This document shows positions 1 to 64,000 of a DNA stretch of 64,000 bases, in pieces. Source of the stretch: Octopus vulgaris (taxonomy: Eukaryota); assembly GCA_951406725.2 (NCBI GenBank), contig OX597814.1, positions 171,988,001 through 172,052,000 on the forward strand, given 5' to 3'. A program made the translations under genes and the position numbers. Position 1 is the stretch's first letter. Each line of letters starts with the position of its first letter. Below the pieces are notes generated by a model. That model was not told the origin of the DNA, did no database searches, and was given only the letters and a program-made list of their open reading frames with translations.

Positions 1-560
1 TTGGTGGTGAAGACCTTTCAGGTGTCATTTTCTGCTGTTATTGTTGTTGGTGTTGCTGGAAGCATAAAGCTTTAAGGTAATTAGTGTTTCCACAATTGTA
101 ACATCGAAGCCTTATATCTACCATAAACATAAACAGTCGATGCTCTCCTGAGATCGGGGATTTTGATTGGTGTCTCAAGTTATACATAAATCAAAGTTTT
201 CTGCTCCTTAACGCAATTTTCTTTCCGGCATCATTTTAATTCCAGCAACGTGCAAGGATCTTCGAAAACCAAGCATTTTCTTGCCCTCGCAAGGCACAAT
301 GTTTGATATTATTACTCAAATCACTCTCCGCCCCAGGAAAATCGGTGTTAGTGTGACATCTTCACTTCTGAGTGGAATGGCTGAGGGCTTCGGAACAGAG
401 CTTTCCGAGCGAAAAATAACTCGAACATATCCGAACTTTTTGGCGTGTCCCATAATATTGATATCTTAGTAAATGTTCCTCAAACAGATTTCAGTTTGGC
501 TGGAATATATAGGCTATAATCTGGTTTCTCGTCGATCGGCATCAATACAGAATTGTTTTA
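1..560 (-). mobile_element. Degenerate gag-like ORF1 fragment of a non-LTR retrotransposon
   Basis: Minus strand 62-106 translates RCYNCGNTNYLKALC, a CX2CX4(H>Y)X4C zinc knuckle one substitution from CCHC. The surrounding frame is broken and the extent is approximate. Confidence 0.45.
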
Positions 561-961
561 ATTTCTATTTGGTGTAAAAAAGTATTGTAGTTTATTCAGC
601 GGAACTCTTTTCAATTCTAGTCTCTTGAGATTCTCCGCCTCTTTTAAACGTCCATTATCTAGTGATTTGAGATTTAAAAAATATTTGTGATCTAGTCAAA
701 TATTTTTATTGTGTTTACACTGCTGCTACTGTTGTTGTTGTTAAGCAACAAGACGGGTAAGGGTGATTAGGTGATGGACTAGGGCTTAGGGTCAGGGGAC
801 CCCCAGACCTTCGAAAAAAAACTTTGGTCGTCTTGTTGTAGTCGAGGGCTCTTCGTTGACACCCGACACCACTGGGAGGTGGCCCTCGAAGTCGCTGGAA
901 ATGGAGATCTCCAGCTCCAAATTCTTGGACGGCTGCTGCTAATTTTGCGGTTATTAGTACC

Positions 962-1146
962 TATTTCTTTACTACCCACAAGGGGCTAAACACAGAGGGG
1001 ACAAACAAGAACAGACAAACGGATTCAGTCGATTACATCGACCCCCAGTGCGTAACTGGTACTTAATTTATCGAATCCGAAAGGATGAAAGGCAAAGTCG
1101 ACTTCGGCGGAATTTGAACTCAGAACGTAACGGCAGATGAAATATA
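962..1146 (-). mobile_element. SINE family B, headless monomer with 14-bp target site duplication
   Basis: Matches the body of other family B copies (GAGTTCAAATTCCGCC...GCCTTTCATCCTTTCGG...GTGGGTAGTAAAGAAATAG). Flanked by CGGTTATTAGTACC at 948-961 and 1147-1160. Confidence 0.85.
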
Positions 1147-2147
1147 CGGTTATTAGTACCATCATTATCATTGTCGTTATTGCTTCTTATTGGGGTTTCG
1201 TGGTGGTTGGACTTATACTGTTAGAGTTGGCAATGCCCGATTTGCTGCTACTACCTGTAGGCATTTTGTAAACTTCTTTGATTAGCATGTCATTCTTGTT
1301 GCTGCTGCTGCTAGAACTGAGCTATCCTGGCAGATATAATATCTACCACTACTCACAATTCTTTCTCCAAATGTTAAATTTGTAGATATTTGTAACAAAA
1401 AAATTTGTTTCATGGATGTAGACGGCAGGAGAAAACAGCTGTGACTCTTTCAATTATTTTACCGGATGGATTCTTTTCTAGGATACATGCACTTATTGTG
1501 AGCAAGGAATATTATTAGCACAATGAAGAAAAAGTATGGATTTAAACGTTCTACAATGCTATTTATTGCAAGACTCTTATAAATCCTCTCATATCATATA
1601 CGTGATCAATGCATCGATACTAGAAACGACTATAGACAGATACAATTTGCACCGAACAACAGATGATCATAAAAAATACAAATTCTGGGCCACACGAATA
1701 ATTCCAGTTAAGTTACAAAGAACATTGATGTATTTAGGGGCAGTGTTACAATTTCTTCAGTAATGGTAAAAAACGATGATAGTGATAATAATAATAACAA
1801 CATTAGTGCTAATATACCAATGACCATAACAATAACTATTACCACATATCGAAATACTCTCCACTCTTAGCACACGTGAGAGAGAAATAATTGCGTTGCT
1901 ACTACAAGTCGACTGTTTCTCGTAACGACTAAACAGGAAATTGATGATCTTTTACAATCAGTAGCTTGCAAACCCACAATGAACCCTCCAACATGGCTAT
2001 TATGAATAACATGCAGTCTTTTAGAAAACACTGTCTTAAATACGAATCCACATTAAGGGTCGTTATTAGTAATGAACAAAAAGGAAATATTTCGTTTTGG
2101 GATTTGGTTTGCAAGATTCTTTATATGAGTTCGTGTGTTGAAGTATA

Positions 2148-2408
2148 TTCTGTTGTGTCTGGGGAGAGTCATTTTCTTTTTGTGCCTTATAATGTAACAC
2201 ACTCACCGGTAAAATTGCCACTTATTTCTTATTTTTATTTTCCTAAAGTTTTCGTTGCGTCTCGAAAAGGTTGCAAGACGCAACGAAGAGTCAAGACGCA
2301 ACGAAAATTTTAGGAAAATATAAATAAGAAATAAGTGGAAATTTTACCGGTGAGTGTGTTAAATTATAAGGCACAAAAAGAAAATAGCTCTCCCCAGACA
2401 CAACAGAA
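2148..2408. repeat. Long palindromic (fold-back) element with ~115-bp arms
   Basis: 2148-2262 is the near-perfect reverse complement of 2294-2408 (TTCTGTTGTGTCTGGGGAGAG... / ...CTCTCCCCAGACACAACAGAA). Confidence 0.9.
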
Positions 2409-3342
2409 AATGAAAACGCTTGTATATTCACAAGAGAATAAGCTGATTAAATATATACTGTATCATTACAAGAGACGGAAGCACCAAAATAGCACAGGAA
2501 AGATGAAGGGTTAATTAAAGTATAGATTAATGGTTTCTGTAGCGAAGCAATTAAAAAATAACCCAGGTGATTGTAGATAACCTTTTTTGAGAAAAATAAG
2601 AAAAAATATATGCGATATGTGCCATACATGTCATTCAGCATGAACCAATTAAATACAAAATTAATCTGTTTTACAAACGAAGCTAATTTTAACAAAAATA
2701 ATGTTTGGCTAAAAGAATACGTAGCTACATTAGAAATTCTAAAACCATGTCTGTATGTGCATATTTTTCAGAATGCATGTAGTTTTTATTAGGAATATTT
2801 TGGAAAACTCTTTAGTGTACCGAAAAGTATAATTGCATTAACTGAAACAAGAATAAAAACAATTAATGTCTACAACAAAATTAATTCGTGTATAGTAACG
2901 CCAGTAAATATACAATTATTAATTAGATCAATAAATGAATCTGAAAAGAGAATTCTGCCAGAACGCCTTCAAAAACCTTAATCGCAGTTCGCTCATGGTT
3001 AATTAATTCTCGAATCAGCCCACAAGAGAAACTGGTCGAAACTGGTGGAAATGTTCATTCTAGGCATACTTTTCATATTTACTTTTCATAAAAGTGAGAC
3101 GTGTCATAATTTTTCTCTCCAGCATCACTTTATGCTTTTTTCGAATCTCGGATATTTTCGTTTCTTTATACCCATACAAATTAAACCTGTCTGTCAACTG
3201 CTTTAATAACAATATCGGAATCAAAATATTTGGAAATTGTCCACAACTTTCGACCTTAAATTACGATTAGTACCAAAGAAAAATTCCTTCTTAGTTTTCT
3301 CAAAGAGCCTCCCAAAATCATTGTCAATCATTTCCTACTATA

Positions 3343-3580
3343 GAGCGGCGAGCAGGCTGAACCGTTAGCACGCCGGGCGAAATGCTTAACGGTATTTCGT
3401 CTGTCGTTACGTTCTGAGTTCAAATTCCGCCGAGGTCGACTTTGCCTTTCATCAACTTAATCCGTTTGTCTGTCCTTGTTTGTCCTCTCTCTGGGCAGTA
3501 AAGAAATAGGCATTTCGTCCGTCTTATGCTGCTGAGCTCAACCTTGCCTTACATCCTCTCAGGGTCGATAAAATAAGTAT
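3343..3580 (+). mobile_element. SINE family B (tRNA-type head), deleted and partly dimeric
   Basis: GCGGCGAGC...GTTAGCACGCCGGGCGAAATGC head, B-box-like GAGTTCAAATTCC, family tail, then a second partial unit. Confidence 0.8.
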
Positions 3581-3957
3581 CGACTTGCTCTTATTCCCGA
3601 AACTGCGGTGTGCTTCACGAAATATCATGCATGCTCTCTTTCCAATCTGCCCAAGAATCTCTGCCGCAATCTCATCGCCGTCTGTACTGACAAAAACTGG
3701 CCATACCAGGTTGATCACGAGGCGAATGCTGATAGCAACTGAACTTTTGGAGCAACACTACTTCTTATTAGAAGCTCTGGCTTGGTCATCGTGATCCAGG
3801 GGTATATGCATTAGAGAAGTGATTGTATGCGTTTACCACCTCCATTCCATGTTTGAGTAATTGTTTCCGCTCAGCTCATATGAGGGTACATATTTCCTTG
3901 TCCCCATCGAAAATAAGTATCTGAACATGGAAAATAACAATAAACCAGAACGCTGAG

Positions 3958-4400
<443 letters not shown>

Positions 4401-5575
4401 GAAAAGCGTAGAGAGAGAGCGACAGTGAGAGTGGGTGAGAGAGGGAGAAGGGGAGAGAGAAAGGGGAAGAGAGAAAGGGGAAGAGATAGGAATGAAAGTT
4501 ATTTCGATACTCGGCAAAAACGACTGAACTGTCTGGTATCAAATTTCCCGCTTTTTGGCTGGCCACCACCGAAGTCAAAACGTCAGAGGAGTAAAATGAT
4601 GAATCCGCCATTTTTCATAAGCAGGCTGCTGCTTCATGACGCCCATTTGTCTGGCTGAGTGGTCCCTGGCCGGATATAAAATACAGTGGAACATTGGAGT
4701 TAGAGGCAGAAGCTTTTACACAATACATACACGAAATATCTTGTTTAAAGAAAATGAAAAAGAAAGGGTACATATTAAATAAATGTATGCACAAGTCAGT
4801 GACTAAATTGTTTGTGTATGTTATTTTAGATTCGATTATTTGTTAATCTCTTTATTTATTATATTGTTGTTTTTGTTGTCCTTGTTGTTACTGTTGTTGT
4901 TATTGTTATTATTTGAAGGCATTCTGGGAATAAGGATGTACATTCCATTATCCGTGTTCTAAAGAAACAGATGCTCAAACATACAGAGACACATACATTC
5001 ACACAAGTAAAACTATCCACGCACACATGACACATACACATACACGTAATACAGAAACATACATATACGTACAAACATGTGCTTGTATACATATTTGTGT
5101 ATGTGCATGTATGTATATATTTGTGTTTGCATATGTATGTGCGAGTGTGTAGACGTGCGTATTCATATATATTTTCTGCAGTTGCCACATTTCCTAAAAA
5201 AATATCGCCATTGGTATATTAACATGCTACATCAGTTATCACCTTCTACATCTTAATACATCTTAATACATATAAAAACCTATTCGCCTAAGCACCAGTT
5301 TTCACTTTCCTTGAGAATCTTGCCTCAAAATCAAAAATTATATTTTTCTGAATATAATTTACTGACTGATTTATTTTTCCAAAGTAAATTTCATTACACA
5401 TTTTCCCCCTCGTTCTAAGCTTATCTATCGATATATAGATAACATCGTCAGATAACCGGGACTTTTCCTGCATTAGACTATCTGTAGTTTCACTTTACTG
5501 TTAGCGTCAATAACCTAGACATACAGTTGTCTAATTTTCTAATGTCATTGTTTTTGATATTTACATACCACTTAA

Positions 5576-5920
5576 ATTAGAGAGTCTCTCGAGGTCAAGC
5601 CACCACTTGTCCGCATTTACAGATCACAGCTCCAATACTACGGACATGTGATTATAATGACGCAGAAATGAACCCCAAGACGGGTTTTTCAAGCCGAGCC
5701 AACCGACAGGAGACCAAGTATCAGACCAAGAACAATATGGCTGGATAATATCTATAGTCTCGATTGGTCAGGTTGAGAATGCAGCAGGAAAGCGTAGCAA
5801 TGGTTGCTTCTGATTAGACCCCATGGAAAAGATGCATGAGGACTCTGCCCTCATGACCTTTCCTGGAATAGTGGACGGAGAAAATAGATGGCTGGCTGGC
5901 TAGATGGATGGAAGGATAGA
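5576..5920 (+). mobile_element. 5'-truncated RTE-clade LINE 3' end
   Basis: Translates IRESLEVKPPLVRIYRSQLQYYGHV...PRRVFQAEPTDRRPSIRPRTIWLDNI, matching the RTE C-terminal pattern 'R.QLRW.GHV...GRRP.GRPR..W.D' with one stop. Ends in a degenerate (GATG)n-like tail. Confidence 0.75.
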
Positions 5921-6200
5921 TATTGCTTTTAGTTACAATAGCTATTGTACATGTGTTGCTTTAGAGATTGAAGCCATCTTAAATATGACTTAAATCTTAT
6001 TTTACGCGATTTAAATATGCACATTTGGTTTGATTCTGTTTATAGTACGTTCAAATTATATTTGACTTGCTGACCGTATATTAAGCGGCGTCATTTTTTC
6101 TAATACATCAACAGCCTAGATTGTTTCCTAAATTTTGCAAAGAAGGATCTTCAACAATAATTTGAAGCTTTTTTTTTTTTGGCGTTGGATGGGGTGGGGA

Positions 6201-6573
6201 TCTTTATCTTTTATCTCTTGCCTGTTGCAGTCTTTAGACTGCGGTCATCCTGGGGCACCACCTTGAACTTTTAGCCGAATGAGTCGACCACAGTATTTAT
6301 TTTTTAAGCCTAGTACTTATTCTATCGGTCTCTTTTGCCGAACCGCTAACTCACGAGGATGTAAACACACCAGCACCGGTTGTAAAGTGGTGATGGGGTG
6401 GAGGATAAATGCAGACACACACACGGATAGAAATATATATATATATACGACGGGTTTCTTTCAATTTCCATCTACCTAATCCATTCACAAGGCTTTGATC
6501 GGCCCGAGACGATAGTAGAAGACACTTGCCCAAGGTGCCACATAGTAGACTGAACCTGGAACCATATGGTTGG
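6201..6573 (-). mobile_element. SINE family A copy
   Basis: Reverse complement of the family consensus (..GGTTCAGTC..CCTTGGGCAAGTGTCTTCTACTAT..internal microsatellite..GCGGTTCGGCAAAAGAGACCGATAGAATAAGTACTAGG..). Confidence 0.85.
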
Positions 6574-7149
6574 TTCTTTATAAATTCCAAAATAATTTTA
6601 ATTCATATTAAATTAAAAGTAATTCTATGAATATGTTGCTGAAGTAGTTTCGTTTTAACTTTATAATGCTACTTTTTACTACTTCACTGGCTGTTAATAA
6701 CGAATATCGACTTTTTCAAATTTAAGAACTTCGCATTCATAAGTTCATAAGCTTATGGTCGCTGAGGCATGGCTGTGTAGTTAAGAAGCTTGTTTTGCAC
6801 CCATGTGGTTTGAGATTCGGTCCCATTCCGCATTACCTTCTTCTTCTATGAGTCCAGTCAGACTTACGAGAAAATAGATGGAAACAGTGTGAGTGACAGT
6901 CTAGTATATCAATCTGAATGCATCATTCAAAATGCTGCCTGGATTTACCTGAGATTATACTTAAGGGTTATACCTCCACGGAAGTACAGACTAATCTCCA
7001 CACCTTCCGGAACAAGACGAACTGTGAACTTTATTCTTCTGTCTACTGTTTTATTTTTCTATATTCTGTGCATTCTCTACCTGGAACTTTCCTTTATACA
7101 CACCTTGTCTCTGATTACGGAATATCCAATGTATGGGTATATATATATT

Positions 7150-7345
7150 CGAGCTGGCAGAAATGCTTAGCGATATTTCGTCTGTCGTGAGTTCAAATTC
7201 CACCGAGGTCGACTTTGCTATTCATCCTCTCGGGGTAGATAAATAAAGTACCAGTTTCACACTGGGTCGATGTAATCGACTTAATCCCTTTGTCTGTCCT
7301 TGTTTGTCCCCTCTATCTTTAGCCCCTTGTGGGTAGTAAAGAAAT
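7150..7345 (+). mobile_element. SINE family B copy
   Basis: GAGCTGGCAGAAATGCTTAGCG...GAGTTCAAATTC...GTGGGTAGTAAAGAAATA. Confidence 0.85.
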
Positions 7346-7357
7346 ATATATATATAT

Positions 7358-7494
7358 TCGAACAAATTGAACCCAGGACTTATTCTTTGTAAGCCCAGTA
7401 CTTATTCTGGGGACGTAAACATACCAACATCAGTCGTCAAGCTATGTTGGGGGTACAAAAACAGACACAAACACACACACACATACACACATAC

Positions 7495-7535
<41 letters not shown>

Positions 7536-7692
7536 ACGGGCTTCTTTCAGTTTCCGTCTACCAAATCTACTCAGAAGGGTTTTGTCGGCCCGAGGCTATA
7601 GTAGAAAACACTTGCCCAAGGTGCCACACAGTGGCACTGAACCCGGAACCATGTGGTTGGTAAGCAAGCTACTTGCCATACAGTCACGCCTA
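7358..7692 (-). mobile_element. SINE family A copy
   Basis: Family A head (rc ACCATGTGGTTGGTAAGCAAGCTACTT) and body with internal (CA)n(TA)n. Confidence 0.85.
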
Positions 7693-7859
7693 TATGTATA
7701 AAAGAAGAACACAAATGGGTTTTAAATTCATCAATAAAATGTTGTTTCAGCAGCATTCTGTTAATGAATTCATAGAGTACTTCATGATAAAAACCCGCCC
7801 TCTTCAATGTATTTTAAACAAACAGAGCAGTAAAGTACAAAATTTAAATTGAGCAGTTC

Positions 7860-9160
7860 ACCACGTCACACATGTTTACATTTGACAGATGTTTTAATGG
7901 GAATGTTTCACCAGTATTCCTTGTGTTGATGTTTGCGTATATATTCCTATTTCTTTACTACCCACAAGGGGCTAGACACAGAGGAGGCAAACAAGAACAA
8001 ACAAACGGATTAAGTCGATTATATCGACCCCAGTGCGTAACTGGTACTTAATTTATCGACCCCAAAAGGATGAAAGGCAAAGACGACCTCTGCGGAATTT
8101 GAACTCAGAACGTAACGGCAGACGAAATACCGCTTGGCATTTCGCCCGGCGTGCTAACGTTTCTGCCTGCTCGCCGCCTTGTTTGCGTATATATTCAATA
8201 ACAGGTGGAATCTCTATATTTATTTCAGAGCACTCTTTTTCTCCAAATGGTATAGTAAATTTTTTTGCGACAACGTCGTATCGCATAGGGAGATAGTACT
8301 TTGATGACATTTAGAAGCGGCTGCTGATAACATGTGTGATACCTTCTATAAAACTATGATATAATCTACATTTACGGTTGCATATTAGCGTCACAAGGGC
8401 TTCACTGTCATTTTTATTTATTTGGTATTTCGTAGCAATCTTCTGTTCTTGGATTGCAAATGGCATGTGGTGTTGCGATCACGATCCAAGGCAGGCTGCG
8501 GTTCATGCCAATATTACTGTCTACGTCATGTTTTCGGGAAACAACTGCGCATAGTCTTTTTCGTATATTGAACGCTTCACATCCAGATCTTCTTTTGAGG
8601 TACGTTAGTCCAGCTGTTTTAGGATTGTATCGGGGGTCATCAGGAAGAGAGTGTTTCCTGAGGGCCCGCTGCCGATACTTAGGATATTGTCCTCTTCCCT
8701 TTTCAGTACGAAGTTACTGTATTTATTTTTGCTGTTGTTATTTAGCAAGTGCTGTTTGAAATAGACTATTCGACTTTTGAAGGTTGTTTGCACTGATCAC
8801 AAGCCCCTACCTCCTTGATCCTTTCTTAGGAAAAGTTTGTCGATATCATTATTTCTGGAAGATTTCCATTTGATACCGGTATCTTGAGGGTTTTAACGTA
8901 TACTGAGTGGATGTATGAATGTTTTTCTTTGAGTTTTTATGTTCTTAAGAGAGTTCAAGCCAGCCACTAACAAAGCGACAAGTTATTTGAGTTAAGAGAA
9001 CTCTCGGTCTTTGTAAATGTATTGTTGAGTTAGTGTGTTGGTTGAGCTTTCGATGCTCACACCGAATTTTGGACGGAAAATCTGAGATGGAGAATCTTTG
9101 GAATGTCTTACAAATCTTCACTGTGCTACCAATAGATTGGATTTTATTCGAAAAACCTAA
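7860..9160 (-). mobile_element. Degenerate R4/Dong-type (restriction-like endonuclease) non-LTR retrotransposon fragment, interrupted by a SINE
   Basis: Minus-strand motifs in the expected order: DIDKLFLRKDQGGRGL (~8803-8850), FAIQEQKIATKY (~8425-8460), decayed zinc knuckle KCRL...ITHVISS..MSSKYYLPMRYDVVAK (~8265-8375), EYW*NIPIKT (~7890-7920). Multiple stops and frameshifts. Confidence 0.75.
7947..8179 (-). mobile_element. Full-length SINE family B with 17-bp TSD
   Basis: Complete head to tail, flanked by TGTTTGCGTATATATTC at 7930-7946 and 8180-8196. Confidence 0.9.
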
Positions 9161-10179
9161 TATTTCTATTTGTGTGTGTGTGTAAATTTGTATGTATGTA
9201 TGTATGTATGCATGTACGTATGTATGTATGTATGTATGTATGCATGCATGTATGCATTTATGTAGGTATTTATGTACATTGACCGTGTGTCGGCACTGAT
9301 TCTGAATATCTGAAAGTTGATCGCGGGCTAATATCATCAACAGTGTCTCATTCACCCGCTTGTTTTACAAATACCCAGTCGAGTCAACGAGTGAGGAATT
9401 ATATGAGCGCTGTTGTAGTTAGTCATACCAGCCAAACATCCTTAAATCCCACTCTACAAATTGTGGAAAAGTAGGACACGATGGGCAATATAGCAATGGA
9501 TGCATTAATCCTAAAAGATTAACAAATAGGATAAATCATAAGTGAGATGTATTCAATCACAGATATGCTTGATCAAGACCGACCTGGGGCTACACATCGT
9601 GAGCAGAAGCAACAGCAACAGCAACAACAATAATAACAAAAACAATAAATATTACAACTTATGCACCATTTCAGGTCAAGTTATCGCAGAGCAAGGACGA
9701 GATAAAGCTCAGTAAAGGGCAACAGATATGATCTTCCATCCGCTGGATCATGGACCAAAAGGTCGATACGTTAGACACGCTGCTATTTAATTTAGATTTA
9801 AACATCGTATAAAACCAATCTCAACTACACTTCATATCTCGCTTGCTATCTACAACATGTTATTGAAATGACCACCATAAACAATGTTTATTTAGACATA
9901 ATATATATATATATATATATATATATTTAAACTCGATCTATAACAAGATAACATTAAAGATTAAGCTATACTGTAGAATTGCACGGGACTCTTTCCGAAT
10001 TGGAAATATCGAGGTACGCACACTCACATACGGACACACATCCACAGACACACACATACACACATATACATACGCACGCATATGTCCATACATGTATACT
10101 TGTATATATCTACATATATATGCACGCATATATGAAGCATAAAGTCAGGATTCTCTGAATCCAGCTTTTCTACAACTCT

Positions 10180-10226
<47 letters not shown>

Positions 10227-10804
10227 ATGTGTGTATGTGTGTGTGTGTGTGTGTGTGTAGTAATAGATCTAGATCTAGATATGGATATATATATATACAT
10301 ATGTATATATACATAAATATATATATATATATATATATATACATATGTATATATACATTAATATATATAATATATATTAATGTATATCAAGATTAATATA
10401 TACATATGTATATATTTGTGTATGTGTGTGTGTACGTGTGCTTGTATAGCGTGAGCAAGTGCACATTCGTGCACTCATACCTACACGTATAGAAGGCACA
10501 CTGACAAACACATTCTTATGCATACACAGACACTACAAAATCTCAGAAGCATTTTAATATTTAAGGGTGAATATATATCTTTAAGAGTGTGCCGCACCAC
10601 TGCGTCATTTTGGTGTTCGTTTCTCACTACACAAGGTTCCAGGTTCGATACCACAGCGTCACTGTTTAATCCTTTACTTATCCTGAGTATTAAGCTTGAT
10701 ACACATGATGTTTTCCTCTGGCGTTCTTGCATCGTATATAATGCCCATTACCAATTGTTTTCAACTGCCAGAGTAACTTAGGGCTTGTGAAAAAAATGCT
10801 TTAT

Positions 10805-10932
10805 TGTTATATCGCAATACTATACAGTGGTTGTGTGAGCTGCGAAACCCTCGTCGCCACTGTTATATCGCAATACTATACAGTGGCTGTGTGAGCTACG
10901 AAATCCTCGTAGCCACTGTTATGTTATATCGC
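10805..10932. repeat. 56-bp tandem duplication with internal hairpin
   Basis: TGTTATATCGCAATACTATACAGTGG...GCCAC starts at 10805 and 10861, plus a partial third start. Confidence 0.9.
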
Positions 10933-11710
10933 ACGTTCGGATGACCTCTACTCACCTCCCAACGTCTAGACTTCTCCCTCTACATCTACCTATTGGGCTA
11001 GCCTACTTCATCGTCTGGGAGCGTCCACACAACATTTATATTACCCAGAACATGAAAGAAAGGCTAACTAAAAGCCTGAAAATAAATAAAAACGTTTAGG
11101 ACAAACTTGTGAGAATGACTTGGACAAGCAAAGAGTTAAGCAATTCTTATCTCGGGTATTATCTGGTCGAGCCAAGACTTATCAGTGAAATTCGGTGGAC
11201 GGAAAATGACTGGGAAACCATTCATTTCAACAGCACCTGTAATTCAATTGATAGCTCTTGTCTCAAACTTCTTAGACTAATTCTTCATAGGATTATGTTA
11301 TGGGATGGTTGACTGTGCCCCTAGAATATTCAGTCCTCATTTGAAAAATGTAAAACGGTTTGAACCTGTAGTTTAACGCCAGCTTTGTCATACACACGAG
11401 ATTGTCATGTTGAGTTTGCCTGGTTACGTAAAGGGTGCAAGTATGTGAGGAATACTCAGCCGTTTACATAATAAATTAATGCTGTTTTGTTTGAATGTTA
11501 GGATATGTACTCTACTGCAAAATATATCTATAGATTTTAGCCAATACAATACAATGTTATATAGAATGTAACTATAAGTCTTAGTCAATACTGTACAATG
11601 TTATGGTAGAATATATCTATACATTTTAAACAGAAAAATTTTCAAACGTTCTTAATGAAACTGAACAAAATTCCGAAAGGCATTTTTTTTAGTTCAACGA
11701 ATCGATTTTA

Positions 11711-11860
<150 letters not shown>

Positions 11861-12913
11861 ACCCACACGCACAATCACATACATACACATATATACATAT
11901 GCAAACATGCACACACGAGCACTCGCATATGACAAACTTACATCAACCAAATATGATTCACCAGGCTGTAGTCGAAGATACCTAACTGGTCGCGCTCAGA
12001 ATTCAGGATCAAATGAAGAACATTCTGGTTGCAAAATCAACTTTTAAACATACAATCATGGCCTCTATTATTCTCGGTTGGCTTGTGATGTTTTTGTACT
12101 GAGTGAGCGAAGCTATGAGAAAAAGCTTTCCTGCTGTGAGCACGTTTTGTTTCAATATCCTTTTTATTTTTCATTCTTTTGCTTTCCTAACAATCGTGTA
12201 TTGATAGTTATTTCTAGCAATTTGAGTAATAGCCTACAGGCATGCTCAATGACACACTTTGGTCGGTTGCTGCATCTTCATCGGGTAAATATCCTGGTCA
12301 ATATTAGGAACCCCTACTTCGATAAATAATTGTGATATAACAACTGATATGAACCAAATTCTATGAGCAGAAATCATAATTGCCACAGAAGAAATATTAT
12401 CATCAAATTTTAGAATTTCAGTTCCAACTGTATTCGAGCAATCCTTAATGACGGTTAATATGTTTGCCTTACTTATATGGATTTAAAATGATATAAATAA
12501 ATTGAAATGTTGAAAGCAGCATTTGTTTTTAAATACAGGTAATATACCTTGTAATGAAACATCTTGAGCATAAACACACACACATAAATACTAACCAAGA
12601 GAGATAACTCCAATGAGACTAGAAGCATCTCTCATTGCATGGCAAGGAATATATAGTACGCAACGGAATTTATTATATGCGCGATTTATTTATTGTTTGT
12701 GTGTTACGATAAGCAAACAACGCTGTATAGTGAAACATTTGTTTTAACCGTTTCTTTTAAGTGTCTTAGTATGTATACGTATCTGTGTATGTATCGCGGA
12801 TGTGTTTTTGAGTGGATACAATGATGTATGCATACATGCAACTGTGTGTATGTGTACGTACTTATAAATATATATACGTATGTATGTATGCATATGTGCC
12901 TGAATATACGAAC

Positions 12914-12960
<47 letters not shown>

Positions 12961-13525
12961 TATACATACATACATAAGTACGTACATACATACATACCTA
13001 CATACATACGTACATACATACGAGTATGTGAGGGTGTGTATATGTATGTTTTTGCTTTCATTTAGGTGTAGGTTTGCATAGAATTAGAAAATATTCTCCG
13101 TGGAGAATTGAAAATTTTGTCTGACAATTTACTGTCAAACGGACAGTAGATAAAGAAGACAATATGGCTTACTAACAACTCTGAGCGACCAGCATTAAAA
13201 TGTGTTGCAAGAGATGTTATTAAGCGTTCCGAAGCCGTTAGAAGAGTGTTAATTATACACGCTCGCGAAATTAAATTCCACATAGTATACAAATCTTCAA
13301 TGATTTCGAAGACTTCAAGGCGTCAAACAAATGCCGATTGAGCAAATCAAAACATCTTGATTTATTTCCATCATTACGAATGGGTACACACCAACACGAA
13401 CAAATTCTGCACTAGTGGATGTATATAGTACGTATGAGCGTATTATGTATGAGTATATATACATATATATATACACACACAAACGTACACACATACAAGC
13501 ACACACATACACGTGTATATGTATG

Positions 13526-13561
<36 letters not shown>

Positions 13562-13583
13562 CATATAAATATATATATATATG

Positions 13584-13645
<62 letters not shown>

Positions 13646-13902
13646 GAACTACTACATGCGTATATGTATGTTTGTATTTATATATACACACTCAGTATGT
13701 ACATATACTGTATATGTAACTCTCACTCTCTTCTCTCTCTTTACTCATACACGCGCACGCCCGTGTCCTCACACACACACATACACATACACACAAGACA
13801 TGGCTATCTATATAGGAATACATCCACCTCATCATGTGTGTGTAAATAATATAAATAGTACTTAAAAGTATAAAAATAATATAAATAGTAATTGATATTA
13901 TA

Positions 13903-14157
13903 GGCGCAGGCGTGGCTGTGTGGTAAGTAGCTTGCTTACCAACCAAATTGTTCTGGGTTCGGTCCCACTGCGTGGCAACTTGGGCACATATATATATGTG
14001 TGTGTGTGTGTATTTGAGTGTCTGTTTGTCTCCCTCCATCACAGATAGAATAAGTATTAGGCTTACAAAAAATATGTCCTGGGATCGATTTCTTCGACTA
14101 AAGGTGGTATTCCAGCATGGCGGCAGCCAAATGAATGAAACAAGTAAAAGAGTAAAA
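13903..14157 (+). mobile_element. SINE family A copy, internally deleted
   Basis: GGCGCAGGCGTGGCTGTGTGGTAAGTAGCTTGCTTACC head; ...GAAACAAGTAAAAGAGTAAAA tail. Confidence 0.85.
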
Positions 14158-15275
14158 TTATATATATATATAATTTTAATACTATATATATGGACATGCA
14201 TATGCGAATGTATGTGAGTATGTATATGTATCTATATATGTGTGCGTGTATGTGTTTATACGTATGCATATATACGTATATATGTGCGCACGTGTTTGCG
14301 TATAAGCATGTATTTAAGGGTATGCGTGTGTGTGCATATATATATGCGTGTGTGTGTTTATGCATGTATGTGCATATTTGTATATGCATGTGTATGTTTG
14401 TATATGCATATACGTGTATATGTATATATATGTGTGTGTATGTGTATATATATATGTGTATGTGTACGGGTTTAAATGCACAGGTACTCAGGCCTATATA
14501 ATAATGCATGCACACACATATATATGTACATGTATGAGTGCGTATATTGATATACACTTCTTTCTTTCTCTGATTCGTCTACCCACACTATCACATTAGC
14601 CAGTAGAATAAACATATGTCTCTAGAAACTTGACCATTCTTAGTATTCTTTCTTTCCGTTTTGCGATTTACTACTCACTTTAGAATCCCCCTCCTATACC
14701 TTTTTCTGTACTCATCTCTTAATGCCATTCTAACACATCAACCCACCTCACACATATATCCATTACTTACATTCCTATCTCTTCTTACCTCTCCCATATT
14801 CCCTTCCTCTCTCTCCCCTCATAATATCTTAACCACCAACTAACACTCCTTTTTTCTTTTTCTCTTCCTCTTTCTTTACTTTTCTTACCTTTTCCTTTGA
14901 CTTCTCCATTTTAACACACACATCTCTTCTCCTTTCTCTATCCACTTAATACTACCACTACGTTCTCAAATTTTCATTCACACCGCAAGACCCCTTTGAA
15001 TGAACAGCACACGTCTCCACACTTACCATTTACAATGACAAAATATGAACTCCTATTGGAATTTACATACCACGGACAGGAAGCATTTCTTCCACTTCTA
15101 CACACCACACCTACCTTGGATAATAGAACTTCAACTATAACATCTTTATACGTTTTCATTTTTATTTCTATATTCATTCTCCTATATTTCCCTATATACT
15201 CTTATTTGCTTCCTTTTCCAAAATAACTCCTCATATTGAACTCTTATATTTCCCTCCATTTAACCATCTCACATC

Positions 15276-15323
15276 GTCTCTCATGAATGGATATCCCTAA
15301 TGTCCCAGAAACAGCTGTAAGAC
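15276..15323 (+). ncRNA. Degenerate minimal type I hammerhead ribozyme (Penelope pLTR-type)
   Basis: GTCT-CTCATGA-atGGATAT ccctA ATGTCC ca-GAAAC AGCT GTA-AGAC. Stem I GTCT/AGAC, stem II, GAAA, palindromic stem III ACAGCTGT and a GUA site are present. The core reads CUCAUGA instead of CUGAUGA. Confidence 0.6.
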
Positions 15324-15390
15324 TAACTTGGTCCTTATAAATGTCCTGAAAACTTCACACAGCCTTGGCTTTGTTGTCTCATTTTATCTA

Positions 15391-15425
<35 letters not shown>

Positions 15426-15573
15426 GATACACACACAGAGATATATATATGCATATGTGTGTGTAGATATAGATATAAATGACGTAATACATATGTATTC
15501 ACATTTATATGCACATACAGACATGTATGTGTATAAATTTATTCATATATATATTTATGTGTGTGTGTGTAAG

Positions 15574-15640
<67 letters not shown>

Positions 15641-16165
15641 TTGCACACATACAAGTACCAATTCGCGCACATACAGACATACATCAGTGCAAGCACTCAC
15701 ACACTCACATGTCTACGCGTACATATAAAACGTAGATGCGCTGGGAGTGAGGAAAGTGCAGCGAACACTGTCCATTGTAGTAACAAAGAAAATTTGTCAA
15801 ACACACATGTAGATTTTCCACTATTTCACGAATGTCAGTCATTATTCTTTAGCTATCGATTATATAGTTTTTCATCTCAATCTCTACAACATTCTTCATT
15901 ACTATTCAACAAGTAAAGCCTATATCTGATCGTCCAGCTTGCTAGAAACAGCAACCAAATCACCTTAAAACTATAACTGTAGAAACAAAACTTATTTCCG
16001 GTTGTCGTCCGGTTAAAATTACCCCGACCAAGACCATAATTCAGATACAATCCAGCCCTTTCTTTATAGTAGGAAATACCAACATAGGGCATATACCCCA
16101 CTAGTGGAGCCTGAGAAAATTGTGGTGGAGCGTGGGGCTCAATTCTTTTTGTTTTTTAGTCTTAT

Positions 16166-16560
16166 AGAAGTGGCTGTGTGGTAAGTAGCTTCCTTACCAA
16201 CCACATGGTTCCAGGTTCAGTCACACTGCATGGCACTTTGGGCAAGTGCCTTCTACTATAGCCTCGGGCCGACCAAAGCCTTGTAAGTCAATTTGGTAGA
16301 CGGAAACTGAAAGAAGCCTGTCGTATATATGTATATATATATGTGTATGTGGGTGTATGTTTGTATGTCTGTGTTTTCCCCCAACATCACTTGATAACCG
16401 ATGCTTGTGTTTTTACATACACGTAACTTAGCAGTTCGGCCAAAGAACCAATAGAATAAGTACTAGGCTTACAAAGAATTAGTCCTGGGGTCGATTTGCT
16501 CGGCTAAAAGGCGCTGCTCCAGCATGGTCGCAGTCAAATGACTGAAATAAGTAAAAGAAG
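16166..16560 (+). mobile_element. SINE family A copy
   Basis: Full head, internal (TA)/(TG) tract and 3' CAGTCAAATGACTGAAA hairpin tail. Confidence 0.9.
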
Positions 16561-16599
<39 letters not shown>

Positions 16600-17288
16600 C
16601 AAAAAAGTAGGTTTTACTGTATTCTGTATTCTAAAGAGAAGCATTTTAACCGGCCTCCTATGAAATTTCATCCCGACAATCTGTGCTTTATTAACTGAAA
16701 ACAATAGCGCCTGGCTAGATTTATGGTAGATGGTCACTTTATCTAAGGCATATTATAGATAAATGGACTAAGGTTTAAGGACGTGGGTGGTGATCATAGC
16801 GTTGGAGGTAACAAAAGTGATTGTGTGTTTGTGTGTAAATGTTTGTGGGATGGGACGTGGGGAATAGAAGGCAAGGTTAGAAAAGAAATGAAGAAAGATA
16901 TATAACGAATGAATAAAGAATGTGACAGAATGGAAGGTAAAGGATAGGGAGAGAAATAGAGTAAATGAACGGAGAGAAATGAAGGACAAAGGGAAAATAA
17001 AGAAATGGAACAGAGGTATTTTGAGGAAGAGAAAGTGAGAAAGGATTGATGGAGATGTAGAAGAAAGAGAAATAGAGAGGATAAGCTATGTAGATTAAAG
17101 AGAAAAAGAAAACGGAGAGAAGAAAAGAACAATGGTGGTTAAAAGAAAGAAAAGGAAGGGAAAAAAGGGAAAGCAGAATGAAAAGAAGGAACTGAAATGG
17201 GAAGGTTCAAAAGGGAAAGAGAGGAAAATACGTAAAATCCTTTCTACTAAAGGCACAAGGCCTGAAATTTGTGGCAGGGGGTAAGTAG

Positions 17289-17399
<111 letters not shown>

Positions 17400-17490
17400 G
17401 TAAAATGAAATAAGGGTAGAAATTGATGTTAATCAATTAAAACCAGAGGCTTAGCATATTTAAAAATCTGAAGATTAAAAATTGTGTTAC

Positions 17491-17749
17491 ATACAAAATT
17501 AAGAGGAATGACCACTAAAGTGGACACCTAATATGCTAAACATAGACGTAAAATCTATGAAAATACAGGATGGTTTAGTTGGTAATCGTTTTTATTTTGT
17601 ATATTTTCATTTGTTTTGCTCATTTTTACATTTTGGCGTTTTTGCTGAGATTTTTTTCTTGAGAACACATTCTTCATGGTATTAGCGATTTGTCGTCTAT
17701 GTTTAGCATATAGGGTGTCCACTTTAGTGGTCATTCCTCCTCTTAATTT

Positions 17750-17754
<5 letters not shown>
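17491..17754. repeat. Inverted-repeat element (~58-bp arms, ~145-bp spacer)
   Basis: ATACAAAATTAAGAGGAATGACCACTAAAGTGGACACC..ATGCTAAACATAGACG (17491-17548) is inverted at 17694-17754. Confidence 0.85.
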
Positions 17755-17786
<32 letters not shown>

Positions 17787-17941
17787 AAAATGGAGACAAG
17801 CGCAAACTTTTCTATGTGATTGGCTTCAATAATTATTGAGAATTTTCTTTACATGAAATCAACGGTAGCTTTAATACACAAATAAAGAATCCTCATTCAC
17901 CAGCTCAGTGCTGAGCACACATTCTCATTGTTCGATATTTA

Positions 17942-17978
<37 letters not shown>

Positions 17979-18749
17979 GCACGCACACACACACACACAT
18001 ACACATGTATACACCATATTCCTCCACACACGTTCGGTCTACTAATTTCACTAAAAATGATTTAGTCGACTCGAGTCTATAGTAGGAGATACTTGCCTAA
18101 GGTGCCACGCATTTTGTTTTGAAGGTAATACACCATACGTTTTTATTTTTATCCAATGTACCTTTGCATTTAGAAAAAGGGAATAATTCCTTGAGAACAG
18201 AGGATCTTACGCTGAGCAGTAAAAATCCCTGGCAGGTTGTGAGCTTATACGAATGTGACAAATGTTAAACAGGTACTATGGCGTTCACTGGGTTCCTAAA
18301 GATTTTGTGATTTATGTTAGGCAGCAATAAATATTTAATCTGGGTATAATATTTAGAATTTAAATTAATTCTCAAAAATATCTTTATTGAGAATTAATTA
18401 TAAATAGGAAAATGCGCTTCCAGTAAATAAAGATAATTGATGACGCTTCAAGAACTGATACAATTTATTCGTATAAGTTTTCACTTGCTTTATTTATAAA
18501 AAAAATTAACATAGCGGGTTCTATTCCACGCAGGTATCTAAAATGTTGCAGATTTTTATTGGGGCTATATACGAAAATATCTTTATCTAGTTTTGAAAGG
18601 CCAGCAATTTTGAAGGAATTTTGAGGGAAGGGTGAAGTCAATTTTATCGATCCCATTATTCAACTGGTTCTCACTTTATCGATCTCGAAGAAAGTCGACC
18701 ACGGTGGCATGGAAACAACTGTATGCACAAAAAATTAACTTCTTTTCGA

Positions 18750-19023
18750 CTCTTTAACTCTTTTACTTATTTCAGTCATTTGACTGCTGCCATGCTGGAG
18801 CACCGCCTTTAGTCGAGCAAATCGACTCCAGGACTTATTCTTTGTAAGCCTGGTACTTATTTTATCGGTCTCTTTTCCCGAACCGCTAAGTTACGAGGAC
18901 GTAAACACACCAGCATCGGTTGTCAAGCGATGTTGGGAGCACAAATACAGACACACAAACAAGACGCACACACGCACACATACACACAAACACACAAACA
19001 CACATACACACACACACACACAA

Positions 19024-19075
<52 letters not shown>

Positions 19076-19236
19076 GACGGGCTTCTTTCAGTTTCCGTCT
19101 ACCAAATCCGCTCACAAGGCTTTGGTCGGCCCGAGGCTATAGTAGAAGACACTTGCCCAAGGTGCCACGCAGTGGGACTGAACCCGGAACAATTTGGTTG
19201 GTAAGCAAGCTACATACCACACAGCCACTCCTACGT
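18750..19236 (-). mobile_element. SINE family A, full-length
   Basis: Complete reverse-complement copy with an expanded internal microsatellite. Confidence 0.9.
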
Positions 19237-21099
19237 CTGAAATAATTTATTTCATTTCTTTCTTTTTCCTTTTTTCTTTCTTCTTTCTTGCAAACTAAGG
19301 ATAAGTAACGTTGTTTGTAAAATACCATTCAATGAAGGAAGGTGCTGAACAACGAATTCTTAAATTACTGATTTTGGGGGATCTCAGCAGCTCATTAAGT
19401 AACACGGCGAAAACTTGGAATGAAGATGAACAAAATAGGAAAATTGACGAGTAAAGAGCGCAGTGAATGGAAATGCACATGTGTCGTATTATTAACTTGA
19501 TCGGACTTTTAGTGCCAAGAATACCAAAGCTTTGTTGCCAAGACCTCTGAATATGCTGCCAAGTAAGGTCACGAGTATATCTGTTTCCTAATGATTGAAC
19601 TTGCAATTAGAAATTCTTAGAACTGGTCGCTAATTGCGGCTTATTTCCTGGCTCTTGTATCGTTATATTCGACGTCCAATCAATGATTAAGATAAAGGTC
19701 ACTGCTGGGTGAGGTAGTGATAGAGTTAGGTTTCGTGTGTTTACTGATACTGTAGGAGATGGTGGTGGGGCTTGACTTTGATGCTTGGTGGTGGTGGTGG
19801 TGGTTTTGAAGGAATTAACATGCAGGCTAGTGTTGCTACTGCTGTTGCTGCTGCTGCTGATTTTTTTTTTTTTCATTTTATGAATCCTTTTAAGAACAAT
19901 AGCGTCCTTGGTTACAGGTATCTAACTGGCCAATTATTGGTTCTATGCATTTACGAACGCGAGAGCGACGATGTGTATTCTGTTCAACAAAGTACGGAAC
20001 AAATTTTGCAAGAAATTTTTAGGTCGAATGCCCCTGTTTATCGGTGTATTTGACGAAGCCTTACATCTTTCATTGACATACATCATTAAATACTACATAC
20101 ACAAACTTACATAAAGTCATACACGTATGTATCCAACGTAATCCGAATTCTAAAAGACGTGTATACATACACATGCTCGTGCGCACACGCACACACACAT
20201 CTATACAGAGGGGGGAGGGAAGGGAGTGGAAGAGAAGGGGAAGAAAAGAGAGACCGATAGACAGATAGACAGACAAACTGACACACAATTCGTGTTCTTT
20301 GCACTGCTGATTCAGACCCGTATTTCTTCCATACTACCACAAGCAAATTTGTGAAGGAACTATTATTCTTGATAAACTTGATTAAAACTTGGAAGATACT
20401 CATATTCTTATATCTGCAATATTTAGAGAGCACATTAAAAATATAGTTTAATCAAGTTTATTTATAAAATTCGAACAGTTGAATACAATGAGAATATTTT
20501 CAAAGAGATTTGTTAGATTTGTTTTGTAAGGTCTGCATTGTATCAAATTTCCCTTCAAATTTGACCAGGTGAACGAGCTGTCATTTACGTATTTGCTTCA
20601 TAGAGTGATTTCCGTCTCAATCACTGATTTTTTAGATTAATTTTTTTTTTAACTAAGCAGTTTCAAATTTCGAATACTGGTAGAATTTCTCACGTAGAAC
20701 ACGGTTTACTCTGAACGTTTTTGAAAAATTTCCTATTTTAGAAGTTATTTCGTGTTAAAGTTGTCGTATTTGGGTAATTTCAACCAATCAACAATGTGTA
20801 TTCGGTTGAAGAAAGCTACTGCTGTTTGCGATAGTAATCGAACAGAAACAACTTCCAGGTCATCTCTACTAAATGTCACCGCTCTGTTCTATTCGTCACC
20901 TTTATCCTTCCTTCCTTTCTAGTCAGCACCGTGCATCCCTTACTCTTTCCGTCCCTTATACAATATCAACTAGCAACCAGCGAGCAAACATGTTCCTGCC
21001 TCTACAATTACTATATTTTCCGGTGTATAAGTCGCTACTTGTTTGTTTTATCTTCATGTTTCGATAATGTTATTTTTAATCTAATAAAGAATTTAATAG

Positions 21100-21519
21100 C
21101 TATTTCTTTATTGCCCGCAGGGGGCTAAACATAGAGGGGGCAAACAAGGACAGACAAAGAGATTAAGTCGATTACATCGACCCCGGTGCGTAACTGGTAC
21201 TTATTTAATCGACCCTCAAAAGGATGACTGGCAAAGTCGACCTCGGCGGAATTAGAACTCAGAACGTAACGGCAGACGAAATACCTATTTCCTTTACTAC
21301 CCACAAGGGGCTAATCACAAAGGGTACAAACAAGGACAGACAAACGGATTAAGTCGATTATATCGACTTCAGTGCGTAACTGGTATTTATTTAATCGACC
21401 CCGAAAGGATGACTGGCAAAGTCGACCTCGGCGGAATTTGAACTCAGAACGTAACGACAGACGAAATACTGCTAAGCATTTCGCCCGGCGTGCTAACGTT
21501 TCTGCCTGCTCGCCGCCTT
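21100..21519 (-). mobile_element. SINE family B head-to-tail dimer
   Basis: One head plus two ~185-bp body units, with an imperfect TAATAAAGA.TTT.ATA flanking duplication. Confidence 0.85.
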
Positions 21520-21949
21520 AATAAAGACTTTTATATTGACGAAATGTTTGTTGTTGATTATAGTAAGATAAAATCATGACAATAACAATACATCTCATAG
21601 TTGTAAAATAATGCATTTTGAAACTACATATACGTCAACAACAACAAAACTAGCTGCGGACTCGTTGCTGTTTGGTGTCGTTTCTTATATATATATACAT
21701 AGAAAAGTTTATATGCCAACAGAATATAGCAGTCCTATAAAGTATGACGCTACTGTTGTTTTAGCACCAGGAACCGCTAGCTAACGGGGACATAAACATA
21801 CAACACTGTTATCAAGTGGTGAAGGAGGGAGGGACAAACACAGACACAATGACGCATACACACACACATATACACACACATATATATATATATGACGGGC
21901 TTCTTTCAGTTTCAGTCTACCAAATCCACTCACAAGGCTTTGATCCCTT

Positions 21950-22588
21950 GCTGGCAGTTCTCCAGCACCGAGGACAGGAAATTATCCAGAAACTATTGAT
22001 CTGTCGGTACTACTAGTGGCCAGGAGTGAGTAGTACACTCCCTTGCTCACAGTATATTTCAGACACAGATTGTGTGTCAATAACCAGCTGGACAAGATGT
22101 TTTCCTGGTGCTAAAAGGTAGTAACATAGTCCTACGTAGGACTGCCACCTTACGTTGGCAAATAAATTTTAGTATACAATATAGTTACTACTTAGATCTC
22201 ATTCAGAGACTTAAAACTAGCTGTTCTACTCATTATGAGGTTAGTGACTGTCTGTCACTTCTATATCTATATACAGTGAATAGGATCATGTAAGCTGGTA
22301 TCTCTAGCCGGCGGTTTTTAGCACCGAGGACGGGAAATTACTTAGAAACCATTGGTCTGTTGGTACTGCTAGTGGTCAGGAGTCGAGTAGTACGCTCCCT
22401 TGCTCACAGTATATTTCGGACACAGATCGTGTATCGATAGCCAGCTGGAAAATGTTTTTCTGGGGCTAAAAGGTAGTAACAGGGTCCTACACGGGACTGC
22501 CACCTCATGTTGGTAAATAGATTTTACTATGCAGTATAGTTACTACGTAGATCTCATTCAGAGTTTTAAAACTAGCTGTTTTACTCAT

Positions 22589-22591
<3 letters not shown>
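21950..22591. repeat. 356-bp tandem repeat (~1.8 copies) abutting a truncated SINE A (21770-21945)
   Basis: AGCACCGAGGAC occurs at 21964 and 22320. The two units align throughout with scattered, mostly transition, differences. Confidence 0.9.
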
Positions 22592-22649
<58 letters not shown>

Positions 22650-22961
22650 GATGAGCTTGTACACAGTTTCCGTCTATGCCTAGCAAATGATCTCGTAAGG
22701 AATTAGTCGGCCAACGGCTATAATAGCAGACACTTACTTGCCTGTCTGCTGCGCACTAGGACTGAGCTTGAAACTAGAATTAATCCTTAGCAGGAGGGCG
22801 TATTATCTATGAGAAATAAAACATAGATAAATTCAACGAAGTATGTTTAAAGTCATTAAAATCGAAATATAATTTACAAAAGAGCTCAACGAATATAAAT
22901 TAAAAAAATATAGTTTGGCTACGACAAAAGCCACTGGGAAGGAAAACCGCTGTGTGTGTGC

Positions 22962-22996
<35 letters not shown>

Positions 22997-23737
22997 TGTA
23001 TGTATGTATGTATGTATGTATGTATTTATGTATGTATGTATGTATGTAAGCATGTATGTATGTATGTAAGTATGTATGTATGTATGAATGTATGTAGGCA
23101 CAATGTACATAGTATGCATTTATATATATCTGTATGTACGTATACATGTATGTATACTTTGAATGAACATGCAACATGCGGAAGATCTGGAAAAGCAGTA
23201 GTCCAGTAATAAATAATACAAAAATGTTGATGGGTATGTGTAGGCAAAGAGAAACTTGAACACAACAGCCTTAATTAAATCTCTATGAGATCAGAGATAT
23301 GCAAGCAATGTCACTATTTCGATTAATATCTACTGAAACGCTAGAAGATTAACCATCAGATAACTGAATGGATCAATACGTACTGTATGTGTAAATATAA
23401 ATATAGTGGTATGGTGTATGCATGCCTGCATATTTTCAAAGTTTTTGTTAAATATCTGCAATCTCTGAATTAGCCTTGATTTTTCGGGTTTTCTGAGGTT
23501 CGCTTCATGAAGTTTGGTGCTCAGGCAGTTACTTATCAAACCTTGTACTTCATTAATGACAGCCATAAATTTAAAATTATACCTAGGATGTAATAATTGC
23601 ATATTTCCCATTGCATCAATACAGATGTTTTCGTTTTCCCTATGTATCAACGTTCTTTTAGCATCTCCTGGACAATTAATTTCTACTGCTGAGCACATAT
23701 TCTATCCCTGCACCATATTTTTGTCTGCTATGCTTTG

Positions 23738-23849
23738 ACTTTATTTTACAGCATTTTGGGCAGAACATTTTCATAAAAGGGTAAATGATACTCACTTTAT
23801 TTTACAGCATTTTGGGCAGAACATTTTCATAAAAGGATAAAAGATACTC
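23738..23849. repeat. 56-bp direct tandem duplication
   Basis: ACTTTATTTTACAGCATTTTGGGCAGAACATTTTCATAAAAGG...GATACTC at 23738 and 23794. Confidence 0.9.
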
Positions 23850-24624
23850 TCTACACTACTTCAGACTTCTTACCATTTTACTTTCCACTTTCTACGAATA
23901 ACATTATCTAGTGATTTCGCCAGCAGCTCATTCCTTCTAAGTAAACAACAACGTGTTGACGTTTTTAGACTATTGCTTACAATGAGAGTCCCATCATCAC
24001 TGTATAATCCACCAAAGTTGCATCGGTGGTCATATCTAAGGGTGATAACTTATGCATCTTCCATGGATTTAACACTTTTACCTGTTCCGAGCAGCAGGTA
24101 TTTTGCTGATATTCACATTTCTGGATTACAGATGCATACCTTTATAAAGTGAGCTAATATACACCATGTTGGAATATAATAGACTACTCTGTCTACAAGG
24201 TTACTGTCACTCTGAAGTTTTCTGACCACATACATAGTTGTGAGTAATCGTCTGTCGATCAGTAATACATCTATCATCTGGTGTTCAAGTGCAGCAAGAT
24301 GTATGTTTGTATGTATGTATGCTTGAATGTAGGTAGACATGCAGGACATGCATGTAGGCATGTATGTATAGACATAGATATGTAGGCCTATATTTTTATG
24401 TATTCATCCATGTGTATAATTAAATTTCTTCGTTCCTTCGCGTATATGTAGATATATATGCATGCATGCATGCATACATGCATATATGTATGTGTGTATG
24501 TATGCATACACATATATGTATGTGTGTATGTATGCGTGCACATATGCATGTTTGCAAGTATATAATCCATTTACGTATATATGCAAGCGTTCGTCAGTAA
24601 ATGTATATGCATATATCTATGCAT

Positions 24625-24663
<39 letters not shown>

Positions 24664-24690
24664 GCATACATGATACATACATATATGTGC

Positions 24691-24792
<102 letters not shown>

Positions 24793-24808
24793 CTATATAT
24801 ATATATAG

Positions 24809-24849
<41 letters not shown>

Positions 24850-25087
24850 TACACGTGTGTGTTGTTAATTAACTTTATCTCTCTTAAAAAGGAAAATGAA
24901 ATAGGGGAACACTACAACCGGAAGGTGAAAAAAAAAGACAACCACAACAAAACAAAACTAACAAAAACGAAAGACAGAATGAATGATACCACAAAACTGT
25001 CAATACAGGAAAGAAATCAATCTTCTTTTGAATCAGGAAATGAACCTATGGTGTTGGACGTCGCCATGTTAGACTATAAATAGTCAT

Positions 25088-26104
25088 ATGCTATTGGTCA
25101 AATGTCATACCCGGCCACGCAGTGGATTAAGTCTAGAGTATCCATTGACAACAGCACCTGATGAACCAAGTCAAGTCTCACCTTCGCTACAGCAACAAAA
25201 ACAACAACAACAACACTCTAATACTACCACTAGTCAAGTTCCAATGCTGCTACAACTCCCCACTACTGCCACAATAGGAAAACCACTACTACATCCGCGT
25301 AAAACCATCTGCCACTACTACTCTCAAGGCAGCTGCAGATTTGACCACATACTGGCAAGCCAGAACCCACCATCACAAAATCAACAAGCTGCTTCTAACA
25401 CCACCACCACCACCACCACTACTACTACTGCCAAAATAGAAAAACCACTACTACAACCAAATAAAACCCCCTGCCGTTACTATTCTAAAGGCACTTGTAG
25501 ATTTGGCCCCAGCGGCACAAACAAAAATGGACGCTGTGCTTTTCCCCACCCGACCTTATGTCGTAGACTTGCTATGGGCACCTGTCCATACGGTATAACA
25601 GGAAAAAATTGCCCCCACCTCCACCCCAAATACTGTCCTAAATACAGAATCTATGGTTCTGACCCTAAATACGGATGCATAAGAGGCAATAGATGCACCT
25701 TATTCCATCCTAAACTGTGCCAAACTTCTGTCTCACAAAGGATGTGCCTGAACCCAGAATGCAACAACCACCATCTGAAGGGCACAAAACGATCACAGAA
25801 TAGATATGAACAGGAACAGAGGAAATCTAGGACAACAACAAGAACAAAATACAACCACGTTTCCCCTCCTACAATCAAACTACGTAGACAGAACCAGGAA
25901 AAAACACCAAATAACGCCAACTTGAAATATGTATCCTCTGACCAAGTGGCAAACCAAACAAGTAACTCTTTTTTACTGACATACCTGGAAAATATGAAGG
26001 CCGACCTAAGCCAGGAGATCCAGCGAGCCATCACCAACCATCTATGCAAATCACAAGGACCACTCACCCATTACCAACTTCCCTTACCTCGACATTCCTG
26101 TTAA
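25088..26104 (+). CDS. LINE ORF1 protein with tandem CCCH zinc fingers (putative RNA-binding), 338 aa
   Basis: Four CCCH motifs (C-x7-C-x12-C-x3-H, C-x7-C-x8-C-x3-H, C-x13-C-x5-C-x3-H, C-x8-C-x4-C-x3-H) at 25472-25774, joined by HPxxC linkers. Q/T-rich N-terminus and a C-terminal amphipathic helix. The start codon is uncertain. Confidence 0.85.
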   Translation: MLLVKCHTRPRSGLSLEYPLTTAPDEPSQVSPSLQQQKQQQQHSNTTTSQVPMLLQLPTTATIGKPLLHPRKTICHYYSQGSCRFDHILASQNPPSQNQQAASNTTTTTTTTTTAKIEKPLLQPNKTPCRYYSKGTCRFGPSGTNKNGRCAFPHPTLCRRLAMGTCPYGITGKNCPHLHPKYCPKYRIYGSDPKYGCIRGNRCTLFHPKLCQTSVSQRMCLNPECNNHHLKGTKRSQNRYEQEQRKSRTTTRTKYNHVSPPTIKLRRQNQEKTPNNANLKYVSSDQVANQTSNSFLLTYLENMKADLSQEIQRAITNHLCKSQGPLTHYQLPLPRHSC

Positions 26105-29025
26105 ATGTACGTGGCATCAACCCATCAATTATTGCCCAAAAATGGAAGATCCCATATATAGAGAGTTGGCTTGCCGAAATGGCACATTGCTTCCCTTTCT
26201 TTATCCTTACCGAGACTCACCTGAACAACACCCATATGGACGCAGAGGTGAAAATAAAAGATTTCACCATTGTTCGTGCGGATCGCACAGACCGAAATAA
26301 GGGAGGGACAGCCATCTTTATCCACGACTCCTTTTCACTTGATGCCAAGGACACATTTTCCAATGGCTACTGTGAATCGGTATCAGTATACAACAAAGCC
26401 AAGGACATAACCATTGTTGGTCTTTACAGGCCTCCCCAGGCACCTCTAAAGTACTTTGAAGAGTGCCTTAGCAAAGTCAAGTCCTTCCTTCGGAAGTACC
26501 ACTCCGGAAACATAATAGTGATGGGTGATTTTAACCTCCCTCATGTGAACTGGCCCACAAATACTCCGAAGTTAGGCAAGTGCTCTACATCAGATAGGGC
26601 AGCAGCAGAACTGCTCTTTAATCTGATGGATGAGTATTTCCTGACTCAGCTAGTGCTTGAACCAACGAGACAGAATAAAACGATCTTGGATCTGGTACTG
26701 ACCAATCACTCTAGCTACGTTCACAGCATTTCAGTCGAAAAAACTCTCCTCTCAGACCACGACATGGTACTCTGCAATCTTAATTCCCGACGTATAAAAA
26801 CCAAACCAGCCAATCCCACTCCATGGCACCCATTTGACAACATAAATTTCCACAAAGCGGACTGGGGAACAATCAGAAAGGATCTGTCTTCCATCGACTG
26901 GTCTTTTACTCTCAATTCCCCTCATATTGAGACCGCGTGGCAGCACTTTGAAACCATTGTCACCGACACATGCTCTAAACACGCTCCCAACAAATCTACT
27001 AACACAAACAGAAACCGGCTCCCTAAAAAGAAAAAAACACTCATCAGGCGCATCAAAAGACTCAACAAAAAAATCAACCAATTAAAATATTCCCACACGC
27101 AACATCCACATTCAACAACAATGAAAAGACTAGAGCTGGAAAAACTTCATCTGCAGACTAACATGAAAACCTCCATTGAAAATCAAAGAGCTGTGGAGGA
27201 ACAATGGGTAATCAAAAACATCAAACAGAACCCAAAAGTGTTCTATTCTTATGCAAATAAGCATAGAACCACTGTCTCACCTATTGGGCCATTGATTGAT
27301 GAAAACGGCATTCCCCAACACGATGCTAAAGAAATGGCAGAAATACTGCAGAAACAATATTGCTCTGTCTTCAGTGTTCCCACTGATATTGATGTGAGGG
27401 AAACGAACGAAGCTGACTCCCAACACAAAATCGCAGACATAACCTTCACTGCCACCGACATCATAGCAGCAATAAATGAGGTCAAACATTACTCCGCTGT
27501 AGGCCCTGATAGATTTCCCGCCAGTCTCCTGAAGGAATGTAGATATCAACTTGCAGTCCCTCTGACCAACCTCTGGAGAAACTCATTAGACGCAGGTTAT
27601 ATACCGAATAAGTTTCTATCCCAGTCGGTCATCCCGGTTTTCAAACAGGGAAACAGATCCCTCGCAGTCAACTATCGCCCAATCTCACTCACCTCCCACA
27701 TCATCAAAGTGTTTGAAAGAGTGTTAAGATCAAGGATAGCTGACTTCCTGGAGACCCACAAACTCCTAAATTCAAATCAACATGGCTTTCGCTGTGGCAG
27801 GGACTGTCTAACACAGCTCTTACACCACATTGAAGATGTACTCAAAGCCTTGGGAACAGGTTCGAACTCTGACGTCATATACCTTGACTTCAGTAAAGCG
27901 TTCGACAGGGTAGACCATAACATCCTACTCTCAAAATTGGCAAATGTTGGAATCCGTGGAAAAGTTCTACACTGGATTCAGTATTTCCTAGCGAATAGAA
28001 CACAACATGTTGTAGTTGATGGAGTCCACTCAAACCCAGCAAAAGTCACCAGCGGTGTTCCCCAGGGAACTGTTTTGGGTCCGCTACTCTTCATAATTTA
28101 TGTAAACGACCTTTCCAGTGTCGTACATCACTGCAAAGTGAAAATATTCGCTGATGACACTAAGCTCCAGCAAATCGTCAATGAAGAAGCAGACCGAACT
28201 CAACTCCAGTCTGACCTATATGCTGTGAGTCAATGGGCAGACAGAAACAAAATGCAACTGAATGAGGGAAAATTTGAGCTGATGCATTTTGGAAGAAATT
28301 CCTCACTAAAACAACCATACTCTCTTCCTTCAGGGGAACCGCTCACAGCCTCTAACAATATCAGAGACCTGGGTGTAATTGTTGATGACGATCTCAGTTG
28401 GAGTGCACACATCAACAAGAAGGTCGATACAGCTCGTAGGATGAGTTCCTGGATCTTAAGAACTTTCCGGTCCAGAGAACAAGGTGTCATCATACCACTT
28501 TTTTCATCCTTTGTACGGCCACACCTTGAATACTGCTGCCCACTGTGGTCTCCTCACACAAGACAAAACATCTCCAGAATTGAGTCACCCCAGAGGGCTC
28601 TCACTAAACAAATTGAAGGCATGGCTGCTCTCGACTATTGGGATCGCCTTAAAGCCTTGAAACTTTACTCCCTCCAGCGTCGCCGTGAGCGGTACATCAT
28701 TTGTACGATGTGGAAAATATACCGCCAACTTTGCCCAAACGACCTAAACATTAGCTTCAAGGTTCATCCGAGACTTGGACCACGGGCTATACGTCCGCTG
28801 CCAAATTCAAGATCACAACATACATGTACACTGCAACATAATTTCTTTTCCTCAACAGGCCCTGCCCTATTTAACATTGTCCCGAGGGAGATCAAAGAGG
28901 AAAAGGATCCCATCAACTTCAAACAGAGTCTGGATGGATTCCTTCAAAGAATACCAGACAAGCCACCCATAATTGGATACAACTCACCCAACAAGAACTC
29001 ACTACTTGAACAAAACTTGACTTAA
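26044..29025 (+). CDS. LINE ORF2: apurinic/apyrimidinic-like endonuclease + reverse transcriptase, 993 aa
   Basis: APE motifs LLNVRG, LTETHL, YRPP, GDFN, LDLVLT, SDH. RT motifs YRPISLTS, QHGF, YLDFSKAFD, GVPQGTVLGPLLF, FADD (28147-28158), DLGVIVD. CR1-type C-terminus RPHLEYCCPLWSP, LYSLQRRRER. No stops. Confidence 0.97.
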   Translation: MQITRTTHPLPTSLTSTFLLNVRGINPSIIAQKWKIPYIESWLAEMAHCFPFFILTETHLNNTHMDAEVKIKDFTIVRADRTDRNKGGTAIFIHDSFSLDAKDTFSNGYCESVSVYNKAKDITIVGLYRPPQAPLKYFEECLSKVKSFLRKYHSGNIIVMGDFNLPHVNWPTNTPKLGKCSTSDRAAAELLFNLMDEYFLTQLVLEPTRQNKTILDLVLTNHSSYVHSISVEKTLLSDHDMVLCNLNSRRIKTKPANPTPWHPFDNINFHKADWGTIRKDLSSIDWSFTLNSPHIETAWQHFETIVTDTCSKHAPNKSTNTNRNRLPKKKKTLIRRIKRLNKKINQLKYSHTQHPHSTTMKRLELEKLHLQTNMKTSIENQRAVEEQWVIKNIKQNPKVFYSYANKHRTTVSPIGPLIDENGIPQHDAKEMAEILQKQYCSVFSVPTDIDVRETNEADSQHKIADITFTATDIIAAINEVKHYSAVGPDRFPASLLKECRYQLAVPLTNLWRNSLDAGYIPNKFLSQSVIPVFKQGNRSLAVNYRPISLTSHIIKVFERVLRSRIADFLETHKLLNSNQHGFRCGRDCLTQLLHHIEDVLKALGTGSNSDVIYLDFSKAFDRVDHNILLSKLANVGIRGKVLHWIQYFLANRTQHVVVDGVHSNPAKVTSGVPQGTVLGPLLFIIYVNDLSSVVHHCKVKIFADDTKLQQIVNEEADRTQLQSDLYAVSQWADRNKMQLNEGKFELMHFGRNSSLKQPYSLPSGEPLTASNNIRDLGVIVDDDLSWSAHINKKVDTARRMSSWILRTFRSREQGVIIPLFSSFVRPHLEYCCPLWSPHTRQNISRIESPQRALTKQIEGMAALDYWDRLKALKLYSLQRRRERYIICTMWKIYRQLCPNDLNISFKVHPRLGPRAIRPLPNSRSQHTCTLQHNFFSSTGPALFNIVPREIKEEKDPINFKQSLDGFLQRIPDKPPIIGYNSPNKNSLLEQNLT

Positions 29026-29521
29026 ACAGGATTCGAATAATCCTATCAGGTGGTGCTATTAAGTTAGACATGGCCTGGACCAATCTCTGGTCGAAACATA
29101 TCTAAGTTTTATCTAAGTTTTTATCTAGATGAGGCTTAGATTCTAATCATGCAGATCTCATCATTGCTGTATATGATTTATCCTTAACAAAAGATGTTAT
29201 GTATGACGCGTGGTTGCATGTTATGCTAGAAATAGAAACCAGTTCGACTGCAAGTCATATCTTTACTCTGGTACAAATGGAACACATTGGATTTTTTGGT
29301 CTTGGGTTCCGTTCGTTGCAACATTGGTAAAATATGGAATTGTCGCATTTGGAATGATTTTAATTATGCGTCTCCTTCATTAGTGTTGATTTAGGGGTAT
29401 GTTATATGCCCATGCACACTTACATGTTATACATACCTACATATACATACACGCACACACGCACGCGCACACGCACACACACATACAAACATATATACAC
29501 ACATATATAAGATATATGTAA

Positions 29522-30150
29522 AGGCGGCGATGTAATCGACTTAATCCCTTTGTCTGCCCTTGTTTGTCCCCGCTATGTTTAGCCCCTTGTGGGCAATAAA
29601 GAAATAAGAAACGTTAGCACGCCGGGCGAAATGCGAAGCCGTATTTCGTCTGCCGTTACGTTCTGAGTTCAAATTCCGCCGAGGTCGACTTTGCCTTTCA
29701 TCCTTTCGGGGTCGATTAAATAAGTACCAGGTACGCACTGGGGTCGATGTAATCGATTTAATCCGTCTGTCTGTCCTTGTTTGTCTCCTCTGTGTTTAGT
29801 CCCTTGTGGGTAGTAAAGAAATAGGTATTTCGTCTGTCTTTCTGTTCTGAGTTCAATTTCCGCCGAGGTCGACTTCACCTTTCATCCTTACGGGGTCGAT
29901 AAATTAAATACCAGTTGCGTACTGGAGTCGATGTAATCGACTGACCCCACTCTCCGAAAATTTCGGGCCTTGTGCCTAGAGTAGAAAAGAATATTTCATT
30001 CGTTCGTACGTTCTGAGTTCAAATTCTGTCGAAGTCTACTTTGCCTCCCATCCTTTCGAGATCCATAACATAATACTTGTTGATTACTGGTGTGGATGTA
30101 AGCGGTTAGCTCCTTCTGAAATTTCAGGCCTTGTGCCTGTAGTACAAAGG
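29522..30150 (+). mobile_element. SINE family B multimer plus an older degenerate unit
   Basis: Repeated GTTCTGAGTTCAA(A/T)TTCCGCCGAGGTCGAC units at ~29660, ~29845 and ~30010. Two alternative tails are seen (..GTGGGTAGTAAAGAAATA and ..GGCCTTGTGCCTAGAGTAGAAA). Confidence 0.85.
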
Positions 30151-30599
30151 ATTACTTTCTAGCTATATTTATTTGTATTCGAGCAACTTCGTACAAATAC
30201 TTATTTTTAAATTTCTCAATGCTTTGAAAATACGATACTCACGTGACCACAATCACGTGCACACAGTCACGTGCGCACAGTGATTTCTAATGTTTCTCTA
30301 ACCTTTTCCCTAACCTTATCTTCCTATAGTTAAAGTACACGACACCCTTATTGCGATCTTTTTTTGTAGATTTTGTTTTATTCAAATTTAAAACAGCTTG
30401 ACAACTCAACGATACTCTAAATCAGTGTTCCTCAAAACAATATTATGAGGGTTTGTAACGTTTTAAGCAAATTGCATGCGATGAAAGAATTATATGAAGA
30501 CGAAATGCGGATGTGCTGATAATTTTCAGTAAGTTTCAGAATACTCTAGGTTATTGTTATAACTCAGCTGGAAACCATTGCTTTTTTATTTTAAATAAA

Positions 30600-33100
30600 A
30601 GTAATATTAGATATTGTTGTATTTCGGGACGGTCATTTTTTTTTTTTGCCAAACAAGCACACGCACTCGTTTAATACTGTTTTTATTCTAACTCGTCTCG
30701 ATTGTCCAGAAATCTTTTGTACGCATTTGTGACCTCCTCAGCAGCACTTTCCGACATCGTGTGTGCTCTCGTACTGCTTTTTCCATTCTGTTCTTCTATG
30801 ATTTGTGTACATGTGTGTGTGTCATTGTTCTTAGAGGCACTTTGACCCTCCCCTCAGCCCGTCCCCTACCCTGTTGCCGTTGTTGCAACCCTTGGACCCG
30901 ACTTTTTGTACCGTTCTTATAACTCACTGTGTCTGTATGTTCGCCCACGCTACCGTCTTCTATGATTTGTGTACATGTGTGTGTGTCATTGTTCTTAGAG
31001 GCACTTTGACCCTCCCCTCAGCCCGTCCCCTACCCTGTTGCCGTTGTTGCAACCCTTGGACCCGACTTTTTGTACCGTTCTTATAACTCACTGTGTCTGT
31101 ATGTTCGCCCACGCTACTGTCTTCTATGATTTGTGTACATGTGTGTGTGTCATTGTTCTTGGAGGCACTTTGACCCTCCCCTCAGCCCGTCCCCTACCCT
31201 GTTGCCGTTGTTGCAACCCTTGGACCCGACTTTTTGTACCGTTCTTATAACTCACTGTGTCTGTATGTTCGCCCACGCTACTGTCATTATGGTAGCTGTT
31301 GTTATTGCCGTTGTTGCCATTGTTGTTAGTGTTGTTGATATTGTTGCGACCGTCTTTGAAGTTACCGTATGTGTGCTTCTGTATGCATATGGGTTCGCTT
31401 CTTATGTTGTTCGTATCCATGCCCTTTGTACAGTTTTATTTTTATGTCTCTAATTTTTGTTGTATTTATCATAGGTGTGTGCATTATATGTGTATTACGC
31501 TGTCTATTGTATCTGGTTTTTTTCTCTCTTTAGTCTTTAGTCGTCATGTTGTGCGATGTGGTGGTGGGTGTTATTGTTCTATTCGTGTTTTCTGTCGAGA
31601 CTCGGTCTGTCTATTGCTATGTGTATAGCCTCTGTAATCTGTCTAAGTGTTGTGTCAGTTCTATGCGTTGATAATACTTTGACCTCTATGCTATTGACTG
31701 AGCCTCTATGTTATCCTTGAGCATGTTGGTAGAACACTGACGAGCTTTTCTCTTCTTTGAACTCTCGCCAGTGTCCACTTATACGTTTTCCTATGCAGCA
31801 TGCAGTTTCTCCAATGTAAATAGTTGTCATGCTTCTGCACCGTCCCTCAGTAGATCGTAAACTATACATTATATTACTGGTCTTACAGCTAACCTATGGG
31901 TTCATCCTGCGTACAATACTATTGTTCTCCGTACATAGGGATCTTTCGAAGAGATAAGTTCTACAGATCAGGGATTTTATAAAGGAATCAGGCCTTTCTA
32001 CTACTCTAATCCGTAGCTTGGCCTTATCTAATGTTTTCCTTAAAAAAGTATAGCATCAACGAACTTGACAATGATATTTAATTGTCATACTATGAGATGG
32101 CCTTATCTATCTTTTTTCTGGTCCTTTCTGTGCTGTGCCAGGATTTATTCCTGTATAGCAGGCAGATCCCCTATGAATCACTCTTTGCGATGGCTTTGTA
32201 CTTAGCCATGACTCCTTTGTACACTCTAATCCTGTCCCTTTGGACAGAACTGCACGTGGCGGATGAAGTGTTATATGTCTCTTTTCATTTCCATAGGGTC
32301 ACGCATGCGAGACACATTCCTCATCACTCTCAAGTCTGCTATAAGAATATTGAACTTGTTGTCCGCAATCGCTGTGTTGTTGTGGTCAAGGTATTTAGAA
32401 GCCATGGGTTTAGCGTAATGAGAATGAAGGATCTGAACCTTATTGTGCTTGGTTTCTAACCAGAGTTCCGTGTCTAAAACTGGTAGCCTATAGTTGGGGT
32501 GCTTGTTAGGGTACTCTATCGTTACTTTGATATTCTAGTGGATGGAGTAAGATATTGAGTTAGCTATTTGCTAGGTGCTCTCCATATTGTTAGCTTCTAG
32601 ATCATCATCATTGTCTTGTAGGAGTGCTTTGGCTACTATGTTGATATCATTCACATAGCGGGAATACATGTTTAGGGTTATGGGGTTCTCTGCTAAATTC
32701 TCTTTGAGTCTCCTATCTCACCATACTATAAATAGGTTAGCTACATCACCAGCGATACGGACACCGATGGCTGCACCTTCCACTTGGGCGTATATCTTGT
32801 TATTAAACTTAAATATGTGGCCCTTGTGTGTGATCTTGGTACTCGCACCTACAGCATGTGCGACCATCTTTTTAACCTGATCATCGTTTTCGGGGGTTCC
32901 GTATAGTTCTAGTCCACCCGTTCCATCTCTCTCTAGGAGTTTTCCTAGCCATAGAAGTTATAGTAAGGAGCCTACATCTTACCGATCTAGTGGGGCAGAA
33001 ACAACTATGGTCATGTTCATCGAAGTAATAGTTGTCACATATTAGATAATGTTGTACTATTGCCTGAAATAGTCGCGGCTGGAATGCCTTTAATCAAAAG
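30600..33100 (-). mobile_element. Degenerate 5'-truncated Penelope-like element (RT + C-terminal GIY-YIG endonuclease)
   Basis: Minus strand RT: HIFKFNNKIYAQVEGAAIGVRIAGDVANLF (~32730-32820) and YSRYVND (32646-32666, decayed YVDD). Linker IRVVERP..IKSL. GIY-YIG: CKTSNIMY...YIGET..RISGH..FYQH..LRQITEAIHI..RPSLDRKHE (~31580-31890). Several stops. Decayed CTGAGGA-stem hammerhead-like motif near 30710-30745. Confidence 0.85.
30792..31283. repeat. 164-bp tandem repeat, three near-identical copies
   Basis: Units start at 30792, 30956 and 31120 and differ at only about two positions. Confidence 0.95.
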
Positions 33101-33107
33101 TCTACAT

Positions 33108-33268
33108 ACGCAGGAGTGGCTGTGTGGTAAGTAGCTTGCTAACCAACCACATGGTTCTGGGTTCAGTCCCACTGCGTGGCATCTTGGGCAAGTGTCTTCT
33201 GCTATAGCCCCGGGCCGACCAATGCCTTGTAAGTGGATTTGATAGACGGAAACTGAAAGAAGCCTGTC

Positions 33269-33344
<76 letters not shown>

Positions 33345-33560
33345 TTGTGTGTCTGTGTTTGTCCCCCAGCATTGCTTGACAACCGATGCTGGTGTGTTTA
33401 CGTCCCCGTAACTTAGCGATTCGGCAAATGAGACCGATAGAATAAGTACTGGGCTTACAAAGAATAAGTTCCGGGGTCGATTTGCTCGACTAAAGGCGGT
33501 GCTCCAGCATGGCCGCAGTCAAATGACTGAAACAAGTAAAAGAGTAAAGAGTGAAAGAGT
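33108..33560 (+). mobile_element. SINE family A, full-length
   Basis: GCAGGAGTGGCTGTGTGGTAAG head with A-box-like TGGCTGTGTGG and B-box-like GGTTCAGTCCC, CCTTGGGCAAGT-like segment, internal (TA)n(TG)n, (GTAAAAGA)n-like tail. Confidence 0.92.
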
Positions 33561-34638
33561 ATATCTGAGGTTTGACTTGAGACTGAAAAATAACATTGGT
33601 CATTGCTTCAAAGCCAGCAATTTTGAAGGAGGTGTCGGTCGATTCCATTGACCTCAGCACTTGTTTATCATTTTATGTTATCGATCACCAAAAGATAAAA
33701 GGCTAAGTCGACCTCGGTGGGATTTCAAATCCTAAAGAGCTTGACTGAATACTGCAAAGCATATGTTCGACTAATTTAACAACTCTGCCGGCTTGCCGTC
33801 TAAATTATCAGCGAGAAAGCGTCTACGTCGTTGTTCAACCGTCAAGAAATGGTAGCCGAACCTCCTTCAAATTACATGCTGTCATGTTGAAAGACAGAAG
33901 CCACCTGGGATAATGTAGTTCTATGTACACAACGTTCAAAATAAATGTACGATAGGATGGCCATAGCTGGAAGACCATTGCTCATTGATGTGTTCAATCA
34001 GCAGTTGGTCTGCGATCGAGCAACAATAGTAGCGAAAAGACAACAAAAAGAAAAAAACAACAGCATCCAGAACAAACTCATTCTCCTTCAGTCAGACATA
34101 CCTTCATCAATTCCTCCATCCACCCCCCATCACCTCAGTAATGTCGGTAATGCTAGCCATGGTTTACGACCTTCTTCTGGAAGCAAAGATGTGAGTATGA
34201 TGGTGATGATAGTGGGGTACAGAAGGCATGTTGGTAGGGTTGAACGCTGTCTTTCTTTCACCAAACTCTTCCATCTTTTCCCTTTCTTCTTTCGTGGTTT
34301 GTTTCCGGTATTTCTTCCTATTTTTGTTGTTTGGAATTTTGTTTGGTCGCCTCAATGTCTGCAATATTCTTTTTCCTGATAACTATGTGGTTATATGGTT
34401 ATGTGGTTCATTTTTGGTTAGAGATAGATGATTGTGTATCATTTATTTAGAGGTTTTCATACTTTTTTATAATATGCATATAACATTAAAAGAACAGGGC
34501 TGGAGAATCAATATATATACATTATACATACATACATATATAGCCCGATCACAGTGATATAAATATATATCACTGTGATCACCGTGACCGACCAGGCTAT
34601 ATATGTATGTATAATGTATATATATATATATACACAAA

Positions 34639-34671
<33 letters not shown>

Positions 34672-34675
34672 CAAA

Positions 34676-34718
<43 letters not shown>

Positions 34719-34751
34719 AATATATATTATATATCATATATATATATATAG

Positions 34752-35025
34752 GAACAGGGACGGTTGTGTGGTAAGAAGCTTGCTTTCCAGCTACATGGTT
34801 CCGGGTTCAGTCCCACTGCGTGTCCCCTTTGGCATGTGTCTTCTACTATATCCTCGGGCCGACCATAGCCTTGTGAGTGTATTTGGTAGACAGAAACTGA
34901 AAGAAGCTCGTTGTCTATATACGTGTATGTGTGTGTGTGCGTATGAGAGTGTGTGTTTGTATATGTTTGTGTGTCTATGTTTGTCCCCCACCCCACCATC
35001 GCTTGGCAACCGATGTTGGTGTGAT
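34752..35025 (+). mobile_element. SINE family A, 3'-truncated
   Basis: Head and first half of the body only. Confidence 0.8.
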
Positions 35026-35318
35026 TAGGACCCCTTAACTTACCCTCACTCCCACCAAATTTCAGGCCTTGTGACTATAGTGGGAAAGATTACTTGAACA
35101 TGAATGCTGGAATTTATTGTTCGATAAACATGTCTAATAACACCGGTATATGTCTCAATGTATTTTTTGTATTTGTTGAATTGTTTTAAATAATGCTAAT
35201 TTGAATTTTCCCCACCGCATAAATATTTTAAAATCAAATTTGTAATGCCCACTACTTTAAATATGTTAAAGCTAACTTACCCATTTATAATATCGATTAA
35301 TCTGTTTATCATTACCTT

Positions 35319-35393
<75 letters not shown>

Positions 35394-36664
35394 GCCTGTC
35401 TGTCTGTCTGTCTGACTGCCTGCCTGCCTGCCTGCCTGCCTACCTGCCTGCCTGTCTGCCTGTCTGTCTGTTTGTCTGTTTGTCTGTCTGTCTGTCTAGA
35501 GATACTACGGTCCTGAAAAGCTTGTCATTCTGTTACGTAAAAACGTGTCTACATGAAAATCAGTGGAAAGTACGCTTTGCATTACAGAATTTACACATTA
35601 TGGAAAGATTACTAGGAACGCAATACTTCCGTAATTATTTTTCGAAGATACTTATAATATTCTCTAAAATTGTTATCACAATCAATCTGGATATTCTGTG
35701 GAAGTCGATTTTATAACCACGAAAATTTAGCTACCGATTAATGTTATCAAATTGGATGGCCTTTAAAATTAGTGCTATCAAAATGAATGGCCCTTAAAAT
35801 TAAAAAGTTTTGTTGATGCACATACATGAGGCCTTTTATACAGCTTTTCTACAGTAAATGAAGTTTTGGATGAAGTTTCAAATAACAGTGATCAGAAGAG
35901 TGTATGTACGCAAACTCGGAAACTACTTTCAACGTTGACGAAGTTGAAAATAGTAATAATATTCCTACTGTGCAATAAAATATAACTGTTTTTAAGTACT
36001 GATTCTCCTCCGCAATTTTCTGGCCAAGACTTTAACACGTCTTGTGCACCTAATGATTCTATTTGTAAGGATATATTAAAGCTATACATCAAACTTTCAG
36101 ACTTTGTGAGGTATGATCCAAGCGCTTGAATGAGGGATAGGGATTATCATCAACAAACTGGCAGAGAACCCAGGAGAACTAGCATATATGATGATTTCAG
36201 TGGTTACAGCACGCTTGATCCACTTCCTAAATCTCAATCACATCAGAGGTTAAAAGACTGGTATTTCTTGTTCTTAATGATAGCTGGCTTTCTGCGTTGT
36301 CAAAACGCTAGAAAGCTTATCACAAAGTGAATGAAGTAATTGGCTTACTTTATCTGTTACACCTGGAAATGATTTTCAAAAAAGCCATAAAATCTTGTTG
36401 AATCATATCTAGGAAGTTTCGAGAAATATCTTGGTGAAAAATTTAGGAAGATTACTGAAGTATTTAAAACTGATCTTTCTCATCATATAGACAAAAGCAA
36501 AACCTTTCAGCGTTGCAGTTTTTCCTTCTGTAAACTGATAATTCTGTGGAGTTTCTCTTGCTTTCAAATAAAGATAATGCCTAAATGAAGCAGTACCATG
36601 TATGAAAACAGATTGAACGTTCTCGCCGTAATAAGCAAGGAACAAAAGGAAAATAAATATAGAT

Positions 36665-37083
36665 ACTCTTTTACTCTTTTTACTTGTTTCAGTCATTTGA
36701 CTGCGGCCATGCTGGAGCACCGCCTTTAGTCGAGCAAATCGACCCCAGGACATATTCTTTGCAGGCCTAGTATTTATTCTATCGGTCTCTTTTGCCGAAC
36801 CGCTATGTGATGGGGACGTAAACACACCAGCATCGGTTGTCAAGCGATGCTGGAGGGACAAACACACACACACACACACACACATACACTCACATATATA
36901 TATATATATATATATATACTACGGGCTTCTTTCAGTTTCCGTCTACCAAATCCACTCACAAAGTTTTGGTCGGCCCGAGGCTATAGTAGAAGACACTTGC
37001 CCAAGGTGCCACGCAGTGGGACTGAACCCGGAACCAGGTGGTTTGTAAGCAAGCTACTTACCACACAGTCACTCCTACGCCTA
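36665..37083 (-). mobile_element. SINE family A, full-length (followed by a degenerate family B copy at 37125-37340)
   Basis: Reverse complement of the family consensus. Confidence 0.9.
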
Positions 37084-37761
37084 TATTACAAGTATCATCA
37101 ATAGATCCAACGCATGCTACATATTTGTTTCAAATTTTGGCAGAAGGCCAGCAATTGCTGGGGAGGGATAAGTCGATTACATTGACCCCAGTTTTCAACT
37201 GGTACTTATTTTATCAATGCCGAAAGGATGAAATACCAAGTCGACCTCGGTGGAATTTGAATTCATGATGTAAAGGCCGATGAAATGCCACTAAGCATTT
37301 TGCCCGGCATGCTAATGATTCTGCCAGCACACCGCCCTAAGACCGTGTTACGTATAAAAAAAAAACCTTTTCAGCTGTAGCGTAACCAATGTAAACAGAA
37401 GTATTTTACTATATATAATATATGCTACAGGATCAGCACTAGCTTAATTTGACTTTGGTTCTTGCTCTTCCTCTCAGATTGATGAACCAAGGAGAAATAT
37501 CGTTCATTGTAGCTTTAATATAGCAAATTCATGTACACGATCCGAATCCGAAAGTATGCGAACTTCAACTGCACCGAAGCAGTTTATTTACTACCAAGCT
37601 AGGTTTTAAAATTGATGTTTTATCAGGTATTTTATAATGTCAAACTGTTTCTAGTGTGATGGTATTATTGGTTGGAAAAATTACTTTTACAGTTAATTCA
37701 TGAGTTGTATTAAGTGTATTAGAGTGTACAGACATAGACATGACTATAGATATGTATTGTA

Positions 37762-37795
<34 letters not shown>

Positions 37796-37870
37796 TATGT
37801 ATGTATACATATATATTATATGCATATACATATATATACACATATATTATATATGTGTCTATATATTTCT

Positions 37871-37994
<124 letters not shown>

Positions 37995-38093
37995 GTGCAT
38001 GCATATACATGCGCTATACATGCACACAAATACTCACTCACAAACACATACATACATATGCATTTATATACGCAGACAACACACACACACATG

Positions 38094-38152
<59 letters not shown>

Positions 38153-38655
38153 ATGCATACTAAGAAAAAAAAGGTAACGAACGAAGCTAATTCAAAGTGA
38201 AAGGGGAATAAAGGGAAAGCAGTGATAAAGAGATTTTAATAAATGAACTGTATAGCCATATGCAAACACGCGCGCACACACATAGACACACACTAAGTGG
38301 ACAGATAAGAAAGTGAGACAAACGGAGGGAGAGAGGGAGAAGGAGAAGGAGAGAGAGAAAATGAAATATATGAACTCCCGCCCATGTCTAATTTAATGGG
38401 AAAAGAAAGTGGCTGAAACATCAAAGTAAGGGATATTTCTGCGCTCTATCAGGCAGGCCGTCAGGGAAAAATATCACCAACTAAGATTTAGCTCGAGCCG
38501 TATAATTTACCTCTGCTGGCTGAATCTGGTATAATTTACGGCTGCAACAAGGTAGCTTAATTAAACTATTCAAATCATCTCCTCCTTATTCTACGAACGA
38601 TCTGATACTGGAAGCATACCGTTGTGTCATTGCGCCACACAAACACGCACGTACG

Positions 38656-38720
<65 letters not shown>

Positions 38721-38789
38721 ACACAGAATCATACGTAAAGCATATATGCAAATATACATACAGGTACTTTAGTTACACTTACACTTTAC

Positions 38790-39173
38790 GCTTTTACTTG
38801 TTTCGGTCATTTGACTGCGGCCATGCTGGAGCACCGCCTTTAGTCGAACAAATCGACCCCGGGACTTATTCTTTGTAAGCCCAGTACTTATTCTATCTGT
38901 CTCATTTGCTGAACCGCTAAGTGACGGCGACGTAAACACACCAGCATCGGTTGTCAAGCAATGCTAGGGGACAAACACAGACACACAAACACATATATAT
39001 ACATATATACGACGGGCTTCTTTCAGTTTTCGTCTACCAAATCCACTTACAAGGCTTTGGTCGGCCCGAGGCTATAGTAGAAGACACTTGCCCAAGATGC
39101 CACGCAGTGGGACTGAACCCGGAACCATGTGGTTCGTAAACAAGCTACTTACCATACAGCCACTCCTGCACCT
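38790..39173 (-). mobile_element. SINE family A, full-length
   Basis: Reverse complement of the family consensus with a short internal microsatellite. Confidence 0.9.
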
Positions 39174-40853
39174 AGTTGTTAGCATTAACCAACAATTTTA
39201 GCGGAAAAGATAGGCAATGCAGTGTCGGGTTTATACTGATTCAGCATTATAAGATTCGTAATTTTGCTGAGAGGCAAAATGTGGAGACGGTTTTGTGTTC
39301 GCAAACAAATATGGTAAAGGGTCCAGGCAATGACTATTTGCTAACGAAGTTCATTTTGCAATCACGTTTGATCCCTCTTCGTGGCATTTTGCAAGAATAT
39401 CTTTCTTCTACGATAGCTTCAGTCAACCAAAAACATTGTAAATAAAAACAGTAACCGGAAGTGTGTGGAAACCCGGTCACATGGATTGTGCCTCTTGTCT
39501 AGTGGCTTACTTTGATAGCACAAGCTGGTCCTTGAATTCCTTTAACGAGGTTCACTCTGTTAGCTCTCTGATTACGTTGATGATGTGAGATTTTCGACAT
39601 TTCTTGATGGGCCGTTTCTTACTAGAGTAACCCATATAAGTTACGAATTGTGTCTTCTTTACTTCTCGGAATCTCAGAGGTTTTGCAAAAAAGAGAAGAG
39701 TTTTGCCTTCTCCCCTCTGGTTTTGACAAAATCGTTTAAAAAGAATGTCAAGACTTTAGAAGAGATATTGTTAAAAAGACATGGAGAATAGTTAGGATGA
39801 TTAGGTCACGAAACGAGAAAACTTACTTCATTTCTCGACCAGATTGGAGTTAAAACCTCTGAGATGCGCCTCAAAGAATTTTTCCGATTTGCGACCAGAT
39901 AACGTGATACATTTCAGATATCGTAACCCTTTACTGTCCTGTGTATCACATGTGATATACAGGTCATATTTCACTGAAGTTCATCTATCGGGCATGATAC
40001 ACATCCTCTGTATTGTTTTCAATCACCAGACTAACTTGAGGCTTATGAAAGGAAAACCTAATATTACTCAGAATATATGAAACAGTGGTTAACTAAAAGT
40101 CTGAAAACTAGCACCAACGCTTGAGACAAACTTATGAAAATGCTTTTAACAGGCAAAGTGTTAAGTCATCTGAGGTTAGTTATACTGTTGATACAATTAT
40201 AATTTTTCGGATTATTAATCTATGTTAGTCTGAACTCCGGTCGTCATCCAGGTTACTATTCCCAAATTTATAAATAGTACCAGATTGCAATCGAACTCGA
40301 TACATTTATTTCTAAATTTATGAACAGGCAGGCTCTTATCCACTAGACAACTGATGCAGGTCAAGCAAAACTAATCAGCATCTAGATGTAGATATTAAAC
40401 CGTTTTTGATCTCTAAAATGAAGTTACTGGTCATGAAATATGATTTGAAATATGGTTTATAAAACAAATATATTTTGCATCGCTTTTCAATCGTATTACA
40501 ATTTGTCTAGCTTTCATTTTTGAAATTATAACTGCTATTTTAAAATCAAGTTTCGGTGCATAAATCACTAGCTAGATCATATCTGGATTTGATATTTCTT
40601 TCTTCTGATTTCATAAATCCCATATGGAATGACTTCTTTGTCATTTCGCTAGGATTTTATGAGGGGGAAAATAAATCTAGAATAAATGACATAATATTCC
40701 ATATGGAAATATATTAATTGATTCTACTAAGAAAGTATAACTATGCTTGGTCTTAAACAGTTTTGGAGATTTAACGTGATGAAGCTGTGAAACTCACGGG
40801 TTCTCCTTAGGGAGCATAACATTAGAGTTCTTTTAAAGCCATGACAGGGAATA

Positions 40854-40947
<94 letters not shown>

Positions 40948-40950
40948 CCT

Positions 40951-41073
40951 ACATGGTTCCGGGTTCAGTCCCACTGCGTGGCATCTTGGGCAAGTGTCTT
41001 TTACTATAGCCTCGGGCCGACCAAAGCCTCGCGAGTGGATTTGGTAGACGGAAACTGAAAGAGGTTCGTCGTA

Positions 41074-41122
<49 letters not shown>

Positions 41123-41353
41123 TGTGGGTGGGTGGGTGTATGTGTTTGTGTGTCTGTGTTTGTCCCCCCACATCGCTTGACAACCGATGCTGGTGTGTTT
41201 ACGTCCCCGTAACTTAGCGGTTCGGCAAATGAGACCGATAGAATAAGTACTAGGCTTACAAAGAATAAGTCCTTGGGTCGATTTGCTCGACTAAAGGTGA
41301 TGCTCCACCATGGCCACACTCAAATGAGTGAAACAGGTAAAAGAATAAGAGTA
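40951..41353 (+). mobile_element. SINE family A, 5'-truncated, next to (TATC)n
   Basis: Begins at ACATGGTTCCGGGTTCAGTCCC; complete 3' part. Confidence 0.88.
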
Positions 41354-41399
41354 ACTAAACCAAGTGCTTTTAAGATTGCTTTTTCTATTATTATCTTTA

Positions 41400-41445
<46 letters not shown>

Positions 41446-41491
41446 CATTATTATCATTATTATTATTATTATAATTATTATTATTATTATT

Positions 41492-42045
41492 GAGTGAGAG
41501 AGCAGTTCATGCCATCAAAGTGACACTGGGGTAAAATATACGAAGCCCAATATACCCATCATGACTACCCGTCTGATAAGGGTACACCAGGCACATGCAT
41601 CACAACTATATGTGCGCGACATGGTGATCTCATATCAAGATAAACAGCACATGACCTTGCAGGTGGAGCCCAGTTAGAATTTTCTTCAGGTTGAGTAGCC
41701 CATCCCGCTCAAAAGGTCCCTGAATAAGGGTTGTTTAAGGATGTTGAAAGAACCACCCATGTTTCCAGAGGTGAATTATTCAAACCCCAAAGAATCCCTC
41801 TCAACACATGGCTATGATGCTCCCCTACTACTTCTGCTCGTGATCAGAGATGCACATATCGTCAGCCACTAAGGGACATGCTCAACCGGTTACGGTCAAA
41901 CAGCTGACAAGCAAATCTGTGGTATTGAGCAGAATATTTGCTGTAGCCCATCTTTTATACCAAGGCAAAACAATGTACATGATAACACTTCCAATCAGTT
42001 AAGATCAGAAGCCATGAGAGCCACTGCCTGGTACTGCATCAGGGC

Positions 42046-42047
<2 letters not shown>
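41492..42047. mobile_element. 556-bp non-coding element inserted in a (TTA)n microsatellite
   Basis: A complex, higher-GC segment bounded on both sides by long (TTA)n arrays (~41385-41491 and 42048-42143). No ORF. Confidence 0.6.
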
Positions 42048-42120
<73 letters not shown>

Positions 42121-42653
42121 CATTATTATCATTATTATTATTATGTCTATAAAGTGACGAGTGTTTTGATAAATATCATATGCCAACAACAGCTCAAATC
42201 GGTAATGGTCACGGCTAGAAGGTATCTGATCATAGGACTTCTCAAACAGGGATGACCTAGGGCTAAAAGACAGGAGGCATTTAAAACAAAAACAAAAAAA
42301 AAATACGACAACGAGGAAATACAAACAAAGAAACAAAATACCAGGTGGCGCCACTGATAAAAATATTTCAGAAGTGTAATGGCTGTTATATTGTTCTCTG
42401 AACTACGATAATGTCCAGTTATGTTGAATACGATGAATTAAAAGCTTACGAAGGAATCTAAGGATAAAAGGATGGTTGGTGGTGGGTGGGTGGGATGAAG
42501 AATGTAGGTAGAAAAGAAGAGGGGGAGAGAGAGGGGGGTAAAGATGGAAATACATACACATACACACATGCAAATATATGTGTGGATGTATGAATGTGTG
42601 TGTGTATGTCTGTATATAAACGCACAGAAATACACACACATATACATATATAT

Positions 42654-42692
<39 letters not shown>

Positions 42693-43033
42693 AACATACA
42701 TATACACACACAGACCTATATATAAGCATATATACATATACACAGACATATTACATATATACATACATATACTTATACACACGCACAGATATATACACAT
42801 ACATACATCTATACATTATAAATACATATACATAAATACACACACATATATATGTATATATATATATATGTGTGTGTATATATATGTATATATATACATA
42901 CAAACATACAAATACATATACATACAACGCACACACATATATACATGTACATACATAAATATATATTTACCGATAAATATAATGTATATTATATAATATA
43001 CATATAGATACATACAAGAATACAAATATATAC

Positions 43034-43078
<45 letters not shown>

Positions 43079-43682
43079 CGTATATATATACATATATATT
43101 TATATACATATATATATACATATATATTTATATAAAAACATATATATATTTGTATATATATACATATATATATATATATATGATACGCACAGACACACAG
43201 GCACATTCACACACACACAAATACCAAGTAAACATAACACATACATATACACACACACATAGAGGTTACAAAAGATTAATTGTCAAGCTAGAGAGAATGG
43301 AGAAACGAGCCAAGTGTCATATGACTTCAAACGAATGAAAGTGACGGTTATAAACGGGTGTCATTTCAAATGATTTTCTCCGGAGCTTTGCCAAGTCAAG
43401 TAAAAAAAAAACAAAAAAACAGGGGAGGGTGAGAAAAGTAAAAGTAAAAGGAAACGAAACGAAATATAATGTAAAGTAAAAATGACGAAAAGGTGAATAA
43501 AACAACACGCGACATCCTTACAGATAGCAAACAGCTTTATACATTCAGATACATTATTTTTTTTCTTCAGTTTTCGAACTAGAAAATCAGGCAACTGGTT
43601 GTTGTAGTGTCTATTGATGCTGTTGTTGTTGTTGTTTCCGTTCTTCTTGTGATTCTTGATGTTGTCATTATTGCCGAGGCTC

Positions 43683-44095
43683 TTTTACTCTTTTACTCTT
43701 TTACTTGTTTCAGTCATTTGACTGCGGCCAAGCTGGATGGAGCACCGCCTTTAGTCGAGCAAATCGACCCTAGGACTTATTTTTTGTAAGCCTAGTACTT
43801 ATTCTATCGGTGTCTTTTGCCGAACCGCTAAGTTACGGTGACGTAAACACACCAGCATCGGTTGCCAAGCGATGTTGGGAGGACAAACACTGACACACAA
43901 ACACACACACAGACACACACACAGACACATACATATATATATATATACATTTACATATATACGACGGGCTTCTTTCAGTTTCCGTCTACCAAATCCACTC
44001 ACAAGGCTTTGGTCGACCCGAGGCTATAGTAGAAGACACTAGCCCAAGGTGCAACGCAGTGGGACTGAACCCGGAACCATGTGGTTGGGAAGCAT
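43683..44095 (-). mobile_element. SINE family A copy
   Basis: Reverse complement of the family consensus, lacking the extreme 5' end. Confidence 0.88.
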
Positions 44096-44534
44096 GTTGG
44101 TGTCTTTGATTTTTTTCTGTTGTGGTTGTTGTTGTTAAGCCCCAGGTTAGGTCATTATGAGCAAATCTATAATCATAGGTGATCCAACCGTGGTAGTATT
44201 CGGCGTTCCTGCAATACACCTACGCTGAGTAAGAAAAAAACTGCCATTCAATATTAACGCTGCTTCTGTCGCAAATATTTATTTTTAAAAAGCTTGGTGG
44301 CTATTTGCGATATCAGTGACCGAAAACTCACTGTTATTCTATATATCATTGGCAGTGACATTTGGCTGGTGATCGGAAGCCTTCCACTAAAGATACTCAA
44401 TAACGTGATCTGGTCGCTCCAGCGCCCATGCTAGACGATTCTCTTCTGCTGCAATATATATTTGTGCTCTTAGCACCGCTCGTCTGTATGAGAGGCGAAT
44501 ATCGCAGTATTCAGCGTTCTAACAATGCATTCAC

Positions 44535-44820
44535 GTTAAGTTAGTTAGTTAGTTAATTTGGCTCAAAAGCAAATAGCAAGGCCATGTAGGGGGACATGGA
44601 GTTAAGTACAGGGTGGTGTTCATGTAAAGAGTTCAGGCCACTTGAGGTCAAGGGAGGCTTTGAACAAAGCGGTCGTCGGCATCTTCACCATCTCGTCTGG
44701 CAGCTTGTTCCACGGATCCGCAACCCGGACGGAGAAAGCTCCTCTCCTTCGATTGAGATGAAATCGTCGCAGGTAGAGCTTTTCGGAATGACCCCGCAGC
44801 CGACGCTCTGGAGCAGGAGT
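44535..44820 (-). mobile_element. 5'-truncated CR1 LINE 3' end (a different family from the intact element)
   Basis: Translates RLRGHSEKLYLRRFHLNRRRGAFSVRVADPWNKLPDEMV...FKASLD...*, the canonical CR1 C-terminus (stop at 44620-44622). Short UTR and (TAAC)n tail. Confidence 0.9.
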
Positions 44821-45915
44821 AAGTAAGATATAAAGAATTTTCTTTGCCTTTTCCTTTCATTTTTTTTTTTGATGTAGTATATATATATGAAGTACTGCAT
44901 CATCATTCAATGTACCTTTTTTTCTTCTGTCATCATAAGATACGTGCTCTCCTGTGCAAGACATTAGATTGCATCTGCGGGCGATGCTCCAGCTCCGGGA
45001 TTCAAGTGAATATAGTTACTCCTTATCCACAACTTATGCCCAGATTCGCTACGGCCCAGGTAGGTAGAACTTGTCAAACAACTGAAAATGGCCTGCAGTT
45101 AATACACATAGTACTCGAAAGAGTACTATGTGCCTTAGATATGTATCACACAAGTCCACAACTGTGTGGACATGCCCTGGTGTCATGTGAACTAGCTGTC
45201 TTGTTCAAGGGATAAATAGGCCCTGTATTTCAAGTGTAAACTCGAGAGAGCTGGTGATTGGTACAGCAAGCTCTAAGTAAATCAATAGAAGGCGACATCA
45301 AATCACTGCTGTATCTTTCTCTAGAAAAATCATGAGTTTTCAGATTCAGTATGGCGGTCCATGATCAGTGACGCCTATAAATATGACAAATGAAGAAAGA
45401 GGGAGAGAGAGAAATGGAGATTTGTGATATAAAGGGAGGTTTGGGCCTGTAGATTATGCTGGTTGAGTGAATGTGTTGAGCGACGTAGTTGACAAATAGT
45501 TATGTGGTTGTATTATTTTAAGTCAGCCCTGGCCGAGGAGACCTGTAATTCAAAGCATTCCAGCTATGACCATCAATGAATGCACTTTTTCCATCAATAA
45601 ATGCGCTTTATCCTCGTGAAGAGAGCTACTAAGAAAATAATCCATGGGAGCTGAAACCAGTTCTTATGTGACAAGAGATCGCAGATGCACCTCTTCTGCC
45701 AACGATGGCTAATTCAGTCATTGTTGCTGCACTCATGCGAAGCGTAAACGCTAAGGAGCAAAACATATATATATATATATATAGATGTATACATATATAT
45801 AGATGTATGTATGTTTGTATGTATGTATGTATGTATGTATGTATGTATGTATGTATGTATGTATGTATGTATGTATGTATGTATGTATGTATGTGTGTGT
45901 GTGTGTGTGTGTATA

Positions 45916-46086
45916 GGCACATACTTGACTGTAGGGTAAAAGGTTTACTTTCCAACCACATGGTTGCGAGTTCAGTCCCACTGTCTGGTACCTTGGGAAA
46001 GTGACTTCTACTATAGCCTCGGGCTGACTAAAGCCTTGGGAGTGGATTTGGTAGACGGAAACTGAAAAGAAGCCTGTCGTATATAC

Positions 46087-46130
<44 letters not shown>

Positions 46131-46384
46131 GTATACATATACACATGTGTGGGTGCGTGAATGGTTTGTGAGTCAGTGTGCGCTTGTCCTTCCCATCATC
46201 GACTGACATCCGGTGTTGGTGTGTTTATGTCCCCCGTAACTTAACGGTTAGGCGAAGAGACCGATACAATAAGTACTAGGGTTTAAGAAAATAAATCCTG
46301 GGACCGATTTGTTCGACGAATGCTCTCCAAGTCGGTGCTCCAGCTTGGCCGCAATCAAATAACTGAAACAAGTAAAAGAATAGA

Positions 46385-46386
<2 letters not shown>
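45916..46386 (+). mobile_element. SINE family A, diverged copy
   Basis: Diverged head with recognisable body and tail. Confidence 0.8.
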
Positions 46387-46439
<53 letters not shown>

Positions 46440-46440
46440 G

Positions 46441-46541
<101 letters not shown>

Positions 46542-46547
46542 TGCCAC

Positions 46548-46599
<52 letters not shown>

Positions 46600-46602
<3 letters not shown>

Positions 46603-47485
46603 ATAATAAATTAATAGATAAAACATACGCATATATACATACGTATATGTACGTACCTACCTCTACATGTATATATACATGCGTATATGGGTGCAGGACA
46701 CAAAAGAAAACGTCGAACACAATGAGAAACGAAAAAATAGAGTACAGGACATACAACCCAAGGAAAATCCCCCCTCTTCAGTCGCCTCTGTTTCATCTAC
46801 TCCGCGTTTGAAGGTACTGTCCTCGCTCCCTTTCTCAGCCTTCATTCTTTCTGGTTTCCCTTTCTTCTACCTTACTATCTCTCTCTCTCTCTTTCTCATT
46901 CTTCATTCTTTCTGGTTTTCTCTACAACCATTCCCTTTTTTCTCTCCCTTTCTCTTACTCCTCCTCCTCTGTCCCGTCGCTGACCAGCGACGAGAAAACT
47001 ACTGTCTTTCTGACCTCGCTTCCTTCAAGTGTAGACGGCTTTCCTGTGTCTCTCCCTCGCCGTTCTCAAACAGCATTCGTAATATTTTCTCTCGTTTGGC
47101 TTAACAGCCTTCAATGTCTGTGTTACTGTTATTCTCCTTGTCCTATCTCTTACTTTTTATATTTTGTACTGTCTTTACTGTCCTGTTTTTGTTACCATTT
47201 TTACCCCTCCGCAAAAAATCTCAAATTTTATTTAATTTGCTTTTTGCGCGAAGGAATGTTTTAACGAAGTCGTGTCTCGCCTTTATCTTCGAAACGCGGA
47301 GTAGATGAAACAGAGGCGACTGAAGAAGGGGAATTTCCTTGTGTTGTATGTCCTGAACTCATTGTGTTCGACGTTTTTTTTGGTGTCCTATACCCATATA
47401 TGCATGTATATATACATATATATCTAGGTACGTACATATATGTATGTATATATGCATATGTTTTATTTATTATTTTGTTATTATA
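46600..47485. mobile_element. Element with ~200-bp inverted arms around a pyrimidine-rich core
   Basis: 46600-46816 (..TCTTCAGTCGCCTCTGTTTCATCTACTCCGCGTTT..) is inverted at 47285-47485 (..AAACGCGGAGTAGATGAAACAGAGGCGACTGAAGA..). Confidence 0.8.
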
Positions 47486-47554
47486 TGATAGAACGCACGC
47501 ATCCACTTCTAAGTAAGTTTTATCTTTATATATATATATATACATATAAACAGT

Positions 47555-47586
<32 letters not shown>

Positions 47587-47624
47587 GTATGTATGTATGT
47601 ATGTATATATATATATATATGCAT

Positions 47625-47754
<130 letters not shown>

Positions 47755-48250
47755 ATCAACGTTTACAGATAGGCATGCGTTGGCACATACATACGTATTT
47801 ATGGGTGTCATCCGGTATATTTATTTCATTTCTAAAAAAATTGATCAAACGTCTTTCAAGCAATCCACGCCTTCTTAGCACAATGTATGCCTGTGTATTT
47901 CTGCATATATGTGTATGCTTGTGTATTCGTGAGTATGCGTATGTGTGTTTGTGTAATTTCTTTTCATTTTCAACGTCTTTATGCAGTGTGTATGAATCTA
48001 ATTGAAAGGCGTGTGCTGAGATTTGGATGACATGTATAATAAGATATATTAAACAGATATTTTTTACCGCCCGCCGTGAGGCAGAACGAACTGACGATTA
48101 TTTAGTGATGTAAGTTGGTGTCTATGTTTTCTCTATATATTTAAGTAATCGATAGTATATCTCTCTCTTTCTTCCTCTACGTTCACACACACACACACAC
48201 ACACACATAAACACACGCTCGCGCGCGCATACGTGCATACGTACGCGCAT

Positions 48251-48283
<33 letters not shown>

Positions 48284-48463
48284 TACAGCACTTACCCGTT
48301 TTCACGTCTAGGGTCATGTCTGTACGCATGTATACGTATAAGCGCATATAAATATATACATAACGTACACTCACAAACATACACTCACGCACATGTCTTT
48401 GTGTGTGTGTGTGTGTCCGCCCGTCTGTATATATACGTGTGAGTGTATAAATATTTAACTTTA

Positions 48464-48528
<65 letters not shown>

Positions 48529-48575
48529 ATGTTTGTGTGTGTGTATGCATGTATGTATGTATGCTTGTATGTATG

Positions 48576-48646
<71 letters not shown>

Positions 48647-48911
48647 CATTTAATTTAAGAGATACAAATGGATAGAACCTCAAAAATGAAATCAAGTCAC
48701 ATAATGAAATAATTACAAGGTAACAAACATCATTAAAATGTATTCCGTTAATTCAGAGAAAGTTGAGAAAAGGTAAATCAATAAAATGGCAGTCAGTGCT
48801 GTCATCTGTCGCCATCTTTGTGTTTTCGATTTCCCTTGCCCTGCAGATATGTTAAACACCATTCAATTCTGTATTTTACATCAGTGCTTCAAGAAAGATT
48901 AACAGACTAAT

Positions 48912-49325
48912 GGCGCAAGAGTGGCTGTGTGGTAAGTAACTTGATTACCAACCACATTGTTCCGGGTTCGGTCCCACTGCGTGGTACCTTGGGCAAGTGT
49001 CTTCTACTATAGCCTCGGGCCGACCAAAGTCTTGTGAGTGGATTTGGTAGACGGAAACTGAAAGAAGCCCATCGTATATATGTATATGTATATATATATG
49101 TGTGTGTGTGTTTGTGTGTCTGTATTTGTCCCCGGCCCCAACATCGCTTTACAACCGATGCTAGTGTGTTTACGTCGCCGTAACTTAGCAGTTCGGCAAA
49201 AGAGATCGATTGAATAAGTACTAGGCTTACAAAGAATAAGTCCTGGTGTCGATTTGCTCGACTAAAGGTGGTGCTCCAGCATGGCCGCAATCAAATGACT
49301 GAAACAAGTAAACGAGTAAAGAGTA
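48912..49325 (+). mobile_element. SINE family A, full-length
   Basis: GGCGCAAGAGTGGCTGTGTGGTAAG head through to the GTAAAGAG tail. Confidence 0.9.
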
Positions 49326-49751
49326 ATGTAATATATGTGAACCTATTCGTGAATCAGGAACTGTAAATTAAAAGTGTGTTAGGAATTGTGCTACATTGAA
49401 GATTGTGGACATATACAAAGTTTCGGATATATGCAAAGCGAAATACAAGCACAAAGCACATTCTTTGGAATATAATTCTTTCTGAATCTCAAATTTTGGT
49501 ACAGGCTACCAATTATAGGAGAGGAGCTAAGTCGATTACATCGATCCCGGTGCACAAGTGGTACTTAATTTACTAACACTGAAAGAATTTAAAAAACGTC
49601 GACCTTGATAGTATTTGAATTCGGTACGTAAAGCCGAACGAGATATCTCTAGGCATTTTGTCCAACGTGCTAATGATTTAGCGAGCTCAAACGTTTTAAA
49701 ACTGACCTCGGCAACATTTCATTTCAGAACGTAAAGCCGCATTTTTTTCCC

Positions 49752-49964
49752 ACTCTTTTACTTTTTTCGGACATATTGACTGCTGCCATGCTGGAGCAAC
49801 GCCTTTAGTCGAACCAAATCGACTCCAAGACTTATTCTTTGTAAGCCTAGTTCTTATTCTATCGGCCTCTTTAGCCGAACCGCTAGGTTACGGGGACGAA
49901 AACACACCAACATCGGTTGTCAAACGATGGTGAGGTGACAAACACAGGCACGCAAATACACACA

Positions 49965-50032
<68 letters not shown>

Positions 50033-50204
50033 CACACACCTGACAGGCTTCTTTCAGTTTTCATCTACCAAATCCACTCACAAGGCTTTGGTCGGCCTGA
50101 GGCTATAGTACAAGACACTTGCTCAAGGTGCCACGCAGTGCGACTGAGCCCGGAATCATGTGATTGGGATGCACGCTTCTAACCGCACAGCCACTCCTGC
50201 GCCT
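49752..50204 (-). mobile_element. SINE family A, full-length (between degenerate family B copies at 49490-49690 and 50215-50360)
   Basis: Reverse complement of the consensus with a long internal (CA)n. Confidence 0.88.
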
Positions 50205-50656
50205 GTATAAACTTTTCTATTATAGACACATGGCCTGACATTTTGGCGGAGAGCCTAGTCGATTGTATCGGCCTCAGTGCTCAGCTAGTACTTATTTCGT
50301 CAACTACGAAAGGATGAAAGACAAGACCGAACTCTGCGAATTTGAATACAGAATGTGAAATCGAATTTCTTTGAAAATATAATGCTGACGAAAAATATTA
50401 CACCATCATCTGTTGAAAGCAAGCTGCAAAGAAGCAAATATTGAGTAGTTTATGGTGAAACGGTTTTCATCTCATCGAAGATCTTGTAGTAACGTTCGAA
50501 GTGTAGAAATTGAAACTCTGCTGCCAAGCAAGCTAGGTAAATATACGGGTATTGAGAATTTGAAGCTTATAACGGATAGTTTGAAGGATCTTCTTCCATC
50601 TGTTATAAGTAAATGAAATTTGCAATTTACAAGACTGACATTTTTGCTTGTATTTG

Positions 50657-50887
50657 CTATTTCTTTTATTGCCCATAAGGGGCTAAACATAGAGGGGAGA
50701 AACAAGGACAAAGAGATTAAGTCGATTACATCGACTCCAGTGCGTAATTGGTACTTAATTTATCGACCCCGAAAGGATGCAAGGCAAAATCGACATCGGC
50801 GGAATTTGAACTCAGAACGTAACTGCTGACGAAATACTGCTAAGCATTTCGGCCAGCGTGCGAACGTTTCTGCCAGTTCACTGCCAT
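50657..50887 (-). mobile_element. SINE family B with 15-bp TSD
   Basis: Full unit, flanked by TTTTGCTTGTATTTG at 50642-50656 and 50892-50906. Confidence 0.88.
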
Positions 50888-51401
50888 ATACTTTTGCTTG
50901 TATTTGTATGAATAAATAACATTATGAAGTTGATCTTTATATATTAATTTACACCTTCTCCTTGACTTACGACCGAGTTCCATTCCAACTGATAACTTTC
51001 ATTCAAATGGGTTTTAAAAATATAAAACACAAAAACTTAATCCATAATTATTATACATGATACGAAAGAAACATAATATGTACTCCATATTTTGTGGTCG
51101 TAATTACGGATAGTCGTAAGTCATATAGATGCATATATTACAATACTTTTTGAACTTTTGTTATTGGGCACCATGTTCAGCATCAAGACTCTCTCATCGC
51201 TCTCGTTCTCTCTCACTCACTGATTATATATATGTGTATATATTCTTTATTTTCTCTCCTTGTTTCTGTCTGTGTTCCTTTCTGTGGAAGAGCGAAGGCT
51301 CGAAACGTTAAAGACTCTTCACTTCCCAAGCGTTATACTAATACATCTGTTTGTTGTGTACACCACCTGTCTCCGTCTTTTGTTTTTCTTTTGTGAATTC
51401 T

Positions 51402-51439
<38 letters not shown>

Positions 51440-51678
51440 TATTATGATAATTATTTACCTTGAACTCAAGTATTCCTGATACTAATATCGTATTAATATA
51501 TAATTATATGCATAACTCAAAATCCTGACGTGCTACAGCAATTCTAAGTCCAGATTTGGAATCAACGAACTCGATTTAGTATAGTACAACACCGTTTGTC
51601 TGGGTAGCAGAAATAAATTTTTTTGTTGCCAAGGGAAGTAAATATATAAATTACTAGATAAGTATCTGTTTGTGATTC

Positions 51679-51759
<81 letters not shown>

Positions 51760-51941
51760 TACCTCGTAAGAATTTCTAGAGCACTTTTAACTATCTTGGT
51801 TAAACGAATATAGGTGTGCACACCCAGTGTGTCTAATTAACACACATACACACATACACACACACACACGCACCACACTCACATATACGCGCGGCGCACA
51901 TACACACACGCACACACACGTGTGTTTACATAAATACATAC

Positions 51942-51982
<41 letters not shown>

Positions 51983-51997
51983 TATAAAGTATGTATG

Positions 51998-52089
<92 letters not shown>

Positions 52090-52959
52090 ATTTAGCATTC
52101 GTATTGTTCCTACTCAGTAGCCATTGCATCGTCCTGTTCATAAGTGAAAGCTTCGCTAAAGATGTTTTGAGGTTGCTCAAGCAAGCAGGCGAGCAAAAGG
52201 TATGCATGACTTGTTACAGAAAATTACCACCCTTATTTTATGATACTTACCTTTGTCTAGTACCCATTATGTGGTCATCCATCGTTGTACGGGTGGATGG
52301 TGAGCATCTAATTGTTCTTGAATGCAGGGCCTTTATCACGAAGCGTCAACCTGATGATAAGCCATTAATTTATATTCTTTTTCTTTCTTTTATCTATCTG
52401 TGTGTCTGTTTGTCTGTCTACCTGTCTATTTATCTATCTATTTATATCTCTGTGTGTATGTGTGTGCGTGTATGTAACGACATGTATATGTATTTATGTG
52501 TCTATGCGTTTCCATTATGTGTGTATGTGTGTGTTTATGTGTGTATATTTATGTTTGTGTATATGGTGTATAAGTGTGTGAATGTATATAATAGCGATTC
52601 TTAAACTGTCGAATGTCAAGCTACCATGCTAATGTAATTGTTTTCTTTGCCTCCCCCACCATGTCCTTTTTTACCAATGAGAAAACAAAACAACCACCCG
52701 TATAAATTCCTTCTTTCTTGGCCTTTTGTAAGACAAATTTAAAAGTCTAAAAACCATCTTAATCCAATTAAATATGACAAAAAGTCTTATCGGTTTTCAA
52801 TTTTCAATCCTGAAGCGCTCCAGGAGATGGTGGGTAGCTTGCACTCCTTTTAGAAATACTGGCTTATAAGGTATTTTGTTGCAACGTAGATCCCAAAATT
52901 GCCCCTAACAGGCAAATCTCATGCTCTATTCCTAAATGAGAGACAATATTCATTTTATC

Positions 52960-53510
52960 CACCATTATTCGAAATCTTTCTCTCTACAGGTTACACTCTC
53001 TATTAAAACTTTATCTCCAGTAAAGTTGCCTGTGTATATATTATCTGGGTTTCTGCAGTAGTAAATTCCATTAACTCTGATTCAAGGTCTTTCTTTCTTC
53101 CTCATTCTCCCATTATACATCTACTAACCTCTACTACTCTGCAAACATCTCGAAACATTACGAACCTTTTGGCCATAATCTCCTTCTTCATTGACAGCGT
53201 ATATGTCACTTTGGTCCCTTTCGACGTCATCCTCGGTGACTTCAAAGTTTATGACTCCTCGTGGTTCTCACACTCATCCCATAATCCAATACTGATACAA
53301 CCAGTGCAGAGACCGAAGCTGTTTTGCAGTTTTCATGTCACGATATCAACGTGTTTCATTCTCTTCTCTAGTCCCGGAACAACTTACAAGGGTGTATATC
53401 CCATTCATCCTTGACCTATTTCTCACTTTAAAACTAACCACTACTAAGCTGTAACTACTTCTCTTCCAATTGGGTAATCTGACCATTGCCTTATTGCTCT
53501 TTTCCCCTCA
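52960..53510 (+). pseudogene. Decayed LINE APE endonuclease remnant
   Basis: VILGDFKVYDSSWFSHS (GDFN motif), ILDLFLT and PIG*SDHCLI occur in the right order across broken frames. Confidence 0.65.
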
Positions 53511-55341
53511 TACAACCATTTACTGCTGGAGAATAGGACATATAAATATTATTATAAGGTGTAAGGGGAATAATAAATTCGCAATGCACAAAGTAGCTCT
53601 TAAAATGTCCTAAAATCTTACGGGGAATTTACAACCTAAATTCTTGAAGGGAAATAATTTCAAAGGATGTATGTAAATCTGACTTTGAGTGAGAAAGTAT
53701 TTTACTCAAATCGATCAATTTAACAAATCACGATTAACTACAAGTTTGCCATTAGTGCCACATTATACACTAAATGATGAAAGAAGACAATATCTCAGTA
53801 AATAGAGTGCATTTTCAAGATTTTAAATTATTTCGGTTTGAGAGTTAGAATAAACAAAAAGATTTAAACTATGAGGTAGCATACTTGAAAACAGTCACGA
53901 AGGAATATTGTATTAACATCAGCAATATAAATATCAACTATCAACACTGAAAATGCTATTAACGCTTTGAGAAAGCCACATAATTAGAGATTTAGCAGTT
54001 GGATGTCAGTCGTTGATTTTCAACAGAAAGGCACTCATTGTAAATTTAAAAGAAATATAGAAAGCCAAATCAACATATCAACTTTGGCATAGCTCGGCAA
54101 ATAAAATGTAAAATGAAAACACTCGCTTTCTACATAACTAAAGATATATTTCTAGTTTAACTATCTATAACACATTAAAAGTCAGCTTGAATCTTGCTTG
54201 CTTTCTTGCAATGTTACCCAGCCAAACTGGTGCATAATGGAAAATACTATGAATTAAGTTGCCCTGGAATGTTAATACGAACGGAATAAAACAAGTCTCG
54301 CGTAAATCAGACAAGTGGTTTTTCAGCTATTAGGGGTTTTTGGGGTATAAGTATCCAAAATGGTGCATAATGGGAAAATATTCCGAAAATAACTTAATCT
54401 TGAAAGGAAACTCTTGCCTTTTGATTAGACACAGTGACATGACAACGAAAAAATACGATTTGTTTCTTACCGTAAATGTTTCTATTTTCGCTTTTAATCA
54501 TTTAGAAATATTTTTAAGTGAATGTGATTTCAAAAATGTAAGTTGTTTGTACAGTAAGTATTTATATTTTAACTTCTCTGTTATTTGTATATATTTCGTA
54601 AAAGACCTGTTCGTAACCTCGGTATGAAATAACTTCTTTCCATACGTTTCTTTTCGAGTGCACTCAACGTATCTCTCCTTTAAAGATTTGGCTGCTATTT
54701 CTAGCACTCCCTGCTACCACGTAACAGCTATTTGCGATAACGAACCCGAAATATCTGTTACGTGGTACCATTTCCGAGGAAAGGAGCCGTTTACGCGTGA
54801 TTTCGATGTCATTCGTTGATAGTATGCGAAATAACCTGGAAAAGAAAAAAACAAAAGCTCACGAAACTCCGTTGCTGGGGAAACTCAGGCTTTCCCGGTG
54901 ACCCAACAGGTCACGGGTAGTCTAGAGTGTATAGAGAACTATTACTAGCTTAACTAAATATTTAGAAACTTTATACCAAGTGTATTTTCGCGAAATTCCT
55001 TCAAGAATTCATTCAAAGTCCTACGAGGTATTGACTGATGAACAAGTAAATTCAAAGCAGGGATTGAAAGGATGTTATAACCTTTCAATTGATAAACCCG
55101 TGAAAAAACAAATCCAAAATAACAACGCACTTAAATATATAACGTTATGACTTGATTCAATTCAGCACTTATCGTCGCTGGAATCACTGCATCTAGTAAA
55201 GGTACTTGTTTAGTTACAGTCATTAATAATCTTACAATGAACTGATCACCGACTTCTAACTGAAAGCACAAAATATATCTCTGAAACTATATATTTAAAA
55301 AGAAAATGGTGCATTTCTAGCTTATGCTTGTTTTCGAACTA

Positions 55342-55680
55342 CCGTATTTAATCGGGTTGGAAAACAACTCGGGTTCGGCTACGGAACCGGCTTAGAGGCG
55401 TTCAGCCGTTATCGCTCAAAGGCAGCCTGGCACCACCGCTCTATCGAGCGAGCGCGCAAACCGTTGCTCTGATCCCGCGGTTCCTCTCGTACTGGACGGG
55501 ATAGCCGTAGCCGAGTTGACGTTGCAGGCGCCCGCCTAAGGTCGGCGGATTTGATTTTAACTGAAAAAACTTGGGTGCGACTTACACAGAGAGTAAAGCT
55601 AAAACTACGTGGGGGAAAGATATTTGTACTAAGATTTAACATTAAATTACAGGTCAAGACTTATACACGAGTAAGTACGG
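55342..55680. mobile_element. Tc1/mariner-pogo-like MITE with TA target duplication
   Basis: TA|CCGTATTTAATCGGGT ... ACACGAGTAAGTACGG|TA: 16-bp imperfect TIRs (13/16). Internal GACTTA(C/T)ACA repeat at ~55579 and ~55658. Confidence 0.65.
55366..55517 (-). pseudogene. 28S rRNA domain VI fragment (H94-H97 region including the sarcin-ricin loop)
   Basis: Minus strand contains AGTACGAGAGGAAC (55480-55493, eukaryotic SRL) and CTGAACGCCTCTAAG (55391-55405) at the spacing expected in LSU rRNA. The enclosing helices pair. Confidence 0.85.
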
Positions 55681-55949
55681 TAAATTCATTGTTATTATTT
55701 TTACAAAACTTTTATGGCAAAAAAGATCTACAGTGGGAATATCTGCAGAAGAAAGAAGTGCAAATGAGGAAAGAAGAAAATTTTGGTGAAACAAGTCCAT
55801 AACATAAGAATCTACTTTCCAACAAAATGCATTCCCATCAATAGTCTTTCCATTTATTTATTCTGTTGCTGTAGCTGTTTTCCTCACAATAAGCAAAACA
55901 ATATCCTATAACACACTTTCATTGCTAGGACAGCGTCGATAATTGGCAT

Positions 55950-56520
55950 ACTTGTTCGGACTATCGAGAAGTTTCACTGAAACTAATAACAAAGGTCATT
56001 AGTCCTTTCAAAGATTTCTATTGAAATTACGATATTGCAAGATTCCATCTCAATAGCTAAGATAGAAGAAGAGGTTTAAGATCGGTCCTGACACCTTTTT
56101 AGTGTGTTGTGCTATTATTAAGGTTGGACCTTCTAAACAACAATACCAAAAGCAAACAACTCAACTAAGAGCTCAAAAAGGAACTCGAAGTGAAATACTC
56201 AGTTTTTGAAGATATTTTTGTGCGACCCCATATCTTGTCTGATGAATCTACAGCGTGAGAAACACTTTGCATCAGAAAAAAATGGTTACGCATGGATACC
56301 CTTCCTGGAGACTCAGGAATGCTGTCAAAATCAACAAGAGATTTTAAATAAATCTACATTTATCTCAGAAGACGGTCGAAACTTCATTTCCAATAACATA
56401 TTCAGGCCTTAAACAGAAATGTTATACTCTGTACAACTTGGCAAGAGTTTACAAAAGCAGAAGAATGCCTTGAAGGTAAATTCAAGTTATTGCAAATAAT
56501 GGAGTAAATTTTTGGAAAAT
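55950..56520 (-). mobile_element. Possible decayed hAT transposase C-terminal remnant
   Basis: Around 56045-56095 the minus strand gives a frameshifted 'QDRL..L.ILAIE', resembling the hAT dimerisation motif. Weak. Confidence 0.3.
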
Positions 56521-57157
56521 ATAATGTAAGAGCAGAAAATAATCGTATTCCTTAACCCCAAAATTTATTAGTACACACACACCACACACCACACACACAC
56601 ACACACACATCATATATACTATATAATATATATATATACATCGTAAATACTACATATAGTATATATATATATATCTATATATATATATATACATCATAAA
56701 TACTATATACATATATATCAAGTATATACAATGCATGTAATAAATATAATACATACCCACATACAGACACACATAAGTATATGTATATATATTCGTATGT
56801 GGATAATACATTATGAATATGTACTCATATTTGAATACATGCATAGATTTATTCTTTTATTTTTAATGACACTCCCGAGACTCACCTTATAAAATAAGAC
56901 CTCGTTTATTCAACTTGAGAACTATTATTCTACCACATGCCAGCAATTTTGTTGCACGCACGTAGACTCACGCGCGCGTGCGCGCAGACACGGCTAAGCA
57001 CTTTAATATATATATATCCAAATGTCTGAAAAGATCCATAATAGAGAGCATGTATAAGAGATTTTCACATTCACCTCTACAGAAACCTATTCAAGACATC
57101 TTTGCAATGCATGCGCATAATACGTGTACGTATGTGTATATTGGTGTGTGCATATGC

Positions 57158-57221
<64 letters not shown>

Positions 57222-57424
57222 ATATATATATGTGTGTGTGTGTGTTTATATTTGTGTGTGTATGTGTGTGTAGTTTTGTATTTATATATGCATGTATATG
57301 GTATCCAATAAAGACAATTGTACTGAATGTTCTGGTGAGATCGTTGTCAAGAGGTTACAGGGAGATCGTATCAAAAATGAGTAGCTGTCAACACTGAACA
57401 CTTTATGTAAAAAAAAGACCACAT

Positions 57425-57970
57425 CACCTTGTCCCTTCCACCATCATCACAACGACCACGACAACCACCACTACCAGCACCACAACCACCACCACCACCA
57501 GAGCCGCCACCACAACTGCCACCACCACTACCACAACCAACATCACCCCCCCACTGCCATTATGGCTACGACGATGACGACCACCACCACTACAACCACA
57601 ACCACAACTGCCACCACCACTACCACAACCAACATCACCCCCTACTGCCATTATGGCTACGACGATGACGACCACCACCACTACAACCACAACCAACATC
57701 AGCCCCACTGCCATTATGGCTACGACGATGACGACCACCACCACCACTACAACCACAACCACGACAGCAACTACCACCACTCCCCATCGCTCCCACCATC
57801 ACCATTGCCACCACTTCCACCACCACCACCACCACAGCTGCCGCCACCATCATCACTACAACGACCACGACTACCACGATAAACACCATCATCACCACCA
57901 CCACCACCACCACCACCACCACCTACACCACCACCACCACCTACACCACAACCATTACGACAGCTACGTG
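57425..57970. repeat. CAC/ACC low-complexity region with a 3-copy minisatellite
   Basis: AACATCA.CCCC.ACTGCCATTATGGCTACGACGATGACGACCACCACCAC recurs at ~57538, ~57630 and ~57695. Confidence 0.9.
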
Positions 57971-58347
57971 TAACACCAGCAATTTTTAACCTTCCTCTGA
58001 ACACAATCTTTAGCTCTCTCCCTTTGTGTTATCAGCGATTGCAATCATTATCATCCCCCATCAACACTAACTCTTTTCAAAAAACTTCCACTATAAGTTA
58101 CTAAACACTGTCACCAACACATAGATATCACCAGCACCACCAGCACCAGCACCAGCATCACCACCATCAACAGCATTTCAACAGTTGTTTACCACTGCTA
58201 TTATTCCTGGTCTTATCATTGCCGCAAGTAAAGTAGGAACCTCTTACCTCGTCGTCACTGCGAGACGAACAAAAATCTCCTTCAAAACTAACATTAGCAG
58301 AAAGCTTGCCACTCACTCGTTCACTTTTACTAACGTAACACCACCAA

Positions 58348-58394
<47 letters not shown>

Positions 58395-58591
58395 TCAGTC
58401 CTACGACCGTTTTTCATGACCCCCTCCTCCTCCCCCACCAACCTCTGTAGGCACACCAGCCAACGCCAGCATGATATAACCAACATTATCAAGAAAACAG
58501 TAACAACTCGTTCTTAACCTCCCAGCCAGAACCAATAAGAAACAAGAACAAGTACTAAAGCTACAACAACAACAAGAAGAACAACAACAGC

Positions 58592-58661
<70 letters not shown>

Positions 58662-58794
58662 GCAACAACATAAACTGCAACAAGAGCAAGTAACATGAAC
58701 AACAAAGTATCGGTCAAAATGTCAGCCAACGTTTTCTTCTTACCTTTTGGCAGTAAGGGAAAAAGATGAGGGAAAGAAAGAGATAGACAGAGAA

Positions 58795-58834
<40 letters not shown>

Positions 58835-59324
58835 GTAGAGAAGGAGGGGAGAGAAAGAAATATTGGAATAGAAAGAAATCAAGACGAAGAGAGCAAATGA
58901 CAGGCAACAATCCGATGAGGGAGTTAGTAAGAGCAAGAATGAGAGAAAAAAAAAACTTGAGAGAGGTGTGAGCAAGGAAGTCAGTCATTTTGTTTTTTGT
59001 TTCATTTCTGGTGCAACTTTCCCTACTGGCTAAATCTTGTCAAGCCGTCATGTAGTTAAGAAGTACTCTCTTGGACACATTGTCAACTTTGCTGTGAGTG
59101 ATATCAGTGAGAATTTTCTCAGGCAAGTTATCACACGCTGGTTTTTCTTGGAGCGTTTATTATTTGTATTTGTACATTGGTGCTAACTTTGTTACTTTGA
59201 GAAACTATTCTTATAGAGAAAAGTATGTGAACTGACTGATCAATGAAAGAATAAGAAGCAAAAGTGAGATGCATATATATATGTAATGTAACAAACAACG
59301 GTCATAGAAAGTAGTGAGTTATTT

Positions 59325-59959
59325 CTTTTTTTCTATTCTAGGCACAAGGCCCGAAATTTTGGGGGAGGGGGGCAGTCGATTAGATCGACCCCAGTGCGCA
59401 ACTGGTACTTAATTTATCGACCCCGAGAGGATGAAAGGCAAAGTCGACCTCGGCGGAAGTTGAACTCAGAACGTAACGACAGACGAAATACGGCTACACA
59501 TTTCGCCCGGCGTTCTAACGTTTCTGCCAGCTTGCCGCCTTAACGACAGACGAAATGCCTGTTTCTTTATAACCCACAAGGGAACAAACAAGGACAGACA
59601 AACGGATTAAGTCGATTATATCGACCCCAGTGCGTAACTGGTACTTATTTAATCGACCCCGAAAGGATGAAAGGCAAAGTCGACCTCGGCGGAATTTGAA
59701 CCCAGAACGTAACGGCGGACGAAATACCTATTTCTTTACTAACCACAAGGGGCTAAACATAGAGAAGACAAACAAGGACAGACAAACGGATTAAGTCGAT
59801 TATATCGACTCCAATGCGTAACTGGTACTTAATCTATCGACCCCGAAAGGATGAAAGGCAAAGTCGACCTCGGCGGAATTTGAACTCAGAACGTAACGGC
59901 CGACGAAATACGGCTACGCATTTCGCCCGGCGTGCTAACGTTTCTGCCAGCTCGCCGCC
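59325..59959 (-). mobile_element. SINE family B composite multimer inside one imperfect TSD
   Basis: Three body units and two heads, flanked by AAAGTAGT(G/T)AGT(T/C)ATT at 59308-59323 and 59960-59975. Confidence 0.85.
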
Positions 59960-60175
59960 AAAGTAGTTAGTCATTATTTAAAAATGTATACGAGAACGAA
60001 AATACTGATGCATGGTTATAGCTTATCCGGTGAATAGGGAACTTGAGGAAGAATTTGCTATCGTTTCTAGCAGATCCAGCATCACGTATAATGCAATTCA
60101 TTTTGTTGCTACTCTGAGCTTCGAACGACAAAGCTTATTATCAGCTTCGAACGAATAAATTTTATCACATGGTGG

Positions 60176-60630
60176 GTGGCATGGCTTTGTGGTAAGTAAG
60201 CTCGCTTTGTAACTACGTGGTTTCGGGTCCAATCCCACTGTGCGGCACTTTGGGCAATCGTCTTTTACTACAGCTTCGGACCGACCAATGATTTGTGGAG
60301 GAATTTCGTAGACGGAAACTGTGTGGAAGGCCATCTTATATATGCTTGTGAGTGTGTGTATGTGTGTGCTTGTATATATGTGTATCTTTGAGGAAGACCA
60401 ATTTATGTGTGCGTGCGCGTGTGGTTTAGTTAGTTTACTTCAGCATCACTTGACAAGCAGTGGTTGGTTTGTTTGCATCCTTGTAACTTAGCTATTCGGT
60501 GAAACAGGCCGATGGAATAAAAACCAGACTTTTTAAAAAAAATCATTGGGGTCGATCTGTTCAACTAAAACCCATCAAGGCGGTGCCTGAGCATGGCTGA
60601 AATCCAATGACTGAATCAGTATACAGTTAA
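60176..60630 (+). mobile_element. Old diverged SINE family A copy
   Basis: Head, body and tail are recognisable with many substitutions. Confidence 0.75.
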
Positions 60631-62574
60631 AGATAATTAAAAAAATACATGCATCCAGCCATTAGTATTTATACGAAACTGAGACTCCACTAAGTCACTA
60701 TTTTAATTTTTCTCGTTTCTGTTCTCCACAGCGATAGAAATTCATCTCATCATTTTCGAATCAACACATATTTTTTATTCCAATACTTGATTCAGTGTGA
60801 CTTTGCATGTAATTTATAGCATATGTTGGCGTGTGCTAGGCATCACCTATGATTCTGTACAAACGATGTTAAGTGCCAGCAGATTTTAGCTGTTATGATT
60901 TTAGCAGATTTTAGCTCCAGCTTTAACGAAACAGAGCTACAAAGTGTTTGTTCTTGGTCAGTTTTGCAGCTAGGCAATGACTACCATTACAGAAATTGCC
61001 GATTTATGAGCTAGTTCTACCCAAAATCAGTACGCCTATGATATTATACTGTTTATAATTGAAAGCACTTTAAAAGATGCTCGTTCTCGCTCTTACATCT
61101 GTGTGGCTTCTGAAATGTTTCATATGGACATTATATTATTCAACGAGGCAGAACAGGTAGCTTTTCATCCTTTGGCATAATCGATGCAACTTAGTCAACG
61201 GATCAGAATATATTGTTGCATTGATTCTTTCCTATTCTATTAGAATAATGAAGGAGAGTTTCATTTTCTCTGGATCTGAAGGAGTTAATATGGTGTGTTA
61301 TAGAATTATGCATTTCCCCGTGCTAATCATCCAATGTTGATATATATACAAATAACATCACGGAAAACTTAGTTGCGTGTGCCCGTGGTAATGCATGTAA
61401 TGTTTACTGTACAAACGATGAAAAATACCTAAATTACAAAATAAACCAAAATCATACCCTCATCAGCTTTTTAACTACGGAAACTCAGTTTCGATACGTT
61501 AAGATAGAACTGCTACCTTAGTGGTACCAATAAACAATTGAATAAATCGTTGGAGATGTGATACAAAAGCAGGTAAAGCAAATAAATGAGTCTTAGTTAA
61601 GTGTGACAGAGAAGACAACTGATTAGGACGAGAGAACTGAAAACATAGATCAATTAACGATGAAATTTAATTAAATAAAACGCAGACCTTTTTCATAAAA
61701 TAAGATAGATAGACAAAACAACACGATATAATACTTTTGGACTTTTTTATTCTTGGTATTTTGTTGAAGATTCTTCACGAATTCCATCATTAAGAAAGGT
61801 GCTCGTTCCGGTTCTCTAGGTTACAGGGTGGGAGACTAATCCGTGACCTGGTTTAATTCACCACCTGGCCATTGGGCGCTTAAAGTAGAGGTCACTCTGC
61901 TGCAAGTATTCGAGTCAGGTTTCCGATTTGTAAATAACTTCCTTCATACCTTCAGCCCTGGAGGCCCATGATATGTATAAAGTCATAGCACAGACATTCT
62001 TATTCCTTCTCTGAGGATATGGTGACAAAAAATAATGTAACTTATAACTTATCGTCAGAAAACATTTGACGAAAAATGAAATATTTCTTAAAATTTTTGT
62101 GCGTAACATTTGCATTAATGGTTTTTCCCATATAAAACAAGTTAAAGTAGATAGTCCATTGTAAAAAAAAAAAAAAGCTATGTTAGGTATTTTGAGCAAG
62201 GTAACTTGTTGGAAAATCTTATCTTGAGTCTGCGTCAGCTATACAAAGAAAGAAAGGGAAAAGAGAGCACAGATAACTACTGGCATTATGTAACCTAAAC
62301 AGCACCAGAAATTAGCTGTTGGCTCTTTGCCCAGTAGACTAGACCATAGAAGTGTTTAATTGACTCAGTTACCATGAAAATTGAGCAATCGAAAGGAAAG
62401 GAATGAAAATTACCTAAAATTAAAAATGAACTAGCAAAATAAAAAAAAAGAGGAAAAATAAGCAGCTGTATAGTGGTTGTCATATTTTTTATGATACTTA
62501 AGCACACATCTATATCATCGCACAAATCAAAGGTATATAATTACAGGTACAATCCGTTCTGGGTCGGGAGATAC

Positions 62575-63190
62575 TTCAATTAACATCGACCCTAACTTAT
62601 TTCTTTTGTTGAAACTCGAAATGGTGAAAAGTTGAGTCGACCGCAGCAAAATTCGAACTCAAAACACGAAGACAGACGAAATTCCGCGATGTGGTTTGCC
62701 CGGCGTACTAACGATTCTGCCAGCTCGCCACCTTCTCCGTCCCTAATATTCTTTTCTACTATAGGCACAAGCCCTGAAATTTTGGTGGGAAGAGGAAAGT
62801 CAATTACACCAATGCTAGTGTCTTACTGGTCGTCGACCCAAAAAGGATAAAAGGCGAAGTCGACTTCGGCTGAATTTCAGAACGTAAAGACGGACGAAAT
62901 GCCGCTAAGCATTTTGCCAGTGTGCTAACAGTTGTACCAGTTCGTTGCGTTCTCTGTCTGTAATATTAATTTTAAATTTTGGCACAAGGCCAGCAATTTC
63001 TGGGAAGCGGATAAGTAAGTTACATCGACCCGGGGACCCAGCTGGTACTTATTTTATCAACTCCCTAAAGGAAGAAGGGCAAAGTCAACCACGACTGTAT
63101 TTGAACTGAGAACGCGCAGACCGACGAAACACCACTAAGCACTTTACCCTGCATGCTAACGATTCTGCTAGTTTGCCGCCTTTCACCGCC
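62575..63190 (-). mobile_element. Three tandem degenerate SINE family B units
   Basis: Repeated GACGAAA..CC.CTAAGC..TT.GCC..CTAAC..TT.T.CCAG blocks ending near 62730, 62950 and 63180. Confidence 0.7.
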
Positions 63191-63598
63191 CGTAATATTG
63201 AAAAGTTTGCAAGTACACATACGTATGTTCTTTTGTTCTTGTTTATCTCTTCTTAATTGAGTTAATTCTATTTAATCACGGATTTTTTTCTTAATAGAAA
63301 AGCAATAGTACTTTACCTCACACAGTCCTCTGAATATACACACAATATTAGAATTATATGCTTGAACACACAGTTCTCCTGGATTGCATTGCAAGTTTCA
63401 GGTGAATGCATCATGTTAAAAACAAGTTAAAAATTAGGGTTTAAAACAGCAGGCAAGTCAAAGTTCTTGCACGCAAGATGGAGTATTTCCGCCTCTGGAA
63501 TTCGTTCCACTCTAGGTACTTGTTAGTTAATTAGTAACTATTGTTGTTGCAGCTGTTGTTGTTATTTAGGATACAAGGCATCTAACCATGTCCATTCA

Positions 63599-63671
<73 letters not shown>

Positions 63672-63672
<1 letters not shown>

Positions 63673-63828
63673 CGTGGCTGTATGGTAAGAAGCTTGCTTC
63701 CCAACAAAATGGTTCTGGGTTCAATCCTTACTGCGTGGCACCTTGTGCAAGTGGGTTCTATTATAGCCTCGAGCCGACCAAAGCCTTGTAAGTGGATTTG
63801 GTTGGCGGAAACTGAAAGAAGCCCGTCG

Positions 63829-63830
<2 letters not shown>
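63672..63830 (+). mobile_element. SINE family A 5' half running into a microsatellite
   Basis: GTGGCTGTATGGTAAGAAGCTTGC...GGAAACTGAAAGAAGCCCGTCGTA. Confidence 0.8.
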
Positions 63831-63902
<72 letters not shown>

Positions 63903-64000
63903 GTAAATATGCATGTATGAATGTGAATATTACACACACACACAAACACGCACACGAACACACACACACGCACGCACACACACACGCACACACACACACA

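What the first reader, a model, noticed from the sequence alone, without database searches (positions are those of the whole stretch)
55340..55682. 28S rRNA sarcin-ricin-loop domain embedded in a TA-flanked MITE
Seen: ~150 nt on the minus strand carry the invariant SRL AGUACGAGAGGAAC and CUGAACGCCUCUAAG. The surrounding helices pair: AUCCCGU/GCGGGAU (H95), CGCUC-GAUA-GAGCG, CGGC/GCCG, and closing AACUCGG/CCGAGUU with GGCUACGG/CCGUAGCC. The helix sequences differ from the vertebrate and yeast versions as I recall them. The fragment ends roughly at the closing helix, so it is a self-contained fold, and it sits just inside the left TIR of a pogo/Tc1-like MITE. Known: the SRL binds translational GTPases and is the target of ribosome-inactivating proteins; 28S-derived SINEs exist. 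Inference: either a one-off rDNA capture or a dispersed rRNA-mimic repeat family under structural selection, for example a decoy or factor-binding RNA.
Basis: partly seen in the sequence, partly recalled or inferred. Interest (0 to 1): 0.75.

Follow-up and report, generated by a model that had tools for sequence, protein, structure and literature searches.

The report
One-off 28S scrap inside dead MITE
A 190-base scrap of the animal's own large ribosomal RNA gene, 97% identical to the working gene, sits once in the genome inside an old miniature transposon, likely as a patch left by DNA-break repair; it is ordinary genomic debris rather than a ribosome-mimicking repeat family.

Summary
The sarcin-ricin-loop domain and the TA-flanked MITE are real, but the interesting reading fails. 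The 190-nt piece (55357-55546, minus strand) differs at 6 positions from this genome's own tandem 18S-5.8S-28S array. None of the 6 differences is compensatory. Both MITE-28S junctions occur once in 2.8 Gb; 0 of 39 other MITE copies hold 28S and 0 of 46 other SRL loci hold the MITE. The SRL (40 hits) is no more dispersed than control rDNA motifs (49, 59). The piece replaced about 20-22 bp of the MITE, including the inner 12 bases of one inverted repeat, with no target duplication or tail. The MITE arm is 14.6% diverged, the insert 3.2%, so the capture likely came long after the MITE landed. Contigs of two related organisms carry it at the same place. Best reading: a one-off templated break-repair patch, decaying neutrally. 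The scan noted other one-off rRNA chimeras in this genome, but no look-alike of this stretch.

The parts
55340..55341 (.). TA target-site duplication of the MITE, left
   Evidence: sequence; TA also at the family ends
55342..55356 (-). outer 15 nt of one terminal inverted repeat; the inner 12 nt are lost at the insertion
   Evidence: 2 differences from the family consensus end
55357..55546 (-). 190-nt fragment of host 28S rDNA, 96.8% identical to the tandem array on G000:C20
55366..55517 (-). closed four-helix domain holding the sarcin-ricin loop (H94-H97; helix numbers recalled), 152 nt
   Evidence: Rfam alignment from model position 3007; fold
55480..55493 (-). sarcin-ricin loop motif, identical to host 28S
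55518..55546 (-). 29 nt of the GC-rich 28S segment upstream of the domain; holds 2 of the 6 differences
55547..55549 (-). junction bases that match the upstream bases of older 28S copies, so likely part of the insert; at most 1 nt microhomology with the MITE (inferred)
   Evidence: L026, L081, L083
55550..55680 (-). body and intact inverted repeat of an old non-coding MITE of about 165-170 bp; 19 of 130 sites differ from the family consensus
55681..55682 (.). TA target-site duplication of the MITE, right
   Evidence: sequence

Best explanation
This is a single-copy 190-nt piece of the host's own 28S gene that replaced about 20-22 bp of an old, already diverged MITE, likely as a templated patch at a DNA double-strand break, and it is likely decaying without function. 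Shown: host origin, single copy, deletion at the site, no target duplication or tail, presence at the same place in related organisms. Inferred: (1) the MITE inserted first and aged; (2) a germ-line break near one end was trimmed and joined to a 28S fragment by end joining; (3) loss of the inner half of one inverted repeat likely left the chimera unable to jump, so it never multiplied; (4) it has since gathered 4 private mutation events at about the rate of its flanks. Whether the template was rRNA-derived cDNA or rDNA cannot be told from this copy; I put it near even.
For: Host origin: 184 of 190 bases match the C20 array, whose units hold 18S, 5.8S and 28S. Single copy: each junction pattern matches once in 2.8 Gb at up to 3 mismatches. 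0 of 29 and 0 of 10 other MITE copies hold rDNA, and 0 of 46 other SRL loci hold the MITE. No enrichment: 23-mers at up to 2 mismatches give 40 hits for the SRL, 49 for an 18S motif and 59 for another 28S motif. No shared ends: 0 of 29 other dispersed fragments share both ends within 5 nt; their lengths run from 38 to 1690 nt. Order of events: 19 of 130 differences in the MITE arm against 6 of 190 in the insert, Fisher p 2e-4 (0.008 without CpG-type sites). No structural selection: on the host MFE structure 3 changes break a pair, 1 turns G-C into G-U, 2 are unpaired, 0 are compensatory; 77% of 400 random 6-change variants fold at least as stably. Orthologues: contigs of organisms B and C cross the junction at 55546 with 50-51 nt inside the insert.
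Against: The insert has 0 CpG transitions among 4 private events, while 49% of changes in 37 other copies are such (p about 0.07). Inside the 152-nt domain only one change breaks a predicted pair, and a peripheral one. Four of 29 other fragments have both ends within 30 nt of this one's, and 11 of 29 end within 70 nt after the closing helix; they were chosen by a query covering this domain, so this is biased. With 4 events the tests of selection have little power. The MITE consensus comes from the 29 best hits and may hide subfamilies. The genome DNA search scores only the best candidates (40 of 77, 40 of 205). The break-repair mechanism is inferred from junction anatomy only.
Confidence: 0.9

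Rival explanations
1. The insert is a cDNA of a discrete, nuclease-protected piece of the 28S rRNA, cut in the exposed variable segments on either side of the SRL domain; its ends would record a preferred cleavage site about 10-70 nt after the closing helix. It is still a one-off and non-functional. This is a sub-case of the best explanation.
For: 11 of 29 other dispersed fragments end at reference positions 1660-1730 (window copy 1669), and 5 of 29 end at 1955-1978 around the Rfam 3' end of 28S (1962), one of them a 100% identical copy. Octopus 28S is reported to have a post-transcriptional break elsewhere, in H88 (PMC13321053).
Against: Fragments were selected by a query ending at 1666, which piles ends just beyond it; old copies lose alignment in variable segments; 5 of 29 run into the spacer and so come from DNA or precursor RNA. 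One RNA-type contig runs 315 nt past the site. The H88 break motif lies about 320 nt upstream of the insert's start, so it does not explain it.
Confidence: 0.15
2. A MITE subfamily carries the SRL domain as cargo and spread it as an rRNA-mimic repeat under structural selection.
For: The domain is complete and folds; both TA ends survive.
Against: Junctions single-copy; 0 of 39 other MITE copies with rDNA; SRL not enriched over control motifs; no compensatory change; one inverted repeat is cut.
Confidence: 0.01
3. The single copy was exapted: it is transcribed from the locus and acts as an SRL decoy or elongation-factor-binding RNA.
For: SRL motif intact, 23 of 24 CpGs kept, present in organisms B and C and probably D.
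Against: An intact 14-nt motif is expected by chance with p 0.64 at this divergence; 4 changes of 190 on this lineage is not below half the flank divergence, 1.4% (lineage assignment inferred from contig ends); the related organisms differ by only about 2.8% in the flanks, so sharing needs no selection.
Confidence: 0.02
4. The insert is a LINE-made retrocopy or SINE28-like element that landed in the MITE by target-primed reverse transcription.
For: SINE28 copies have a similar size (mean 194 bp) and one is shown inside a human DNA transposon (PMC4994717); the window holds a LINE reading frame with endonuclease and RT.
Against: No A-rich tail, no target duplication (longest flank repeat 2 nt), a deletion instead, and the piece stops about 290 nt short of the 28S 3' end.
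Confidence: 0.05
5. Assembly chimera.
For: rDNA is very abundant in reads.
Against: Contigs from a separate study of organism A cross both junctions, and contigs of B and C cross one by the tool's 31-letter rule and the other by 28 letters.
Confidence: 0.005

Closest known systems
Class 2 templated sequence insertions (break-repair patches; Onozawa and Aplan 2016, PMC5110952, passages read)
   Same: Short piece copied from a distant locus; no target duplication, no poly(A); small deletion and minimal microhomology at the junctions.
   Different: Described in humans, and that paper's main text does not mention rRNA donors (0 occurrences). rDNA as a donor at induced breaks is reported in yeast (PMC11372161, passages read). 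Here the break was not observed.
Dispersed, decaying rDNA fragments and pseudogenes (Robicheau et al. 2017, PMC5381670, abstract read; 109 LSU fragments in the human genome, PMC4994717 section 9 part 1)
   Same: Scattered rDNA pieces of all sizes outside the arrays; this genome has at least 30 non-array fragments over the SRL alone.
   Different: Only the landing place, inside a MITE end, is peculiar.
SINE28 (Longo et al. 2015, PMC4994717, abstract and section 9 part 1 read)
   Same: 28S 3'-region sequence of about 190 nt, low copy, sometimes inside another transposon.
   Different: SINE28 has an A-rich tail and target duplications; this has neither, and transcription was not shown.
Transposons carrying rDNA modules: Pokey/mPok (spacer repeats), Cassandra, 5S SINEs (review PMC10946416, passages and section 11 read)
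   Same: rDNA-derived sequence inside a non-autonomous DNA element.
   Different: Those are amplified families that carry the module; here one dead copy gained it after transposition and never spread. That review's Table 2 lists no MITE with a 28S coding piece.

Membership tests
Dispersed 28S rDNA pseudogene fragment | High identity to the host's own 28S gene | tested here: met
   96.8% to the C20 array
Dispersed 28S rDNA pseudogene fragment | Outside an rDNA unit, partial, with non-compensatory changes | tested here: met
Class 2 templated insertion (break-repair patch) | No target duplication and no poly(A) | tested here: met
Class 2 templated insertion (break-repair patch) | Microdeletion or microhomology at the junctions | tested here: met
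   about 20-22 bp missing against the MITE consensus; 0-1 nt microhomology; judged against the family consensus, not an empty orthologous site
Class 2 templated insertion (break-repair patch) | Arises at a double-strand break, from an RNA template | not testable with these tools
   ancient event; the piece lies wholly within mature 28S, so RNA and DNA templates look alike
SINE28 / LINE-made rRNA retrocopy | A-rich or simple-repeat 3' tail | tested here: not met
   28S sequence joins the inverted repeat directly
SINE28 / LINE-made rRNA retrocopy | Target-site duplication of 5-28 bp | tested here: not met
   longest flank repeat 2 nt; deletion instead
SINE28 / LINE-made rRNA retrocopy | Own polymerase III transcript | tested here: inconclusive
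   only contigs of 3 runs guessed as RNA were laid; they cannot show absence
rDNA-carrying MITE family (mPok-like) | Several copies sharing the cargo and its junctions | tested here: not met
rDNA-carrying MITE family (mPok-like) | Two intact inverted repeats around the cargo | tested here: not met
   inner 12 nt of one repeat lost
pogo/Tc1-mariner-type MITE (host element) | TA duplication, short inverted repeats, non-coding, multi-copy | tested here: met
   TA and repeats of up to 40 bp are typical of pogo (PMC7386202, passages)
pogo/Tc1-mariner-type MITE (host element) | Autonomous partner with matching ends and a DDE transposase | tested here: inconclusive
   0 of 30 best DDE_1 loci (of 152 matches) show the repeat within 1.5 kb of the domain; flanks may be too short

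The most novel reading that the evidence does not exclude
The captured sarcin-ricin domain was kept as a locus-specific RNA decoy for elongation factors or ribosome-inactivating enzymes: its loop and core helices are intact, 23 of 24 CpGs survive and related organisms keep it. Nothing here shows transcription or selection, and the divergence fits neutral decay.
Probability: 0.02. Interest if true: 0.7.

Novelty: new member of a known kind. Interest (0 to 1): 0.08.

Why it matters
It matters little. It is a clean dated example of rRNA sequence used as filler in an animal germ line, and a shared insertion usable as a phylogenetic marker among close relatives. It also warns that covariation judged against remembered vertebrate or yeast rRNA vanishes once the host's own divergent 28S is used. 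Searches for an SRL decoy in a transposon and for 28S captured in a MITE listed no such report among the top 10 titles each, but a single dead copy would not be expected in print.

Tried and rejected
Whole-window Rfam gathering scan: 0 hits; the local scan found the piece. RNA test: contigs of 3 runs of organism A guessed as RNA (X21, X23, X24) cover only the 28S part, have no depth on the MITE arms, run on into 28S at the ends and show the host letter at 55419. Contigs drop rare variants, so this is not counted as evidence of silence. Organism D contigs reach only 18 and 26 letters into the insert, under the 31-letter rule, so D is suggestive only. No contig joint skips the insert, so no empty site was seen. 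The octopus H88 rRNA break as cause of the insert's start: rejected, about 320 nt away. Autonomous transposon: none in 10 best inverted-repeat loci or 30 DDE_1 loci. Host gene nearby: 130 of 254 complex reading frames of the window were scanned in Pfam; only a LINE frame at 25966-29022 hit, so whether the locus is intronic is unknown. The divergence figures included flanks by an indexing slip and were redone. Look-up of earlier findings by sequence: nothing. No supplementary files were read; SILVA and RepeatMasker libraries were not available.

Full report
Observation. On the minus strand, 55480-55493 is the sarcin-ricin loop motif and 55391-55405 the second quoted motif. Rfam's eukaryotic LSU model matches with 99 bits, E 5.5e-24, from model position 3007. 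The 166-nt fold gives the quoted helices, z -2.24. TA-flanked inverted repeats lie at 55340-55357 and 55665-55682. Helix numbers H94-H97 are recalled, not from a call.

Source of the piece. A genome search with the domain scored 40 of 77 candidates, many 97-98% identical, seven in a tandem array with 18-19 kb spacing on G000:C20. A unit of that array holds 18S, 5.8S and 28S. The window shares exactly 190 nt with it (55357-55546), 184 identical. The unusual helices are therefore the host's normal rRNA. The host 28S carries the motif that PMC13321053 (section 0 part 1 and passages read) reports as specific to incirrate octopuses, so the animal is likely such an octopus (inference).

The six differences. 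One (55528) is shared with 11 older dispersed copies and is likely an older state of the 28S gene. The double change at 55385-55386 equals an inversion of a two-base loop between short inverted arms (seen in the sequence), so the five private changes are likely four events. On the host MFE structure three of the six break a pair, one turns G-C into G-U, two are unpaired and none is compensatory. The window copy folds at -74.3 against -82.9 kcal/mol for the host, and 77% of 400 random six-change variants are at least as stable. Against my reading: no private change is a CpG transition, whereas 138 of 283 changes in 37 other copies are (p about 0.07 for four events). An unmethylated site would explain this; it is weak either way.

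Copy number. The two junction patterns (27 and 30 letters, up to 3 mismatches) each match once in 2.8 Gb, at this locus. The MITE arm alone finds an old family, 75-84% identical (40 scored of 205 candidates). None of 29 fetched copies or of 10 more found by the inverted repeat holds rDNA. None of 46 other SRL loci holds the MITE. A 23-mer over the SRL has 40 hits, against 49 for an 18S motif and 59 for another 28S motif, so the SRL is not preferentially scattered. From the 47 SRL loci I set aside 17 (7 array units, 10 units that begin at the R2 site). The other 29 besides the window run from 38 to 1690 nt, and none shares both ends within 5 nt. There is no family.

Anatomy of the capture. The family consensus is about 165-170 bp with inverted repeats of about 27 nt. 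In the window about 20-22 bp of it, including the inner 12 bases of one repeat, are replaced by the 28S piece. There is no tail and no duplication (longest flank repeat 2 nt); microhomology is 0-1 nt. Three bases at 55547-55549 match the upstream bases of older 28S copies. The piece starts 29 nt before the closing helix and ends 9 nt after it, so it is close to, but not exactly, the fold. The MITE arm differs from consensus at 19 of 130 sites, like its sisters (median 14.6%), the insert from 28S at 6 of 190 (p 2e-4). The insert is thus likely much younger than the MITE. These features match class 2 templated insertions as described in PMC5110952 (passages), and rDNA is a reported donor at induced breaks in yeast (PMC11372161, passages). 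The break-repair mechanism is an inference from anatomy.

Relatives. Contigs from a second study of organism A cross both junctions. Contigs of organisms B and C cross the junction at 55546 by 50-51 letters and the other by 28 aligned letters; D is suggestive. B differs from the window at about 31 of 1120 flank bases (2.8%; my count from the contig table). Contig ends and letters suggest that B's insert has the 28S letters at 55375, 55385-55386 and 55419 and the window's letters at 55526 and 55528 (inferred). Four changes of 190 on this lineage is not below the 1.4% expected from the flanks. The capture likely happened shortly before these organisms split, and shows no sign of constraint, with low power.

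Rivals. An amplified mimic family is refuted for this assembly. A SINE28-type retrocopy fails on tail and duplication (PMC4994717). Exaptation of the single copy is not strictly excluded but has no positive support; the RNA contigs laid could not test it well. One lead remains: 11 of 29 other fragments end within 70 nt after the closing helix and 5 of 29 at the mature 3' end, which may mean that many fragments are copies of rRNA pieces. The sample was chosen with a query over this domain, so this needs an unbiased count.

Known context. Dispersed rDNA debris is documented in humans (PMC5381670, abstract). The review PMC10946416 (passages and section 11) lists transposons with rDNA modules, all amplified families. 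Earlier notes of this scan describe other one-off rRNA chimeras in this genome (unchecked) and no look-alike of this stretch.

Verdict. Real observation, ordinary cause: a one-off host 28S patch in a dead MITE. Interest 0.08.

Noticed in passing
L081 (G000:C9:1769904-1773073): An 87%-identical dispersed 28S copy whose 5' end falls within about 4 nt of the octopus H88 break motif of PMC13321053 and whose 3' end lies 13 nt past the Rfam end of 28S: possibly a fossil cDNA of the whole break-to-end rRNA fragment, which would help date the break. One of 29 fragments, so chance is not excluded.
   Followed up: partly
L013 (G000:C5:7245797-7248962): A 632-nt 28S copy, 100% identical, ending at the mature 3' end of 28S, with short inverted and repeated copies of its own start just upstream: likely a recent RNA-templated insertion.
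   Followed up: partly
L002, L011, L012, L014, L016-L020, L024 (contigs C1, C2, C5, C11, C14, C18, C27, C29, C33): Ten 28S copies outside the main array begin exactly at the R2 insertion site, behind several different 3' ends of likely R2 elements. Seven have upstream rDNA within 10 kb, so they are displaced whole or partial units; L012 has a 1311-aa frame upstream.
   Followed up: partly
L005 and 11 other units, about 630 nt behind the end of 28S: All 12 rDNA units checked carry in the spacer a degenerate copy of the 28S sequence just upstream of the R2 site; L019 and L024 switch to other sequence right at that copy, as if something had inserted there. A possible second target or decoy site for R2.
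   Followed up: partly
G000:C29:25.64-25.70 Mb: Eleven hits of the 23-mer upstream of the R2 site at 1.5-9 kb spacing, with no SRL or 18S motif hits in that stretch: perhaps a tandem array of R2-like elements with short 28S leaders.
   Followed up: no
29 dispersed SRL-bearing fragments: 3' ends pile up 0-70 nt after the closing helix of the SRL domain (11 of 29), including young copies L015, L021 and L028; query bias not removed.
   Followed up: partly
window 25966-29022 (+): Open 1019-aa LINE frame with endonuclease and reverse transcriptase domains.
   Followed up: no
window 54810-54925: A very high-copy short repeat (contig depth up to 50,000 against about 55 for single-copy DNA), likely a SINE, 400 bp from the MITE.
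   Followed up: no
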